A DNA stretch of 43,611 nucleotides from contig DOMJ01000003.1 in assembly GCA_003509895.1 (NCBI GenBank), forward strand, positions 351-43,961. The letters are read 5' to 3'. A program made the position numbers and the translations under genes. This stretch comes from Candidatus Uhrbacteria bacterium. Lineage in GTDB: Bacteria > Patescibacteriota > Patescibacteriia > UBA9934 > UBA11717. The notes under the pieces are model-generated. The model searched no databases, was not told the DNA's origin, and saw nothing but the letters and a program-made list of their open reading frames with translations. Of this stretch, positions 1 through 43,611 are shown piece after piece (positions within the stretch are counted from its first letter, which is position 1; each line of letters begins with the position of its first letter).

Positions 1-123
1 TTCAAACACAGTCGTTTTGAGAAGACTCGCGCTGTGGCTCCATCTTTCAAAACACCAATGTTCACATGCCAAGCCAAGGCGTATGATGAAGGCAAACGAG
101 AGATGAAATCACATAACCCTTGA
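1..123 (+). CDS. 3' end of an unidentified CDS running off the left edge
   Basis: Frame 1 is open from base 1 to TGA at 121-123 (40 codons). Too short to assign a family. Confidence 0.3.
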   Translation, partial: FKHSRFEKTRAVAPSFKTPMFTCQAKAYDEGKREMKSHNP

Positions 124-126
124 TCT

Positions 127-513
127 ATGAAAGGCTTTGTTACAAACATTAAGATTGCAACACGCACGAACGTTGATTATCGTCGTGTTTTGTATACAGG
201 AGAGCATTGCCAGCTCGTGCTCATGTGTTTGCGGCCGGGAGAAGAGATTGGAATGGAGGTGCACACGCTTGATCAATTTATTCGTATTGAGCAGGGGAGT
301 GCCACAGCCATTTTAGACGGCGTGGAGCACGCGCTTGTGGTGGATTTTGCCATAGTCGTGCCCTCTGGCGCTCAGCATAATATAATAAACACAGGTGAAG
401 GTGAGTTGAAGCTCTACACACTGTACGCACCACCGGAACATAGGGATGGAACGGTGGTACACACAAAGGCGGAACAAAAAGAAGAGCATTTTGATGGAAA
501 TACGACAGAATAG
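127..513 (+). CDS. small single-domain cupin protein
   Basis: 128 aa. Cupin motif 1-like 'GEEIGMEVH...IRIEQG' and a clean motif 2 'PSGAQHNIIN' (PxGxxHxxxN). Confidence 0.75.
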   Translation: MKGFVTNIKIATRTNVDYRRVLYTGEHCQLVLMCLRPGEEIGMEVHTLDQFIRIEQGSATAILDGVEHALVVDFAIVVPSGAQHNIINTGEGELKLYTLYAPPEHRDGTVVHTKAEQKEEHFDGNTTE

Positions 514-551
514 CAGAACATCCTCTGCGGGAATGAATTCTGTTTCAGGCG

Positions 552-560
552 TGCTATACT
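552..560 (+). promoter_or_regulatory. extended -10 promoter element TGcTATACT
   Basis: TGCTATACT lies 22 nt upstream of the ATG at 583. The same TGnTATACT word recurs before several other genes in the window. Confidence 0.45.
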
Positions 561-582
561 ACCCCCAATCATTATTTCTCCT

Positions 583-1416
583 ATGTATCAAAAACGCGTG
601 GGTTTTAGCCTCTTGGCCCTTGGATTTGTTGTGTTTTTTATGAGTCCTCTCGTACAGAATACATCCTTTATTCAAACGGCGGATGCGGCAGGCAAGTCGG
701 TTCAACAAAGACAGCAGCGTGTGGCAATCCGATTGGAAAAGAAGGCCGCTCGACGAGCAGCCCGTGAGAGGTCTTTGATCAATAGAACAGTGCCAATCTC
801 CACAACACTCCCTCCCGCATCGGGCACGGAGAATCATTTGGATATCACGCAGCAAGTGGCAACGTCGTTTTTTGAGGTCTTTAACGGCTATGGAACCACT
901 GTAGCTGATGTAAATACACAAAGTGTTCATTTGCGACCCATGGCGTCAACAACGGCAGGAGAAACGCATGCAGGACTTGTTCGCACAGGTGAATGGATGA
1001 CGGGGGACTATCAGATTTCTACAACGATCACAACCAATGAGCAATTGCGAACAGGCTTCGCGCCAAACCCTTGGGAGGTGGCATGGTTACCATTTGGGTA
1101 CAATGAAGACGGTACGTTTAAATACTTGATTTTTAAACCAAACGGGTACGGAGTTGAGCTTGGCGAATCTCTCGGGAATAATGCGCAGAATTTTTTGTGG
1201 ACATCTGCCGTAGGGGCATTAGATTTTCCGATTCAAACCTCTTATGACGTTCGTGTGGAGGTCCGCGGGCAAGTGATCAGCGTCTTTGTGAACGGAGCAA
1301 GCGTATTGACGTACCTCCAGAATGCGCGAGATCACCTAGATACAGACGGATACGTTGGATTTTATTCAGAAGATGCCGATGTCAGCTTTACCAAAATCTC
1401 CATAACGTCCCTGTAG
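583..1416 (+). CDS. secreted protein with a C-terminal concanavalin A-like/LamG (DUF1080-like) jelly-roll domain
   Basis: N-terminal signal or TM segment 'FSLLALGFVVFFMSPLV'. A basic R/A/Q-rich linker follows. The C-terminal half has a beta-rich pattern ending 'GYVGFYSEDADVSFTKISI', typical of LamG/DUF1080-type domains. Family assignment is tentative. Confidence 0.45.
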   Translation: MYQKRVGFSLLALGFVVFFMSPLVQNTSFIQTADAAGKSVQQRQQRVAIRLEKKAARRAARERSLINRTVPISTTLPPASGTENHLDITQQVATSFFEVFNGYGTTVADVNTQSVHLRPMASTTAGETHAGLVRTGEWMTGDYQISTTITTNEQLRTGFAPNPWEVAWLPFGYNEDGTFKYLIFKPNGYGVELGESLGNNAQNFLWTSAVGALDFPIQTSYDVRVEVRGQVISVFVNGASVLTYLQNARDHLDTDGYVGFYSEDADVSFTKISITSL

Positions 1417-1418
1417 GT

Positions 1419-2186
1419 ATGTCCGAATTTTACCGTATCCCGCGAGGAGCCGATTGGAATTATGGGGGAGCAAAGTGGCGATTGAGTAGAAGTAAAATTG
1501 ATTTGTTTCAGGAGTGCCCTCGTTGTTTCTGGTTGGATAATATCAAGGGGTTAAAACGTCCGGCGGGGTACCCGTTTAATCTTAACTCGGCGGTGGATCA
1601 ACTTCTCAAAAAAGAATTTGATGTGCATCGCGCCGCCAATACGCAGCACCCCTTACAAGAACAGTACGGTCTTGCCGTCTGGCCTGCTGCGCATAAAAAT
1701 ATGCGGCAATGGAGAGAAAACTTTGAAGGTGTAGACACCGTGCATAAGCAAACAGGACTTGTGGTATGTGGGGCGATTGATGATCTTTGGGTGGATAACG
1801 CGGGGACGTACTACGTTGTGGATTATAAAGCGACCGCAAAACCGGAACCTGTAACGGAACTCAATGAACCGTGGCAGGACTCCTATAAGCGGCAAATGGA
1901 GATTTATCAGTGGTTGTTACGCCATAACGGACTGACCGTAAGTGATACGGGTTACTTTGTGTATTGCACGGGCCGGCCCGATGCGGCGGCGTTTGATGGA
2001 AAACTTGAATTTGATGTACACGTGATCCCACATACAGGCAAGGCAAACTGGGTGGATGGTGTTTTGGAGGAGATCAAGCTTTGCTTAGACGGCAGTCTTC
2101 CCGGTGAGGGCAAGGATTGTGATTATTGTCTGTATAGGCGTCTGCTACGATCCGAGGAAGATCAGGGGCAAGGACGTTTGTTTTGA
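1419..2186 (+). CDS. stand-alone Cas4/RecB-like PD-(D/E)XK nuclease with a probable 4-Cys cluster
   Basis: Motifs 'GAIDDLW' (D), 'VVDYKAT' (D/ExK) and 'QMEIYQWL' (QxxxY). Cys pairs 'CPRC' at the N-terminus and 'CDYC' at the C-terminus. Confidence 0.7.
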   Translation: MSEFYRIPRGADWNYGGAKWRLSRSKIDLFQECPRCFWLDNIKGLKRPAGYPFNLNSAVDQLLKKEFDVHRAANTQHPLQEQYGLAVWPAAHKNMRQWRENFEGVDTVHKQTGLVVCGAIDDLWVDNAGTYYVVDYKATAKPEPVTELNEPWQDSYKRQMEIYQWLLRHNGLTVSDTGYFVYCTGRPDAAAFDGKLEFDVHVIPHTGKANWVDGVLEEIKLCLDGSLPGEGKDCDYCLYRRLLRSEEDQGQGRLF

Positions 2187-2209
2187 TCACGTACGCATCC
2201 TCTTAAATC

Positions 2210-2240
2210 AAAAACCCTTATCAATTGATAGGGGTTTTTT
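2210..2240. terminator. bidirectional intrinsic terminator between convergent genes
   Basis: aaaaacccttatcaattgataggggtttttt is a near-perfect palindrome flanked by an A-run and a T-run. It sits between the stops at 2186 (+) and 2265 (-). Confidence 0.7.
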
Positions 2241-2264
2241 GCATGATTATGGTCGCTGTTTTGG

Positions 2265-3692
2265 TCAACGATCGGCGCTACGAGTAGCTGATCGTCTTTG
2301 TGGTCGAGAAGCACCAAGACCGGATCCACCGGAACGTCCCTGTGACCGTCCCTGTGACCGTCCACCTTGTGATCCGGATGAACTTCGCTTTGGATAGTTG
2401 CCTGTGTATCCACCGGATCGACCTTGTGGTCGAGACCCTCTACCGGCAGATCCGCCTCGACGATATTGTCCCCCGCCGCTTGATCGGCTCTGTCCGCCGG
2501 ACAAGGGCTTAATAGGATCCATCACCTCTCCGGAGGAAGATTTGATTGGGAGCGTGACATTAATCAACTGTTGAATTTGGTAAATTTCGCGTTTTTGATC
2601 GGGACAAGCAAACGAGATAGCCTTGCCGGATTGTCCTGCGCGACCCGTGCGTCCAATACGGTGAACGTAGTCTTCAAGTTGATCGGGAAGATCAAAGTTT
2701 AAAACAAGTTCAATATCCTTTACATCGATTCCGCGTGAAGCAATATCTGTTGCAACAAGGATGCGATACTTTCCCGTGGTGAATCCCTTGAGCGCACTTT
2801 GTCGCTGACTCTGCGTTCGGTTGGAATGAATTTCATCGGCGGTATGGCCAAGCAATCGGACGGCACGCGCAATCTTTTTTGCCCCGTGTTTTGTACGACT
2901 AAAGATGAGAACGGTTCCCTTATATTCCTTTAGCAGCCGTTCCATGAGCGCCATTTTGTCATCCTTGTGAACAATAAAAACCTCTTGATCAATTTTGTCA
3001 GCGGTGGTCCCCGGTTTTGCGACCTCAATCCGCAGTGGCTTTTTCATGTATTTTTGTGCAATGTCGGCAATCGCTTTTGGCATGGTTGCAGAAAAGAGCA
3101 TCGTTTGGCGATCGGTAGGGACTCCTTGAAGAATACGTTCAAGTTGTGGGGCAAATCCCATATCCAACATACGGTCGGCTTCGTCCAAAACAAGGATGCC
3201 AATGTTGCTGAGGTGAATGTTGCCTTGTTCAATGTGGTCAATGAGGCGACCGGGCGTTGCCACGATCACGTGAGGCTTGGCGCGCAATTGACGAATCTGT
3301 GGTCGCGGATTGGCACCACCTATCACAATGGCTGTGCGCAGACCGGATGTTCCGGCGAGCTTCCGAATGGTTTCCTCAACTTGCACAGCAAGCTCGCGTG
3401 TTGGCAAGAGGATTAAACCCATTGTTTTTGTAGAAGAAACATGTTGTAAAACAGGAATGGAGAAGGCGAGGGTTTTACCGGATCCTGTTTGCGCAATACC
3501 TACAACATCTTCACCGGCCGTTGCAACCGGAATGGCTTTATATTGAATAGGGGTAGGGTGCACAAACTTGAGCGCTTGTAGTCGCTTGAGCAAACCGGGT
3601 GTAATCCCGAGTCCGTTAAAATCTTGTTGTTCTAGTTCTTCTCTTGGCATGAAGGTGCAAGCATAGTCTGTTTGGGCCAATCTGTCAAGCAA
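2265..3692 (-). CDS. DEAD-box ATP-dependent RNA helicase with a C-terminal R/G/S-rich tail
   Basis: Q motif 'FVHPTPIQ', Walker A 'AQTGSGKT', 'VLDEADRMLD', 'SAT' and 'HRIGRTGRAG'. The tail of about 85 aa is 'GGQSRSSGGGQYRRGGSAGRGS...GRSQGRSQGRSGG'. A TTG start at 3692 is preceded by GGAGG. The alternative ATG is at 3650. Confidence 0.93.
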   Translation of the reverse strand: MLDRLAQTDYACTFMPREELEQQDFNGLGITPGLLKRLQALKFVHPTPIQYKAIPVATAGEDVVGIAQTGSGKTLAFSIPVLQHVSSTKTMGLILLPTRELAVQVEETIRKLAGTSGLRTAIVIGGANPRPQIRQLRAKPHVIVATPGRLIDHIEQGNIHLSNIGILVLDEADRMLDMGFAPQLERILQGVPTDRQTMLFSATMPKAIADIAQKYMKKPLRIEVAKPGTTADKIDQEVFIVHKDDKMALMERLLKEYKGTVLIFSRTKHGAKKIARAVRLLGHTADEIHSNRTQSQRQSALKGFTTGKYRILVATDIASRGIDVKDIELVLNFDLPDQLEDYVHRIGRTGRAGQSGKAISFACPDQKREIYQIQQLINVTLPIKSSSGEVMDPIKPLSGGQSRSSGGGQYRRGGSAGRGSRPQGRSGGYTGNYPKRSSSGSQGGRSQGRSQGRSGGSGLGASRPQRRSATRSADR

Positions 3693-3832
3693 TCATCCCT
3701 CCTTTTTCAAATTCTATCGCTTTTACTGCCTGTATGCCAGACAAATCTACGGAAAACGGGGATAGATTTAAAAAGGCACACGGCTCAAAATCTGGTATGA
3801 TAGAAAAAACACAGAGGATGAAGGAGCATATC

Positions 3833-4924
3833 ATGCGCCTTACGCGCTATTACCAAGTGCGAGCATTTTACGAATCGTATGAACGTTGGTTATTGCCGGC
3901 GGCGCTTTTGATTGGAGTGATTGTAGATTTTATTACGTTTAGAACGATTCAAATTGGTACGGCTTTTTTGATTCTGGGTGTGCACGCAATCCTTGCGGGG
4001 TTGAGTATTGCCTATGTCAATATGTATGGCGTCGGTATGATTCCAAAGAACCGCTTTACACGTTACCTACGTTTGCTTTCACCGCTCGCGTTACAGTTTA
4101 GTTTGGGAGCCCTTTTGAGTGCCTCCTTCATTTTTTATTGGTTTAGTGGATCCTTGTCGGCGAGTTGGCCGTTGATGGTTCTGTTAACGTTTCTTATGGT
4201 ATCCAATGAAACGTTGCGCACGTATTATCGCGAACCTGTGGTGCAGGTAAGTGTGTACTATTTTGTGATCCTCTCTTATTGCATCCTTGTGTTACCGTAC
4301 TGGCTTAACTCCCTTTCTGTGTGGGTTTTTTTGTTGAGTGGAGCGGTGAGTTTGGTTGTGATGAGCGTGTATCTCGGAATTTTATGCAAACGGTTAAAGA
4401 GATTTCGCGTGCGAAGAAGAAGAATGCGACTTGTTATTGTTGCTATTTTCTTGTGTATGAATGGATTTTACTTTTTGAATATGATCCCACCCATTCCGCT
4501 CTCGCTTACGGAGGCGGGTATGTATCATTTTATAGAGCCACGAACAGGCGGGTACCTGGTACAGGATGAGAAAACATCTTGGATTGATCAGCTGGTGCCG
4601 GGACAGACGCTTCACATCAGAAAGGGGGATCGGGTGTACGCGTACTCGGCGATCTTTGCTCCCGGTAAAATCAATACGCGTATTGTGCACCATTGGCAAT
4701 ATTTTAATGAAGCAACGGGCAAATGGGAATCTCGTGATCGACTCTCCTTTCCTATTGTTGGCGGAAGACAGAATGGGTATCGCGGGTACTCTCACAAGGG
4801 ATATATGAGCCAAGGAAAATGGCGCGTAGATGTGCAGACCACGCGTGGTCAAACACTTGGTCGTATGACGTTTACTGTTTTATGGGTGGATGTGCTTCCA
4901 GATCTTGTGCCTGTGATAAAATAG
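3833..4924 (+). CDS. multi-pass membrane protein with a C-terminal DUF2914-like domain
   Basis: Start moved to the ATG at 3833 because of the strong SD GAAGGAG 6 nt upstream (the track ORF starts at 3734). About 7 TM helices. The C-terminus 'IVHHWQYFNEATGKWESRDRLSFPIVGGRQNGYRGYSHK...GKWRVDVQT' resembles DUF2914. Confidence 0.6.
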   Translation: MRLTRYYQVRAFYESYERWLLPAALLIGVIVDFITFRTIQIGTAFLILGVHAILAGLSIAYVNMYGVGMIPKNRFTRYLRLLSPLALQFSLGALLSASFIFYWFSGSLSASWPLMVLLTFLMVSNETLRTYYREPVVQVSVYYFVILSYCILVLPYWLNSLSVWVFLLSGAVSLVVMSVYLGILCKRLKRFRVRRRRMRLVIVAIFLCMNGFYFLNMIPPIPLSLTEAGMYHFIEPRTGGYLVQDEKTSWIDQLVPGQTLHIRKGDRVYAYSAIFAPGKINTRIVHHWQYFNEATGKWESRDRLSFPIVGGRQNGYRGYSHKGYMSQGKWRVDVQTTRGQTLGRMTFTVLWVDVLPDLVPVIK

Positions 4925-4951
4925 AAGAACTAGTCATAATCTCCTCCTCGT

Positions 4952-5899
4952 ATGAAACAACCTATTCGATCGTTTGCTATGCTTGCTCTGTTTTTCGTGC
5001 TCGCATCTCCCGCTCTCGCTGGGCCGGATATTGCAGGGCCGGAAATAAGTGCCGTGTCTCCTTTGACCGCGCAATACACCGTGCCACAACAATTTTCTGT
5101 ATCTGCCCTAGACGAGGCGGGTGTAGCATCTTGCACCTTACTGGTTTCCAGTACCTATGAAACGCCCATGACGTACGATTCTGTTACGGGGATGTGGTCG
5201 GTTACCTACACCTTTACAACGTTTCGATCGGCAAACAGTATTCGTGCCGTGTGCGTGGATACGTACGGCAACTCAACCAATGGGCCAAGCAAAATTATTT
5301 CCGTGTCCGACGCGCCCATTGTTGTATCGCCAGGTGACGGAACACCTGTGGGAGGCGATCCGATAACGATTGACGCTACGGAATGGCCGGCGGCGGATGT
5401 GATTGCAGAATCACCCGTACTTATAAAAACAGTCTGCCCGGGGAATGAGGATTTCACGCACCCTTGCCGCACCGTGTACTTTTTGGATCATGCGGGTAAG
5501 CGTCATGCGTTTACCAATGAGAAAGCGTTCTTTACGTGGTATACCAATTACGATCAGTTGCATTTGGTGAGTACCGCAGTCATGGCATCGTATCCGCTCG
5601 GGCCAAATGTGCGCTATCGTCCCGGTGTAAAGATGATTAAGTTTCCGTCCGTGTCAACAGTGTATGCGGTTGGGCGGTATGGATCGCTCTTTCCGATCGG
5701 TTCGGAGTCGGTCGCAGAGGAGCTCTATGGAACCAATTGGAATCAACAGATTGATGACGTATCGGAAGTTTTTGCAACCAATTATACAATTGATAGTTGG
5801 AATATGATTTCCTCTGCCAGTCAATTTGATCGATCAATTATGCTAAGCTCAGTGAACTCTATCAATGATAATTTAGGAGAGCCTATTTTCCTTGAGTAA
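4952..5899 (+). CDS. secreted hypothetical protein
   Basis: Signal peptide 'SFAMLALFFVLASPALAGP'. The mature part is beta-rich. No family recognised. Confidence 0.6.
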   Translation: MKQPIRSFAMLALFFVLASPALAGPDIAGPEISAVSPLTAQYTVPQQFSVSALDEAGVASCTLLVSSTYETPMTYDSVTGMWSVTYTFTTFRSANSIRAVCVDTYGNSTNGPSKIISVSDAPIVVSPGDGTPVGGDPITIDATEWPAADVIAESPVLIKTVCPGNEDFTHPCRTVYFLDHAGKRHAFTNEKAFFTWYTNYDQLHLVSTAVMASYPLGPNVRYRPGVKMIKFPSVSTVYAVGRYGSLFPIGSESVAEELYGTNWNQQIDDVSEVFATNYTIDSWNMISSASQFDRSIMLSSVNSINDNLGEPIFLE

Positions 5900-5939
5900 A
5901 GGTAGCCCTCTTTCTACGCCCAATCTTAGAGATGTAGCA

Positions 5940-5973
5940 AAACGAAACACCCCCATGCGGGGGTGTTTCGTTT
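5940..5973. terminator. bidirectional intrinsic terminator (15-bp perfect stem)
   Basis: aaacgaaacaccccc-atgc-gggggtgtttcgttt lies between the convergent stops at 5899 (+) and 5972 (-). Confidence 0.85.
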
Positions 5974-6403
5974 ACTGTTTAAGAACACTGAATTTTGTTT
6001 TTCCATCCTCAATGCCGATGGTAATGGATCGCGTAACAATACTGTTAGGACCCGTGCCGCCCGGGTTTGCTTTTATATAGCTGCCAATAATCACGTCTTT
6101 ATCGGGATTGGCGATCACGGAGTTTTTGGCACTCACGGTGTCCTGAAATCCTTGTGCCATAAGTTGCGTATGAAACGAATCGCGTACCTCCTGCCAGGTT
6201 TGATCTGTGTAGCCAATCACCGTGTAATGACCGGCAACATCTGTGACGTTTGTAACGACACTGTCGTTTGGTAAATCCATCTCTAGAATCGTCTCAAGCG
6301 TCGGCACCTCGTAGACGGCGGTAGATGCTGGCGCTTGCGAAGAAGTGCATCCGGCACCCAATAAGAGAAACAGGAGGGCAACGGGAAAAACGTGTTTGAT
6401 CAT
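5972..6403 (-). CDS. small lipoprotein, function unknown
   Basis: N-terminus 'MIKHVFPVALLFLLLGAGCTSS' is a signal peptide plus lipobox LLGAGC. Confidence 0.7.
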   Translation of the reverse strand: MIKHVFPVALLFLLLGAGCTSSQAPASTAVYEVPTLETILEMDLPNDSVVTNVTDVAGHYTVIGYTDQTWQEVRDSFHTQLMAQGFQDTVSAKNSVIANPDKDVIIGSYIKANPGGTGPNSIVTRSITIGIEDGKTKFSVLKQ

Positions 6404-6503
6404 ACGTGTAATCGTTGAAGTTTATACAACGATCATACGACAGGTGTAAACATGTTGCAACAAAAGAGAGGTAAATCACATGCACGACAGCAGTGTTTCC
6501 TTT

Positions 6504-7058
6504 CTAGGACGACGTTGAACAGAAAGGCTTTATTGCCGCAACGCTTTTTTTGAGTGATGTATTCCCATAAAAACGACTAACCACCAATCGGCCAAAGGAA
6601 AATTGAATACCGGCCGATGTTGCAAGATTGGTTGGGAGATCCTCTTTTGTATCAAACAGTAAAACAACACCACCAAGACTCACGAGTTGTTCCAAACGAA
6701 GCTTGGATGCATCCGGCGTAGCCACACATACGTGCACGTCTCTTAGAGCGTGCGTTGGGATACGCGTTGGTGTATAACCCCAGCCTGTTCCAAATGTGAC
6801 AAAATCTTTATCGACACGCAATAGGAGGGGTGGGTGAATGAGATAGGGAATCTGACGAGCAATAATACTGATTGGGATGACGCCCAAAAAAACAGCAGCA
6901 AGCAGATAAACAAATACAGGCTGCGCCGTGAGCTGATCCGGAGAAAAGATCTTATGAAGAAAGGCGACCTCTAAACCAAACCAAAGCAAGAGACTCGCAC
7001 AGGCAACAAAAAAGAGCGTCGCGCGGCGGGAGAGATGGATTTCAAACGCCTCTGGCAT
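6504..7058 (-). CDS. membrane protein, function unknown (2 TM plus a soluble C-terminal domain)
   Basis: Two hydrophobic helices ('LFFVACASLLLWFGL', 'VFVYLLAAVFLGVIPISII') are followed by about 100 aa of soluble sequence. No motif recognised. Confidence 0.5.
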   Translation of the reverse strand: MPEAFEIHLSRRATLFFVACASLLLWFGLEVAFLHKIFSPDQLTAQPVFVYLLAAVFLGVIPISIIARQIPYLIHPPLLLRVDKDFVTFGTGWGYTPTRIPTHALRDVHVCVATPDASKLRLEQLVSLGGVVLLFDTKEDLPTNLATSAGIQFSFGRLVVSRFYGNTSLKKSVAAIKPFCSTSS

Positions 7059-7121
7059 GTGGAACTATTTAGATGTTTCTTGTTGTATGTTACCACAAAC
7101 GTCCTGCTTGAGAGATGATCT

Positions 7122-8129
7122 TTATGTACAGAGCTCTGTACTTTTGGAAAATTTACGCGCATAGATACGTTCAATCGCCTGGCTCACAAAGACAAAAATA
7201 AGAAGCATGATGGCATAGAGAGCCAATACCTTCCAATAATTTTCTGTTTGAACCGGAGTGAGCGTACAGAGCAGTAAGGCCAACCAAGAGCCAACCCATA
7301 AGGACCCAATGCTAAACGCCCATCTCCTAAGAGGATGAAGCTGGTGTGTTTTTTGAATATTTTTTGTGCGATAGGAAACATTGATGAGCTTAGGTGCAAT
7401 ATGAAAGTTCAAGAAGAGGCTGGTTGCAAGCAGGACGCTCAAAATAGTTGTTTTGAGGAGAAGGATTGAATCCGGGGGCTGTGCTACGGGATTTGCTACA
7501 AAGAGGGTCGCGTCACTTATCAGTAAGATAACGAGAGCGGCCCAAATGAGTTCAAAGAGCACGCGCAGCGCCTGTGATTCTGCTGGCGAGATGGAAAAGT
7601 CGCGCAAAAATCGAAAAAATAACAACAAAGAAATGGCGACACCGGCAATCCCAATGCCAAGAGACACGGCACTGATTGTGGAAATGAGAGGAGCCAGTGG
7701 CTGTAGGTAAAAGGTGGCAACAGAAAGATCAGAGACAAGTCCAATACTAAAACAAATAGTCGTAATGAGTGCCGATGTCAAGCACCATGTACAGAGCTTG
7801 CGGATGGTGATTACCTGAATAAACGTCAGGTACAGAGAAAAGAGAAACCCAATCGTGGTGAGAAGAAGGAGGAGGGGTGCGAGGCGTTCTGCTGTTGAGG
7901 GAAGAATAATGACGGTGCTGTAACCCACGGCGAGGATACCATAATAGAGCAGACCAAGGAGTTCTACCGGAATGCCAAGAAACAGGGAAAAGGAGCTGCC
8001 CGTAACGGCATGACAATTACCGCGTAAAGGACAAATAAGTGGTTGTTTTTTTGTTTTTGTGTAACGAATGTAAAACGAAATACAAAAACCGCATGCCGCA
8101 AGGATGATAATAAACAGGTACAGGGTCAT
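7122..8129 (-). CDS. vitamin K epoxide reductase (VKOR) domain fused to an additional C-terminal polytopic membrane domain
   Basis: Loop Cys pair 'CPLRGNC', conserved 'SSFSLFLGIPVELLGLLYYG' and active-site 'CTWC'. About 190 further residues with roughly 5 predicted TM helices follow. Start moved to the ATG at 8129, because the track's TTG start at 8216 lies inside the upstream gene's terminator hairpin. Confidence 0.75.
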   Translation of the reverse strand: MTLYLFIIILAACGFCISFYIRYTKTKKQPLICPLRGNCHAVTGSSFSLFLGIPVELLGLLYYGILAVGYSTVIILPSTAERLAPLLLLLTTIGFLFSLYLTFIQVITIRKLCTWCLTSALITTICFSIGLVSDLSVATFYLQPLAPLISTISAVSLGIGIAGVAISLLLFFRFLRDFSISPAESQALRVLFELIWAALVILLISDATLFVANPVAQPPDSILLLKTTILSVLLATSLFLNFHIAPKLINVSYRTKNIQKTHQLHPLRRWAFSIGSLWVGSWLALLLCTLTPVQTENYWKVLALYAIMLLIFVFVSQAIERIYARKFSKSTELCT

Positions 8130-8152
8130 AGAGGTGTAGAAGAATTGGCTCA

Positions 8153-8161
8153 AGTATAGCA
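8153..8161 (-). promoter_or_regulatory. extended -10 promoter element TGcTATACT (minus strand)
   Basis: The reverse complement reads TGCTATACT, about 24 nt upstream of the ATG at 8129. Confidence 0.45.
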
Positions 8162-8180
8162 TGCGGGAGTAGGTGTTTGT

Positions 8181-8213
8181 AGAGATAAACAAAAGACCAG
8201 CACACGCTGGTCT
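8181..8213 (-). terminator. intrinsic terminator of the lipoprotein gene 8222..8845
   Basis: The minus strand reads agaccagc-gtgt-gctggtct followed by TTTTGTTTAT. Confidence 0.75.
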
Positions 8214-8221
8214 CAAGGAAA

Positions 8222-8845
8222 CTATTTTCTGAATGTATAGGAGATTGGAACGCCGTCTGTGGAGGGATTGAAGCTGATCGTGAGGACGCTTAAATCGTTG
8301 CTGATTGTGTAGGTGTAGGCCATGTGCAACCCATCAGCATCGGTGCTCACGGGCCCGGTACCAAGGGGAGGCGTTGTTCCACTCACCTCAATGGCTATGC
8401 CATTTGCCTGACAACGGAGCGTTGCGTTGCTCCCGGTTGGATACACCTTCAGAGTCGCCTCACTCTGTGCCGTGTCAAATGATGCCTTAAAGCTTCCACC
8501 GCCATATCCAATTCCCTCGCACGTGCTTACGCCCGGATATTCCGGTAGGCTCCTTTCTTTTAATTCATTCGTCCAATCCTCACCGTAGGCACCGTAATTT
8601 GATTCGCCGAGGTTGTTAATGGCAAACGTTGTTTCTCGACCGCTGAATGGATGAGTCTGTCCGGCAATAAGCACGGAGTCCAGTGTCCAGCTTCCAAGAA
8701 GCGCTTCATCCACGCCGTCAGCATTAATACAGCTATTCCACGGGGTTGTGGCAAGACATTGAGCAAAGGGGTCGCCGGATAAACAACCAGCACCCAGGAG
8801 CACGAGAGAGAGCACAAGGGCTCCAAATACGTTTGGTATTTTCAT
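8222..8845 (-). CDS. lipoprotein, function unknown
   Basis: Start set at 'MKIPNVFGALVLSLVLLGAGC' (signal peptide plus lipobox). The track ORF extends to 8884. Confidence 0.65.
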   Translation of the reverse strand: MKIPNVFGALVLSLVLLGAGCLSGDPFAQCLATTPWNSCINADGVDEALLGSWTLDSVLIAGQTHPFSGRETTFAINNLGESNYGAYGEDWTNELKERSLPEYPGVSTCEGIGYGGGSFKASFDTAQSEATLKVYPTGSNATLRCQANGIAIEVSGTTPPLGTGPVSTDADGLHMAYTYTISNDLSVLTISFNPSTDGVPISYTFRK

Positions 8846-8874
8846 AGAAAGAGGAAAGGAATAAAGATAATGAA

Positions 8875-8883
8875 AGTATAGCA
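8875..8883 (-). promoter_or_regulatory. extended -10 promoter element TGcTATACT (minus strand)
   Basis: The reverse complement reads TGCTATACT, about 30 nt upstream of the ATG at 8845. Confidence 0.4.
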
Positions 8884-8989
8884 TAGGGTGCAGAACACAC
8901 GGAGTAAGAGGGAGTTGATGCTTTTGACAAAGGGCATGGTTTGGGAGAAAATGTATTTACATTAACTTAAGTGCTCTATAAAACGCTCT

Positions 8990-9400
8990 ATGAAACGCAC
9001 AACACTTGGCGGCATGGTTATCGTGGCGCCGTTTGCTCTCCTGTTCTTGATCCTTATTGCGTATGCAATTTCTAACGCGGTTGCGAGTACGATGATTTTA
9101 GAGGGCTCGCTTTCCAATCAAGTAACCTCTGCAGACACAGCGAGTTTAAACAGCAATCCCTCGGATCAAGCGGCATTAAAAATAAATCCATCCGCATTAA
9201 CCATGGAGGATTCGGAGACGACCGCCTTCCAGGTGCAAGGTGAATCCGTTGATTCTTCCGTTAATGCTTCCGTTGTTGTTATGAGCATTTTCAATGCCGT
9301 TCTTGGGTTCTTGGGTGTGCTGGCTGTGCTCGGCATGTTTGTTTGTGTTCCATTGGGAATCTACTTGCTTGCAACAAAAGGAAAAGCACAAAAGTCATGA
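8990..9400 (+). CDS. small two-TM membrane protein with an S/T/N-rich extracytoplasmic loop
   Basis: TM helices lie at both ends ('MVIVAPFALLFLILIAYAI', 'LGFLGVLAVLGMFVCVPLGIYLL'). TATAAA at 8977-8982 is 7 nt upstream of the ATG. The stop overlaps the next start (ATGA). Confidence 0.6.
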   Translation: MKRTTLGGMVIVAPFALLFLILIAYAISNAVASTMILEGSLSNQVTSADTASLNSNPSDQAALKINPSALTMEDSETTAFQVQGESVDSSVNASVVVMSIFNAVLGFLGVLAVLGMFVCVPLGIYLLATKGKAQKS

Positions 9401-9987
9401 TGGAGGTTGAGAAAAAATTTTATCTTTCCCCGGAGGAAGAGGCCCGATTAATTGAGGGGGCAACCCGGGTGTCCACAAAAACGATCGGCGATGTGTATTT
9501 TGATCGAGGCGTGGAGTTGTGTATAACGGATCGATGGTTACGATTGCGCGACGGAATATTTGAGCTAAAATTGCCGATGCACGTCGTGGCCGATGGGAAA
9601 CCGTCCGTGGATCGGTACCAGGAGATAGAAAACGACGCAGACATTATCGCGGCTCTTGAGCTCAACCTTTCCGAGCTGTCGGAAGAGACACTTACAGCGA
9701 TTGGATTTGAAAGAATCTCCGACTATAAAACGGAGCGCACAAGCTACCAGAAGGATGGCTTTACGATCGTCTTTGACAAGATGGATTTTGGGTTTGAAAT
9801 TTGTGAGATTGAGCGCGTGGTTCCTGAGGGAACGGATTTAAATCAAGTGGCCGATGAGATTCTTGTGTTTGCGCGTAAACATGGCCTAAAAGAGGAACGT
9901 GTGCTTGGAAAATTACTCGTGTATTTGCAACGGAGGGACCCGGTTCGCTTTCAAGCCATGCAGGAGGCTGGCGTTATTCCTGAATAA
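9397..9987 (+). CDS. CYTH-domain (triphosphate tunnel metalloenzyme) protein, ThTPase-like
   Basis: N-terminal ExExK signature 'EVEKKF', then 'WLRLR', 'ELKLP', 'YQEIE' and 'DFGFEICEIE'. The C-terminal 'LLVYLQRRDP' resembles the 25-kDa thiamine triphosphatase as I recall it. Start set at the ATGA overlap with the upstream gene (track ORF starts at 9343). Confidence 0.75.
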   Translation: MMEVEKKFYLSPEEEARLIEGATRVSTKTIGDVYFDRGVELCITDRWLRLRDGIFELKLPMHVVADGKPSVDRYQEIENDADIIAALELNLSELSEETLTAIGFERISDYKTERTSYQKDGFTIVFDKMDFGFEICEIERVVPEGTDLNQVADEILVFARKHGLKEERVLGKLLVYLQRRDPVRFQAMQEAGVIPE

Positions 9988-9990
9988 TCT

Positions 9991-11103
9991 ATGACAACAC
10001 AAGATCGCATCCAAGCGTTACTCGTGGGCTCGGGCATCACCATAAACGGATCAGAAACGTGGGATCCACAAATAAGGCAGGAAGGCTTTTACAAGCGAGT
10101 TTTGACAAAGGCAAATCTTGGATTGGGAGAGGCGTTTATGGACGGCTGGTGGGAGTGCCGTCAGATAGACGAGTTTATTTGTCGATTATTGAAGGTGGAT
10201 ATAAAGGATCGTCTTAAGCGCGATTGGCCGTCTGTGGCTATTGCGCTTGCTTCGGTACTACTCAACAGGCAATCAAGTAAACGCGCGTTCCATATTGGAG
10301 AGGTACATTATGATGCCGGAAACGATTTGTATGAGGCGATGTTGGATACGCGGATGGTGTATACCTGTGGATATTGGAAACAGGCACAAACGCTGGAAGA
10401 CGCGCAAGAGGCCAAGTTGGATTTGGTGTGTAAAAAAATCGGATTAAAGGCAGGTGACACAGTGTTGGACATTGGATGCGGATGGGGAAGCTTTGCCAAG
10501 TTTGCGGCCGAGCGGTACGGGGCGCAAGTGGTAGGCATTACGGTTTCCAAGGAACAAAAGAGGCTCGCAGAGGACCGTTGTAAGGGGTTGCCGGTAGAAA
10601 TTCGTTTACAGGATTACAGAGACGTAAACGAGCCGTTTGATCACATCGTGTCTCTTGGAATGATTGAACATGTTGGGTATAAAAATTATCAAACCTACAT
10701 GAAGGTAGCGGCAAAAAATCTTAAAGAGGGCGGAATGTTTTTGCTGCACACCATCGGGTCTCTTGAATCCGGTATCTCCACCGACCCGTGGATTGAAAAA
10801 TATATTTTCCCTAATTCTATGTTGCCGAGCCTTGCACAGCTTACAAAGGCGGTAGAAGGGTTGTTTGTAGTGGAGGATGTGCAGAACTTTGGGGCAGATT
10901 ACGACAAAACGCTCATGGCGTGGTTTGCCAATTTTCATGCCGCCTGGCCACAATTACGGGATCAGTACGATGAGCGATTCTATAAAATGTGGAAATATTA
11001 CCTGCTTTCCTGTGCGGGATCGTTTAGGTCTCGTAGGAATCAGTTATGGCAAATGGTGCTCTCCAAAGGTGGAGTAGAGGGTGTGTACCAATCCGTGCGA
11101 TAA
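9991..11103 (+). CDS. cfa: cyclopropane-fatty-acyl-phospholipid synthase
   Basis: 370 aa. SAM motif 'VLDIGCGWGSFAKFAAERYGAQVVGITVS', plus 'IVSLGMIEHVG' and 'YYLLSCAGSFR', typical of the Cfa/mycolic acid cyclopropane synthase family. Confidence 0.9.
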   Translation: MTTQDRIQALLVGSGITINGSETWDPQIRQEGFYKRVLTKANLGLGEAFMDGWWECRQIDEFICRLLKVDIKDRLKRDWPSVAIALASVLLNRQSSKRAFHIGEVHYDAGNDLYEAMLDTRMVYTCGYWKQAQTLEDAQEAKLDLVCKKIGLKAGDTVLDIGCGWGSFAKFAAERYGAQVVGITVSKEQKRLAEDRCKGLPVEIRLQDYRDVNEPFDHIVSLGMIEHVGYKNYQTYMKVAAKNLKEGGMFLLHTIGSLESGISTDPWIEKYIFPNSMLPSLAQLTKAVEGLFVVEDVQNFGADYDKTLMAWFANFHAAWPQLRDQYDERFYKMWKYYLLSCAGSFRSRRNQLWQMVLSKGGVEGVYQSVR

Positions 11104-11173
11104 AAGAGATAAACGATTGAAGTCAAAAAGGCGCTTATTTTAGTCAAATATTTTAGTTCAAACAAACGAGGGG

Positions 11174-11202
11174 TTGACAAACGCCTCGTTTTGTGTTATA
11201 AA
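11174..11202 (+). promoter_or_regulatory. near-consensus sigma70-type promoter (TTGACA-17-TGtTATAAA)
   Basis: TTGACA at 11174-11179, a 17-nt spacer, and TATAAA at 11197-11202 preceded by TGt. The -35 box sits in the loop of a hairpin (AACGAGG 11165-71 / CCTCGTT 11184-90, then TTTTGTGTT) that could also act as the cfa terminator. Confidence 0.6.
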
Positions 11203-11208
11203 GGGTCC

Positions 11209-11670
11209 ATCGCAATGGGTGAGCAACTGGCTCCCAGCGATTGACGGCGACCGCCCCTTCTGGGGCGAGACAATCGTTGCTCTCTGCGGAGAGAGTAACG
11301 TGTCGGCCCTGAAAAGCCGATAGATCCCCAATGGTACTCCGTCATTGGTACCAAAGGGCGTGGCAGCGACGGCGGCTGCAACGGTCCAGTTCGTCTTTGG
11401 CAAAACAGGAGCAATCCTACCATTGACGACCGATACAGAGGAAAGAAAGGAACGCGTTCGTGCTGTAAGCGCGTGGGTACCTTTCCTCTGTATGGACCAA
11501 AAAAAACATACGGCCAATCCCTCCCGTCCGATTGGGTGAGGCCGTTTGCAGGGGGTGTGCCGGAGGCACGCCGGCGCACCCCCTCCCTTTCCCTCACGGG
11601 GAAAGAACATCGACGTCCGCGAGGCGCTTAGCATGGAGTTATCCATCTGCTGGCGCCTCGTTTTCGTTTT
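11209..11670 (+). ncRNA. candidate large structured ncRNA, family not recognised
   Basis: It lies between the promoter above and a terminator (GAGGCGC 11621-27 / GCGCCTC 11653-59, then TTTTCGTTTT). Many local helices are present, including 13-bp stems at 11433-45/11481-93 and 11551-63/11571-83. I counted 69/100 GC in 11521-11620. No ORF has an SD. The end coordinates are estimates. Confidence 0.5.
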
Positions 11671-11712
11671 ACGCGCACGTCATCTAATTTCGTTGCGTTT
11701 ACCGCTCAATAT

Positions 11713-11721
11713 TGTTACTGT
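11713..11721 (+). promoter_or_regulatory. extended -10 element TGtTACTGT, 7 nt upstream of the rlmD-like ATG
   Basis: A possible -35 TTGCGT lies 17 nt upstream. There is no SD between the box and the ATG at 11729. Confidence 0.4.
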
Positions 11722-11728
11722 GCGGCAC

Positions 11729-13009
11729 ATGGAACGCGTTACGATAGAAAAAATGGTCTTTGGCGGGCAGGGGATGGGGCGTCTTGCAGACGGTCCGATT
11801 GCTTTTGTCTGGAACGCTCTCCCGGGCGAGGAGGTGGAAATAGAGGTGATCAAAAAAAAGCACGGATATCGTGAGGGCATTGCACGCACGATTTTACAAC
11901 CATCTGTGGATCGCATAGAGCCGTTGGAGCCCGGATCGTATTTATCTACGTCTCCTTGGCAGATGATGACCTTTGAGGCAGAGCAACGGTACAAGACAGA
12001 GATGGCTCGAGAAGCATTTGCCAAACTCGGCCATATAGAATTTCAGGCATTACCGATTGAGGGAGATGCGTCTGCTCTGTACGGCTACCGCAACAAAATA
12101 GAATTTTCTTTTTTTACAGAAACCCGCGAGTCTCCGTTGCAACTCTGTTTTTACGCACGCGGTTCCCATCAAAAAATTGCCGTAGAGGGCAGCGCGTTGG
12201 CTGAGCCGATTATCAATGAAGTCGCACACCGCGTATTGGATTGGCTCATTGCGCAGAAAATCAATCGCTTGGATTTAAAAACGCTGATTGTGCGCAGTAA
12301 TGGGCAAGGACAAGCCATTGCCGCATTGTTTGTAAAAGAAACGCTGGATGTAGATGTGTATCCGGAGCTCACCGGGCAGTTTAAGGGATTTCAAATTTAT
12401 TATTCCAACCCAAAAAGCCCCGCGTCTGTCCCAACCGATTTGTTGTACTCACAGGGCGACGATTTTTTATTGGTGGACATTCAGAGCGTTACCATGCGCT
12501 GTGGCCTGCTCAGCTTCTTTCAGGTCAATCAACCGATCTTTGCTAAAACCCTCACGGATATTCAAACGTTTCTTGGACCACAACAGCACATTGTGGATGT
12601 GTACTCCGGCGTTGGATCCATTGGTCTGACGCTTGCGAGTAAGGCCGCATCTGTGACGCTTGTTGAGAGTAACAGCGAGGCGTGTGCGTACGCGCGGCAA
12701 AATGTTGCGTTAAACAAATTTACCAATGTGTCGGTTGTAGAGGCGACAGCAGAACGCGTGGTGGAGGAGATTGTGGGAGATCGGATGATTATTTTAGACC
12801 CACCGCGCGCCGGTGTTCATACAGATGTGATTGATCGCCTTTTGGAGGTATTGCCACCAAAAATTGCGTACCTCTCCTGTAATATTTCTACACAAGCACG
12901 CGACATCCAACTTTTGTTAGGGTCCTACAAAATTGTTCACGCAGCTCTTTACAACTACTTTCCAAGAACACCGCACGTGGAATCTTTGGTGTTTCTGGAG
13001 CGGCGTTAA
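11729..13009 (+). CDS. 23S rRNA (uracil-5-)-methyltransferase, RumA/RlmD/TrmA family (TRAM plus SAM MTase)
   Basis: Start set at 'MERVTIEKMVFGGQGMGRL' (TRAM domain); the track ORF starts at 11546 inside the GC-rich spacer. MTase motifs 'VDVYSGVGSIG' and 'ILDPPRAGV', with the catalytic 'YLSCN'. Confidence 0.85.
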   Translation: MERVTIEKMVFGGQGMGRLADGPIAFVWNALPGEEVEIEVIKKKHGYREGIARTILQPSVDRIEPLEPGSYLSTSPWQMMTFEAEQRYKTEMAREAFAKLGHIEFQALPIEGDASALYGYRNKIEFSFFTETRESPLQLCFYARGSHQKIAVEGSALAEPIINEVAHRVLDWLIAQKINRLDLKTLIVRSNGQGQAIAALFVKETLDVDVYPELTGQFKGFQIYYSNPKSPASVPTDLLYSQGDDFLLVDIQSVTMRCGLLSFFQVNQPIFAKTLTDIQTFLGPQQHIVDVYSGVGSIGLTLASKAASVTLVESNSEACAYARQNVALNKFTNVSVVEATAERVVEEIVGDRMIILDPPRAGVHTDVIDRLLEVLPPKIAYLSCNISTQARDIQLLLGSYKIVHAALYNYFPRTPHVESLVFLERR

Positions 13010-13011
13010 CG

Positions 13012-13020
13012 TGTTACAAT
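13012..13020 (+). promoter_or_regulatory. extended -10 element TGtTACAAT upstream of the dsbA-vkor pair
   Basis: TGTTACAAT lies 18 nt upstream of the ATG at 13039. Confidence 0.45.
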
Positions 13021-13038
13021 ACATACCAATAATGATCT

Positions 13039-13785
13039 ATGAAAAATTCAACCAAAAAAAGTCTTTACCTGTGGGGAGGGTCGTTCCTTGCTCTGGGCTT
13101 ATTAGTTTGGGGTCTTGCAAGAATGAGTGGTGGGTATAACAGTGGAACGTTTAACGCGGTTCCGTTGGACCTCACTTCTGCGGCGGAGTTTGAGCACGTG
13201 AAGGGTCCGATGGATGCGGGTGTGACCATTGTGGAGTATTCGGATTTTCAGTGCCCATATTGTAAGCAAGCCGTCCCGGTGGTGGAGCAGATTTTGGCAG
13301 AGTATCCGGACACGGTGAACCTTATTTACAGACACTACCCATTAAGACAAGCACACGCACAGACGCAACTGGCGGCAGAGGTATCGGAGGCGGCGGGTAG
13401 ACAGGGAAAATTTTGGGAAATGCATGATGTTTTGTTTGCCAATCAAGAAAAATGGTCGGGAAATTTGGGAGCTCGATCCATTTTTGAAGCGTATGCCGAG
13501 GCATTAGAATTAGACGTTGCATTATTTAAAACAGATTTACAGGATCGGGCGCTCGCAGAGAAGGTTCAACATGATTATGAAAGTGGCAACGATGCCGGTG
13601 TACGGGGAACCCCTACGTTTTTTATTAATGGCGTTAAGTTAAAAGTCCCCAGTTATGCCGGATTTGTGGAGGCCATCAATACGGAACTTGACCGCCTGGA
13701 GGAGGTGCGCGAATCCACGATCAATGCGGGAGAAAGCGGCAGTAATCCGGAAACAGTAGGAACGGATGCTCCAACAGCTGAATAA
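13039..13785 (+). CDS. DsbA-family thiol:disulfide oxidoreductase (membrane-anchored or secreted)
   Basis: N-terminal TM 'LWGGSFLALGLLVWGL', thioredoxin-fold CxxC 'FQCPYC' and 'GTPTFFING'. Confidence 0.85.
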   Translation: MKNSTKKSLYLWGGSFLALGLLVWGLARMSGGYNSGTFNAVPLDLTSAAEFEHVKGPMDAGVTIVEYSDFQCPYCKQAVPVVEQILAEYPDTVNLIYRHYPLRQAHAQTQLAAEVSEAAGRQGKFWEMHDVLFANQEKWSGNLGARSIFEAYAEALELDVALFKTDLQDRALAEKVQHDYESGNDAGVRGTPTFFINGVKLKVPSYAGFVEAINTELDRLEEVRESTINAGESGSNPETVGTDAPTAE

Positions 13786-13786
13786 C

Positions 13787-14224
13787 ATGACATCCAAGTT
13801 GACAACGTGGATTGCGCGAGGACTCCTCTTGGTGAGTCCGATTGGGTTTTTGGATGCAACATACCTCACGCTCAAACACTACGCCGGTCAAACGGTCGGC
13901 TGCACCATTACGCAAGGGTGCGAGATTGTTACCACAAGCAGCTACTCTGTTTTTTATGGTATTCCTGTGGCGTTATTTGGAGTACTCTATTATCTGCTTA
14001 TTGTTTTGCTGATGATAGCCTATGTTGATCGTAAGCAAGAGAACGTCATTCGTCTTGCCTGTTGGATCACGCCTGTGGGTTTTGTCGCATCTTTGTACTT
14101 TGTTGGTATTCAAGCGTTTGTTTTACAGGCCTGGTGTCAGTATTGTATTGGGTCTGCCATAACATCCACTCTTTTGTTTTTGTTGGGAATGACTTACTTG
14201 GCAACGCATAAACGCTCAAATTAA
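13787..14224 (+). CDS. vitamin K epoxide reductase (VKOR) family protein
   Basis: Loop cysteines 'GCTITQGC', 'SSYSVFYGIPVALFGVLYY' and active-site 'CQYC'. The ATG is 1 nt after the dsbA stop. Confidence 0.85.
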   Translation: MTSKLTTWIARGLLLVSPIGFLDATYLTLKHYAGQTVGCTITQGCEIVTTSSYSVFYGIPVALFGVLYYLLIVLLMIAYVDRKQENVIRLACWITPVGFVASLYFVGIQAFVLQAWCQYCIGSAITSTLLFLLGMTYLATHKRSN

Positions 14225-14225
14225 T

Positions 14226-14396
14226 ATGTTGTGGTATTGGATCCTTGGAGCCCTGTTTGTGATTCTCCTTACTTTATTTGTGGGAGCGGTGATGGCAAAA
14301 AAAACAGAATCCGTTCTCGTGGGAGAAGTATGGGCTGTTTTCTTTCTCATTATTTTCGTAGGTGTCTATTTTTTGATCGGTGCTCTGTTGCGCTAG
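14226..14396 (+). CDS. unlisted 56-aa two-TM micro-protein
   Basis: My own translation: MLWYWILGALFVILLTLFVGAVMAKKTESVLVGEVWAVFFLIIFVGVYFLIGALLR*. It starts 1 nt after the VKOR stop. It is below the 60-aa track cut-off. The overlapping track ORF 14231..14443 looks non-coding. Confidence 0.45.
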   Translation: MLWYWILGALFVILLTLFVGAVMAKKTESVLVGEVWAVFFLIIFVGVYFLIGALLR

Positions 14397-14466
14397 CTGT
14401 CCACAGAAATAGTTTTGATACAAGCGTGCATGAGATACAATAACCGTATCATTCTTATTCTATTTT

Positions 14467-15528
14467 ATGGCATATAACATTCCAACTGGACCGATTGGCC
14501 AGATGAATCTCGGGGGCGGACCGATGCGTACCAAAAAGCAGCCGAATATTTTACAAGCAATTGCCGGAGCCTTTGTAGGTGTACTGCTTGTTCTTGGGTC
14601 GCCTGTGGCTATGTGGATGGCGGGCTCCCAGCACCGAGCAAAAGATTTTCAGGCGGCGCAACAGGTGAACGCCGATACGGCCGTGTCGGGATACGTTACA
14701 TTACGTGGAACCCCATCCTTTGTTATAAAAGGGGCAGGAGAAAATTGTTTTGGGGGATCTTGTGTGTATGAGCATGAGAGTGTAGAACGATTGGAAACAA
14801 AGCAAAGTTTAGAGTGTTCCAAAGACATAAAACAAGATGGGATGACACGCATTCTCTCCCAAGACGGATCGGAATACAACGATGAAACAGGAGAAACGGT
14901 ACCGTGTTATCAAGTGGAGCGAGACAGTTGGGTCGTAAAGGCGGAGCACGTTTTGGCGAACGATCTATTGGTTGGAGCCTATACGATTACGCCAAATGAG
15001 TCGGCAGAATATTTGGAAACGATTGAAACAATCAACGAAACAGAACTTGATTTAAATGAGAAGGTGATTGCAAGAAGCGTTTACACAACCTTTTTAACAC
15101 CGGATCAGTTGCTTGTTGCAGGTGAATCAACAAACGGTCGTATTGTGCAACCATTAGAGAAGACGTATGTTTTCTCTCAATTTGACCACGCGCTCACCTT
15201 GCAGAAATTAGGTGAAAGAGACAAGGAAAGCCGAATGGTTCTTTGGGTCATCACATTTTTTATGATCTTTATTGGGTATAGTTTGATTTTTGGACCACTA
15301 CACTCGCTTGCACGTATTGCGTTGCACATTCCGGGACTCGCCCCCGTGGGACGCGCGATTGCGCAAGGGTCACGAGCGATGATCGGGGTGCTTTCCTTTA
15401 TTCTCTCCGTTCTTACTTGGATTATTGTGTGGTTCTTTGTCACGATTATTCAGATCTGGTGGATTGGACTGATTGTGCTCGTTCTCCTTGGAGGCTTTGG
15501 TTGGTGGCTCTCAAAACGAAATAAATAA
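14467..15528 (+). CDS. membrane protein, possibly TMEM43/DUF1625-like topology
   Basis: One N-terminal TM ('AIAGAFVGVLLVLGSPVAMWMAG'), a loop of about 200 aa, then 3-4 C-terminal TM helices. The family guess is from architecture only. Confidence 0.4.
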   Translation: MAYNIPTGPIGQMNLGGGPMRTKKQPNILQAIAGAFVGVLLVLGSPVAMWMAGSQHRAKDFQAAQQVNADTAVSGYVTLRGTPSFVIKGAGENCFGGSCVYEHESVERLETKQSLECSKDIKQDGMTRILSQDGSEYNDETGETVPCYQVERDSWVVKAEHVLANDLLVGAYTITPNESAEYLETIETINETELDLNEKVIARSVYTTFLTPDQLLVAGESTNGRIVQPLEKTYVFSQFDHALTLQKLGERDKESRMVLWVITFFMIFIGYSLIFGPLHSLARIALHIPGLAPVGRAIAQGSRAMIGVLSFILSVLTWIIVWFFVTIIQIWWIGLIVLVLLGGFGWWLSKRNK

Positions 15529-15533
15529 GAATC

Positions 15534-15605
15534 AAAAAACAGCCCTTCTAGGTCTTTGTGAGGTACAACGCATGTATCTCTTAGACAAGGGGCTGTTTTG
15601 TTTTT
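15534..15605. terminator. long bidirectional terminator hairpin
   Basis: AAAACAGCCC (15536-45) pairs with GGGCTGTTTT (15590-99), with inner pairing. It is flanked by an A-run and a T-run and lies between convergent genes. Confidence 0.7.
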
Positions 15606-15614
15606 AATCGGTCG

Positions 15615-16310
15615 TTAATCTATTCCGAGCAGTTGAAAGAGAGTGGACTTCTCCTTGCGAGAAAGAGGTCGAGCTTGGCCTTGCTTTAAGTGACCAAGCT
15701 TAATGTTCATCACACGCGTTCTTTTGAGCGTGGTCACCTCGTTTCCAAGAGCCTCAACCATTTTGCGAATCTGTCGGTTGCGTCCCTCGGTAATAATAAT
15801 CTTGAAGGCGTTTTTATTTTGTCGCTCCACGCTTGCGGTGCGTGTTGGTCGTCCTTCTACCGTCACGCCCTCGGCCATTTTTTCTAAAAAGCTCTTGGTC
15901 ATGGGGCGACGTACATGGACGAGATATTCTTTTTCGTGACCACCAACGGGTTTGAGAATTTTATTGACGATATCGCCATTGTTGGTAACAAGTAATAGAC
16001 CGGACGAATCCTTGTCCAACCGTCCAACTGCAAAAACATGCTCATGGAGCCCAAGCGATCGAGGAAGATTTTGTGCAACGTCTGTTGCGTGAGTCACTTC
16101 CACACCGCGAGGTTTGTGATACGCCAGGTATATTTCATCGGTTTCTGGATTTACAGGGAGGCCGTTGGTAAAAACAACATCTTCCTCGCCTACGTCGTCT
16201 CCCAGAACGGCAACACGATCGTTAATACGAACGTCGCCGGCTTGGATGAGTCGGTCGGCCTCGCGTCTGGAACAAACGCCATGATTTGCCAAGTACTTAT
16301 TGATTCGCAT
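15615..16310 (-). CDS. RsuA/RluB/RluF-family rRNA pseudouridine synthase (S4 domain plus catalytic domain)
   Basis: S4-like N-terminus 'MRINKYLANHGVCSRREADRLIQAGDVRIN' and the catalytic motif 'VGRLDKDSSGLLLVTNNGD'. Confidence 0.88.
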   Translation of the reverse strand: MRINKYLANHGVCSRREADRLIQAGDVRINDRVAVLGDDVGEEDVVFTNGLPVNPETDEIYLAYHKPRGVEVTHATDVAQNLPRSLGLHEHVFAVGRLDKDSSGLLLVTNNGDIVNKILKPVGGHEKEYLVHVRRPMTKSFLEKMAEGVTVEGRPTRTASVERQNKNAFKIIITEGRNRQIRKMVEALGNEVTTLKRTRVMNIKLGHLKQGQARPLSRKEKSTLFQLLGID

Positions 16311-16380
16311 AAGGGAGGAGCCTACCTGATAAGGGCTGATTTGTCAATCATAGCACGTCAGAGCTCCTTTTGGTTGCTCG

Positions 16381-16389
16381 TGTTATACT
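16381..16389 (+). promoter_or_regulatory. extended -10 element TGtTATACT, 6 nt upstream of the ATG (leaderless candidate)
   Basis: The sequence tgttatact-ttgcca-ATG has no SD. Confidence 0.5.
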
Positions 16390-16395
16390 TTGCCA

Positions 16396-17313
16396 ATGAA
16401 CTATCTCTTGGGAATAGACATTGGGGGAACAAAATATCATGTTCGTGCCAAAAGAGAGCAAGGGCGCGACATAGATCTTGTGGTTGATTCAAAGGGACAT
16501 TTACATCAACTCGGATCAAAAGGCATGGTGAAGCAAATAGGTGTGTGCGTAAAACAACTGCAAAAAAAGATGCAAACGCGATTGGCTCCCGCGGGCATTG
16601 CTCTTGGGCTTGCCGGATTAGATTCGCCAAAACAGGCTCGTGAGGTGCAACGGGCATTGTTGGCCTGCTCCTGGTGGAATGGAGTAGATCCTGCTCGTCG
16701 GTTTCTTGTAAGCGATGTTCAGATTGGATTACGAGCAGGTACGGATCAGAAGGCGGCGATCGCGATTATTTCCGGAACAGGGTCCAACGGATATGGTATT
16801 GACCACGATGGACATGAAGCGTGGGTGTCCGGTCGAGGAGAAGTTCTGGCAGATCAAGGAAGTGGATACGCGATTGGCGTGGCGTGTCTCAAAGCCGTTT
16901 GCAAGGCTGAGGATGGTAGAGGCCCTGCGACAAAATTACGGCCACTCGTTTTTCATACGCTTCGTGTCCAATCGTCGGGAGGGATACTTAACCGCATAGC
17001 TCTCTCTGATTTTGGAAAGAAGCAGATTGCCGATCTGGGAATACTGGTTATGGAGGCCGCGATAGGGGGAGACAGGGTGGCTCGTGAAATTCTTGAGGAA
17101 GCAGCGGAAGAGCTCGCGCTTATGGCCACAACACTTCATAGACGGCTCCATTTTGGCAGAGAGAAGGTAGACGTGGTGATGATTGGCGGATGTATCAATA
17201 AAAACGAGGAGGTGAGGCGGCTTTTTTTGAGAAAGTTGCGAAAAGAATCGTGGGCAAACCCGGTTCCCTTAGCAGATGACCCGGTGGCGGGCGCTATCAA
17301 AATGCTTCAGTAG
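16396..17313 (+). CDS. BadF/BadG/BcrA/BcrD-type ATPase (N-acetylglucosamine kinase-like)
   Basis: 'LLGIDIGGTK' phosphate-1 motif, 'IISGTGSNGYG' and 'LADQGSGYAIG'. ATG at 16396 (the track starts at a TTG at 16390). Confidence 0.75.
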   Translation: MNYLLGIDIGGTKYHVRAKREQGRDIDLVVDSKGHLHQLGSKGMVKQIGVCVKQLQKKMQTRLAPAGIALGLAGLDSPKQAREVQRALLACSWWNGVDPARRFLVSDVQIGLRAGTDQKAAIAIISGTGSNGYGIDHDGHEAWVSGRGEVLADQGSGYAIGVACLKAVCKAEDGRGPATKLRPLVFHTLRVQSSGGILNRIALSDFGKKQIADLGILVMEAAIGGDRVAREILEEAAEELALMATTLHRRLHFGREKVDVVMIGGCINKNEEVRRLFLRKLRKESWANPVPLADDPVAGAIKMLQ

Positions 17314-17385
17314 ATGAGGCTGGCACATGTTGGTCTTTGCGTCACTGTGGAAAATCGGATAAGGTACTGTTATTAACACCTGATT

Positions 17386-18909
17386 ATGCGTATGAAACCA
17401 ACCGTAGTACAAGGAGATATTATCAACATAAAGGCGGACGTGCTGATTGTTGGACATCTTGAGGATGGAGGCAAGCGTCTAGGGGGAGCGTTAGAGGCGG
17501 TGGATGCGGTGCTTGGAGGAGAGATTGCATCGGCCATTGCAAGTAAAGAAACGGAGGGAAAATGGAAGACCGTTTTGACGGTTCGGACCAATGGTCGCAT
17601 GCAGGTGAACCATGTGGTTGTTGTTGGATTGGGAACAAAAAAGACCCTCACAGCGGAGCGTGTTCGTCAGGCGGCGGGGCTGGGTTTTAAGGTGGCAAAA
17701 AGTCTACGCGCAACATCTGTGGCAACCGTTTTAATGGGTGCAGGGAGAGGAGAACAAGATCCGCACTCTATCGCACAGGCGATTTCAGAAGCGTTTTTGC
17801 TCACCAACTATCAGTTTGACACGTGGAAAAAGAAGGACGAAGCCTCACCAAACCCGCTTATTAAAAAAGCGACCATTGTGGAATTGGTGTCGACCAAGTG
17901 TAAGTCGGCACTTGCCGGATGTGAGGATGGAACACTGTTTGCAGAGGCAACCATCGTTGCTCGAGATCTGGTAAATGAGGCACCGTCTCACATGTCCCCG
18001 GCGGAATTAAAGCGATCTGCAGAACAGATAGCAAAAAAATCAACGAATGTTTCCCTCAAGGTACTAGATCGTGTTGCAGCAAAAAAGAGGGGAATGAACG
18101 CATTTTTGGCTGTGGCTGCCGGTTCTACAACGGAGCCCTATTTTTTGCACCTTACCTATACACCACCAAAGCCTTCCAAAAAGTCGATCGTTCTTGTTGG
18201 GAAGGGCATTACGTTTGACTCAGGTGGTCTGTCTCTCAAACCGGCTGACGGTATGATGACCATGAAGTGCGACATGGCGGGAGCGGCCACGGGGCTCGGG
18301 GTTTTTTCGGCGCTACAGGCTTTACAGCCAAACATGACGGTTCATGGATTGATCGCTACCTGTGAAAACATGCCATCGGGTTCCGCGTATCGACCGGGGG
18401 ACGTTGTGCGCGCGATGAACGGAACAACCATAGAAGTGTTGAATACGGATGCGGAGGGTCGTGTAACCCTTGCGGATGCTCTCTCCTATGCAACAGAACT
18501 GCAACCAAATGCGATTATAGATATTGCGACATTAACGGGAGCCTGTGTGGTGGCATTGGGAGAAGAAATCGTGGGTGTGATGACGGACAATGACAAACTT
18601 GCCGAACGAACGTTGGAGGCGGCCTATGTAACGGGCGAAGCGTTTTGGGAGCTTCCTTTATATCCCGGGTACGATTGCTTGATTGAAAGTAAAGTGGCAG
18701 ACGTGCAAAATATTGGGATCAACAGGTGGGGAGGGGCGTTGACGGCCGGTCTCTTTCTGAAGAAATTTGTAGACGCAACTATTCCTTGGATGCACTTAGA
18801 CATTGCCGGTCCTGCGTTTGCCGAACGAGAGTACCTTTCTTATGTTCCCTATGGTGGAACGGGGGCAGGTGTTCGCACCTTGTTACAACTCCTCAAGGAT
18901 TATAAATAG
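17386..18909 (+). CDS. pepA: leucyl aminopeptidase, M17 family
   Basis: 'VGKGITFDSGGLSLKP', 'MKCDMAGAA' and 'NTDAEGRVTLADAL' are M17 signatures. Confidence 0.93.
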   Translation: MRMKPTVVQGDIINIKADVLIVGHLEDGGKRLGGALEAVDAVLGGEIASAIASKETEGKWKTVLTVRTNGRMQVNHVVVVGLGTKKTLTAERVRQAAGLGFKVAKSLRATSVATVLMGAGRGEQDPHSIAQAISEAFLLTNYQFDTWKKKDEASPNPLIKKATIVELVSTKCKSALAGCEDGTLFAEATIVARDLVNEAPSHMSPAELKRSAEQIAKKSTNVSLKVLDRVAAKKRGMNAFLAVAAGSTTEPYFLHLTYTPPKPSKKSIVLVGKGITFDSGGLSLKPADGMMTMKCDMAGAATGLGVFSALQALQPNMTVHGLIATCENMPSGSAYRPGDVVRAMNGTTIEVLNTDAEGRVTLADALSYATELQPNAIIDIATLTGACVVALGEEIVGVMTDNDKLAERTLEAAYVTGEAFWELPLYPGYDCLIESKVADVQNIGINRWGGALTAGLFLKKFVDATIPWMHLDIAGPAFAEREYLSYVPYGGTGAGVRTLLQLLKDYK

Positions 18910-18917
18910 GATGATAG

Positions 18918-18948
18918 AAAAAACACTCTCAAACGAGAGTGTTTTTTT
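18918..18948. terminator. bidirectional intrinsic terminator
   Basis: aaaaaacactctc-aaac-gagagtgttttttt lies between convergent pepA and the peroxiredoxin gene. Confidence 0.85.
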
Positions 18949-18969
18949 AGGCGACCCGTCCTGTTTCAA

Positions 18970-19530
18970 TTAGGCCTTACCAAGTGTCGTACCACCGGCG
19001 TGCCAATTCACAGGGCACAGCTCACCGGTTTGCAACGCGCTCAAAACACGCAAGGTTTCCTCTATGCTGCGACCAACATTGTTGCTGTGGATACCGGCGT
19101 ATTGCAAGATTCCTTCGGGATCTATAATAAACGTTCCGCGAAGAGCGATTCCTTCTTCCTCAATAAGCACGCCATAAGCCTCGGATACCTCATGGGTCAT
19201 GTCGCTTAATAGAGGCGTTTTCAGCTCACCTAAATCTTTGAGCCAGGCCTTATGTGAATGTACGGAATCCGTAGAACAGCCGTACACAACGGTATTGAGT
19301 GCCTCAAACGCTGCATGATTGTCGGAAAATCCGGTAATCTCCGTTGGACAAATAAACGTAAAATCGAGGGGATAAAAAAACAAAACGGTCCATGTTTTAC
19401 TCTTTCCTCCGGTCTTGATCTTGGTAAACTCACCAGTTCCAAATACCGCGTTGAGGGTGAATTCCGGTGCAGGCTCACCAACTTTTGCCGGCTCGTAGAA
19501 GTACATATCTTGGTCCATTTCTTCTTCCAT
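18970..19530 (-). CDS. typical 2-Cys peroxiredoxin (AhpC/Tsa family)
   Basis: Peroxidatic site 'FFYPLDFTFICPTE' and resolving Cys 'GELCPVNW'. Confidence 0.92.
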   Translation of the reverse strand: MEEEMDQDMYFYEPAKVGEPAPEFTLNAVFGTGEFTKIKTGGKSKTWTVLFFYPLDFTFICPTEITGFSDNHAAFEALNTVVYGCSTDSVHSHKAWLKDLGELKTPLLSDMTHEVSEAYGVLIEEEGIALRGTFIIDPEGILQYAGIHSNNVGRSIEETLRVLSALQTGELCPVNWHAGGTTLGKA

Positions 19531-19594
19531 AGTTGCATGATAAGGGTTTTTTAGGATAGCATAGCCACTATCAACACTATATTACTCTATTTGT

Positions 19595-20842
19595 ATGAAC
19601 CGATTCAAGTTACTGGGGGCAGGATTTCTAAGCCTTGTCTTGTTAGGAGCCGGTTGTGGATCCTCCTCCGTTACGGGAACCGTTCCTATTGTGGATAAGA
19701 ATCCAGGCGCAGAAGTGAACGCTGGAGGATTTTATGAAGAAGTGCAGACTGTAAAGGGAGTGAAAACGATTGTACGACCAACAGATATTCATCCAAGCGG
19801 TCAGTTAGAGGAGACATTCCCTCTATTAGACAATCCAACATTTGTAACGATCGATGAAGCGGAGGCGCAGACAACTCTGTTTGATCAGTTACCGGGATTT
19901 GCGGTAGAGACATCCGAGGGCCCTCGTTTTTATTCTTCGCAGGTGCTTGCATGGCATAACATTGTCCATGATTCCATAGACGGTCAGGATGTGGTGATTA
20001 CCTACAGCCCACTTACAGGGACGGGCGGGGTGTTTGCACGTGAGGGAGGCGAGACCTTTGAATTTAGTGGCCTTGTTTGGAATAATGACGCGCTGTTTGT
20101 GGATGCCAAAACAAATTCTTTGTGGAGCGCCCTCCTAGGGAAAGCCATTTATGGAAAACGAGCCGGAGAGATTTTGGTACCGGTACCGTTTGATGTTGTG
20201 ATGTGGGAACAATGGAAAGCTGCGCATCCGGACGGAAGTGTTTTGTCTGCCAAAACGGGATTTGAACGCCGTTACGATTTGAGCCCATACGGTTCTTATT
20301 TGCAAACACGCTCCATTTTCTTTGGGCTTTCTTCGTCATTTATTCCGGCTCTTGAACCAAAAGCTGTGGTGAATGGTGTGGTCATAGATGGAATGGCAAA
20401 GGCCTATCAGGAAGGTCCCATTGTACAGGCGACACATCGTGTGCTCAATGATCATATTGGAGAACACGCGGTTGTGGCCTGGGCCGACGCGCAGAACGTG
20501 ATTCGTGTGCATGAGCGCACGGAGGAAGTGGAGTTTGATAAAATTTCCCAGACACAGCTTATTGATACGGATGGACGCGCGTGGACGTTGGCAGCCAATG
20601 GGGATCTTGTAAATGGCAATCAAACGTTTGCATCACTCTCGCCTACAAGTACGTTCTGGTTTGCTTGGAGTGCAACGTATCCCAATACAGACCTGTATGC
20701 TTTCGTGATTGGAAAAGGTCTTGTGAATGGGCCGTATGAGTTAGGTGAGGGAGAGGGCGTTGAGTTGGAGGAAAATAACACAAAAATTGAGGTGAGTGAT
20801 ACACCATCCATCACACCGATTATTGAAGAAGTGGTCCAGTAA
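19595..20842 (+). CDS. DUF3179-domain lipoprotein
   Basis: Lipobox 'LLGAGCGSS'. The core 'VVITYSPLTGTGGVF...FEFSGLVWNNDALFVDAKTNSLWS' matches my recollection of the DUF3179 pattern. Confidence 0.6.
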   Translation: MNRFKLLGAGFLSLVLLGAGCGSSSVTGTVPIVDKNPGAEVNAGGFYEEVQTVKGVKTIVRPTDIHPSGQLEETFPLLDNPTFVTIDEAEAQTTLFDQLPGFAVETSEGPRFYSSQVLAWHNIVHDSIDGQDVVITYSPLTGTGGVFAREGGETFEFSGLVWNNDALFVDAKTNSLWSALLGKAIYGKRAGEILVPVPFDVVMWEQWKAAHPDGSVLSAKTGFERRYDLSPYGSYLQTRSIFFGLSSSFIPALEPKAVVNGVVIDGMAKAYQEGPIVQATHRVLNDHIGEHAVVAWADAQNVIRVHERTEEVEFDKISQTQLIDTDGRAWTLAANGDLVNGNQTFASLSPTSTFWFAWSATYPNTDLYAFVIGKGLVNGPYELGEGEGVELEENNTKIEVSDTPSITPIIEEVVQ

Positions 20843-21510
20843 TGAAGGCAACACTGTATATGGTGGCAACGCCGATCGGGAACATGCAGGATGTTTCCGA
20901 TCGGACACGGTCGACGCTCTCCGGCGCGGACATTGTGTTTGCGGAAGACACGCGTGTTGCGCAATCCCTGTTGCAGAAACTAGAGATCACAACACCTGTT
21001 GAGCGATACGATCATCATAGCCACGATCGACAGGTAACAACCGTTTTGGCCTATTTGCGAGAGGGGAAGCAGGTTGCCTATGTCTCCGATGCCGGAACCC
21101 CCGGCGTAGAGGATCCGGGCGGAAGGCTTGTTGCCGCGGTTGCTTCCCAGTTGCCAGAGGTTGTCATTTCTCCTATTCCGGGACCATCTGCCATTATGGC
21201 GGCGCTGTCTGTGAGCGGCTTTCCGGCGGACAAATTTGTGGTGATGGGTTTTGCTCCAAAGAAAAAAGGGCGACAGAGTTATTTTGATCGCCTTGCAGAG
21301 ACAGAGGGCACGGTTGTGTTGTATGAAGCCACACACCGGATAGAAAAAACGGTGGCGGAAATAGCAGCACGACAACCGGATCGCTCGATGTTTATTGCAC
21401 GGGAGATAACAAAAAAGTTTGAAACGCTGTTACGCGGTACGGCGAGCCAATTACAAGAACGTTTGTCCTCAGAAAATACAAAAGGAGAATTTATTGTCGT
21501 GGTATCATAG
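20842..21510 (+). CDS. rsmI: 16S rRNA (cytidine1402-2'-O)-methyltransferase
   Basis: 'LYMVATPIGNMQDVSDR...IVFAEDTR' and 'SDAGTPGVEDPG'. TAATG overlap with the upstream stop. Confidence 0.88.
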   Translation: MKATLYMVATPIGNMQDVSDRTRSTLSGADIVFAEDTRVAQSLLQKLEITTPVERYDHHSHDRQVTTVLAYLREGKQVAYVSDAGTPGVEDPGGRLVAAVASQLPEVVISPIPGPSAIMAALSVSGFPADKFVVMGFAPKKKGRQSYFDRLAETEGTVVLYEATHRIEKTVAEIAARQPDRSMFIAREITKKFETLLRGTASQLQERLSSENTKGEFIVVVS

Positions 21511-21517
21511 GGTTGCT

Positions 21518-23044
21518 ATGAAAACGTTTTACATCACAACGCCCATTTATTACGCCTCGGGAGACCCGCACATTGGACATGCGTATACAAATCTCATGGC
21601 CGACATTACGGCACGGTATCACCGGATGGGAGGACACCCGGTTTTGTTTTTAACCGGCACAGATGAACATGGAATGAAGGTGCAACAGAAGGCACAGGAG
21701 ACAGGGCAAACCCCTCAGGTGTTTGTGGATGAGATTGCGGCACGATTTAGGGAGTTGACGGATGTGTGGAATATTACAAATGACGATTTTATTCGCACAA
21801 CCGAAGATCGGCACAAGGAAACCGTTCGTGTATTTTGGCAGCGTGTGATGGACGCCGGGTATATCTATAAAAAAAAGTATGGAGGCCTCTATTGTGTTGG
21901 ATGTGAATCGTTCAAAACAGAAAAGGATCTGGTAGAGGGTAAATGCACAGATCACGATGCAGTGCCGGAACAGTTAGAAGAAGAGAACTACTTTTTTCAA
22001 TTATCGGCGTTTCAAAAGCCGCTAGAAGCGTTGTTTGATGCAGGCGAGGACTTTGTAACACCTGCGGATAAATGTAAGGAGATGCGTCAGATATTGGCGT
22101 CCGGTTTGGAAGATATTTCTGTTTCTCGTTCCACCGATAAGCTTCAGTGGGGGATTCCGGTTCCGGGAGATGAGAGTCAGGTGTTGTATGTGTGGTTTGA
22201 TGCCCTTGTGAATTATGTTTCCGCCATTGGTTTTGGGCGCACGGAGGATCACATGAAGGACATATGGCCGGCGGACATTCATTTTGTTGGAAAGGAAATT
22301 AATCGTTTTCACTCCCTGCTCTGGCCAGCTATGTTACTTGCGGCAGGACTTCAGCCACCCAAACAGATTGCCGTACATGGATGGATTACGGTGGATGGAA
22401 AAAAGATGAGTAAAACGATAGGAAACGTTTTGGACCCGTTTGATTTGGTGGAGCAGCGAGGTTTGGAGGCGGTGCGTTATTTTTTAGCACGCGAAATTCC
22501 ATTTTATCGAGACGGAGATTTTTCCTTCGCGCGTTTTGAGGATCGTTACAATAATGATCTGGCAAATGAACTCGGCAATCTCCTGCATCGTGCTGTGGCT
22601 ATGACCGATCGCTACGTGGCAAGCGTGGTTCCGGCAAAAGCTGAATATGAAGTCGCGACGCATTGGACAGCGTATCGTGCCTCAATGGAGGATTTGCGCT
22701 TTGACGATGCGCTTGCCGCCGTGTGGGAATTGGTACGAGAGTTGAACAAATATATAGACACAATGGAACCGTGGAAACTGGGTAAGCAAGAGGACAAAAC
22801 GCCGGTTTCCCAGGTTTTATATGTTTTATTGGAGTCGCTACGTCATCTCGGGTGGATGCTCATGCCTATTATGCCGGAAACATCTATGCGTCTTTTTGAG
22901 GCGGTGGGGACTTCCTTTGAGGAGCAAGCCAAGATCACCATGTCAGAGGCGGCAAAATGGGGAGGCTTAAAACCGGGATCTCTCGTGGTAAGCGGAGAAC
23001 CGTTATTTCCGCGTATGGAATCTGTTTTGGAATCAGCGTCCTAG
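21518..23044 (+). CDS. metG: methionyl-tRNA synthetase (short form, no C-terminal tRNA-binding domain)
   Basis: Start at 'MKTFYITTPIYYASGDPHIGHAYT' (HIGH motif) and 'KMSKT'. The track ORF starts at 21419 inside rsmI. TGgTATCAT lies 9 nt upstream of the ATG. Confidence 0.93.
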   Translation: MKTFYITTPIYYASGDPHIGHAYTNLMADITARYHRMGGHPVLFLTGTDEHGMKVQQKAQETGQTPQVFVDEIAARFRELTDVWNITNDDFIRTTEDRHKETVRVFWQRVMDAGYIYKKKYGGLYCVGCESFKTEKDLVEGKCTDHDAVPEQLEEENYFFQLSAFQKPLEALFDAGEDFVTPADKCKEMRQILASGLEDISVSRSTDKLQWGIPVPGDESQVLYVWFDALVNYVSAIGFGRTEDHMKDIWPADIHFVGKEINRFHSLLWPAMLLAAGLQPPKQIAVHGWITVDGKKMSKTIGNVLDPFDLVEQRGLEAVRYFLAREIPFYRDGDFSFARFEDRYNNDLANELGNLLHRAVAMTDRYVASVVPAKAEYEVATHWTAYRASMEDLRFDDALAAVWELVRELNKYIDTMEPWKLGKQEDKTPVSQVLYVLLESLRHLGWMLMPIMPETSMRLFEAVGTSFEEQAKITMSEAAKWGGLKPGSLVVSGEPLFPRMESVLESAS

Positions 23045-23045
23045 C

Positions 23046-23573
23046 ATGGAAAATTTGTTAGACATTGGTGTCTTGGTGGCAGTAGGGGGATTTGCTCTCT
23101 ATGGGTTTGCGGTCGGATTTGTTCAAACGCTTACAAGCTTGGTGGGAATGATTTTTTCTATTTTGGTTGCTTCTCGCACCTACTTGCCGATTGCGGATTG
23201 GATCTTGCCGCCTGTACTGTCTGATCGGTTTGGCGTTCAACTGTTTGTCTTTTTTTTGATTTTGATTTTTATCACGAGTCTTGTAAATATTTTCGTACGA
23301 GTTATAGACAGAGTGTTTCATGTTGTTTCCATTATTCCGTTTACCAAGTCCCTGAATCGTGCACTCGGTTTTGTGCTTGGATTGATTTTGGGCGTGTTGG
23401 CCATAGGCGCGCTCTTATTTGTGTCTCTACAACTTCCGTCTCTACCGAGTGGACTCCAAGAATTCCTGGATCAATCTCGACTTATTGGGCCGCTCATCTT
23501 TCTTGCCGGTATCGTGTCGCTTCTGTTTCCGTCGGTTATAGATCAGGCAAAAGAATTTATCCCATCGTCTTAA
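23046..23573 (+). CDS. cvpA: CvpA-family membrane protein
   Basis: 175 aa, 4 TM helices, N-terminus 'LLDIGVLVAVGGFALYGFAVGFV', typical of CvpA. Confidence 0.65.
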   Translation: MENLLDIGVLVAVGGFALYGFAVGFVQTLTSLVGMIFSILVASRTYLPIADWILPPVLSDRFGVQLFVFFLILIFITSLVNIFVRVIDRVFHVVSIIPFTKSLNRALGFVLGLILGVLAIGALLFVSLQLPSLPSGLQEFLDQSRLIGPLIFLAGIVSLLFPSVIDQAKEFIPSS

Positions 23574-23595
23574 CGCCGTTTCTGCAATAGAAGTG

Positions 23596-23650
23596 AGCAT
23601 CAGAGCCCTTACGTACGCGAGGCGCCATTCTGGTGCTTTTTCGCTTTTTG
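23596..23650 (+). terminator. putative intrinsic terminator of the rsmI-metG-cvpA unit
   Basis: AGCATCAGA (23596-604) pairs with TCTGGTGCT (23629-37, one G-U pair), followed by TTTTTCGCTTTTT. The loop is large at 24 nt. Confidence 0.45.
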
Positions 23651-23691
23651 GGAGCTTTGGCACGGTAAACAAGATAGATGTGGACAACTGG

Positions 23692-23719
23692 TTGACATAT
23701 CCTGCGGGTATGGTAAGCT
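23692..23719 (+). promoter_or_regulatory. sigma70-type promoter TTGACA-16-TAAGCT
   Basis: A perfect -35 at 23692-97 and TAAGCT at 23714-19. Confidence 0.5.
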
Positions 23720-23725
23720 TTTCTT

Positions 23726-23829
23726 GTTGAACAGCTGAAAGCTCCCGGCACTTAACCGGGGTTCAACGGAGCAGCTTACAGCACTCGGCAGTTAACCGAG
23801 GCTCATGGAACGCAAACGCGTTCTTTTTT
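23726..23829 (+). ncRNA. tandem-hairpin leader or small RNA ending in a perfect intrinsic terminator
   Basis: Hairpin 1 is CCCGG-CACTTAA-CCGGG (23744-60). Hairpin 2 is CTCGG-CAGTTAA-CCGAG (23784-800). The terminator is GAACGC-AAAC-GCGTTC plus T6 (23808-29). No family recognised. Confidence 0.5.
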
Positions 23830-23837
23830 GTTATACT
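23829..23837 (+). promoter_or_regulatory. extended -10 element TGtTATACT, 8 nt upstream of the tatD ATG (leaderless candidate)
   Basis: The sequence tgttatact-acccatct-ATG has no SD. The box overlaps the end of the preceding terminator's T-run. Confidence 0.45.
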
Positions 23838-23845
23838 ACCCATCT

Positions 23846-24697
23846 ATGATTGATACACATTGCCATGTGCACTTTACGGACTACGGAGAAAACAGAGCCG
23901 ATGTTATTGGCCGCACACAGAAAAAAGGGGTTGAGATGATCACGATTGGAACACAGACATCTACCTCCCTTGAGGCAATACAGACGGCAGAACAATATGA
24001 GGGAGTTTGGTGTACGGTTGGTTTGCATCCAAGTCATACACATCCCTACACGTTGCATGCAGATCAGAACGAGGTGACAGATACTCACGTTGAATTATTT
24101 GATAAAGACGACTATCGCAAACTGGTTGAACGCTCCAATAAGGTTGTTGCGATTGGGGAGGTTGGATTGGACTACTATCGGTTGCCTACGGAGGCGGAAG
24201 ATGTTGCGGACGTAAAGTTAAAGCAAAAAACGGAACTTTGGAAAGCAATAGAACTGGCAACAGAGGTCAATTTGCCTCTTGTTTTGCATGTACGAGATGC
24301 CCATACAGATATGGTAAGCATAATAGAGGCGGCTCAGACACGTGGAATGATGTCACGTGGGGCTGTTATTCATTGTTTTACAGGCACAACGGAGGAGGCT
24401 CGTGTCTATCACCGTCTTGGCATCCTGACGTCTTTTACGGGCATTATTACATTTGGAGATAAAAAACACCCGGAGAAGCTCACGCCGTTGATGAAAACCG
24501 TCCAAGATCTTCCGTTGGAGATGATGATGATTGAGACAGATGCGCCATACCTTGCGCCAGAACCGCACCGTGGAAAGCAGAATGAGCCGTGGATGGTGCA
24601 ATATGTTGCAGAGAAAATTGCCGCACTCAAGGGGATAACAACAGAGGAAGTGGATCGTGTAACAACCAAAACGGCACAGCATTTTTTTGGCCTTTAA
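23846..24697 (+). CDS. tatD: TatD-family metal-dependent hydrolase/DNase
   Basis: 'MIDTHCHVHF', 'IGEVGLDY', 'LVLHVRDA', 'HCFTG' and 'IETDAPYL'. Confidence 0.9.
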   Translation: MIDTHCHVHFTDYGENRADVIGRTQKKGVEMITIGTQTSTSLEAIQTAEQYEGVWCTVGLHPSHTHPYTLHADQNEVTDTHVELFDKDDYRKLVERSNKVVAIGEVGLDYYRLPTEAEDVADVKLKQKTELWKAIELATEVNLPLVLHVRDAHTDMVSIIEAAQTRGMMSRGAVIHCFTGTTEEARVYHRLGILTSFTGIITFGDKKHPEKLTPLMKTVQDLPLEMMMIETDAPYLAPEPHRGKQNEPWMVQYVAEKIAALKGITTEEVDRVTTKTAQHFFGL

Positions 24698-24784
24698 GGA
24701 TCAAAAGAATCTGTATTTTAGTTGTCAAGCCACAACTACTTGACTTCTCGTGCAAAAGGGTATGTGCCTGTCCACCTAAATGTC

Positions 24785-24813
24785 TTGACATAACGGGTTT
24801 TTAGATTTAATGT
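24785..24813 (+). promoter_or_regulatory. atp operon promoter TTGACA-17-TAATGT
   Basis: TTGACA at 24785-90 and TAATGT at 24808-13. Confidence 0.55.
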
Positions 24814-24824
24814 GTTTTCGCTTT

Positions 24825-25079
24825 ATGAAGATTTTTACATGGCATCATCGATTTCTCATTGCGTCGTCTACTTTTTTGGTCGTTTTGGTGTTTGGCGCTC
24901 TGGGTTGGTGGATTGGAAGCGCTGCGGGATCTGTTCCTGCAGGGGTCATGATCGCCGTCCTGTTTTCTTATCCGGTATCCTTGTGGCTTGTCGCTCGTAC
25001 GGTTCGGCATTCGTTTGCTAAGACGATTCTCAAGGAAGAACTGGAAGAAAACCCATCAACGGATCAACAAAAACAATAG
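24825..25079 (+). CDS. small two-TM protein at the head of the atp operon (AtpI/AtpZ-like)
   Basis: Called from its position immediately upstream of atpB and two hydrophobic helices. Start set at 'MKIF', because the track's ATG at 24810 lies inside the -10 box. Confidence 0.5.
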   Translation: MKIFTWHHRFLIASSTFLVVLVFGALGWWIGSAAGSVPAGVMIAVLFSYPVSLWLVARTVRHSFAKTILKEELEENPSTDQQKQ

Positions 25080-25082
25080 TAT

Positions 25083-25910
25083 ATGGATATCTCACTACCG
25101 GCACGCGTGATTACGTATCTTGGGCCGATTCCGCTCACCGATGGGCAGCTCGGAGCAATACTTGTGTCTCTTTTTACCATCCTCTTTTTTGTGCTTTCCG
25201 CTCGTCGTTTTTCGCTTGTTCCAACACGAATGCAGCTTGTTTTGGAATTTGTACACGACTACATTATGGAGCAGTTGGAAAATGCGTTTCACTCAAAAAA
25301 ACGGGCAAATGCGTTTTTTCCCCTTTTTATGACGCTGCTCATTTTTATTCTTGTTTCCAATCAATTCGCTCTCATGCCACTCGTTTTTGAAATTATGACA
25401 AGTGGTGGCGATGTTTTTAGACAACCAACGTCGGACCTGACCAATACACTGGCGTTGTCTTTGGTGATCTTTCTTATCTGCCATTTTATGGCCTTTAAGA
25501 TTTCTCCATTAAAACACCTGTCCAACTTTTTTAACGTTATGCCTCTCTTGAGAGCGCGATCCGTTGGCGCCGTGTTTAGTGCAGGTATCGAATTTTTTAT
25601 TGGACTGTTGAATATTATTGGTGAATTTGCAAAGATTGTTTCTCTCGCAGCACGTTTGTTTGGAAATGTTTTTGCCGGAAACGTGATGGTGGCCGTTATT
25701 ATGAGTTTGAGTTTTTATACGCAGTTTTTGGCGCCATTGCCGTTTATTGTGTTGAGTACCTTCTCCGGACTCGTTCAATCATTTGTGTTTATGTTGCTGG
25801 CGATCCAGTTTGTTGCGCTCTCCATTGACGGTGCCACACCGGCGCAAGACGAGCAGATTTCACAAGAATCCTTGGAAGTTGGCAGTTCGAATATAGCCGT
25901 TGGGGCATAG
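25083..25910 (+). CDS. atpB: F-type ATP synthase Fo subunit a
   Basis: 'SLAARLFGNVFAGNVM', containing the essential Arg motif, plus a polytopic membrane profile. Confidence 0.92.
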   Translation: MDISLPARVITYLGPIPLTDGQLGAILVSLFTILFFVLSARRFSLVPTRMQLVLEFVHDYIMEQLENAFHSKKRANAFFPLFMTLLIFILVSNQFALMPLVFEIMTSGGDVFRQPTSDLTNTLALSLVIFLICHFMAFKISPLKHLSNFFNVMPLLRARSVGAVFSAGIEFFIGLLNIIGEFAKIVSLAARLFGNVFAGNVMVAVIMSLSFYTQFLAPLPFIVLSTFSGLVQSFVFMLLAIQFVALSIDGATPAQDEQISQESLEVGSSNIAVGA

Positions 25911-25930
25911 ATTCGAGCTTTTAACTACTA

Positions 25931-26185
25931 ATGGTTTATAACAAATCACTATCTATGGATATTGAAGCGGCAAAGTTGTTAGCGGCAGGTATTTGTATGG
26001 GTTTGGGTGCTATTGGTCCCGGTATTGGAGAGGGATATGTTGGAGGAAAAGCTTTGGAGGCTATTGGTCGCAATCCTTCTATTCAAAATAAAATTATCCC
26101 AAACATGGTGGTTGCTATGGCGATCACCGAGTCCACAGGTATTTATGCGCTTGTGATTTCTTTGATTATTCTCTTCGTGCTCTAA
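25931..26185 (+). CDS. atpE: F-type ATP synthase Fo subunit c
   Basis: Hairpin protein with 'GLGAIGPGIGEGYVGGKA' and the carboxylate helix 'AMAITESTGIYALVISL'. An alternative start at 25955 (MDIEAAK) gives 76 aa. Confidence 0.92.
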   Translation: MVYNKSLSMDIEAAKLLAAGICMGLGAIGPGIGEGYVGGKALEAIGRNPSIQNKIIPNMVVAMAITESTGIYALVISLIILFVL

Positions 26186-26188
26186 CCT

Positions 26189-26704
26189 ATGGACGCCCTG
26201 GCAAAACTTGGCATTGATGGATGGGGCATTTTTCTGTATCTCGTGAACTTTGGTGTATTGCTATTTGTTCTGCAGCGCTTTGCCTACAAGCCGTTACGGC
26301 TCTATTTGGATCAGCGTCGCGAGCAAATTAAGGAAAACATAGAGGAGGCAGAGTCTCTTCGAGCCACGTTGGAAGCAGAGCGAGAACGTGAGGTTATTGA
26401 TCGTAGGGAGCGCGAGGCACATCTGCAAGCACGACTTCTTGAAGCAAAACGTATTATGAAGGAGGAGGCAAAGAGTCTTCTCACAGATGCGGTGTCACGG
26501 CGCGACGTTATCCTAACACAGGCGGGAGAACAGGCACAACGACTCACTGAGGGGGCACTACAAGAGGCGGAAGAGGAAACCATCAAGCGCATTCGTCAGG
26601 TTGTCCTGCATGTTCTTGGCGATTCACTCTCCGAGGATGTTGTAAAAGAAAGTGTTCGTGAAAGCTGGAAGCACGTGACCGGTACATCGTCCTATGGTCA
26701 GTAA
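26189..26704 (+). CDS. atpF: F-type ATP synthase Fo subunit b
   Basis: An N-terminal TM, then a long charged coiled coil ('LRLYLDQRREQIKENIEEAESLR...'). Called partly from operon position. Confidence 0.88.
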   Translation: MDALAKLGIDGWGIFLYLVNFGVLLFVLQRFAYKPLRLYLDQRREQIKENIEEAESLRATLEAEREREVIDRREREAHLQARLLEAKRIMKEEAKSLLTDAVSRRDVILTQAGEQAQRLTEGALQEAEEETIKRIRQVVLHVLGDSLSEDVVKESVRESWKHVTGTSSYGQ

Positions 26705-27332
26705 CGCGATTTCCGCCATGGTGGTAGATGTTCTGCTTGTTGTGAGAGATCGAGCGTTTTTTGCATGCGAACAAGAAAAAAAATCCGTTCGTATTACAGA
26801 TGTTTTAGGAAAGAGCTACCCACGATCCCTCAGGGCATACGTAGGCAGAGTCTCTGAAGAGGTGTGCCTCCAGCAGATAGAGGAGATGGCGTCACGATTG
26901 GGATCAGACTCCTCCTTATTTCAGGACGTGCCAAAATTGGGAGAGAAAAACGATCTTTTTCTGGCATGCCTTGATGTGTTGAAGACGGATTTGTTGAAAA
27001 ACCTCACTTCAGCCGTGGAGCAGCGGTCATTTTTTGGCAGATATTGCGCGCATATTGTCCGTGGGGGTGCTCTCTATGAGCGAGCGTTTATACGTGAAGT
27101 TCAGGAACTACTCTTGTACGCCGGTCAAGGAGATTCGCCGTTGATTCAGATTGCTGCTGATCTTTCAGAATCAGAAAAGCAAGAGATATTGTGTGCCGTG
27201 CCAATGCCAGGCATTCCTGCGATACAGGTGCACAGAGAGTTATTGGGTGGTGTGCGACAGTTTTATAACGGAACGATGCAGGATGATAGTTGGCGGGCGC
27301 GACTGATACGCGTGTTAAATGTTGTTACATAG
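26694..27332 (+). CDS. atpH: F-type ATP synthase subunit delta (divergent)
   Basis: Called from its position between atpF and atpA, and the C-terminal 'VHRELLGGVRQFYNGTMQDDSWRARL', which resembles the OSCP/delta C-terminus. The N-terminal half is not recognisably OSCP-like to me. Confidence 0.7.
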   Translation: MVSNAISAMVVDVLLVVRDRAFFACEQEKKSVRITDVLGKSYPRSLRAYVGRVSEEVCLQQIEEMASRLGSDSSLFQDVPKLGEKNDLFLACLDVLKTDLLKNLTSAVEQRSFFGRYCAHIVRGGALYERAFIREVQELLLYAGQGDSPLIQIAADLSESEKQEILCAVPMPGIPAIQVHRELLGGVRQFYNGTMQDDSWRARLIRVLNVVT

Positions 27333-27334
27333 AT

Positions 27335-28843
27335 ATGGCAAACGAATCATTACAAAAATTTTTTCACGGGCTCGATAGCGCTCTTCAGCACCTTGAGCAA
27401 TCAACACAAACGCAGGAAGCAGGAGTGATCCGATCCGTGAAGGATGGAGTGATCCACGTGTACGGGTTACTGGGATTGCGTATGGGGGAGGTTGTTCGAA
27501 TTGACGAGGCAGGCGTGGAGGCACTCGTGATGCAGTTGGAGGGCAGAAACGCCTACGCAGTTTTATTGCAGGCAAGTCAATCCGTAAAGGAGGGCCAGGC
27601 GGTCCAGACAACGGGTCAGTTTTTGGGAGTGCGGGTGAGCGAGCAGATTCTTGGTCGCGTTGTAGACGCGCTTGGCCGTCCTTTAGATGAACAGACACCA
27701 TTGAAGGGTGGGTCTTTTATGCCTTTGGAGCGTATTGCACCGGGTGTTATGACGCGCGAACCGGTTTCCGAACCCGTACAAACAGGTATTGTGGCGATTG
27801 ATGCCATGATTCCAATTGGTCGCGGACAACGAGAGTTGATTATTGGAGACAGACAAACAGGAAAAACAACTGTCGCCATAGACGCTATCTTAAACCAAAA
27901 AGGTCAGGGGATGGTGTGCGTGTACGTGGCCATTGGACAACGCGAATCAAGTGTTGCGACGGTTGTGCGAACACTACAAGCGCAGGGTGCTATGGAATAC
28001 ACAGTTGTTGTTAACGCTTCTGCCGCTTCGCCTGCCGTAACCCAATACCTTGCCCCATACACGGGAGCAGCGATCGGCGAGTATTTTATGGAGAAGGGTC
28101 AGGATGTGCTTATTGTCTACGATGATCTGTCCAGACATGCCGTCAGCTACCGTGAACTTTCTCTTTTGCTGCGACGACCACCGGGACGTGAAGCCTATCC
28201 GGGAGACGTGTTTTATTTGCACTCTCGTCTTTTGGAGCGCGCGGCGCGTTTGGATGCAAAACATGGGGGTGGCAGCATGACGGCTCTTCCCATTGTAGAG
28301 ACGCAGGCAAACGATGTGTCTGCCTATATTCCGACAAACGTTATTTCTATTACCGACGGACAGATCTTTTTGGAGTCTGACTTGTTTTATAGTGGCACAC
28401 GTCCGGCTATTAACATTGGTGTTTCCGTATCTCGCGTGGGAGGAGCGGCACAAACAAAGATCATGAAGAAAGTCTCCGGAAGCGCTAAGCTTGATCTTGC
28501 GCAGTACTATGAGTTGGCGGCGTTTACCCAGTTTGCAAGTGAACTTGATGACGCAACAAAACAACAGCTTACGCGCGGACAGCGTGTTGTTGAGGCAATG
28601 AAGCAAAAAGAAAATAGTCCGTATGCTCTTTGGAAAGAAGTCGTTGTGCTACGGGCGGCCACGGGCGGGTACTTGGATGAGATTCCGGTAGCGGAGGTAA
28701 AAGTACGCCTGGAAGCTCTTCTTCAGCGTGTCACATTGGAATATCCTGCGTTGATTAAATCCATTGAAGCGGAAAAGGTGCTCACGGACGAAATTGACGC
28801 AACACTCAATACGGCTATCGGGGCAATCGTAACGTCTTTCTAA
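27335..28843 (+). CDS. atpA: F-type ATP synthase F1 subunit alpha
   Basis: Walker A 'GDRQTGKT', 'ELIIGDRQ' and 'PGREAYPGDVFYLHSRLLERA'. Start at 27335 (the track ORF starts at 27290 inside atpH). Confidence 0.96.
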   Translation: MANESLQKFFHGLDSALQHLEQSTQTQEAGVIRSVKDGVIHVYGLLGLRMGEVVRIDEAGVEALVMQLEGRNAYAVLLQASQSVKEGQAVQTTGQFLGVRVSEQILGRVVDALGRPLDEQTPLKGGSFMPLERIAPGVMTREPVSEPVQTGIVAIDAMIPIGRGQRELIIGDRQTGKTTVAIDAILNQKGQGMVCVYVAIGQRESSVATVVRTLQAQGAMEYTVVVNASAASPAVTQYLAPYTGAAIGEYFMEKGQDVLIVYDDLSRHAVSYRELSLLLRRPPGREAYPGDVFYLHSRLLERAARLDAKHGGGSMTALPIVETQANDVSAYIPTNVISITDGQIFLESDLFYSGTRPAINIGVSVSRVGGAAQTKIMKKVSGSAKLDLAQYYELAAFTQFASELDDATKQQLTRGQRVVEAMKQKENSPYALWKEVVVLRAATGGYLDEIPVAEVKVRLEALLQRVTLEYPALIKSIEAEKVLTDEIDATLNTAIGAIVTSF

Positions 28844-28844
28844 C

Positions 28845-31149
<2,305 letters not shown>

Positions 31150-31150
31150 T

Positions 31151-31555
31151 ATGCCAACGTTTCGTTTGCAACTAGTAACACCCGTAGAGACGCTCTTTGA
31201 TGGAGCGGTTGATTCGGTGCGTCTGAAGACCGATCTTGGGCGCATGGAGGTATTGCCAAATCACGCAACACTCGTGGGAACGATTTTGTACTCAAAAGTA
31301 TACTCGCGCCATCTGGGGGTAGAAGAGAAGTACATTATTCGCCACGGGAGCGTGCAGGTAAATAAGCAGGGAGATGTAACAATCTTGGCGTTGGAAGCAC
31401 ACAAGGAGTCGGAAATGACGGTCAAAACGATGGAGGAATATCTGCACTTTTTGGCAGAGCAGTTGGACGACCCACATGCGTTTAATGATTATCAAAAACA
31501 GTTTTTGCAGGATCAACGAGAGGCACTTGAGCATGCCATAGCCGACGTTGAGTAG
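31151..31555 (+). CDS. atpC: F-type ATP synthase F1 subunit epsilon
   Basis: Start at 'MPTFRLQLVTP', 1 nt after the atpD stop. Called from operon position and size (134 aa). Confidence 0.88.
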   Translation: MPTFRLQLVTPVETLFDGAVDSVRLKTDLGRMEVLPNHATLVGTILYSKVYSRHLGVEEKYIIRHGSVQVNKQGDVTILALEAHKESEMTVKTMEEYLHFLAEQLDDPHAFNDYQKQFLQDQREALEHAIADVE

Positions 31556-31560
31556 TGCGT

Positions 31561-31605
31561 AAGACCCGTAGCAGGTAAGACCCATGCGCGGGTCTTTTGT
31601 TTTTG
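31561..31605 (+). terminator. atp operon intrinsic terminator with a duplicated 5' arm
   Basis: GGGTCTT (31590-96) pairs with AAGACCC (31577-83). Alternatively CGGGTCTT pairs with the upstream copy AAGACCCG (31561-68). TTTTGTTTTT follows. Confidence 0.8.
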
Positions 31606-31663
31606 ATGAGGAATTCTTCTGGTAAAAGCATGAGATATAAAGGCGTTTTGTGGATAAGGAGAA

Positions 31664-31692
31664 TTGACAGAATAGTAAAATTCACGTATAGA
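31664..31692 (+). promoter_or_regulatory. sigma70-type promoter TTGACA-17-TATAGA
   Basis: A perfect -35 at 31664-69 and TATAGA at 31687-92, about 45 nt upstream of the first GC-rich ORF. Confidence 0.6.
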
Positions 31693-31736
31693 AGAGCAAC
31701 CAAAAGGCCGTGATGGCTATTGGTGAAGGAGTGAAG

Positions 31737-31982
31737 ATGACGCTTGGGGAAATGTTGGATGCTCTGAAGGAGATTACTCAACGGCTCGTCCGCAATGAAC
31801 GGATCATGGGTGCGACGATGAGTCGCTACATTGAGCTCAAGGGAGAACTCTGTGCTGCTCTTTGTCGGCAGCTGCAGGTGAGGAACATCGATGAAGCGCG
31901 AGCGCTTCCCTCGGACACGGCGATGGGCGAGCGTGTCAAGAATTTGTTCGCGAGTCTTAGTCGTCACGCAGCGGCGTTCTAG
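31737..31982 (+). CDS. GC-rich ORFan A (81 aa, predicted helical), no family recognised
   Basis: SD GAAGGAG (31725-31) lies 5 nt before the ATG at 31737. The track ORF starts at 31710. GC3-rich codon usage is unlike the flanking genes. Confidence 0.55.
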   Translation: MTLGEMLDALKEITQRLVRNERIMGATMSRYIELKGELCAALCRQLQVRNIDEARALPSDTAMGERVKNLFASLSRHAAAF

Positions 31983-32022
31983 TCGGAAGACGGTCCACTG
32001 GGACCGCAGAGAGGAGAAAGAG

Positions 32023-32337
32023 ATGATCATTACGGTGCAAGAGGCGCTGCGGCGCGTAGAACGAATCAGGGGCATCTCGGCCGATACCAGGGCGGAGATT
32101 CCGATGGGATGGGAGGACACCCTTGCGGAGCTCGTGGATGGCCTTCTCGTTGACATCTTCCGGCAGTGCCAGGTGTGCGAGGTTGGTGGTCTGACGGACG
32201 ATCATCAACGAGAGCTGCTCGATGCAGTCGCGAATCTCTCGTTCAACGCACTGGTGAAGCACGGACAGCTGGTGGCGCCAAGCAGGCCCCAGCTTCTCCC
32301 GGCTCCGGTCCGTCCTCCTCGGGGCTGGAGGCTCTGA
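32023..32337 (+). CDS. GC-rich ORFan B (104 aa, acidic helical core, Pro/Arg-rich tail), no family recognised
   Basis: SD GAGGAG (32011-16) lies before the ATG at 32023. I counted 61/100 GC in its first 100 nt. The track lists it inside ORF 31891..32337. Confidence 0.55.
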   Translation: MIITVQEALRRVERIRGISADTRAEIPMGWEDTLAELVDGLLVDIFRQCQVCEVGGLTDDHQRELLDAVANLSFNALVKHGQLVAPSRPQLLPAPVRPPRGWRL

Positions 32338-32350
32338 TTACGATTGAGGT

Positions 32351-32400
32351 GCACTCGTGCGGCAGGTCCTCTGCCGGCTCGCGGGTGCGCTGATTTTTTT
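32351..32400 (+). terminator. putative intrinsic terminator after ORFan B
   Basis: An interrupted hairpin of about 15 bp (32351-32388, with GGCAG/CTGCC at the tip) is followed 5 nt later by T7 (32394-32400). Confidence 0.5.
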
Positions 32401-32420
32401 ATGCACGCGCTACGCCACCC

Positions 32421-32449
32421 TTGCTTTTATTACAAAACGTGCTTTAATA
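32421..32449 (+). promoter_or_regulatory. possible promoter TTGCTT-17-TTAATA
   Basis: It lies in the only AT-rich patch of the island, about 55 nt upstream of ORFan C. Confidence 0.4.
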
Positions 32450-32505
32450 CCACCGCGCTGCAATGCTGCAGCCGGAACAGGCCTCCAAGAGGCCGAGAGG
32501 AAGAG

Positions 32506-32823
32506 ATGCGAGCAGGCATTGCGATCGCGAATGCGATCAAAGCGAACATGAAGAATCTGGGAGACGATGAGTTCGGTAGGTCGCTGTCCACCGTGACCGC
32601 CCTTCTCACCGTTATGACAGAGTCTGTGGACGAATGCCACCTTGATGAGGTGACCGCCTGTCTGGAGGCCGTCATGGGCAGTGAACGACTGCAGATAGAC
32701 CCGAGGGCGGGTACTGCGTTCGAACGTGCCACTTGTACCAATCTGTTGGGTGAGCTGGAGTATAAGCTCAAGGAACGCAAGACGGCGCTGGAAGAGGCGC
32801 ACAGACGCATCAGACACTACTAG
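32506..32823 (+). CDS. GC-rich ORFan C (105 aa, predicted helical), no family recognised
   Basis: SD-like GAGAGGAAGAG lies immediately before the ATG at 32506. The track lists it inside ORF 32344..32823. Codons are GC3-rich. Confidence 0.55.
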   Translation: MRAGIAIANAIKANMKNLGDDEFGRSLSTVTALLTVMTESVDECHLDEVTACLEAVMGSERLQIDPRAGTAFERATCTNLLGELEYKLKERKTALEEAHRRIRHY

Positions 32824-32832
32824 CTACGACGT

Positions 32833-32855
32833 AAAGGGGCCCGAGTGGTCCCTTT
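32833..32855 (+). terminator. stem-loop after ORFan C (possible terminator, no U-run)
   Basis: AAAGGGGCC-CGAGT-GGTCCCTTT is a 9-bp stem with one G-U pair. Confidence 0.4.
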
Positions 32856-32863
32856 AAATTATC

Positions 32864-32892
32864 TTGACGCAGACCGCTCAAATCGCTACACT
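32864..32892 (+). promoter_or_regulatory. lysK promoter TTGACG-17-TACACT, 9 nt upstream of the ATG (leaderless candidate)
   Basis: TTGACG at 32864-69 and TACACT at 32887-92, with the ATG at 32902 and no SD. Confidence 0.55.
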
Positions 32893-32901
32893 CAACACAC
32901 T

Positions 32902-34524
32902 ATGGCACAACGAATTTCAAAAAATATCTTGCAAGCAGACGGAATCTTTTGGGGAAAAGCCATAGCGGAAGAGATTATTCGTCAACGGCCGGAGAAAGAT
33001 GTTTATGTTGTTTCTTCCGGTATCAGTCCTTCGGGGCCCATCCATTTTGGAAACTTTCGGGAAATTGTTACGCAGCACGTGGTGAAGCGGGAACTTGAGC
33101 AGCTGGGAAAAAAGGTCCGTTTTGTTTTTGTGTGGGATGATTTTGATGCAATGCGAAAAGTGCCCGCAGGCGTGGATGAGAGCTTTGCTGAATTTCTACG
33201 CAAACCGCTTTCCGCTATCCCATCTCCCACAGGAGAGGGGAACTGGGCACAGGTGCATGAGCGTGTGTTTGAGGCAACACTCAAAGAATTTGGAATAGAA
33301 ACAGAATTTTTGTATCAAACACAGGCGTACAAGAGCGGACAGTACGACGCCTTTCTGAAAACGGCCATGCAAAAACGGGAGGTGATCGCCCGTATTTTGT
33401 TGCGTCACATGTCGGACAAGGCAAAAGCAGCTAAGGAAATTGTGGAAGAGACATATGTGGCAACCTTTTATCCCGTCTCTGTTTTTTCTTCTTGGACGGG
33501 CAAGGATACAACGGAGATTTTGGCGTACGACGGAGAGAGCACTATCACGTATCGTTGTTTAGAAACAGGTAAGGAGGAAACGATTGATTTTACACAAACG
33601 CATCAAATGAAGTTTGCTTGGAAGGTAGACTGGGCTATGCGTTGGGCACTTATGGGCGTAGATTTTGAATCCGCCGGCAAGGATCACAATTCGCCAAACG
33701 GGTCGTTTGATGTGAGCTCGGACATTGTACGCGAGGTATTTGAGGCGGAGGGCCCTATTGGTCTTGCGTATGAATTTATTGGTATACAGGGGTTGGGAGC
33801 AAAAATGAGCGGTTCCAAAGGGAACGCAGTGACCCCCGGTCAACTCGTAGAGATGTACGAAATTCCACTTTTGTTGTGGCTGTATGCGCGCAAGCTTCCG
33901 TCTCAGCGATTTGATTTGGCGTTTAATTCGGAAATCGTGCGACAATATAGCGAGTTTGATCGTGAGATTGAATTATTGCATAAGGGAGAATTATCCGATG
34001 TGCGCGTGGAGGCGTTAAAGGTGGCCGGAGCAGACATGACGCCGGTTAATCCTATTCCGTTGCGGCAGGCAATCGCGCTCGGGCAGATTGTGCAATGGGA
34101 TGTAAAAAAGGTTGTTTTTATGCTCACGTCGCTCCAGATGGATTACAATCAGGCGAGCGTGGCCTCCAGACTTCAAAAAGCGCGTGCCTATTTGGAAACC
34201 TATAATCGGGAGGAGATGGTTGCTCTGCGCGAGGAGATGAACACGGGATATCAAGCAACGTTAACAGCTGATCGGAAAGCCGCCATTCAACAATTGCGAC
34301 AATTTTTGCAGAGTGGGGAGGAACAAATTGACGTTATTGAGAAAGAAATGTACGAGATTCCCAAGCGAGAGGGGATGGATGAGAAGGAGCTCAAGATGGC
34401 GCAGCGAGCCTTTTTTACAGACGTGTACAATTTGTTGATCGGTAAAGACACCGGTCCGCGATTGTCTACGTTTTTATGGGCCATTGATCGTCAAAAAGCG
34501 CTAGAACTCTTAGACGTATCGTAA
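32902..34524 (+). CDS. lysK: lysyl-tRNA synthetase, class I
   Basis: Class I signatures 'SGISPSGPIHFGNFRE' (HIGH-like) and 'KMSGSKGN' (KMSKS-like). Start at 'MAQRISKNIL' (the track starts at a GTG at 32845 inside the upstream hairpin). Confidence 0.9.
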   Translation: MAQRISKNILQADGIFWGKAIAEEIIRQRPEKDVYVVSSGISPSGPIHFGNFREIVTQHVVKRELEQLGKKVRFVFVWDDFDAMRKVPAGVDESFAEFLRKPLSAIPSPTGEGNWAQVHERVFEATLKEFGIETEFLYQTQAYKSGQYDAFLKTAMQKREVIARILLRHMSDKAKAAKEIVEETYVATFYPVSVFSSWTGKDTTEILAYDGESTITYRCLETGKEETIDFTQTHQMKFAWKVDWAMRWALMGVDFESAGKDHNSPNGSFDVSSDIVREVFEAEGPIGLAYEFIGIQGLGAKMSGSKGNAVTPGQLVEMYEIPLLLWLYARKLPSQRFDLAFNSEIVRQYSEFDREIELLHKGELSDVRVEALKVAGADMTPVNPIPLRQAIALGQIVQWDVKKVVFMLTSLQMDYNQASVASRLQKARAYLETYNREEMVALREEMNTGYQATLTADRKAAIQQLRQFLQSGEEQIDVIEKEMYEIPKREGMDEKELKMAQRAFFTDVYNLLIGKDTGPRLSTFLWAIDRQKALELLDVS

Positions 34525-34536
34525 TATGCCATAATC

Positions 34537-34563
34537 AACCCCTGCTTTGCGGGGGTTTTGGTT
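34537..34563 (+). terminator. lysK intrinsic terminator
   Basis: aacccctgc-ttt-gcgggggtttt, followed by ggtttgtg. Confidence 0.7.
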
Positions 34564-34581
34564 TGTGTACACACGTATTCC

Positions 34582-34610
34582 TTGACAGGGTGTTGGAAAT
34601 GACATAGATT
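34582..34610 (+). promoter_or_regulatory. sigma70-type promoter TTGACA-17-TAGATT
   Basis: A perfect -35 at 34582-87 and TAGATT at 34605-10. Confidence 0.6.
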
Positions 34611-34643
34611 TCTATCCGACCTTATCGGTCGGCGGAAGAAATC

Positions 34644-35021
34644 ATGGACGTTGTAAAGCCTGTTTTATTGAGACTGATTGGCATGTTCGTGGACAGCAAG
34701 GGGGTCTGGGAGCTGGTTGTTGGCTGGGACCAGGAGGCGCGGGCCTGCACGCTGCGGGAGATCCTGCGGCGGGCCTGGATGTGTTACCGGCTGGCGGACC
34801 AGCTGGACCGGGTAGGACTTCTGACGGAGGCACTGAGAACACCATCCGTGGTAATTCTGCCACGTCTCAGCTTCATCAACGAGGCGGAACGCCTCTTGGA
34901 TGCGCAGGCGGAAGTGGCTTACATGGCCACACACAAGGCGTGTCCGGCGCAATGTCCGCGCGAATTGTTCTATGATGAGGGACCACCTACCCAGCACGGC
35001 GTGGTGTCCATCGAAGCCTAG
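34644..35021 (+). CDS. GC-rich ORFan D (125 aa), no family recognised
   Basis: It has its own promoter, a 5'-UTR hairpin (CCGACC 34616-21 / GGTCGG 34627-32), a weak SD (GGAAG) and its own terminator. I counted 56 and 67 GC in its first two 100-nt blocks. Confidence 0.5.
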   Translation: MDVVKPVLLRLIGMFVDSKGVWELVVGWDQEARACTLREILRRAWMCYRLADQLDRVGLLTEALRTPSVVILPRLSFINEAERLLDAQAEVAYMATHKACPAQCPRELFYDEGPPTQHGVVSIEA

Positions 35022-35040
35022 CGGAACACGTCCGCCTTCA

Positions 35041-35075
35041 CAGCGAGAGCCGTCCTGGCCCTCGCTGAATTTTTT
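35041..35075 (+). terminator. intrinsic terminator after ORFan D
   Basis: CAGCGAG (35041-47) pairs with CTCGCTG (35061-67), with an inner GCC/GGC pairing, followed by AATTTTTT. Confidence 0.7.
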
Positions 35076-35085
35076 GAAGCCTCTG

Positions 35086-35094
35086 TGATAAGAT
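35086..35094 (+). promoter_or_regulatory. extended -10 element TGaTAAGAT, 6 nt upstream of the udg ATG (leaderless candidate)
   Basis: The sequence tgataagat-agaaac-ATG has no SD. Confidence 0.45.
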
Positions 35095-35100
35095 AGAAAC

Positions 35101-35709
35101 ATGATGCAGGACCAGAAACAGCGGGCAATGCAGGCTATTCACAAGGAACTTGTGGCCTTTCATGTATCCCCGTTGTATGAAGAACGGATTCAAAGCGGGA
35201 TGCAGCCCGTAATAGGAGAAGGATCATTGCAGGCGCGCGTGGTGTTTATTGGAGAGGCACCCGGCAAAAAAGAGGCGTTGTCCGGCCGGCCGTTTTGTGG
35301 AGCATCCGGAAAAGTCCTAGATCAACTACTGGAAGAATCCGATTTGGCTCGTGAAGACGTGTACATCACGAACATTGTAAAAGATCGACCGCCCAATAAT
35401 CGAGATCCAAAGCCTGAAGAGATAACGCTCTATGGACCATTTTTGGACAGGCAGCTCTTCATTATTCAACCACAGATTATTGCAACGCTTGGCCGATTTT
35501 CTATGGAGTATATCCTGCGTCGTTATGGATTGGAGGATCAACTGAGATCGATCTCCGAGGCACACGGTGTTGCCCATACGGCTATCACGGATTTTGGCCC
35601 TGTGTGTATCCTGCCGCTCTACCACCCGGCGGTTGCTGTGTATAATAGAAAGAGGTTTGACGAGCTGCTTACGGATATGCAATTACTCAACTCTTTTTAC
35701 TCGCATTGA
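35101..35709 (+). CDS. udg: uracil-DNA glycosylase, family 4-type (variant without the Fe-S cysteines)
   Basis: 'FIGEAPGKKEALSGRPFCGASGKVLD' and 'LPLYHPAVAVYN'. The N-terminal Cys cluster of classical family 4 is absent. Confidence 0.82.
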   Translation: MMQDQKQRAMQAIHKELVAFHVSPLYEERIQSGMQPVIGEGSLQARVVFIGEAPGKKEALSGRPFCGASGKVLDQLLEESDLAREDVYITNIVKDRPPNNRDPKPEEITLYGPFLDRQLFIIQPQIIATLGRFSMEYILRRYGLEDQLRSISEAHGVAHTAITDFGPVCILPLYHPAVAVYNRKRFDELLTDMQLLNSFYSH

Positions 35710-35719
35710 AAAATACGGT

Positions 35720-36304
35720 ATGTCATGCGGATCCGTGGAAGTTATTTGCGGTGGAATGTTCTCCGGAAAAACCGAAGAACTATTGAGGCGTATGAGACGT
35801 GAGCAATACGCTCGACGCAGAATTCAGCTGTTTAAACATGGTTTTGATCAACGCTATACGGAGGGTCATGTAGAATCTCACTCATCGCTTAAACTTCCGT
35901 CGGAGGAAGTGACAACGGCGGCTGAACTGTTTGCTCAGGTTAAAACAGATACGCGTGTTGTAGGTATTGATGAGGTGCAATTCTTTGACGATGAGATTGT
36001 CTCTGTGGTAAATCAACTCGCAGACCGTGGCATACGCGTGATTGTTGCGGGACTGGACACGGACTATAAGGGTGTGCCATTTGGCCCAATACCTCATTTA
36101 ATGGCAATCGCCGAGGACGTAACCAAGATTCGCGCTGTGTGCGTGCTCTGCGGCGGGCCCGCAAGCAGATCTCATAGATTAAGCAGAGAAGGAGATCAGG
36201 TGGAGGTGGGGGCTGCAGATGTCTATGAGGCTCGTTGCCGATCCTGTGACGGGCTCCATGTGTGTAATGTTTATCAATCACATTTTTATGAAACGACTCA
36301 TTAG
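35720..36304 (+). CDS. tdk: thymidine kinase
   Basis: P-loop 'GGMFSGKTEELLRR', 'VVGIDEVQFFD' and zinc-ribbon cysteines 'CVLCG...RCRSC'. The track ORF starts at 35567 inside udg. Confidence 0.92.
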   Translation: MSCGSVEVICGGMFSGKTEELLRRMRREQYARRRIQLFKHGFDQRYTEGHVESHSSLKLPSEEVTTAAELFAQVKTDTRVVGIDEVQFFDDEIVSVVNQLADRGIRVIVAGLDTDYKGVPFGPIPHLMAIAEDVTKIRAVCVLCGGPASRSHRLSREGDQVEVGAADVYEARCRSCDGLHVCNVYQSHFYETTH

Positions 36305-36812
36305 TATCCTGTTTGCCTTTATTTTGTTGGGTGCCGGCTGCGCATCGTCCACAACGGAATCAACCGTTGCACAATCAACCTGGTTTTTAACCCGTGTAGA
36401 CGAGCAACCGCTGTACGCTTTTCGTCCGTATTGGCAGGCGCGTGTAGACTTTCCCTCCTACCCCGAGCGATCCCGTATAGATGGGAACGATCGCGTTTGG
36501 CTTCAAAATGTGGCTGCACCGGTGCGCGTGGAGGATTACCCCTACAAGACAACGATTGATTATTACGAGGGTGATGATTGGATTGTGTTAGACACGATTG
36601 CTTTTGATCCAAAATCCACCATGCCCTCCAGTGCGGAGCTGCGCCAAATAGGAGGCAAAACAATTGGAGTGATTCCAAACGGAACGGGCGCGTTTACGAT
36701 GTATTTTCTGAAAACAGACGGTGGGCTGTTTCAAATCATTCCCTATCATGGAAGTGGGGTGAGTGACCAAGAGGTAGAAGCGCTGATGGGACAACTGGAA
36801 GATAACACATGA
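36288..36812 (+). CDS. lipoprotein, function unknown
   Basis: 'MKRLISILFAFILLGAGCASS' (lipobox). It overlaps the tdk 3' end by 17 nt. The track ORF starts at 36219. Confidence 0.65.
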   Translation: MKRLISILFAFILLGAGCASSTTESTVAQSTWFLTRVDEQPLYAFRPYWQARVDFPSYPERSRIDGNDRVWLQNVAAPVRVEDYPYKTTIDYYEGDDWIVLDTIAFDPKSTMPSSAELRQIGGKTIGVIPNGTGAFTMYFLKTDGGLFQIIPYHGSGVSDQEVEALMGQLEDNT

Positions 36813-37285
36813 TGCTGTACTACCTAGGGACACTGTACGAGGTGAGTCCATATAGGAAGTTTGACGAGCGATATATTTGGTTTGAGCAAGGATCATGTTT
36901 TGTATCCATGCCGCAGGGTGATGTGCAACAGATACGGCATTTGGTGAACAAATGGGTGGAGCGGGAGGCAAAGGTCTACCTTACACAACGCGTTCGTCAG
37001 TTGTCGCAGGAGACGGATTGGCACGTGCACCGTGTATCGTTTAGACGGCAATCCACTATTTGGGGGAGCTGCAGTAGTCAAAAAAATCTGAGTTTGAATT
37101 TGCAGTTGATTCATTTGGATCCCGCACTGATTGATTATGTGTTGATTCATGAGCTGGCGCATACACGAGAGATGAATCATTCAAGAGCTTTTTGGCATCT
37201 GGTGGCACAGCATTGTCCGGATTATCCACAGATAAAGCGCGCGCTCCTAGATGCACACAGAACAATAAAAGAGCACGCTCGGTAG
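36809..37285 (+). CDS. YgjP-like (DUF45/M48-type) metal-dependent hydrolase
   Basis: 'STIWGSCSSQKNLSLNLQLIHL' and the zinc motif 'YVLIHELAHTREMNHSRAFW'. ATGA overlap with the upstream gene. Confidence 0.8.
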   Translation: MMLYYLGTLYEVSPYRKFDERYIWFEQGSCFVSMPQGDVQQIRHLVNKWVEREAKVYLTQRVRQLSQETDWHVHRVSFRRQSTIWGSCSSQKNLSLNLQLIHLDPALIDYVLIHELAHTREMNHSRAFWHLVAQHCPDYPQIKRALLDAHRTIKEHAR

Positions 37286-37318
37286 GTTTGTGCGGCCTGC
37301 CGTGAATTTTTCTATCTG

Positions 37319-37327
37319 TGCTAAAAT
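37319..37327 (+). promoter_or_regulatory. extended -10 element TGcTAAAAT, 6 nt upstream of the helicase ATG (leaderless candidate)
   Basis: The sequence tgctaaaat-gcgcac-ATG has no SD. Confidence 0.5.
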
Positions 37328-37333
37328 GCGCAC

Positions 37334-40210
37334 ATGTCGAATGTACTTGAAGGATTAAACGAGGAGCAATTGCAGGCCGTCACGCACACGTCCGGTCCGT
37401 TGATGATTATTGCGGGTGCAGGTACAGGCAAAACAACGGTTATGACACGCCGTATTGCTTGGCTTATAGAACAGAATCTGGCAGAACCGGATCAAATTTT
37501 GGCATTAACCTTTACGGAAAAGGCTGCCACAGAAATGGAAACTCGAGTTGACAGGCTGCTCCCGTATGGGTATGTGGATCTATGGATTTCTACGTTTCAT
37601 GCGTTTTGTCAGCGGATCCTGTTGGAACACGGGTTTGATATTGGATTGACCAACGATGCGCAGCTTCTTACAGAAACGGAGGCCTGGTTACTTATACGCA
37701 ATCATTGGGATCGTTTTGGTCTACACTACTATAAGCCACTTGGCAACCCAACAAAGTTTTTGCGTGCGCTGCTGACACACATTTCTCGGTTGAAGGATGA
37801 AGCAGTTGGACCCGAAGAATACAAAGCACACGTTGCATCGTTAACAGACATAGAGGAAGAAGAACGGTCTCGACTCATGGAGCTTGTACGAGCGTATGAG
37901 GTGTACGAGGCAATTTTGCACGAGCAGACGGTTTTGGATTTTGGAGGGCTTGTTTTGTACACGCTCAAATTACTGCGTGATCGACCATCTATCCTCAAAC
38001 GGTATCAGCAGCAATTCCGATATGTGATTGTGGATGAGTTTCAGGACACTAATTGGGCGCAATACGAGATTGTTCGATTGTTGGCGGGCGAACAGCAAAA
38101 TGTTGCTGTTGTGGGCGATGATGATCAAGCTATTTATAGATTTCGTGGGGCCTCTATCTCCAACATTTTGCAATTTGAGAAAGATTTTCCCGGAACTCAG
38201 CGTGTTGTACTTACCAAAAATTACCGTACCGTACAGCCGATTTTGGACAAAGCCTATGCTTTTATTGCACTCAATAATCCAAGAAGACTGGAAGTGTCGC
38301 TGCAGGAAACACACGGATTGTCTAAGAAGCTACAAAGTCAGGTCTCCGGAGAGGGGAGTATACGTCATCTTCATGCAGAGTCTCTTGCTGCAGAAGTCCA
38401 AATTGTCCTACGTGAGATGACGATGCTCAAGCAGTCAACGGACTGCGATTGGAGTGACATAGCCATTTTGGTACGAGCAAACGATCACGCGGATCCATTT
38501 TTGTCGGCGATGGATTCAGCCAGTATTCCGTATCATTTTTTGGCACGACGTGGCTTGTATAGAAAACCCATTGTCCTTGATGCCATTGCTCTGTTGCGCG
38601 TTATAGATGATCCGTTTGATTCCTCGAGCCTCTACCGCCTCTACGCACACCCACTTATTGGTATTTCGGAACAAGATCTGATTTCCGTTACGCACACGGC
38701 AAAGCAAAAAGGCGTGTCGTTAGTGGAGGCCATACATTTTTCCGAATGTGTTCTTTCACCCGATGGGGCGTCCCGTTTGCAGGAATGGTCGCAGTTTCTT
38801 AAGGAAATTCGACTCTCCGCAAATCGTCGTAACGCGCTAGAGGTTTTTGCAGAAGCCTTAAAACAGTCCGGACTTTATGGGGCCCTCTTACAATCGGACG
38901 AGGCGGCACAATGGGAACAGTCAAACTATCTCCAACAGTTTTACGAGCGTGTGCGGCGTTTTATTCAAACAAATAGGGATACGAGCCTCCATGCTTTTGT
39001 CCAAGAATTTGAACGAGAACGACTTGCGGGCGAGGAGGGAGGCCTTTCAATAGATACGCAGTCGGGACCAGATGAGGTGCAGGTGATGACGGTACACGGA
39101 TCCAAGGGGTTGGAGTTTCGGTTTGTCTTTTTGTTGAATCTTGTGAATCGTCGGTTTCCGGCACAGCGTAGAACGGATCCAATTCCGTTACGGGAGGATT
39201 TAATCAGGCAACCACAAACCGATGGAGATTCGCACTTGGAAGAAGAACGTCGCCTCCTCTATGTTGGAATGACACGAGCCAAGGAACGACTCTATTTTAC
39301 TTCGGCAGACGTATATAGCGGTACTCAGACAAAAAAAATTTCCCAATTTTTGTCTGAAATGGGGTACGAGAAGCCGGAGACGTCCGCAGTGTTTACAGGT
39401 TCCTTTTTGGATGCTGCAAGTACACCCGATCACCTTCTTACGTCCGGTATGACGTTGCCCATTCCCACAGTTTTTTCTTTTACCCAGCTTGTCACCTACG
39501 GTCATTGTCCCTTGCAGTATAAGTTTGCGCACATTCTCACTATTCCAACGTTCGGTGGCCCGGCGCTCAGTTTTGGAAAAACCATACATAATACACTCCA
39601 ATTGTTTCTTGAAGACAGACTTCAATCGGTAGAAGGGGGAGGGCCAATAAAGCCGTTTCTGTCGGAGGAGGAACTGATCACACTCTACCACGAGCAATGG
39701 ATTGAGGACTGGTATCAAGACACGTCCCAGCAGGACACATACAAGCGGGAAGGGGAAGAGAGCTTGCGCGCGTATTATCAGATACTCACAACACATCCAC
39801 CGGAACCGCTCTTTTTGGAACGCGGGTTTACCATCAAAATAGAGGATATTATTATTCGAGGACGGGTGGATAGGATTGATCGTGTTGAGGGAGGAGTGGA
39901 AATTATTGATTACAAAACAGGAACACCCAAGACGCTCAAAGACCTGTCCACAACAGATAAGATGCAGCTTATGCTGTACCAACTTGCCGCAAAGGAATTA
40001 TTTGGATTAGAGCCAAAACGCCTTACGTTCCATTACCTCAAGGATCATTCTCAGGTTTCGTTTTTGGCCACAGATGAAGAATTAACTGGCCTGAAAAAAA
40101 CCATTCAAAAGCAGGTGGCTCGTATTCGGGATCGGCAATTTGATCCAACTCCCGGGTTTATGTGCCAACACTGTGATTTTAAGGAGATTTGCCCCTTTCG
40201 ATCCATATGA
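37334..40210 (+). CDS. UvrD/PcrA-type SF1 helicase fused to a C-terminal Cas4/AddB-like PD-(D/E)XK Fe-S nuclease
   Basis: Helicase motifs 'IIAGAGTGKTT', 'VIVDEFQDTN', 'VVGDDDQAIYRFRGA', 'LTKNYRT', 'VMTVHGSKGLEF' and 'LLYVGMTRAKERL'. Nuclease motifs 'YGHCPLQYKF', 'GRVDRID...IIDYKTG', 'QLMLYQLA' and 'CQHCDFKEICPF'. Confidence 0.9.
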   Translation: MSNVLEGLNEEQLQAVTHTSGPLMIIAGAGTGKTTVMTRRIAWLIEQNLAEPDQILALTFTEKAATEMETRVDRLLPYGYVDLWISTFHAFCQRILLEHGFDIGLTNDAQLLTETEAWLLIRNHWDRFGLHYYKPLGNPTKFLRALLTHISRLKDEAVGPEEYKAHVASLTDIEEEERSRLMELVRAYEVYEAILHEQTVLDFGGLVLYTLKLLRDRPSILKRYQQQFRYVIVDEFQDTNWAQYEIVRLLAGEQQNVAVVGDDDQAIYRFRGASISNILQFEKDFPGTQRVVLTKNYRTVQPILDKAYAFIALNNPRRLEVSLQETHGLSKKLQSQVSGEGSIRHLHAESLAAEVQIVLREMTMLKQSTDCDWSDIAILVRANDHADPFLSAMDSASIPYHFLARRGLYRKPIVLDAIALLRVIDDPFDSSSLYRLYAHPLIGISEQDLISVTHTAKQKGVSLVEAIHFSECVLSPDGASRLQEWSQFLKEIRLSANRRNALEVFAEALKQSGLYGALLQSDEAAQWEQSNYLQQFYERVRRFIQTNRDTSLHAFVQEFERERLAGEEGGLSIDTQSGPDEVQVMTVHGSKGLEFRFVFLLNLVNRRFPAQRRTDPIPLREDLIRQPQTDGDSHLEEERRLLYVGMTRAKERLYFTSADVYSGTQTKKISQFLSEMGYEKPETSAVFTGSFLDAASTPDHLLTSGMTLPIPTVFSFTQLVTYGHCPLQYKFAHILTIPTFGGPALSFGKTIHNTLQLFLEDRLQSVEGGGPIKPFLSEEELITLYHEQWIEDWYQDTSQQDTYKREGEESLRAYYQILTTHPPEPLFLERGFTIKIEDIIIRGRVDRIDRVEGGVEIIDYKTGTPKTLKDLSTTDKMQLMLYQLAAKELFGLEPKRLTFHYLKDHSQVSFLATDEELTGLKKTIQKQVARIRDRQFDPTPGFMCQHCDFKEICPFRSI

Positions 40211-40551
40211 AAAAACCGGAAAAATTGCTTGGAGACCTTTTGGGTGGCGCTCTTCAGAGAGCCGGCATTATGCAACAGGTGGGGGCCGCTATTATTGTGG
40301 AGGCGGCGGATCAAGCGTTGGAAGAACTTTTTGATCAGGGAATTTTAGAATATGCACGGTGTCGCGCCTACAGAGATAACGGTTTGTTGACTGCTTGCCG
40401 TCATGCGGCGGTTGCTCAGGGGATCAAGTTACGTAAAGGAGATCTTATCGCCGCTATAACTCGAAGGGTTCCACGAGCCGATATTCTAGAGCTGGAAATC
40501 GTCCACCGAACTTCGACCAACCGTAAAGCCGCGTGGTATGATTTGGAATAA
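40207..40551 (+). CDS. DUF721/DciA-like protein
   Basis: About 114 aa. The pattern 'LLGDLLGGALQRAGIMQQVGAAIIVEAADQAL...NGLLTACRHAAVAQGIKLRKGDLIAAI' matches my recollection of DUF721. The start forms an ATGA overlap with the helicase stop. Confidence 0.55.
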   Translation: MKKPEKLLGDLLGGALQRAGIMQQVGAAIIVEAADQALEELFDQGILEYARCRAYRDNGLLTACRHAAVAQGIKLRKGDLIAAITRRVPRADILELEIVHRTSTNRKAAWYDLE

Positions 40552-40942
40552 TGCAACTATGCCTCTCCGTTACACCATTCTCTTTATTGGTTTTGGAACG
40601 CTGCTTGCTATTGGTGGGCTGGTTGCGATTGTGTATTCTGTATCGCCGGCAGACCTTGTCTGGTGGGGGATGCTTGTTTTTTATGCGCTTGTTTTTTTGA
40701 TAACACTTGGGACACTTACCATTCTAGGAACCGTTGTGCGCGTCAGATTCTTAAAAGCGGACATTCCAATTCGTCAGCTGACACGTTCCTTTAGGCAAGG
40801 TGTTTTCTTAGGGGTTTTGGCCTGTGTCGGCCTCTTTCTTTCTCATCTCCAACTGTTAACTACCTGGAGCCTGCTTCTTTTAGTACTTGCATTGGCCTTT
40901 TTAGAGCTTTTTTTCCTGACTTCACGGTCACGTGCAACATAG
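40538..40942 (+). CDS. four-TM membrane protein, function unknown
   Basis: Four hydrophobic helices. Alternative start at 40559 (MPLRY). Confidence 0.55.
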   Translation: MIWNNATMPLRYTILFIGFGTLLAIGGLVAIVYSVSPADLVWWGMLVFYALVFLITLGTLTILGTVVRVRFLKADIPIRQLTRSFRQGVFLGVLACVGLFLSHLQLLTTWSLLLLVLALAFLELFFLTSRSRAT

Positions 40943-40954
40943 AGAGCATTTGTG

Positions 40955-40960
40955 TATAAT
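40955..40960 (+). promoter_or_regulatory. consensus -10 hexamer TATAAT upstream of mreB
   Basis: TATAAT lies 53 nt upstream of the mreB ATG. No good -35 is present. Confidence 0.4.
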
Positions 40961-41013
40961 CATCTTAGTAGAACAACAGGGGGACGTTGTCGTTATCCCT
41001 TTTTTCTTTTCCT

Positions 41014-42081
41014 ATGTTTAAGCAATTGCTTGGAAAATTTTCAAAAGATCTTGGTATCGATCTTGGTACCACAAACACACTTGTCTATTCGCAAGAGAAG
41101 GGAATTGTGATTAATGAGCCATCGGTCGTGGCAATGAACTCACGAACAGGACAAATATTGGCTGTTGGACGAGATGCGCGCAACATGATAGACAAAACGC
41201 CTCCTCACATCTCAACGGTTCGACCGCTTATGAAGGGCGTGATTTCCGACTTTGAAGTTACGGAGAAAATGCTTAAATACTTTATTGACGTTGTGCATTC
41301 GGAAACGTTTACCTTTGTCCCACGCCCACGCGTTGTTGTTGGCGTTCCTTTGGAAATTACGGAGGTGGAGCGTAAAGCGGTAGAAGATGCCGTGTTATCC
41401 GCCGGTGCGCGCGAGGTGTTTTTAGTGGAGGCACCGATGGCCGCCGCTATTGGTGGACGTCTACCGGTCATGGAATCCGTAGGAAGTATGTTGGTAGATT
41501 TAGGTGGGGGAACCACAGAGATTGCCGCCGTATCTTTGGGAGGTGTTGTTACATGGAAGTCGCTAAGCGTCGCCGGTGAGGAGCTCAATAAAAATATTGT
41601 GCAATATGCACGGGATGCGTTTAATTTGCTTATTGGGGATAAGGTTGCAGAAGAGATAAAAATGAAGATTGGTTCTGCGGCAACGTTAAGTGAACCACTG
41701 GTGATCCCGATGAGAGGACGAGATTTGATTACGGGGCTGCCTCGCGAGATTGCGGTTAATGACACGCAGATTAGGGAGGCCATGAGTCGTTCTATCAAAT
41801 TTATCATAGACAATATTAAGGCAACTCTCGAGGTTACGCCGCCGGAGCTGGTGGCAGATATTTATGAGCGAGGACTGATTCTTGTGGGCGGAGGGGCGCT
41901 CTTAACAAACCTGGATGAGGCGATTGCAAAGGAAATCCAGATCCCTGTTCGTATCGCAGATGACCCGCTGGCCTGTGTGGCACGTGGAACGGGTGCTCTG
42001 TTGGATAATCCGGCACTTTTGCATGACCTTGCCCTCCCGTCGGCCACGGATGATCGTCGATCTTTTTTATCTAAAATATGA
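41014..42081 (+). CDS. mreB: rod shape-determining protein MreB
   Basis: 'MFKQLLGKFSKDLGIDLGTTNTLVY', 'VVGVPLEITEVERKA', 'DLGGGTTEIA' and 'LVGGGALL'. The track ORF starts at a TTG at 40987. Confidence 0.95.
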   Translation: MFKQLLGKFSKDLGIDLGTTNTLVYSQEKGIVINEPSVVAMNSRTGQILAVGRDARNMIDKTPPHISTVRPLMKGVISDFEVTEKMLKYFIDVVHSETFTFVPRPRVVVGVPLEITEVERKAVEDAVLSAGAREVFLVEAPMAAAIGGRLPVMESVGSMLVDLGGGTTEIAAVSLGGVVTWKSLSVAGEELNKNIVQYARDAFNLLIGDKVAEEIKMKIGSAATLSEPLVIPMRGRDLITGLPREIAVNDTQIREAMSRSIKFIIDNIKATLEVTPPELVADIYERGLILVGGGALLTNLDEAIAKEIQIPVRIADDPLACVARGTGALLDNPALLHDLALPSATDDRRSFLSKI

Positions 42082-42884
42082 GATCGAAATCCGTGGAATG
42101 GGGTGTTCGTTTTGCCATGATTGCGGTTGCTGCTCTGGTTTTGGCCGTCTTGGCTCGCACAAATATTGTTCGGGGGGCGAGTGGGCGTTTTTTGAGCTGG
42201 ATTGAGTCTCCGTTTACGATCGTCTCGGACGCTGTTGGAAACCAGGGGGCCGTTGTCTTTTCTTCTCGACAAGAGTTAATCGCAGAACTACAGGAACGTG
42301 AGGAGCAAGTTTTACAACTCGCCAAAATCGCCGCTCGTTGGGAGCAGGCGGAGCAAGAGAGAGACCAAGCGCTCCTCTTTTTAGGGTACAAGAGCGGCTC
42401 GTCAGAGATTATGGTACCGGCTAAGATACGCGTACGGTCGTCAATACGAGATTCCGACAGCGTCCTTATAGACAAAGGAGCCGTAGACGGTATTAAAACG
42501 CAGCAAGCTGTTATTACGGGCGATGGTGCTCTCTATGGCTTGGTTGGTGAGGTCTTCGCTCAAACGGCGCGAGTTGTTCGCCTCACAGATCCAACGGTTG
42601 TTCTTGGAGGGCGGCTTTTGGATTCCGAGCAAACGTTGGGTGTTATGGAGGGTGGTTTTGGACCCGTCGTTCGCATGGCCTATGTTGCACAAGATACGGA
42701 CGTTCATTTAAACGATGTCATTGTTACGTCCGGCGTGGATCCGTTTGTGCCCGCTGGGATTGTGATCGGACTTGTGAATGCGATTGAGGAAGATCCAAAT
42801 GCGCCCTTTTTAACACTGTATGTAGAGCCGCTCGCACAAGTACAAAAAACCCGTCTCGTGGGCGTTATTCAGTCGCCCCTATGA
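42078..42884 (+). CDS. mreC: rod shape-determining protein MreC
   Basis: ATGA-coupled to mreB. An N-terminal TM, a coiled coil, and the beta-rich 'VITGDGALYGLVGEVFAQTARVVRLTDP'. Confidence 0.85.
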   Translation: MRSKSVEWGVRFAMIAVAALVLAVLARTNIVRGASGRFLSWIESPFTIVSDAVGNQGAVVFSSRQELIAELQEREEQVLQLAKIAARWEQAEQERDQALLFLGYKSGSSEIMVPAKIRVRSSIRDSDSVLIDKGAVDGIKTQQAVITGDGALYGLVGEVFAQTARVVRLTDPTVVLGGRLLDSEQTLGVMEGGFGPVVRMAYVAQDTDVHLNDVIVTSGVDPFVPAGIVIGLVNAIEEDPNAPFLTLYVEPLAQVQKTRLVGVIQSPL

Positions 42885-43378
42885 TGCGCTTTTTATTGCA
42901 CACACTCCTTCTTCTTACCTGCCTGGCAGTGGAATATGGGTTTATTCATGGTCTTGCGGTGCCCTGGTCGCTTATTCCGCTCTGTCTGGCAATTGGGGTC
43001 TTCTTTGTGTTTACGCTTCACGTGGATCTTGGGCTGTTTTGGTTCGTGGGAGTCGGGTTTGTGTCGGATTTACAATCAATGCATCCCGTTGGTGAAACCC
43101 TGATCGGCGCTCTGGTTGGAGGATTACTTATTTATGTTGTGCAGCAACACATTTCGCATAGCTCTCTTTACTCAGTCATGATACTCGGGGGCGGGGTCTC
43201 CTTTGTTTGGCTGATGAGTTCTCAGGTACTGAGGCTTCTATTTGGCAGTTCTGCCACGTTTGAGTTTGGTATGATACTGGAGGAGGTCTTGTTTGCCATG
43301 CTATTGTCGGCAGTGCTTTTGTTAATTATTCCGCGTGTGCAAAAACGCGTGAGTCGTACAATACGCCTACAGCCATGA
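42881..43378 (+). CDS. mreD: rod shape-determining protein MreD
   Basis: ATGA-coupled to mreC. 165 aa with about 5 TM helices. Called mainly from position. Confidence 0.7.
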   Translation: MMRFLLHTLLLLTCLAVEYGFIHGLAVPWSLIPLCLAIGVFFVFTLHVDLGLFWFVGVGFVSDLQSMHPVGETLIGALVGGLLIYVVQQHISHSSLYSVMILGGGVSFVWLMSSQVLRLLFGSSATFEFGMILEEVLFAMLLSAVLLLIIPRVQKRVSRTIRLQP

Positions 43379-43611
43379 GTCAAAAAACACCATTTTTTAT
43401 ACAGCCGCTTGATCATCTCGGAGCCCTCACGGTTCTCCAAGAAGACGTTGATTTTGCCGATACGTTGGGACAGAGCTATCGTAATCGCGCAGAACCGGAT
43501 TTTATGGGAACCTCCATAAGTGGTGCACGGTGGAAATGGGCAGGCATTGGCATGGCTTGTATCTTTCTTGTTTTACTTGGGCGGTCTGCACAGTTGCAAA
43601 TCTGGCAGGGG
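43375..43611 (+). CDS. mrdA: penicillin-binding protein 2 (N-terminal fragment, runs off the right edge)
   Basis: My translation from the ATG at 43375 (ATGA overlap with the mreD stop) is open to the window end: MSQKTPFFIQPLDHL...WKWAGIGMACIFLVLLGRSAQLQIWQG. It shows a TM anchor plus the 'LQI..G' start typical of PBP2. Called partly from synteny. Confidence 0.6.
   Translation, partial: MSQKTPFFIQPLDHLGALTVLQEDVDFADTLGQSYRNRAEPDFMGTSISGARWKWAGIGMACIFLVLLGRSAQLQIWQG

Follow-up and report, generated by a model that had tools for sequence, protein, structure and literature searches.

What fills the 625-bp gap (11104-11728) between the cfa stop codon, at 11103, and the rlmD ATG, at 11729, both bordering genes being methyltransferase genes, is the question raised by this locus. 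The initial annotation, made on the whole stretch of 43.6 kb of DNA (hereafter, the window), described the gap as non-coding, with coordinates that were correct when checked, and placed in it a structured RNA gene of no assigned family, equipped with a promoter and a terminator of its own. This prediction was supported by the Rfam, homologue, and coding tests that had been proposed along with it, and we estimate a probability of about 60% that the gap contains an independently transcribed, lineage-restricted gene for a structured non-coding RNA of ~460 nt. The predicted gene and the signals around it are as follows.

11167-11192, plus strand: terminator-like hairpin, CGAGGGG / loop TTGACAAA / CGCCTCG, then the start of a U-tract (read from the sequence)
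11174-11202, plus strand: sigma-70-type promoter, -35 box TTGACA (11174-11179), 17-nt spacer, TG (11194-11195), -10 box TATAAA (11197-11202)
11209-11668, plus strand: predicted non-coding RNA of ~460 nt, based on the fold z-score, the lack of an Rfam match, a homologue with compensatory changes, and the lack of a coding signal
11620-11670, plus strand: intrinsic terminator, outer stem CGAGGCGC/GCGCCUCG, inner stem AUGGA/UCCAU, then UUUUCGUUUU (read from the sequence)
11693-11729, plus strand: rlmD promoter, TTGCGT, 17-nt spacer, TACTGT (11716-11721), ending 7 nt before the ATG at 11729

The promoter at 11174-11202 had been ranked as the best in the window, and it was the sole extended -10 consensus match with two or fewer mismatches when the 43.6 kb was checked. 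Transcription is predicted to start near A11209. Note that the promoter rule of an automated scan missed this promoter, and the scan called a terminator-like hairpin at 11170-11187; the -35 box is located in the loop of the hairpin at 11167-11192. The stem of this hairpin is kept in the sister-species locus described below (L019) and in a more distant relative (L021), with G-C/G-U changes in the 3' arm. The probable role of the hairpin is to end transcription of cfa and to insulate the RNA gene; it may instead be a palindromic operator centred on the -35 box. At the other end, the GC hairpin that had been described as terminal was present together with the following tract: at the DNA level, CGAGGCGC (11620-11627) pairs with GCGCCTCG (11653-11660), and TTTTCGTTTT (11661-11670) follows. 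In the sister species the outer stem has another sequence and is still paired (GGGGCC/GGCCUU), and the U-tract is invariant.

The minimum free energy of 11205-11672 on the plus strand was -225.8 kcal/mol (z-score, -7.8; 0 of 100 shuffles equally good), and the z-score of the minus strand was -6.4. The top outlier of a 240-nt sliding fold scan over the first 14 kb of the window fell in the same region. The GC content was 58% for 11209-11668 vs 48% for the whole window, and the earlier count of 69/100 for 11521-11620 was reproduced. The RNA was divided into the following parts.

11209-11241, plus strand: 5' hairpin H1, closing stem AUCGC/GCGAU plus inner stems
11248-11382, plus strand: variable 5' third, five short hairpins H2-H6
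11383-11498, plus strand: three-way junction H7, closing stem GGUCC/GGACC, arms H7a and H7b
11459-11464, plus strand: CGUGCU in the apical loop of H7b, candidate kissing-loop partner of GGCACG (11565-11570) in the loop of H9
11510-11545, plus strand: hairpin H8, C-rich apical loop CCUCCCGUCC, invariant internal loop GGGUGA
11551-11583, plus strand: GC-rich 13-bp hairpin H9, loop AGGCACG
11587-11605, plus strand: hairpin H10, CUUUCCC-UCACG-GGGAAAG

H7a is capped by a GCAA tetraloop, and H7b consists of 13 bp, an internal loop, and 6 bp. The loop inventory is AACUG, UUCU, GCGG, GCAA, CCUCCCGUCC, AGGCACG, UCACG, and GUUA; the caps include GNRA and UNCG tetraloops (GCAA and UUCG). All the helices drawn in the initial annotation were located where it had placed them, but two of them, CAGCGATTG/CAATCGTTG and CCAAAG/CTTTGG, were not kept in the sister species, and these compete with other helices that are kept and covary.

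The homologue was found at the same cfa/rlmD site in a second Candidatus Uhrbacteria species (L019, L020, and L028, of which L028 is the same species as L019), whose rlmD product is 81% identical at the amino acid level and whose RNA is ~385 nt in length vs ~460 nt in the window. The carriers detected are these two related groundwater species only; thus, the covariation and all the comparative statistics, which were based on the alignment A1 and hand-mapped helices, amount to one pairwise contrast. The promoter is 92% identical between the two species vs 43% for the spacer immediately upstream (flanking spacers, 43% and 57%), and the core segments are highly similar: H1, 87%, with an invariant closing stem; H7, 85%; H8, 86%; and H9, 100% (33 of 33 positions). 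In comparison, the four-fold degenerate sites of cfa, rlmD, and CYTH are only 34-45% identical, and the linkers between the hairpins 0-44%. The H2-H6 region gave 79 gap columns and 45% identity where it could be aligned, being ~80 nt shorter and having just two hairpins in the sister species, and H10 is kept solely through a one-nucleotide register shift, with its loop UCACG invariant.

Across the two species, 95% of the 94 modelled pairs are paired. Five double compensatory changes were counted, three in H7 (U-A to C-G once and C-G to A-U twice) and two in the closing stem of H8 (A-U to G-C and G-C to A-U), vs 0-1 when the partners were slid by 1-3 columns, and RNAalifold independently counted seven; in a shuffle control, weak with two sequences only, five compensatory pairs were reached in 26 of 500 shuffles. 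Because U-G wobble pairs are retained in both species, the plus strand is favoured; that of H9 would be a C-A mismatch if read on the minus strand. From this comparison, we infer that the core stems and the apical and internal loops are under purifying selection and that the linkers drift freely. Note that free-drifting linkers together with the gain and loss of hairpins would also fit a weakly constrained element.

It is unlikely that, in place of a series of independent regulatory hairpins, the molecule forms one large tertiary fold, for example as a ribozyme or as a self-assembling scaffold like OLE, ROOL, GOLLD, or raiA. Its length of 385-460 nt is that at which bacterial RNAs are usually ribozymes or ornate RNAs, and the three-way junction, the GNRA and UNCG tetraloops, and the invariant internal loops AAAGGA/GGGUAC and GGGUGA would all suit a tertiary fold. 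The six-nucleotide complementarity between the loops of H7b and H9 points in the same direction, as it is kept in both species and avoided by all the loop substitutions (five of the five in the 11-nt H7b loop lie outside the CGUGCU block); the kissing loop itself is an inferred candidate, free of covariation. On the other hand, conservation is lowest in the linkers and junction strands, which reverses the pattern of known ornate RNAs, one third of the molecule is replaceable, the distribution is extremely narrow, and no match to OLE, ROOL, GOLLD, raiA, or HEARO was obtained at E <= 10. Like the first four (PMC12286853, PMC5737381), the window RNA is a bacterial non-coding RNA at least 400 nt long, is rich in helices, has tetraloops, and may form long-range contacts; unlike them, it matches none of their Rfam models, its junctions are not conserved, it was found in two species vs hundreds, and it has no phage or tRNA association.

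The chance is smaller that the region is a selfish or inert GC-rich insertion (a mobile-element remnant or foreign DNA) with only apparent conservation and an incidental promoter and terminator. Such an origin would agree with the absence of the region from the outgroup cfa/rlmD junctions, with a GC content ~10 points above that of the genome, with the similar CGAGG.G...C.CCTCG-TTTT hairpins at both ends in the window, and with the gain and loss of internal hairpins. It is opposed by the identity of the core (85-100%) against that of the neutral sites and by the five compensatory pairs, and also by the single copy in the window, the single occurrence of the promoter pattern in the 330-kb sister contig, the lack of a target-site duplication or transposase at the locus, and the lack of matches in phage, plasmid, and viral collections (viral-contig scans and BLAST against phages and plasmids). 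MITE or REP-like elements carry terminal inverted repeats and target-site duplications and occur in multiple copies per genome; an element of this kind was rejected on the one copy in the window, the single promoter match in the sister contig, and the end similarity. The idea that the terminal CGAGG..CCTCG sequences are mobile-element inverted repeats was rejected because the end similarity is not kept in L019.

Lying on the same strand directly upstream of rlmD, with its terminator 58 nt before the start codon, the RNA might be taken for a cis-acting leader or attenuator controlling rlmD, or for a mere long insulator between cfa and rlmD, but we consider either improbable. A separate -10 box for the downstream gene had been pointed out, and the rlmD promoter to which it belongs has the same layout in L019, L023, and L047, the latter two of which are without the RNA; since this promoter ends 7 nt before the ATG, the rlmD mRNA is predicted to be leaderless and to lie outside the RNA gene. 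Moreover, the terminator has an 8-bp GC stem and a long U-tract, no conserved antiterminator was found, and the relatives have 0-124 nt at the site. In a riboswitch, an aptamer is coupled through an expression platform to the downstream gene; known riboswitches and cis-leaders were rejected, as no Rfam family of this kind matched and rlmD, predicted to be leaderless, has a separate promoter.

A highly divergent housekeeping RNA (RNase P RNA, tmRNA, 6S/Ms1 RNA, or SRP RNA) that the Rfam models do not recognize in CPR is very improbable, even though the size is near that of RNase P RNA and tmRNA and the strong promoter looks constitutive. No family of Rfam 15 was matched, whether at the gathering score (whole window and four related loci) or at E <= 10 (the region, L019, L021, and L027), where only chance matches (mir-629, Ms1, STnc50, PhotoRC-I, and TLS-PK4) appeared, none of them common to the homologues. 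No tRNA or tmRNA was detected with ARAGORN in the window or in L019, L021, L023, and L024. RNase P RNA is characterized by the P4 pseudoknot, in which GAGGAAAGUCC pairs with a distal ...GGCUUA strand; RF00010 and RF00011 matched neither the window nor L019 at the gathering score or at E <= 10, and GAGGAAAG (11438-11445) pairs locally with CUUUCCUC (11481-11488) and not as a P4-type pseudoknot. As for tmRNA, which has a tRNA-like acceptor/T-arm domain and a tag reading frame, both ARAGORN and Rfam were negative, and SRP RNA likewise gave no match at E <= 10.

6S RNA and Ms1 imitate an open promoter by means of a central bubble in an extended hairpin. Like them, the window RNA looks abundant and stable and has its own predicted promoter, and a weak Ms1 alignment was obtained (16.3 bits, E = 0.08, vs a gathering score of 162); unlike them, its fold is multi-branched instead of consisting of one long hairpin with a bubble at its centre, and neither the Ms1 nor the mir-629 match was reproduced in the homologue. 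Finally, a recent insertion that is unrecognizable in relatives with 68% rlmD identity is incompatible with an essential ancient RNA.

ORFs of 49-162 aa are present on both strands, and a coding signal was absent, as expected from the initial annotation. Substitutions were distributed over the codon positions as 10/18/14, without codon periodicity, and the 162-aa minus-strand ORF, which is broken in L019, matched itself alone among 5.8 and 1.8 billion proteins. That one or more small proteins are encoded can be practically dismissed, since, although the plus-strand ORF at 11473-11631 starts with the same residues in both species, it differs in its stop (52 vs 79 aa) and shows 2 synonymous vs 9 non-synonymous codon differences, no Shine-Dalgarno sequence is present, the GTG start lies within a stem, the peptides predicted are of low complexity and R/P/G-rich, and no Pfam matches or homologues were found.

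We therefore return to the independently transcribed RNA gene: the predicted transcript shows the generic features of an independent sRNA or ncRNA gene, namely, a promoter, an intrinsic terminator, compensatory changes, and no coding signal. In the proposed scheme, cfa and rlmD would originally have abutted, and the gene would have been inserted between them in an ancestor shared by the two Candidatus Uhrbacteria species. The hairpin with the -35 box in its loop would end cfa transcription, the near-consensus extended -10 promoter would fire ~7 nt downstream, and the RNA would end at the strong intrinsic terminator, 58 nt upstream of the leaderless rlmD. From 5' to 3', a conserved hairpin would be followed by a rapidly changing block of short hairpins and then by a conserved core comprising the three-way junction, the hairpin with the C-rich loop, the 13-bp GC hairpin, and a small hairpin, and the folded core may be held by the H7b-H9 loop-loop contact. 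Given how compact CPR genomes are, a non-coding gene of 460 nt maintained by selection is unlikely to lack a role. We tentatively suggest a function in trans, in riboregulation or protein binding, for which the conserved hairpin loops would provide the recognition surfaces; a candidate surface is the C-rich CCUCCC loop, which is complementary to Shine-Dalgarno-like GGAGG. As for antisense targets, no complementarity of at least 13 nt was found elsewhere in the window.

By analogy, the RNA appears to resemble multi-hairpin regulators such as RNAIII more than catalytic or housekeeping RNAs. RNAIII of Staphylococcus aureus is a 514-nt regulatory RNA of about a dozen hairpins with its own strong promoter and intrinsic terminator, has conserved terminal domains and a middle that varies between species, and carries C-rich apical loops with potential for pairing with Shine-Dalgarno regions. 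The window RNA would be similar to it in length, in the chain of hairpins, in the promoter and terminator, in the variable middle, and in the C-rich loops. It differs from RNAIII in having no sequence or structural homology, Rfam match, embedded peptide gene, or agr-type activator sites, in its occurrence in only two uncultured Patescibacteria, and in that no targets were found within the window. With CsrB/RsmZ it shares the hairpin array, the fast-changing hairpin number, the free linkers, and the strong promoter and terminator; a CsrB/RsmZ-type sponge was rejected, as the loop inventory lacks their repeated GGA loop motif and there is no Rfam match.

In the outgroup, the cfa stop codon overlaps the rlmD start (L049) or the two genes are separated by a 124-nt AT-rich spacer (L051), in both cases without the RNA; thus, the RNA is most likely a recent insertion in one small lineage and not a broadly conserved CPR RNA. 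The RNA was absent from all 15 loci (41-51% identity) retrieved in an rlmD-based scan of genome contigs, the neighbouring 184-aa protein used as a query returned only the two known species, and no homologue was detected with a covariance model of the core among related loci totalling 362 kb. When metagenomes were scanned with the promoter pattern, 22 matches were obtained, mostly generic strong promoters, of which only L028 and L027 were relevant. L021, the relative with 68% rlmD identity, contains an unassigned GC-rich structured RNA of 490 nt (100-600), and the control module ACGAGGGGTTGACAnAC..CTCGTTTTGTGTTAT, which consists of the hairpin/operator around the -35 box followed by the extended -10, is identical there to that of the window at 34 of 37 positions; in L027, a similar module lies upstream of ~480 nt of non-coding sequence. 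The k-mers shared between the window RNA and those of L021 and L027 are not colinear, nhmmer gave no match in the RNA body, and the core model R1, run with the filters off, picked up nothing beyond a generic GC hairpin at the L021 terminator. On these results, we reject homology between the RNA bodies, the promoter module alone being common. Positions 5900-6500 of the window, equivalent to the L021 site, were also considered for a second RNA gene, which was rejected because the stretch is a real lipoprotein gene.

There is a limited likelihood that the window RNA belongs to a class, specific to Patescibacteria, of multi-hairpin RNAs of ~400-500 nt that are highly expressed and have a common control module but bodies that have diverged beyond recognition. 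If the RNAs of the window, L021, and L027 were orthologous, they would be the first dedicated system of riboregulators or structured RNAs to be described in CPR bacteria, for which we found in the literature no regulatory or large structured RNA beyond the universal rRNA, tRNA, RNase P RNA, and tmRNA, and they would show the unusual pattern of a promoter conserved more than its product. A validated example could serve as a handle on gene regulation or symbiosis-related functions in bacteria that cannot be grown alone, and the combination of conserved hairpins and free linkers may help to define a fast-evolving RNA class missed by homology searches; the value is limited by the very narrow distribution.

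An ORF-less group II intron was also considered and rejected, because no Intron_gpII match and no domain V-like sequence were present in the region. Group II introns have a domain V/VI consensus and a GUGYG 5' end, and those of class C insert after terminators. The sole resemblance to them here is the position of the RNA right after a terminator hairpin.

The gap claimed by the initial annotation between a cfa-like and an rlmD-like gene is real, and is organized as follows.

Features of the cfa|rlmD region in the window
Stop codon at 11103: end of the cfa-like gene (Pfam CMAS, E 5e-91)
11167-88: terminator-like hairpin CGAGGGG / TTGACAAA / CGCCTCG, with the -35 hexamer within its loop
11174-11202, plus strand: promoter predicted from the sequence (TTGACA 11174-79, 17-nt spacer, TGtTATAAA 11194-11202)
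11620-11660, plus strand: two-tier hairpin at the 3' end, followed by TTTTCGTTTT
ATG at 11729: start of the rlmD-like gene (Pfam tRNA_U5-meth_tr + TRAM)

The promoter, described earlier as the best in the window, was the sole site within 2 mismatches of the extended -10 consensus in the 43.6 kb, and the longer module surrounding it occurred only once there. The terminator-like hairpin at 11167-88 had been missed by the initial annotation; its U-tract forms the promoter spacer, and the palindrome around the -35 could equally well be an operator. The bulged GC hairpin with its tract was recovered at the 3' end as the two-tier structure, and the GC count of 69/100 in 11521-11620 was reproduced (58% across the predicted RNA vs 48% for the window).

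The plus-strand fold of 11205-11672 was -225.8 kcal/mol (z -7.8; 0/100 shuffles equally good), and that of the minus strand -212.4 (z -6.4). When the first 14 kb were folded in sliding segments of 240 nt, the strongest folding outlier fell in the predicted RNA region. The second strongest, at 10081-10320 (+) inside cfa (z ~-6.6; only 12 shuffles), may be noise or a structured coding segment.

Identical copies of the window sequence were present in three independent groundwater data sets. Close relatives of rlmD were few (81%, 68%, 66%, 66% and 62% identity, next ≤56%), and the search for homologues of the RNA returned one, at cfa|rlmD of the sister species with the 81% rlmD (loci L019/L020, the same as L028), where the order CYTH-cfa-gap-rlmD is kept with a gap of 563 bp.

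Identity of each segment to the sister-species locus (alignment A1), 5' to 3', with the linkers last
Upstream spacer: 43%
Hairpin and promoter: 92%
5' hairpin H1: 87%
Next ~135 nt: essentially unalignable; the window is ~80 nt longer, with five hairpins vs two
Three-way junction H7: 85%
H8: 86%
H9: 100% (33/33)
H10 region: 70%
Terminator: 80%
Downstream spacer: 57%
Inter-hairpin linkers: 0-44%

Identity in the adjoining genes (cfa, rlmD and CYTH) was 70-75% over whole coding sequences and 34-45% at four-fold degenerate sites. The promoter and the RNA core are more identical than these neighbours; therefore, purifying selection is stronger there than on the neighbouring proteins. Apical and internal loops were conserved (GCAA, AAAGGA/GGGUAC, GGGUGA, AGGCACG, UCACG and CUGCUG), unlike the linkers; the hairpin caps include GCAA and UUCG tetraloops, and the H8 loop is C-rich (CCUCCC(G/A)UCC).

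Among 94 hand-mapped pairs, standard pairs occupied 95.2% of cells in the two species, and five pairs had changed on both sides with pairing kept: one in the H7 closing stem (U-A to C-G), two in arm H7a (C-G to A-U, twice) and two in H8 (A-U to G-C and G-C to A-U), which are to be read as one phylogenetic contrast and not as statistical proof. When the partners were slid by 1-3 columns, pairing was 36-48% and compensatory pairs were 0-1; the shuffle control was weak (26/500), because there are only two distinct sequences. RNAalifold, independently of the hand mapping, gave 7 compensatory pairs in the 3' domain. The U-G wobbles of H7b2 and H9, which would be C-A mismatches on the opposite strand, are conserved, in agreement with the better plus-strand folding energy. 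All helices drawn in the initial annotation are present in the window at the positions it gave, and two of them (11235-43/11271-79 and CCAAAG/CTTTGG) are unsupported because their partners are absent from the sister species. The block CGUGCU (11459-64) in the apical loop of H7b is complementary to GGCACG (11565-70) in the H9 loop, and all five substitutions in the 11-nt H7b loop lie outside it; this suggests a kissing-loop contact, with no covariation behind it, and leaves room for a compact fold.

The absence of a match to known RNA families held in Rfam 15, where the whole window gave none at gathering thresholds; at E≤10 there were chance matches only (mir-629, STnc50, PhotoRC-I and Ms1, the last with 16 bits vs a gathering score of 162), none repeated in the homologue. 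ARAGORN found neither tRNA nor tmRNA. The unit belongs to no curated RNA family. As had been proposed, it is not a protein-coding gene either: ORFs of the region had no Pfam match, a 162-aa minus-strand ORF matched itself only among 5.8 billion and 1.84 billion proteins and is fragmented in the sister species with pieces in differing frames, substitutions were spread 10/18/14 over codon positions, and the plus-strand ORF with a common start had 2 synonymous vs 9 non-synonymous codon differences.

The region is a structure-constrained non-coding plus-strand unit bounded by promoter and terminator, and the earlier proposal of a structured RNA gene with its own promoter has the support that sequence analysis can give. 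We put the probability that it is a real RNA gene under selection at roughly 0.8. The unit would be transcribed as a stable RNA of ~460 nt, predicted to work in trans; a mechanism as trans-acting riboregulator or protein-binding RNA is a tentative assignment by analogy, and the selected gene together with such a mechanism is moderately probable. Its stems and loops are conserved, its linkers drift and its hairpins vary in number, a pattern closer to multi-hairpin regulators (RNAIII-like, protein-binding arrays) than to ribozymes and housekeeping RNAs. It would be a new orphan family within a familiar general type. Large ncRNAs are uncommon in bacteria, and the literature searched on CPR bacteria contained no RNA of comparable kind, so that the significance is moderate; it is limited by the two-species distribution and by function and transcription resting on prediction.

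Two further loci carry a similar control module. In L021 (TARA scaffold_906, 60-600; rlmD 68%), the module AACGAGGGGTTGACAtACCTCTCGTTTTGTGTTAT (nhmmer E 1e-4) is nearly identical to that of the window; it lies within the shared gene neighbourhood but ~4 kb further upstream, adjoining the orthologue of window gene 6504-7058. It is followed by a second RNA candidate, ~490 nt of GC-rich, hairpin-dense sequence (z -4.7, no Rfam match) ending in a 17-bp terminator. In L027 (Ga0172379_10004937, 2898-3450), CGAGGG-TTGACA-CCCTCG-TTTTGTGTTAT precedes an ORF-free stretch of ~480 nt (z -3.5); long ORFs are likewise missing from the following 1.5 kb (3455-5000), which has a sub-threshold His_leader match (33 bits vs a gathering score of 49). 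Neither body shared colinear k-mers with the window RNA or matched it by nhmmer, and the covariance model R1, built on the core from H7 to H10, recovered nothing but the window and the sister species from 362 kb of loci; with filters off, its sole match in L021 was to a generic GC hairpin. Both bodies were rejected as detectable homologues. They may be fast-diverged orthologues. Protein genes in L023 are also preceded by a looser form of the module, and the resemblance is therefore partly a lineage habit of terminator-promoter overlap. This design (-35 TTGACA in a hairpin loop, U-tract as spacer, then extended -10; TGTGTTATA) occurs at window 11167-11202, L023 154-190 and 2221-2250, L037 and L032, and precedes RNA and protein genes alike in these genomes.

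The unit was inserted within a narrow Uhrbacteria lineage. In L049 (rlmD 56%; VKOR-...-CYTH-cfa-rlmD) the cfa stop overlaps the rlmD start; in L051 (rlmD 56%, cfa 79%) the spacer is 124 nt, AT-rich and without the RNA; in L021, L023, L047, L048 and L050 different genes lie upstream of rlmD, with no comparable RNA there. Gain at cfa|rlmD in the common ancestor of both species would be the parsimonious reading. A mobile element is disfavoured by the single copy of the RNA in the window, the single occurrence of the promoter pattern in the 330-kb sister contig, the absence of a target-site duplication and the lack in the sister species of the likeness of the two end hairpins; phage, plasmid and viral collections gave no match.

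The cfa product (9991-11103) was 79% identical in amino acids to L051 1-657, though the adjacent rlmD was only 56% (sister pair: cfa 83%, rlmD 81%); cfa is either much more constrained or horizontally exchanged among these CPR lineages. A thiol-redox-rich neighbourhood (two VKOR genes, a DsbA-like thioredoxin, and AhpC in some relatives) is conserved around rlmD in this Uhrbacteria clade (window 6504-9400 and 13039-14224; L019, L021, L047-L051), and the gene directly upstream of rlmD differs from genome to genome. The rlmD promoter (11693-11729; TTG...-17-TAnnnT ending 7 nt before the ATG, no Shine-Dalgarno sequence) has the same layout in four species (window, L019 ~5020-5061, L023 890-931, L047 990-1033), and rlmD appears leaderless. 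A perfect GC hairpin at 5935-5975 (AAACGAAACACCCCCATGCGGGGGTGTTTCGTTT), between two convergent genes, is likely an ordinary bidirectional terminator.

Follow-up and report, generated by a model that had tools for sequence, protein, structure and literature searches.

Probable moron-like gene cassettes in a turnover hotspot flanking lysK in a Candidatus Uhrbacteria clade

Genomes of CPR/Patescibacteria are small and mostly syntenic, and gene gain in them is poorly understood. The interval that separates the ATP synthase operon of a groundwater Uhrbacteria (CPR) genome from its lysyl-tRNA synthetase gene (lysK) raises the question of how small ORFs without known relatives come to stand between housekeeping genes. 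The original prediction, made on a 43.6-kb stretch of this genome (the window, meaning the whole stretch of DNA analyzed), described a single GC-rich insertion of three genes, A, B and C, acquired horizontally. Are these ORFs genes, do they form one insertion, and what would be their origin and role?

Anatomy and composition of the units beside lysK

The three plus-strand ORFs of 81, 104 and 105 aa, with starts at 31737, 32023 and 32506, had been placed correctly, and their predicted arrangement in two transcription units, A-B and C, was likewise borne out. The neighboring genes are the atp operon, lysK, UDG, TK and addA. The features between the atp operon and the end of lysK are as follows.

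31577..31605, plus strand: intrinsic terminator of the atp operon, hairpin AAGACCCATGCGCGGGTCTT then a T-rich tail; left edge of the upstream variable site
31664..31692, plus strand: predicted A-B promoter TTGACA-17-TATAGA, from reading of the sequence; both hexamers identical in the sister species, spacer diverged
31725..31731, plus strand: Shine-Dalgarno (SD) sequence of A, GAAGGAG; GGAG core kept in the sister species
31737..31982, plus strand: ORF A, 81 aa, basic (pI 8.8), without family match; orthologue in the sister species
32011..32016, plus strand: SD of B, GAGGAG; AAGGAG in the sister species
32023..32337, plus strand: ORF B, 104 aa, acidic (pI 5.6); orthologue in the sister species
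32349..32400, plus strand: intrinsic terminator of A-B, a long hairpin then T7; kept in the sister species, where the stem changes are compensatory
32421..32448, plus strand: putative C promoter TTGCTT-16-TGcTTTAAT with extended -10, from reading of the sequence
32495..32505, plus strand: SD-like purine tract of C, GAGAGGAAGAG, from the sequence
32506..32823, plus strand: ORF C, 105 aa, acidic, predicted all-helical, GC3 0.68; from codon model and context
32832..32856, plus strand: closing hairpin of C, 10-bp stem without T tail, directly 5' of the lysK -35 box
32864..32892, plus strand: predicted lysK promoter TTGACG-17-TACACT; right edge of the upstream variable site
34537..34557, plus strand: lysK terminator; left edge of the second variable site

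The signals proposed for A-B, TTGACA-17-TATAGA and a T7-tailed hairpin, were present at 31664-31692 and 32349-32400. The A and B genes are separated by a 40-nt gap and have one predicted promoter and one terminator, an arrangement that recurs in the sister species (a Candidatus Uhrbacteria MAG). For C, the stem-loop was found as described, but the promoter is better read as listed above than as the proposed TTGCTT-17-TTAATA. The lysK mRNA is predicted to be near-leaderless (ATG at 32902).

Direct counting of GC gave 61/100 at 32023-32122 and 43/100 at the start of lysK, reproducing the earlier counts exactly. In 300-nt windows, GC averaged 0.483 (sd 0.037) over the whole window, and the value of 0.64 in the cassettes was the maximum across 43.6 kb; the cassettes showed a GC of 0.56-0.62 compared to 0.48 for the surrounding genes. 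GC3 was 0.63, 0.70 and 0.68 for A, B and C, against 0.41-0.55 for the host genes (one doubtful minus-strand ORF excepted), confirming their GC3-rich codons (0.63-0.70) as a true outlier against the 39 host genes of the window. The distinct composition of the described 1.2-kb stretch was thereby upheld, but the anomaly did not end at 32863, since a fourth unit of the same composition, D, was observed at 34582-35075, just 3' of lysK. A, B, C and D each lay above all 39 host genes in GC3, at 2-fold and 4-fold codons. A separate GC-rich patch at 11.2-11.7 kb looks like RNA. The features of the D unit are as follows.

34582..34610, plus strand: predicted D promoter TTGACA-17-TAGATT, 10/12 matches
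34644..35021, plus strand: ORF D, 125 aa, GC 0.60, GC3 0.71; from composition and codon usage
35041..35075, plus strand: D terminator, hairpin and T6, directly 5' of the extended -10 of the leaderless UDG gene

The sharpest contrast with the host genes was observed at the translation starts. The SDs of A, B and C (GAAGGAG, GAGGAG and GAGAGGAAGAG) are positioned at correct spacing, whereas the host genes here are SD-less, often leaderless, and located behind extended -10 boxes; a GGAG or GAGG core was found at about 2/39 host starts, both of them doubtful TTG starts. Among the six species compared below, an SD was present upstream of 12/13 cassette ORFs versus 6/114 core genes (Fisher p about 1e-11). 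These results agreed with the claimed contrast between units and host, which extends to base composition, codon usage, the kind of promoter and the signals for translation.

Purifying selection on A and B

A and B both have orthologues in the sister species, at the same site and with GC3 of 0.72 and 0.70, respectively. A and its orthologue are equal in length and align ungapped with 49% amino acid identity, dN/dS of 0.37 and identities by codon position of 0.59/0.72/0.43; B and its orthologue, also equal in length and ungapped, showed 63-66% identity and dN/dS of 0.18. The plus frames of A and B thus passed the test for coding selection, showing, as judged from sequence divergence, that A and B are two real small proteins kept by purifying selection. 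Identity to the sister species at 4-fold sites was 0.41 and 0.44 for A and B and 0.31-0.43 for the neighboring orthologues. The same site and GC3 in the sister species, together with a divergence equal to that of the neighbors, indicated that A-B is older than the speciation and has been inherited vertically since.

The proteins had been described as acidic and all-helical, which suits B and C, both acidic with predicted helices, but not A, which is basic. The pI of A and B was 8.8 and 5.6 in the window and 9.5 and 4.9 in the sister species, such that the pair is opposite in charge in both. B has a predicted helical core and a conserved Pro/Arg-rich tail (APxRPPRGWR), and its AF2 single-sequence model was helical with low confidence (pLDDT 51). 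The corresponding model of C showed four helices (pLDDT 57); both models were of too low quality to support a fold search.

Among the six species, C was found in this organism only; the sister species lacks it, and there the B terminator abuts an equivalent lysK promoter directly 3' of it. D was also absent from the sister species and seen in this organism only. As C and D have no comparator, their coding status is read from codon statistics and context. With the other cassettes as training set, a codon model gave the plus frame of C 24 bits and its other five frames 5 bits or less, and likewise favored the plus frame of D. C is, by its predicted signals, a separate unit from A-B and a younger or lineage-specific one. 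The proposed insertion of a single three-gene cassette is contradicted by these results, since the sister species has A-B at the corresponding position but lacks C.

The ORFs A-D were without a known family, in line with the ORFan status predicted for A-C: searches with these and the relatives' cassettes against Pfam, PHROGs, PADLOC, NCBIfam and PDB sequences gave nothing significant. An exhaustive HMMER search with B through 1.84 billion representatives (about 15 billion proteins) returned a single match, the sister copy, and a word-indexed search returned B itself only. The tblastn search of phage records with C and D and the IMG/VR scans with A, B, C, D, u226 and u185 were negative. Relationships among the cassettes were also examined. 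Profile comparison of A-D by hhalign gave P of about 0.06-0.2, and paralogy is not claimed; no pair in the shuffle tests of cassettes survived 66 comparisons, and a leave-one-out HMM gave only a weak signal, linking D, d136/d135 and u185.

Gene content on both flanks of lysK in six species

The locus was compared in six species, the source organism of the window and five relatives with about 12-16 kb each; the hotspot described here is based on these six loci and the one 43.6-kb window. The order atp-[variable]-lysK-[variable]-UDG-TK was common to all six species. A direct succession of atpC and lysK, the synteny check suggested with the original prediction, was observed in 0/5 relatives: the gap contained other ORFs in four of them and was 418 bp without a called gene in the fifth (L022). 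A-B was absent from the four relatives other than the sister species. A scan of species-representative genomes brought up nothing beyond one relative, which has 48% lysK identity and no synteny. Within the population of the window organism, contigs were mutually 99.98-100% identical.

In the six species, both lysK flanks hold different SD-led, GC3-rich (up to 0.91) ORFs without family match, which form the top GC peaks at each locus and carry predicted TTGACA-type promoters and closing hairpins. Some of the relatives' cassettes showed GC3 of 0.86-0.91 beside host genes at 0.46-0.69. The contents of the atpC-lysK and lysK-UDG intervals were mutually unrelated except in the closest pairs. In two relatives (L019 and L020), a cassette is bracketed by hairpin repeats that are 89-97% identical, and for one of these, the site is unoccupied in a close relative, where the hairpin occurs just once. 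The ORFs inside the bracketed units were unrelated to neighboring ORFs, and the window's own hairpins were mutually unrelated. The terminators of B and L019 d95 shared only a 17-nt core, which was treated as chance.

The loci retrieved showed no integrase or other gene of a mobile element. In the window, the genes called up to about 6 kb to the left and right included no integrase family and no repeats bordered the region at its edges, and the same observations in the original prediction held on re-check.

Origin and role of the cassettes

The reading that we prefer, with a probability of about 0.6, is that the units are autonomous cassettes resembling morons, located in a hotspot of chromosomal gene turnover that flanks lysK in a clade of Candidatus Uhrbacteria. 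It brings together the anatomy, coding selection, synteny, turnover and absence of homologues observed above. Each unit would start with a sigma-70-type promoter and a leader of about 30-50 nt with an SD, continue with a single small ORF or a pair of them, and end in a hairpin that would insulate the next housekeeping gene. A-B would have been acquired before this lineage diverged from the sister species and maintained by purifying selection since. The source may be a GC-richer, SD-using gene pool, perhaps mobile elements of the clade itself or of the organisms that host it, and GC-rich, more structured mRNAs would need an SD for translation in an otherwise SD-less genome. The cassettes would then supply accessory, lineage-specific small proteins. 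As no donor was found in any database searched, it is composition and signals that argue for a foreign origin. The original claim of horizontal acquisition is retained insofar as a foreign origin best fits the codon usage, but not in its link to phage, given the negative PHROGs, phage-record and IMG/VR results.

Although synonymous sites are close to saturation between the window and the sister species, A-B has a GC3 of about 0.70 in each, such that passive amelioration fits only with a donor GC3 of about 0.9 and an entry not long before the two lineages separated. The persistence could instead be due to selection or to an endogenous origin. The cassettes would then be native, fast-evolving genes that arose by tandem duplication of promoter-ORF-hairpin units, with GC3 and SDs kept by selection under a distinct translation regime. 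Besides the GC3 retained by the A-B orthologues, such an origin would fit the lack of a donor among about 15 billion proteins, the bracketing hairpins of two relatives, which resemble what unit duplication would leave, and the weak family signal joining D, d136/d135 and u185. However, selection acting on small genes under weak constraint would hardly raise GC3 to 0.86-0.91, paralogy among the cassettes was not established by pairwise and profile tests, and the ORFs of the bracketed units do not resemble their neighbors. We regard an endogenous origin as unlikely.

The TA-like, anti-defence or regulatory functions raised in the original prediction are speculative, and PADLOC, Pfam and NCBIfam offered no matching model. 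The role of A-B may be considered separately, as A and B plausibly form an interacting pair. Conflict modules are typically found in variable islets and have a strong autoregulated promoter. That A-B is a two-component module of this kind, toxin-antitoxin-like or an immunity pair, is suggested by two small, adjacent and apparently co-transcribed genes of opposite charge in both species, whose common promoter and terminator are both conserved, and by their site in the turnover hotspot. These properties are those in which A-B, and A-B only, resembles type II toxin-antitoxin systems. It differs from them in that A and B showed no toxin or antitoxin family homology in Pfam, NCBIfam, PADLOC or PDB sequences and no recognizable DNA-binding domain, and in that the genes are separated by their 40-nt gap instead of overlapping, as is usual in such modules; moreover, the structure model of B is too poor for comparison (pLDDT 51). 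A conflict role for A-B appears improbable.

A single recent three-gene island from a phage or plasmid, placed between atpC and lysK, would account for the atypical GC, codon usage, SD sites and promoters, and C and D, absent from the sister species, may indeed be recent. For A-B, this reading is already refuted by the sister-species synteny, as a pair at the same site with the divergence of its neighbors is neither recent nor of one event with C. The absence of phage homology in PHROGs, phage records and IMG/VR, of an integrase among the called genes within about 6 kb, and of bordering repeats also stands against it, rendering such an island distinctly unlikely.

As for how cassettes might enter, an undescribed, hairpin-targeting insertion at terminator-promoter junctions may be conceived. 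With no integrase in the vicinity, it would deliver whole units of promoter, SD, ORF and hairpin (about 450-610 bp) from a GC-rich, SD-dependent pool, possibly the organisms on which these episymbionts live. The two independent bracketed cases (89-97% identical hairpins), one with an empty site in a close relative, support this mechanism, which we nevertheless consider highly doubtful. A complete integron has an adjacent integrase, and a CALIN comprises at least two attC sites. The cassettes resemble those of integrons and CALIN arrays in being single small ORFs, mostly without relatives, each followed by a hairpin-forming element, and the near-identical bracketing hairpins in two relatives are like neighboring attC sites. 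However, the cassette hairpins are shorter (25-55 nt) and lack the attC R''/R' motifs (RYYYAAC, GTTRRRY), and by inspection no such paired motifs were found in the hairpins after B, C or D or in the L019/L020 repeats; an integron integrase was not seen among the called genes within about 6 kb, and the cassettes carry their own predicted promoters.

That the ORFs are spurious, and the spacer is non-coding, a structured RNA or an antisense gene, is scarcely credible and already rejected for A and B: the minus strand also has long ORFs, the C region folds somewhat better than shuffled sequences (z = -3.0) and an RNA-like patch lies at 11.2-11.7 kb, but start, stop and length of A and B are conserved, their divergence is third-position-biased with dN/dS well below 1, the minus-strand ORFs are not collinear between the window and the sister species, folding of the A-B transcript equals that of shuffled sequence (z = 0.14), Rfam gave no match in the region, and the codon model favors the plus frames of C and D.

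The preferred reading, moron-like cassettes in a turnover hotspot, has two known counterparts. Phage morons were first defined in HK97 and HK022 as units of promoter, gene and terminator (PMC3594210). Similarly, the units described here have their own predicted upstream promoters (A-B, C and D, as consensus matches) and their own terminators (T7 after B and T6 after D, with a hairpin lacking a T tail after C), differ in GC from surrounding genes (0.56-0.62 versus 0.48), carry small accessory genes, are absent at the same position in relatives (C and D in the sister species, A-B in four others), and lie between genes that are neighbors in relatives or are separated there in another way. In contrast to morons, they are located between housekeeping operons of a CPR chromosome and not in a phage or prophage, no phage genes or PHROG matches occur near them, and their SDs are set against SD-less host genes. 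Chromosomal hotspots of horizontal transfer between core genes have been described by Oliveira et al. 2017 (PMC5635113). Likewise, a core-gene interval here holds different accessory genes across six species, in two intervals, with rapid turnover and with mobile-element genes not seen in the loci fetched. The scale here is tiny, with one or two small ORFs per site and two sites on either side of the single gene lysK, and the genome is a reduced CPR genome in which each insert is a complete transcription unit.

The locus by itself reveals neither a new function nor a new mechanism. What it offers is two tiny sites beside lysK that repeatedly hold different complete transcription units. These units are set apart from the core genome by their codon usage, their type of promoter and, above all, their translation initiation signal. 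If the pattern is general, SD-led, GC3-rich, hairpin-bounded ORFs would be a signature of accessory genes for SD-less CPR genomes, there would be a natural test of the coexistence of SD-dependent and SD-independent initiation in one cell, and A and B would be defined, conserved small proteins to test.

Small-ORF units on either side of lysK

The window comes from the chromosome of a groundwater Patescibacteria/CPR bacterium, and identical contigs are found in ENA ERZ909580 and JGI 3300009031. Its closest relative is annotated as Candidatus Uhrbacteria bacterium. The original prediction placed one horizontally acquired, GC-rich cassette of three ORFan genes between atpC and lysK. We located the following features around lysK.

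Small-ORF units and their signals (window coordinates)
31577-31605, atp operon terminator, 5′ of ORFs A, B, and C
31664-31692, promoter of the A-B unit, TTGACA-17-TATAGA
31737-31982, plus strand, ORF A, 81 aa
32023-32337, plus strand, ORF B, 104 aa
32349-32400, long hairpin with a T7 tail after B
32506-32823, plus strand, ORF C, 105 aa
32832-32856, hairpin after C, without a T tail
34582-34610, promoter of D, TTGACA-17-TAGATT
34644-35021, ORF D, 125 aa, GC 0.60, GC3 0.71
35041-35075, hairpin with T6 closing the D unit, directly before the leaderless UDG gene

As shown, the A-B promoter and both predicted hairpins were present, and the C promoter is better taken as a putative TTGCTT-16-TGcTTTAAT. 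A correctly spaced, purine-rich Shine-Dalgarno (SD) site precedes each of A, B, and C as predicted. Protein A, which had been called acidic, was basic with a pI of 8.8. The whole D cassette, consisting of promoter, ORF, and terminator (34582-35075), lies outside the region originally described and just past lysK, so that lysK has such units on either side. In addition, two 16-nt copies (GTAGTGCGTAAGACCC / GTAGCAGGTAAGACCC) form a tandem direct repeat at 31552-31583, which covers both the stop codon of atpC and the 5′ arm of the terminator of the atp operon.

The GC counts underlying the prediction (61/100 at 32023-32122 versus 43/100 at the lysK start) were exact on recount, and the original observation as a whole proved statistically solid. 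Nowhere else in the 43.6-kb window does GC rise as high as in the cassette (0.64 over 300 nt, versus a mean of 0.483 and sd of 0.037). The distinct codon usage was likewise confirmed; GC3 of A, B, and C was 0.63, 0.70, and 0.68, respectively, compared to 0.41-0.55 in host genes, and none of the 39 host genes reached the GC3 of any cassette ORF, either at 2-fold or at 4-fold codons. CTG, GCG, and CGG were two to three times commoner in cassette ORFs.

Translation signals also differed, as had been proposed. GGAG or GAGG cores were found at only ~2 of the 39 host gene starts in the window, and the start codons of lysK, UDG, and addA lie 6-10 nt past the −10 or extended −10 box, indicating that these genes are leaderless. 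Across six species, SD cores were found before 12 of the 13 cassette ORFs, compared to only 6 of the 114 core genes (Fisher p ~1e-11). SD-independent initiation depends on weakly structured start regions, while leaders with more structure can be used when an SD is present (PMC5397173, PMC3155529). The GC-richness and the SD sites of the cassettes are thus plausibly causally tied. The near-complete lack of SD in core genes was observed window-wide (examples at 32864-32904, 35080-35103, and 37310-37336) and in five relatives.

Coding status and inheritance of A, B, C, and D

Next, we compared the units with a sister species (GCA_002774875.1; loci L008 and L010), whose lysK is 80% identical to that of the window and which groups with it by lysK, UDG, and TK identities. 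In the sister, A and B likewise lie between atpC and lysK, in the same place. Orthologues have exactly equal lengths and align without gaps (amino acid identity of 49% for A and 63-66% for B), their differences are concentrated at third codon positions, and dN/dS was 0.37 for A and 0.18 for B. Minus-strand ORFs of the region were not collinear with the sister, folding of the A-B transcript was at the level of shuffled sequence (z = 0.14), and Rfam yielded nothing on the cassette region. Therefore, the comparison identifies A and B as real protein-coding genes under purifying selection on their plus-strand frames. C and D had no comparator, and their frames were tested with a codon model derived from the remaining cassette ORFs; the annotated frame scored 24 bits for C (other frames 5 or less) and 23 bits for D (other frames −1 or less).

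Identity at 4-fold degenerate sites between window and sister was 0.41 ± 0.10 for A and 0.44 ± 0.08 for B, compared to 0.31-0.43 for neighboring orthologues (lysK, UDG, TK, YgjP, addA, and one hypothetical gene). A-B thus diverged in step with its neighbors, indicating vertical inheritance since before the window-sister split. Both promoter hexamers are identical although the spacer diverged, the SD is kept, and the terminator stem is preserved via compensatory changes. The sister's copies also remain GC3-rich (0.72 and 0.70 versus 0.46-0.58 in its host genes). By parsimony, A-B would have been gained in the common ancestor of the two species. Since the lysK promoter of the sister directly follows its B terminator, C (about 32401-32858) was either inserted in the lineage of the window or lost from that of the sister. 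D is absent from the sister, where two further small ORFs (X1 and X2) lie in the stretch from atpC to the A-B promoter. The ORFs are therefore not the product of one recent insertion; A-B is older, conserved, and selected, and C and D each form a unit of their own.

The whole atp operon of the sister (L010 1-4964, versus window 26023-31555) resembles a xenologous replacement. Compared with each of the five other species, its atpC, atpG, and atpD show identities of 29-34%, 32-33%, and 67-68%; among themselves, those five share 63-94% identity. By lysK, UDG, and TK, L010 groups with the window organism. On the right, the replaced segment ends where atpC meets the cassette.

Turnover at the lysK flanks in related species

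A graded series of relatives was then obtained by searching with lysK. Four more species keep the order atp–lysK–UDG–TK–YgjP–addA, namely those of loci L019 and L022 (lysK 72% identical to the window), L020 (70%), and L021 (69%); at 64% identity, synteny was gone. Each carries other ORFs at one or both lysK flanks (u226, u185, and d95 in L019; d136 and d146 in L020; d135 in L021; d141 in L022), without any Pfam or PHROG family and, except for the closest pair, unrelated to one another. These ORFs are the top GC peaks of their loci, with GC3 of 0.62-0.91 compared to 0.46-0.69 in the host genes beside them, and have TTGACA-type promoters 5′ and hairpins 3′.

The d136/d135 pair (L020 8700-9110, L021 8664-9071; GC3 0.88-0.91) showed a dS of 0.43 against 0.76 to above 2.6 for flanking core genes, which would reflect either strong codon bias constraining synonymous sites or exchange between the two lineages after their split. 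A conserved host-type gene with low GC3 and no SD, encoding a ~120-aa membrane protein with CxxC pairs, lies directly 5′ of lysK in L019 (6604-6957), L020 (6604-6966), and L021 (6507-6929); the window, L010, and L022 lack it.

In L020, d136 is followed by a ~55-nt hairpin region (9123-9158) that is found again, with 89% identity, after d146 (9693-9728); L021 lacks d146 and has one hairpin copy, as an empty site would. In L019, 97% identical copies of a 37-nt hairpin (5723-5759 and 6336-6372) bracket the u185 promoter and ORF. Such bracketing fits cassette insertion at a resident hairpin; it also fits a model in which a promoter-ORF-hairpin unit was duplicated in tandem and the copies then diverged. 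Unlike integron cassettes, the repeated hairpins carry no attC motifs, and the window's own cassettes showed no such bracketing repeats.

Nature and possible origin of the cassettes

Phage morons are defined by their own promoter and terminator, a GC content unlike that of their neighbors, and absence at the same place in relatives (PMC3594210). The cassettes share all of these properties; however, nothing phage is present here, and they lie between housekeeping operons of a cellular chromosome. A chromosomal HGT hotspot is a fixed core-gene interval with rapidly turning over accessory genes (PMC5635113), and the comparative pattern at the lysK flanks matches it. From this anatomy and pattern, we read the units as autonomous cassettes of a moron-like kind that occupy two micro-hotspots, one on either side of lysK. 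The real feature is a hotspot of gene turnover shared across the clade, whose cassettes are GC3-rich and led by an SD. Morons and HGT hotspots are both known, and the units form a new variant of these in an unusual setting. Each unit would be transcribed from its own promoter and translated through its SD in a genome whose own genes use none, and the closing hairpin would block read-through into lysK or UDG.

Exhaustive HMMER searching of 1.84 billion cluster representatives with B returned the sister's copy as its sole match. Searches with A-D against Pfam, PHROGs, PADLOC, NCBIfam, PDB sequences, GenBank phage records, and IMG/VR were negative or insignificant, in agreement with the prediction of no recognized motif, and public databases list these proteins only as unnamed or hypothetical. 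No test for paralogy between any of A-D reached significance; a weak signal was obtained between D, d136/d135, and u185. Single-sequence AlphaFold gave all-helical models of low confidence (pLDDT of 51 for B and 57 for C). A and B matched no toxin-antitoxin or defence family. Their opposite charge in both species and their co-transcription make an interacting pair plausible.

The original interpretation was supported in part, in that the ORFs look foreign, and homologues could not be detected. Since the cassettes of some relatives have a GC3 near 0.9, a donor pool with a GC content of roughly 65-70% is suggested, and A-D (GC3 0.63-0.72) could be partly ameliorated versions. For A-B, amelioration works only if donor GC3 was ~0.9 and entry occurred shortly before the window-sister split. 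Alternatively, GC3 may be maintained by selection, or the cassettes may be endogenous.

A third GC-rich patch, without a convincing ORF, was observed at 11170-11690. No Rfam match or tmRNA call was obtained there. A TTGACA-17-TATAAA promoter is followed by ~480 nt of very strongly folded sequence (plus-strand MFE −232 kcal/mol, z = −8.45 versus shuffles) that closes with a hairpin and T run, and this stretch is a candidate large structured non-coding RNA.
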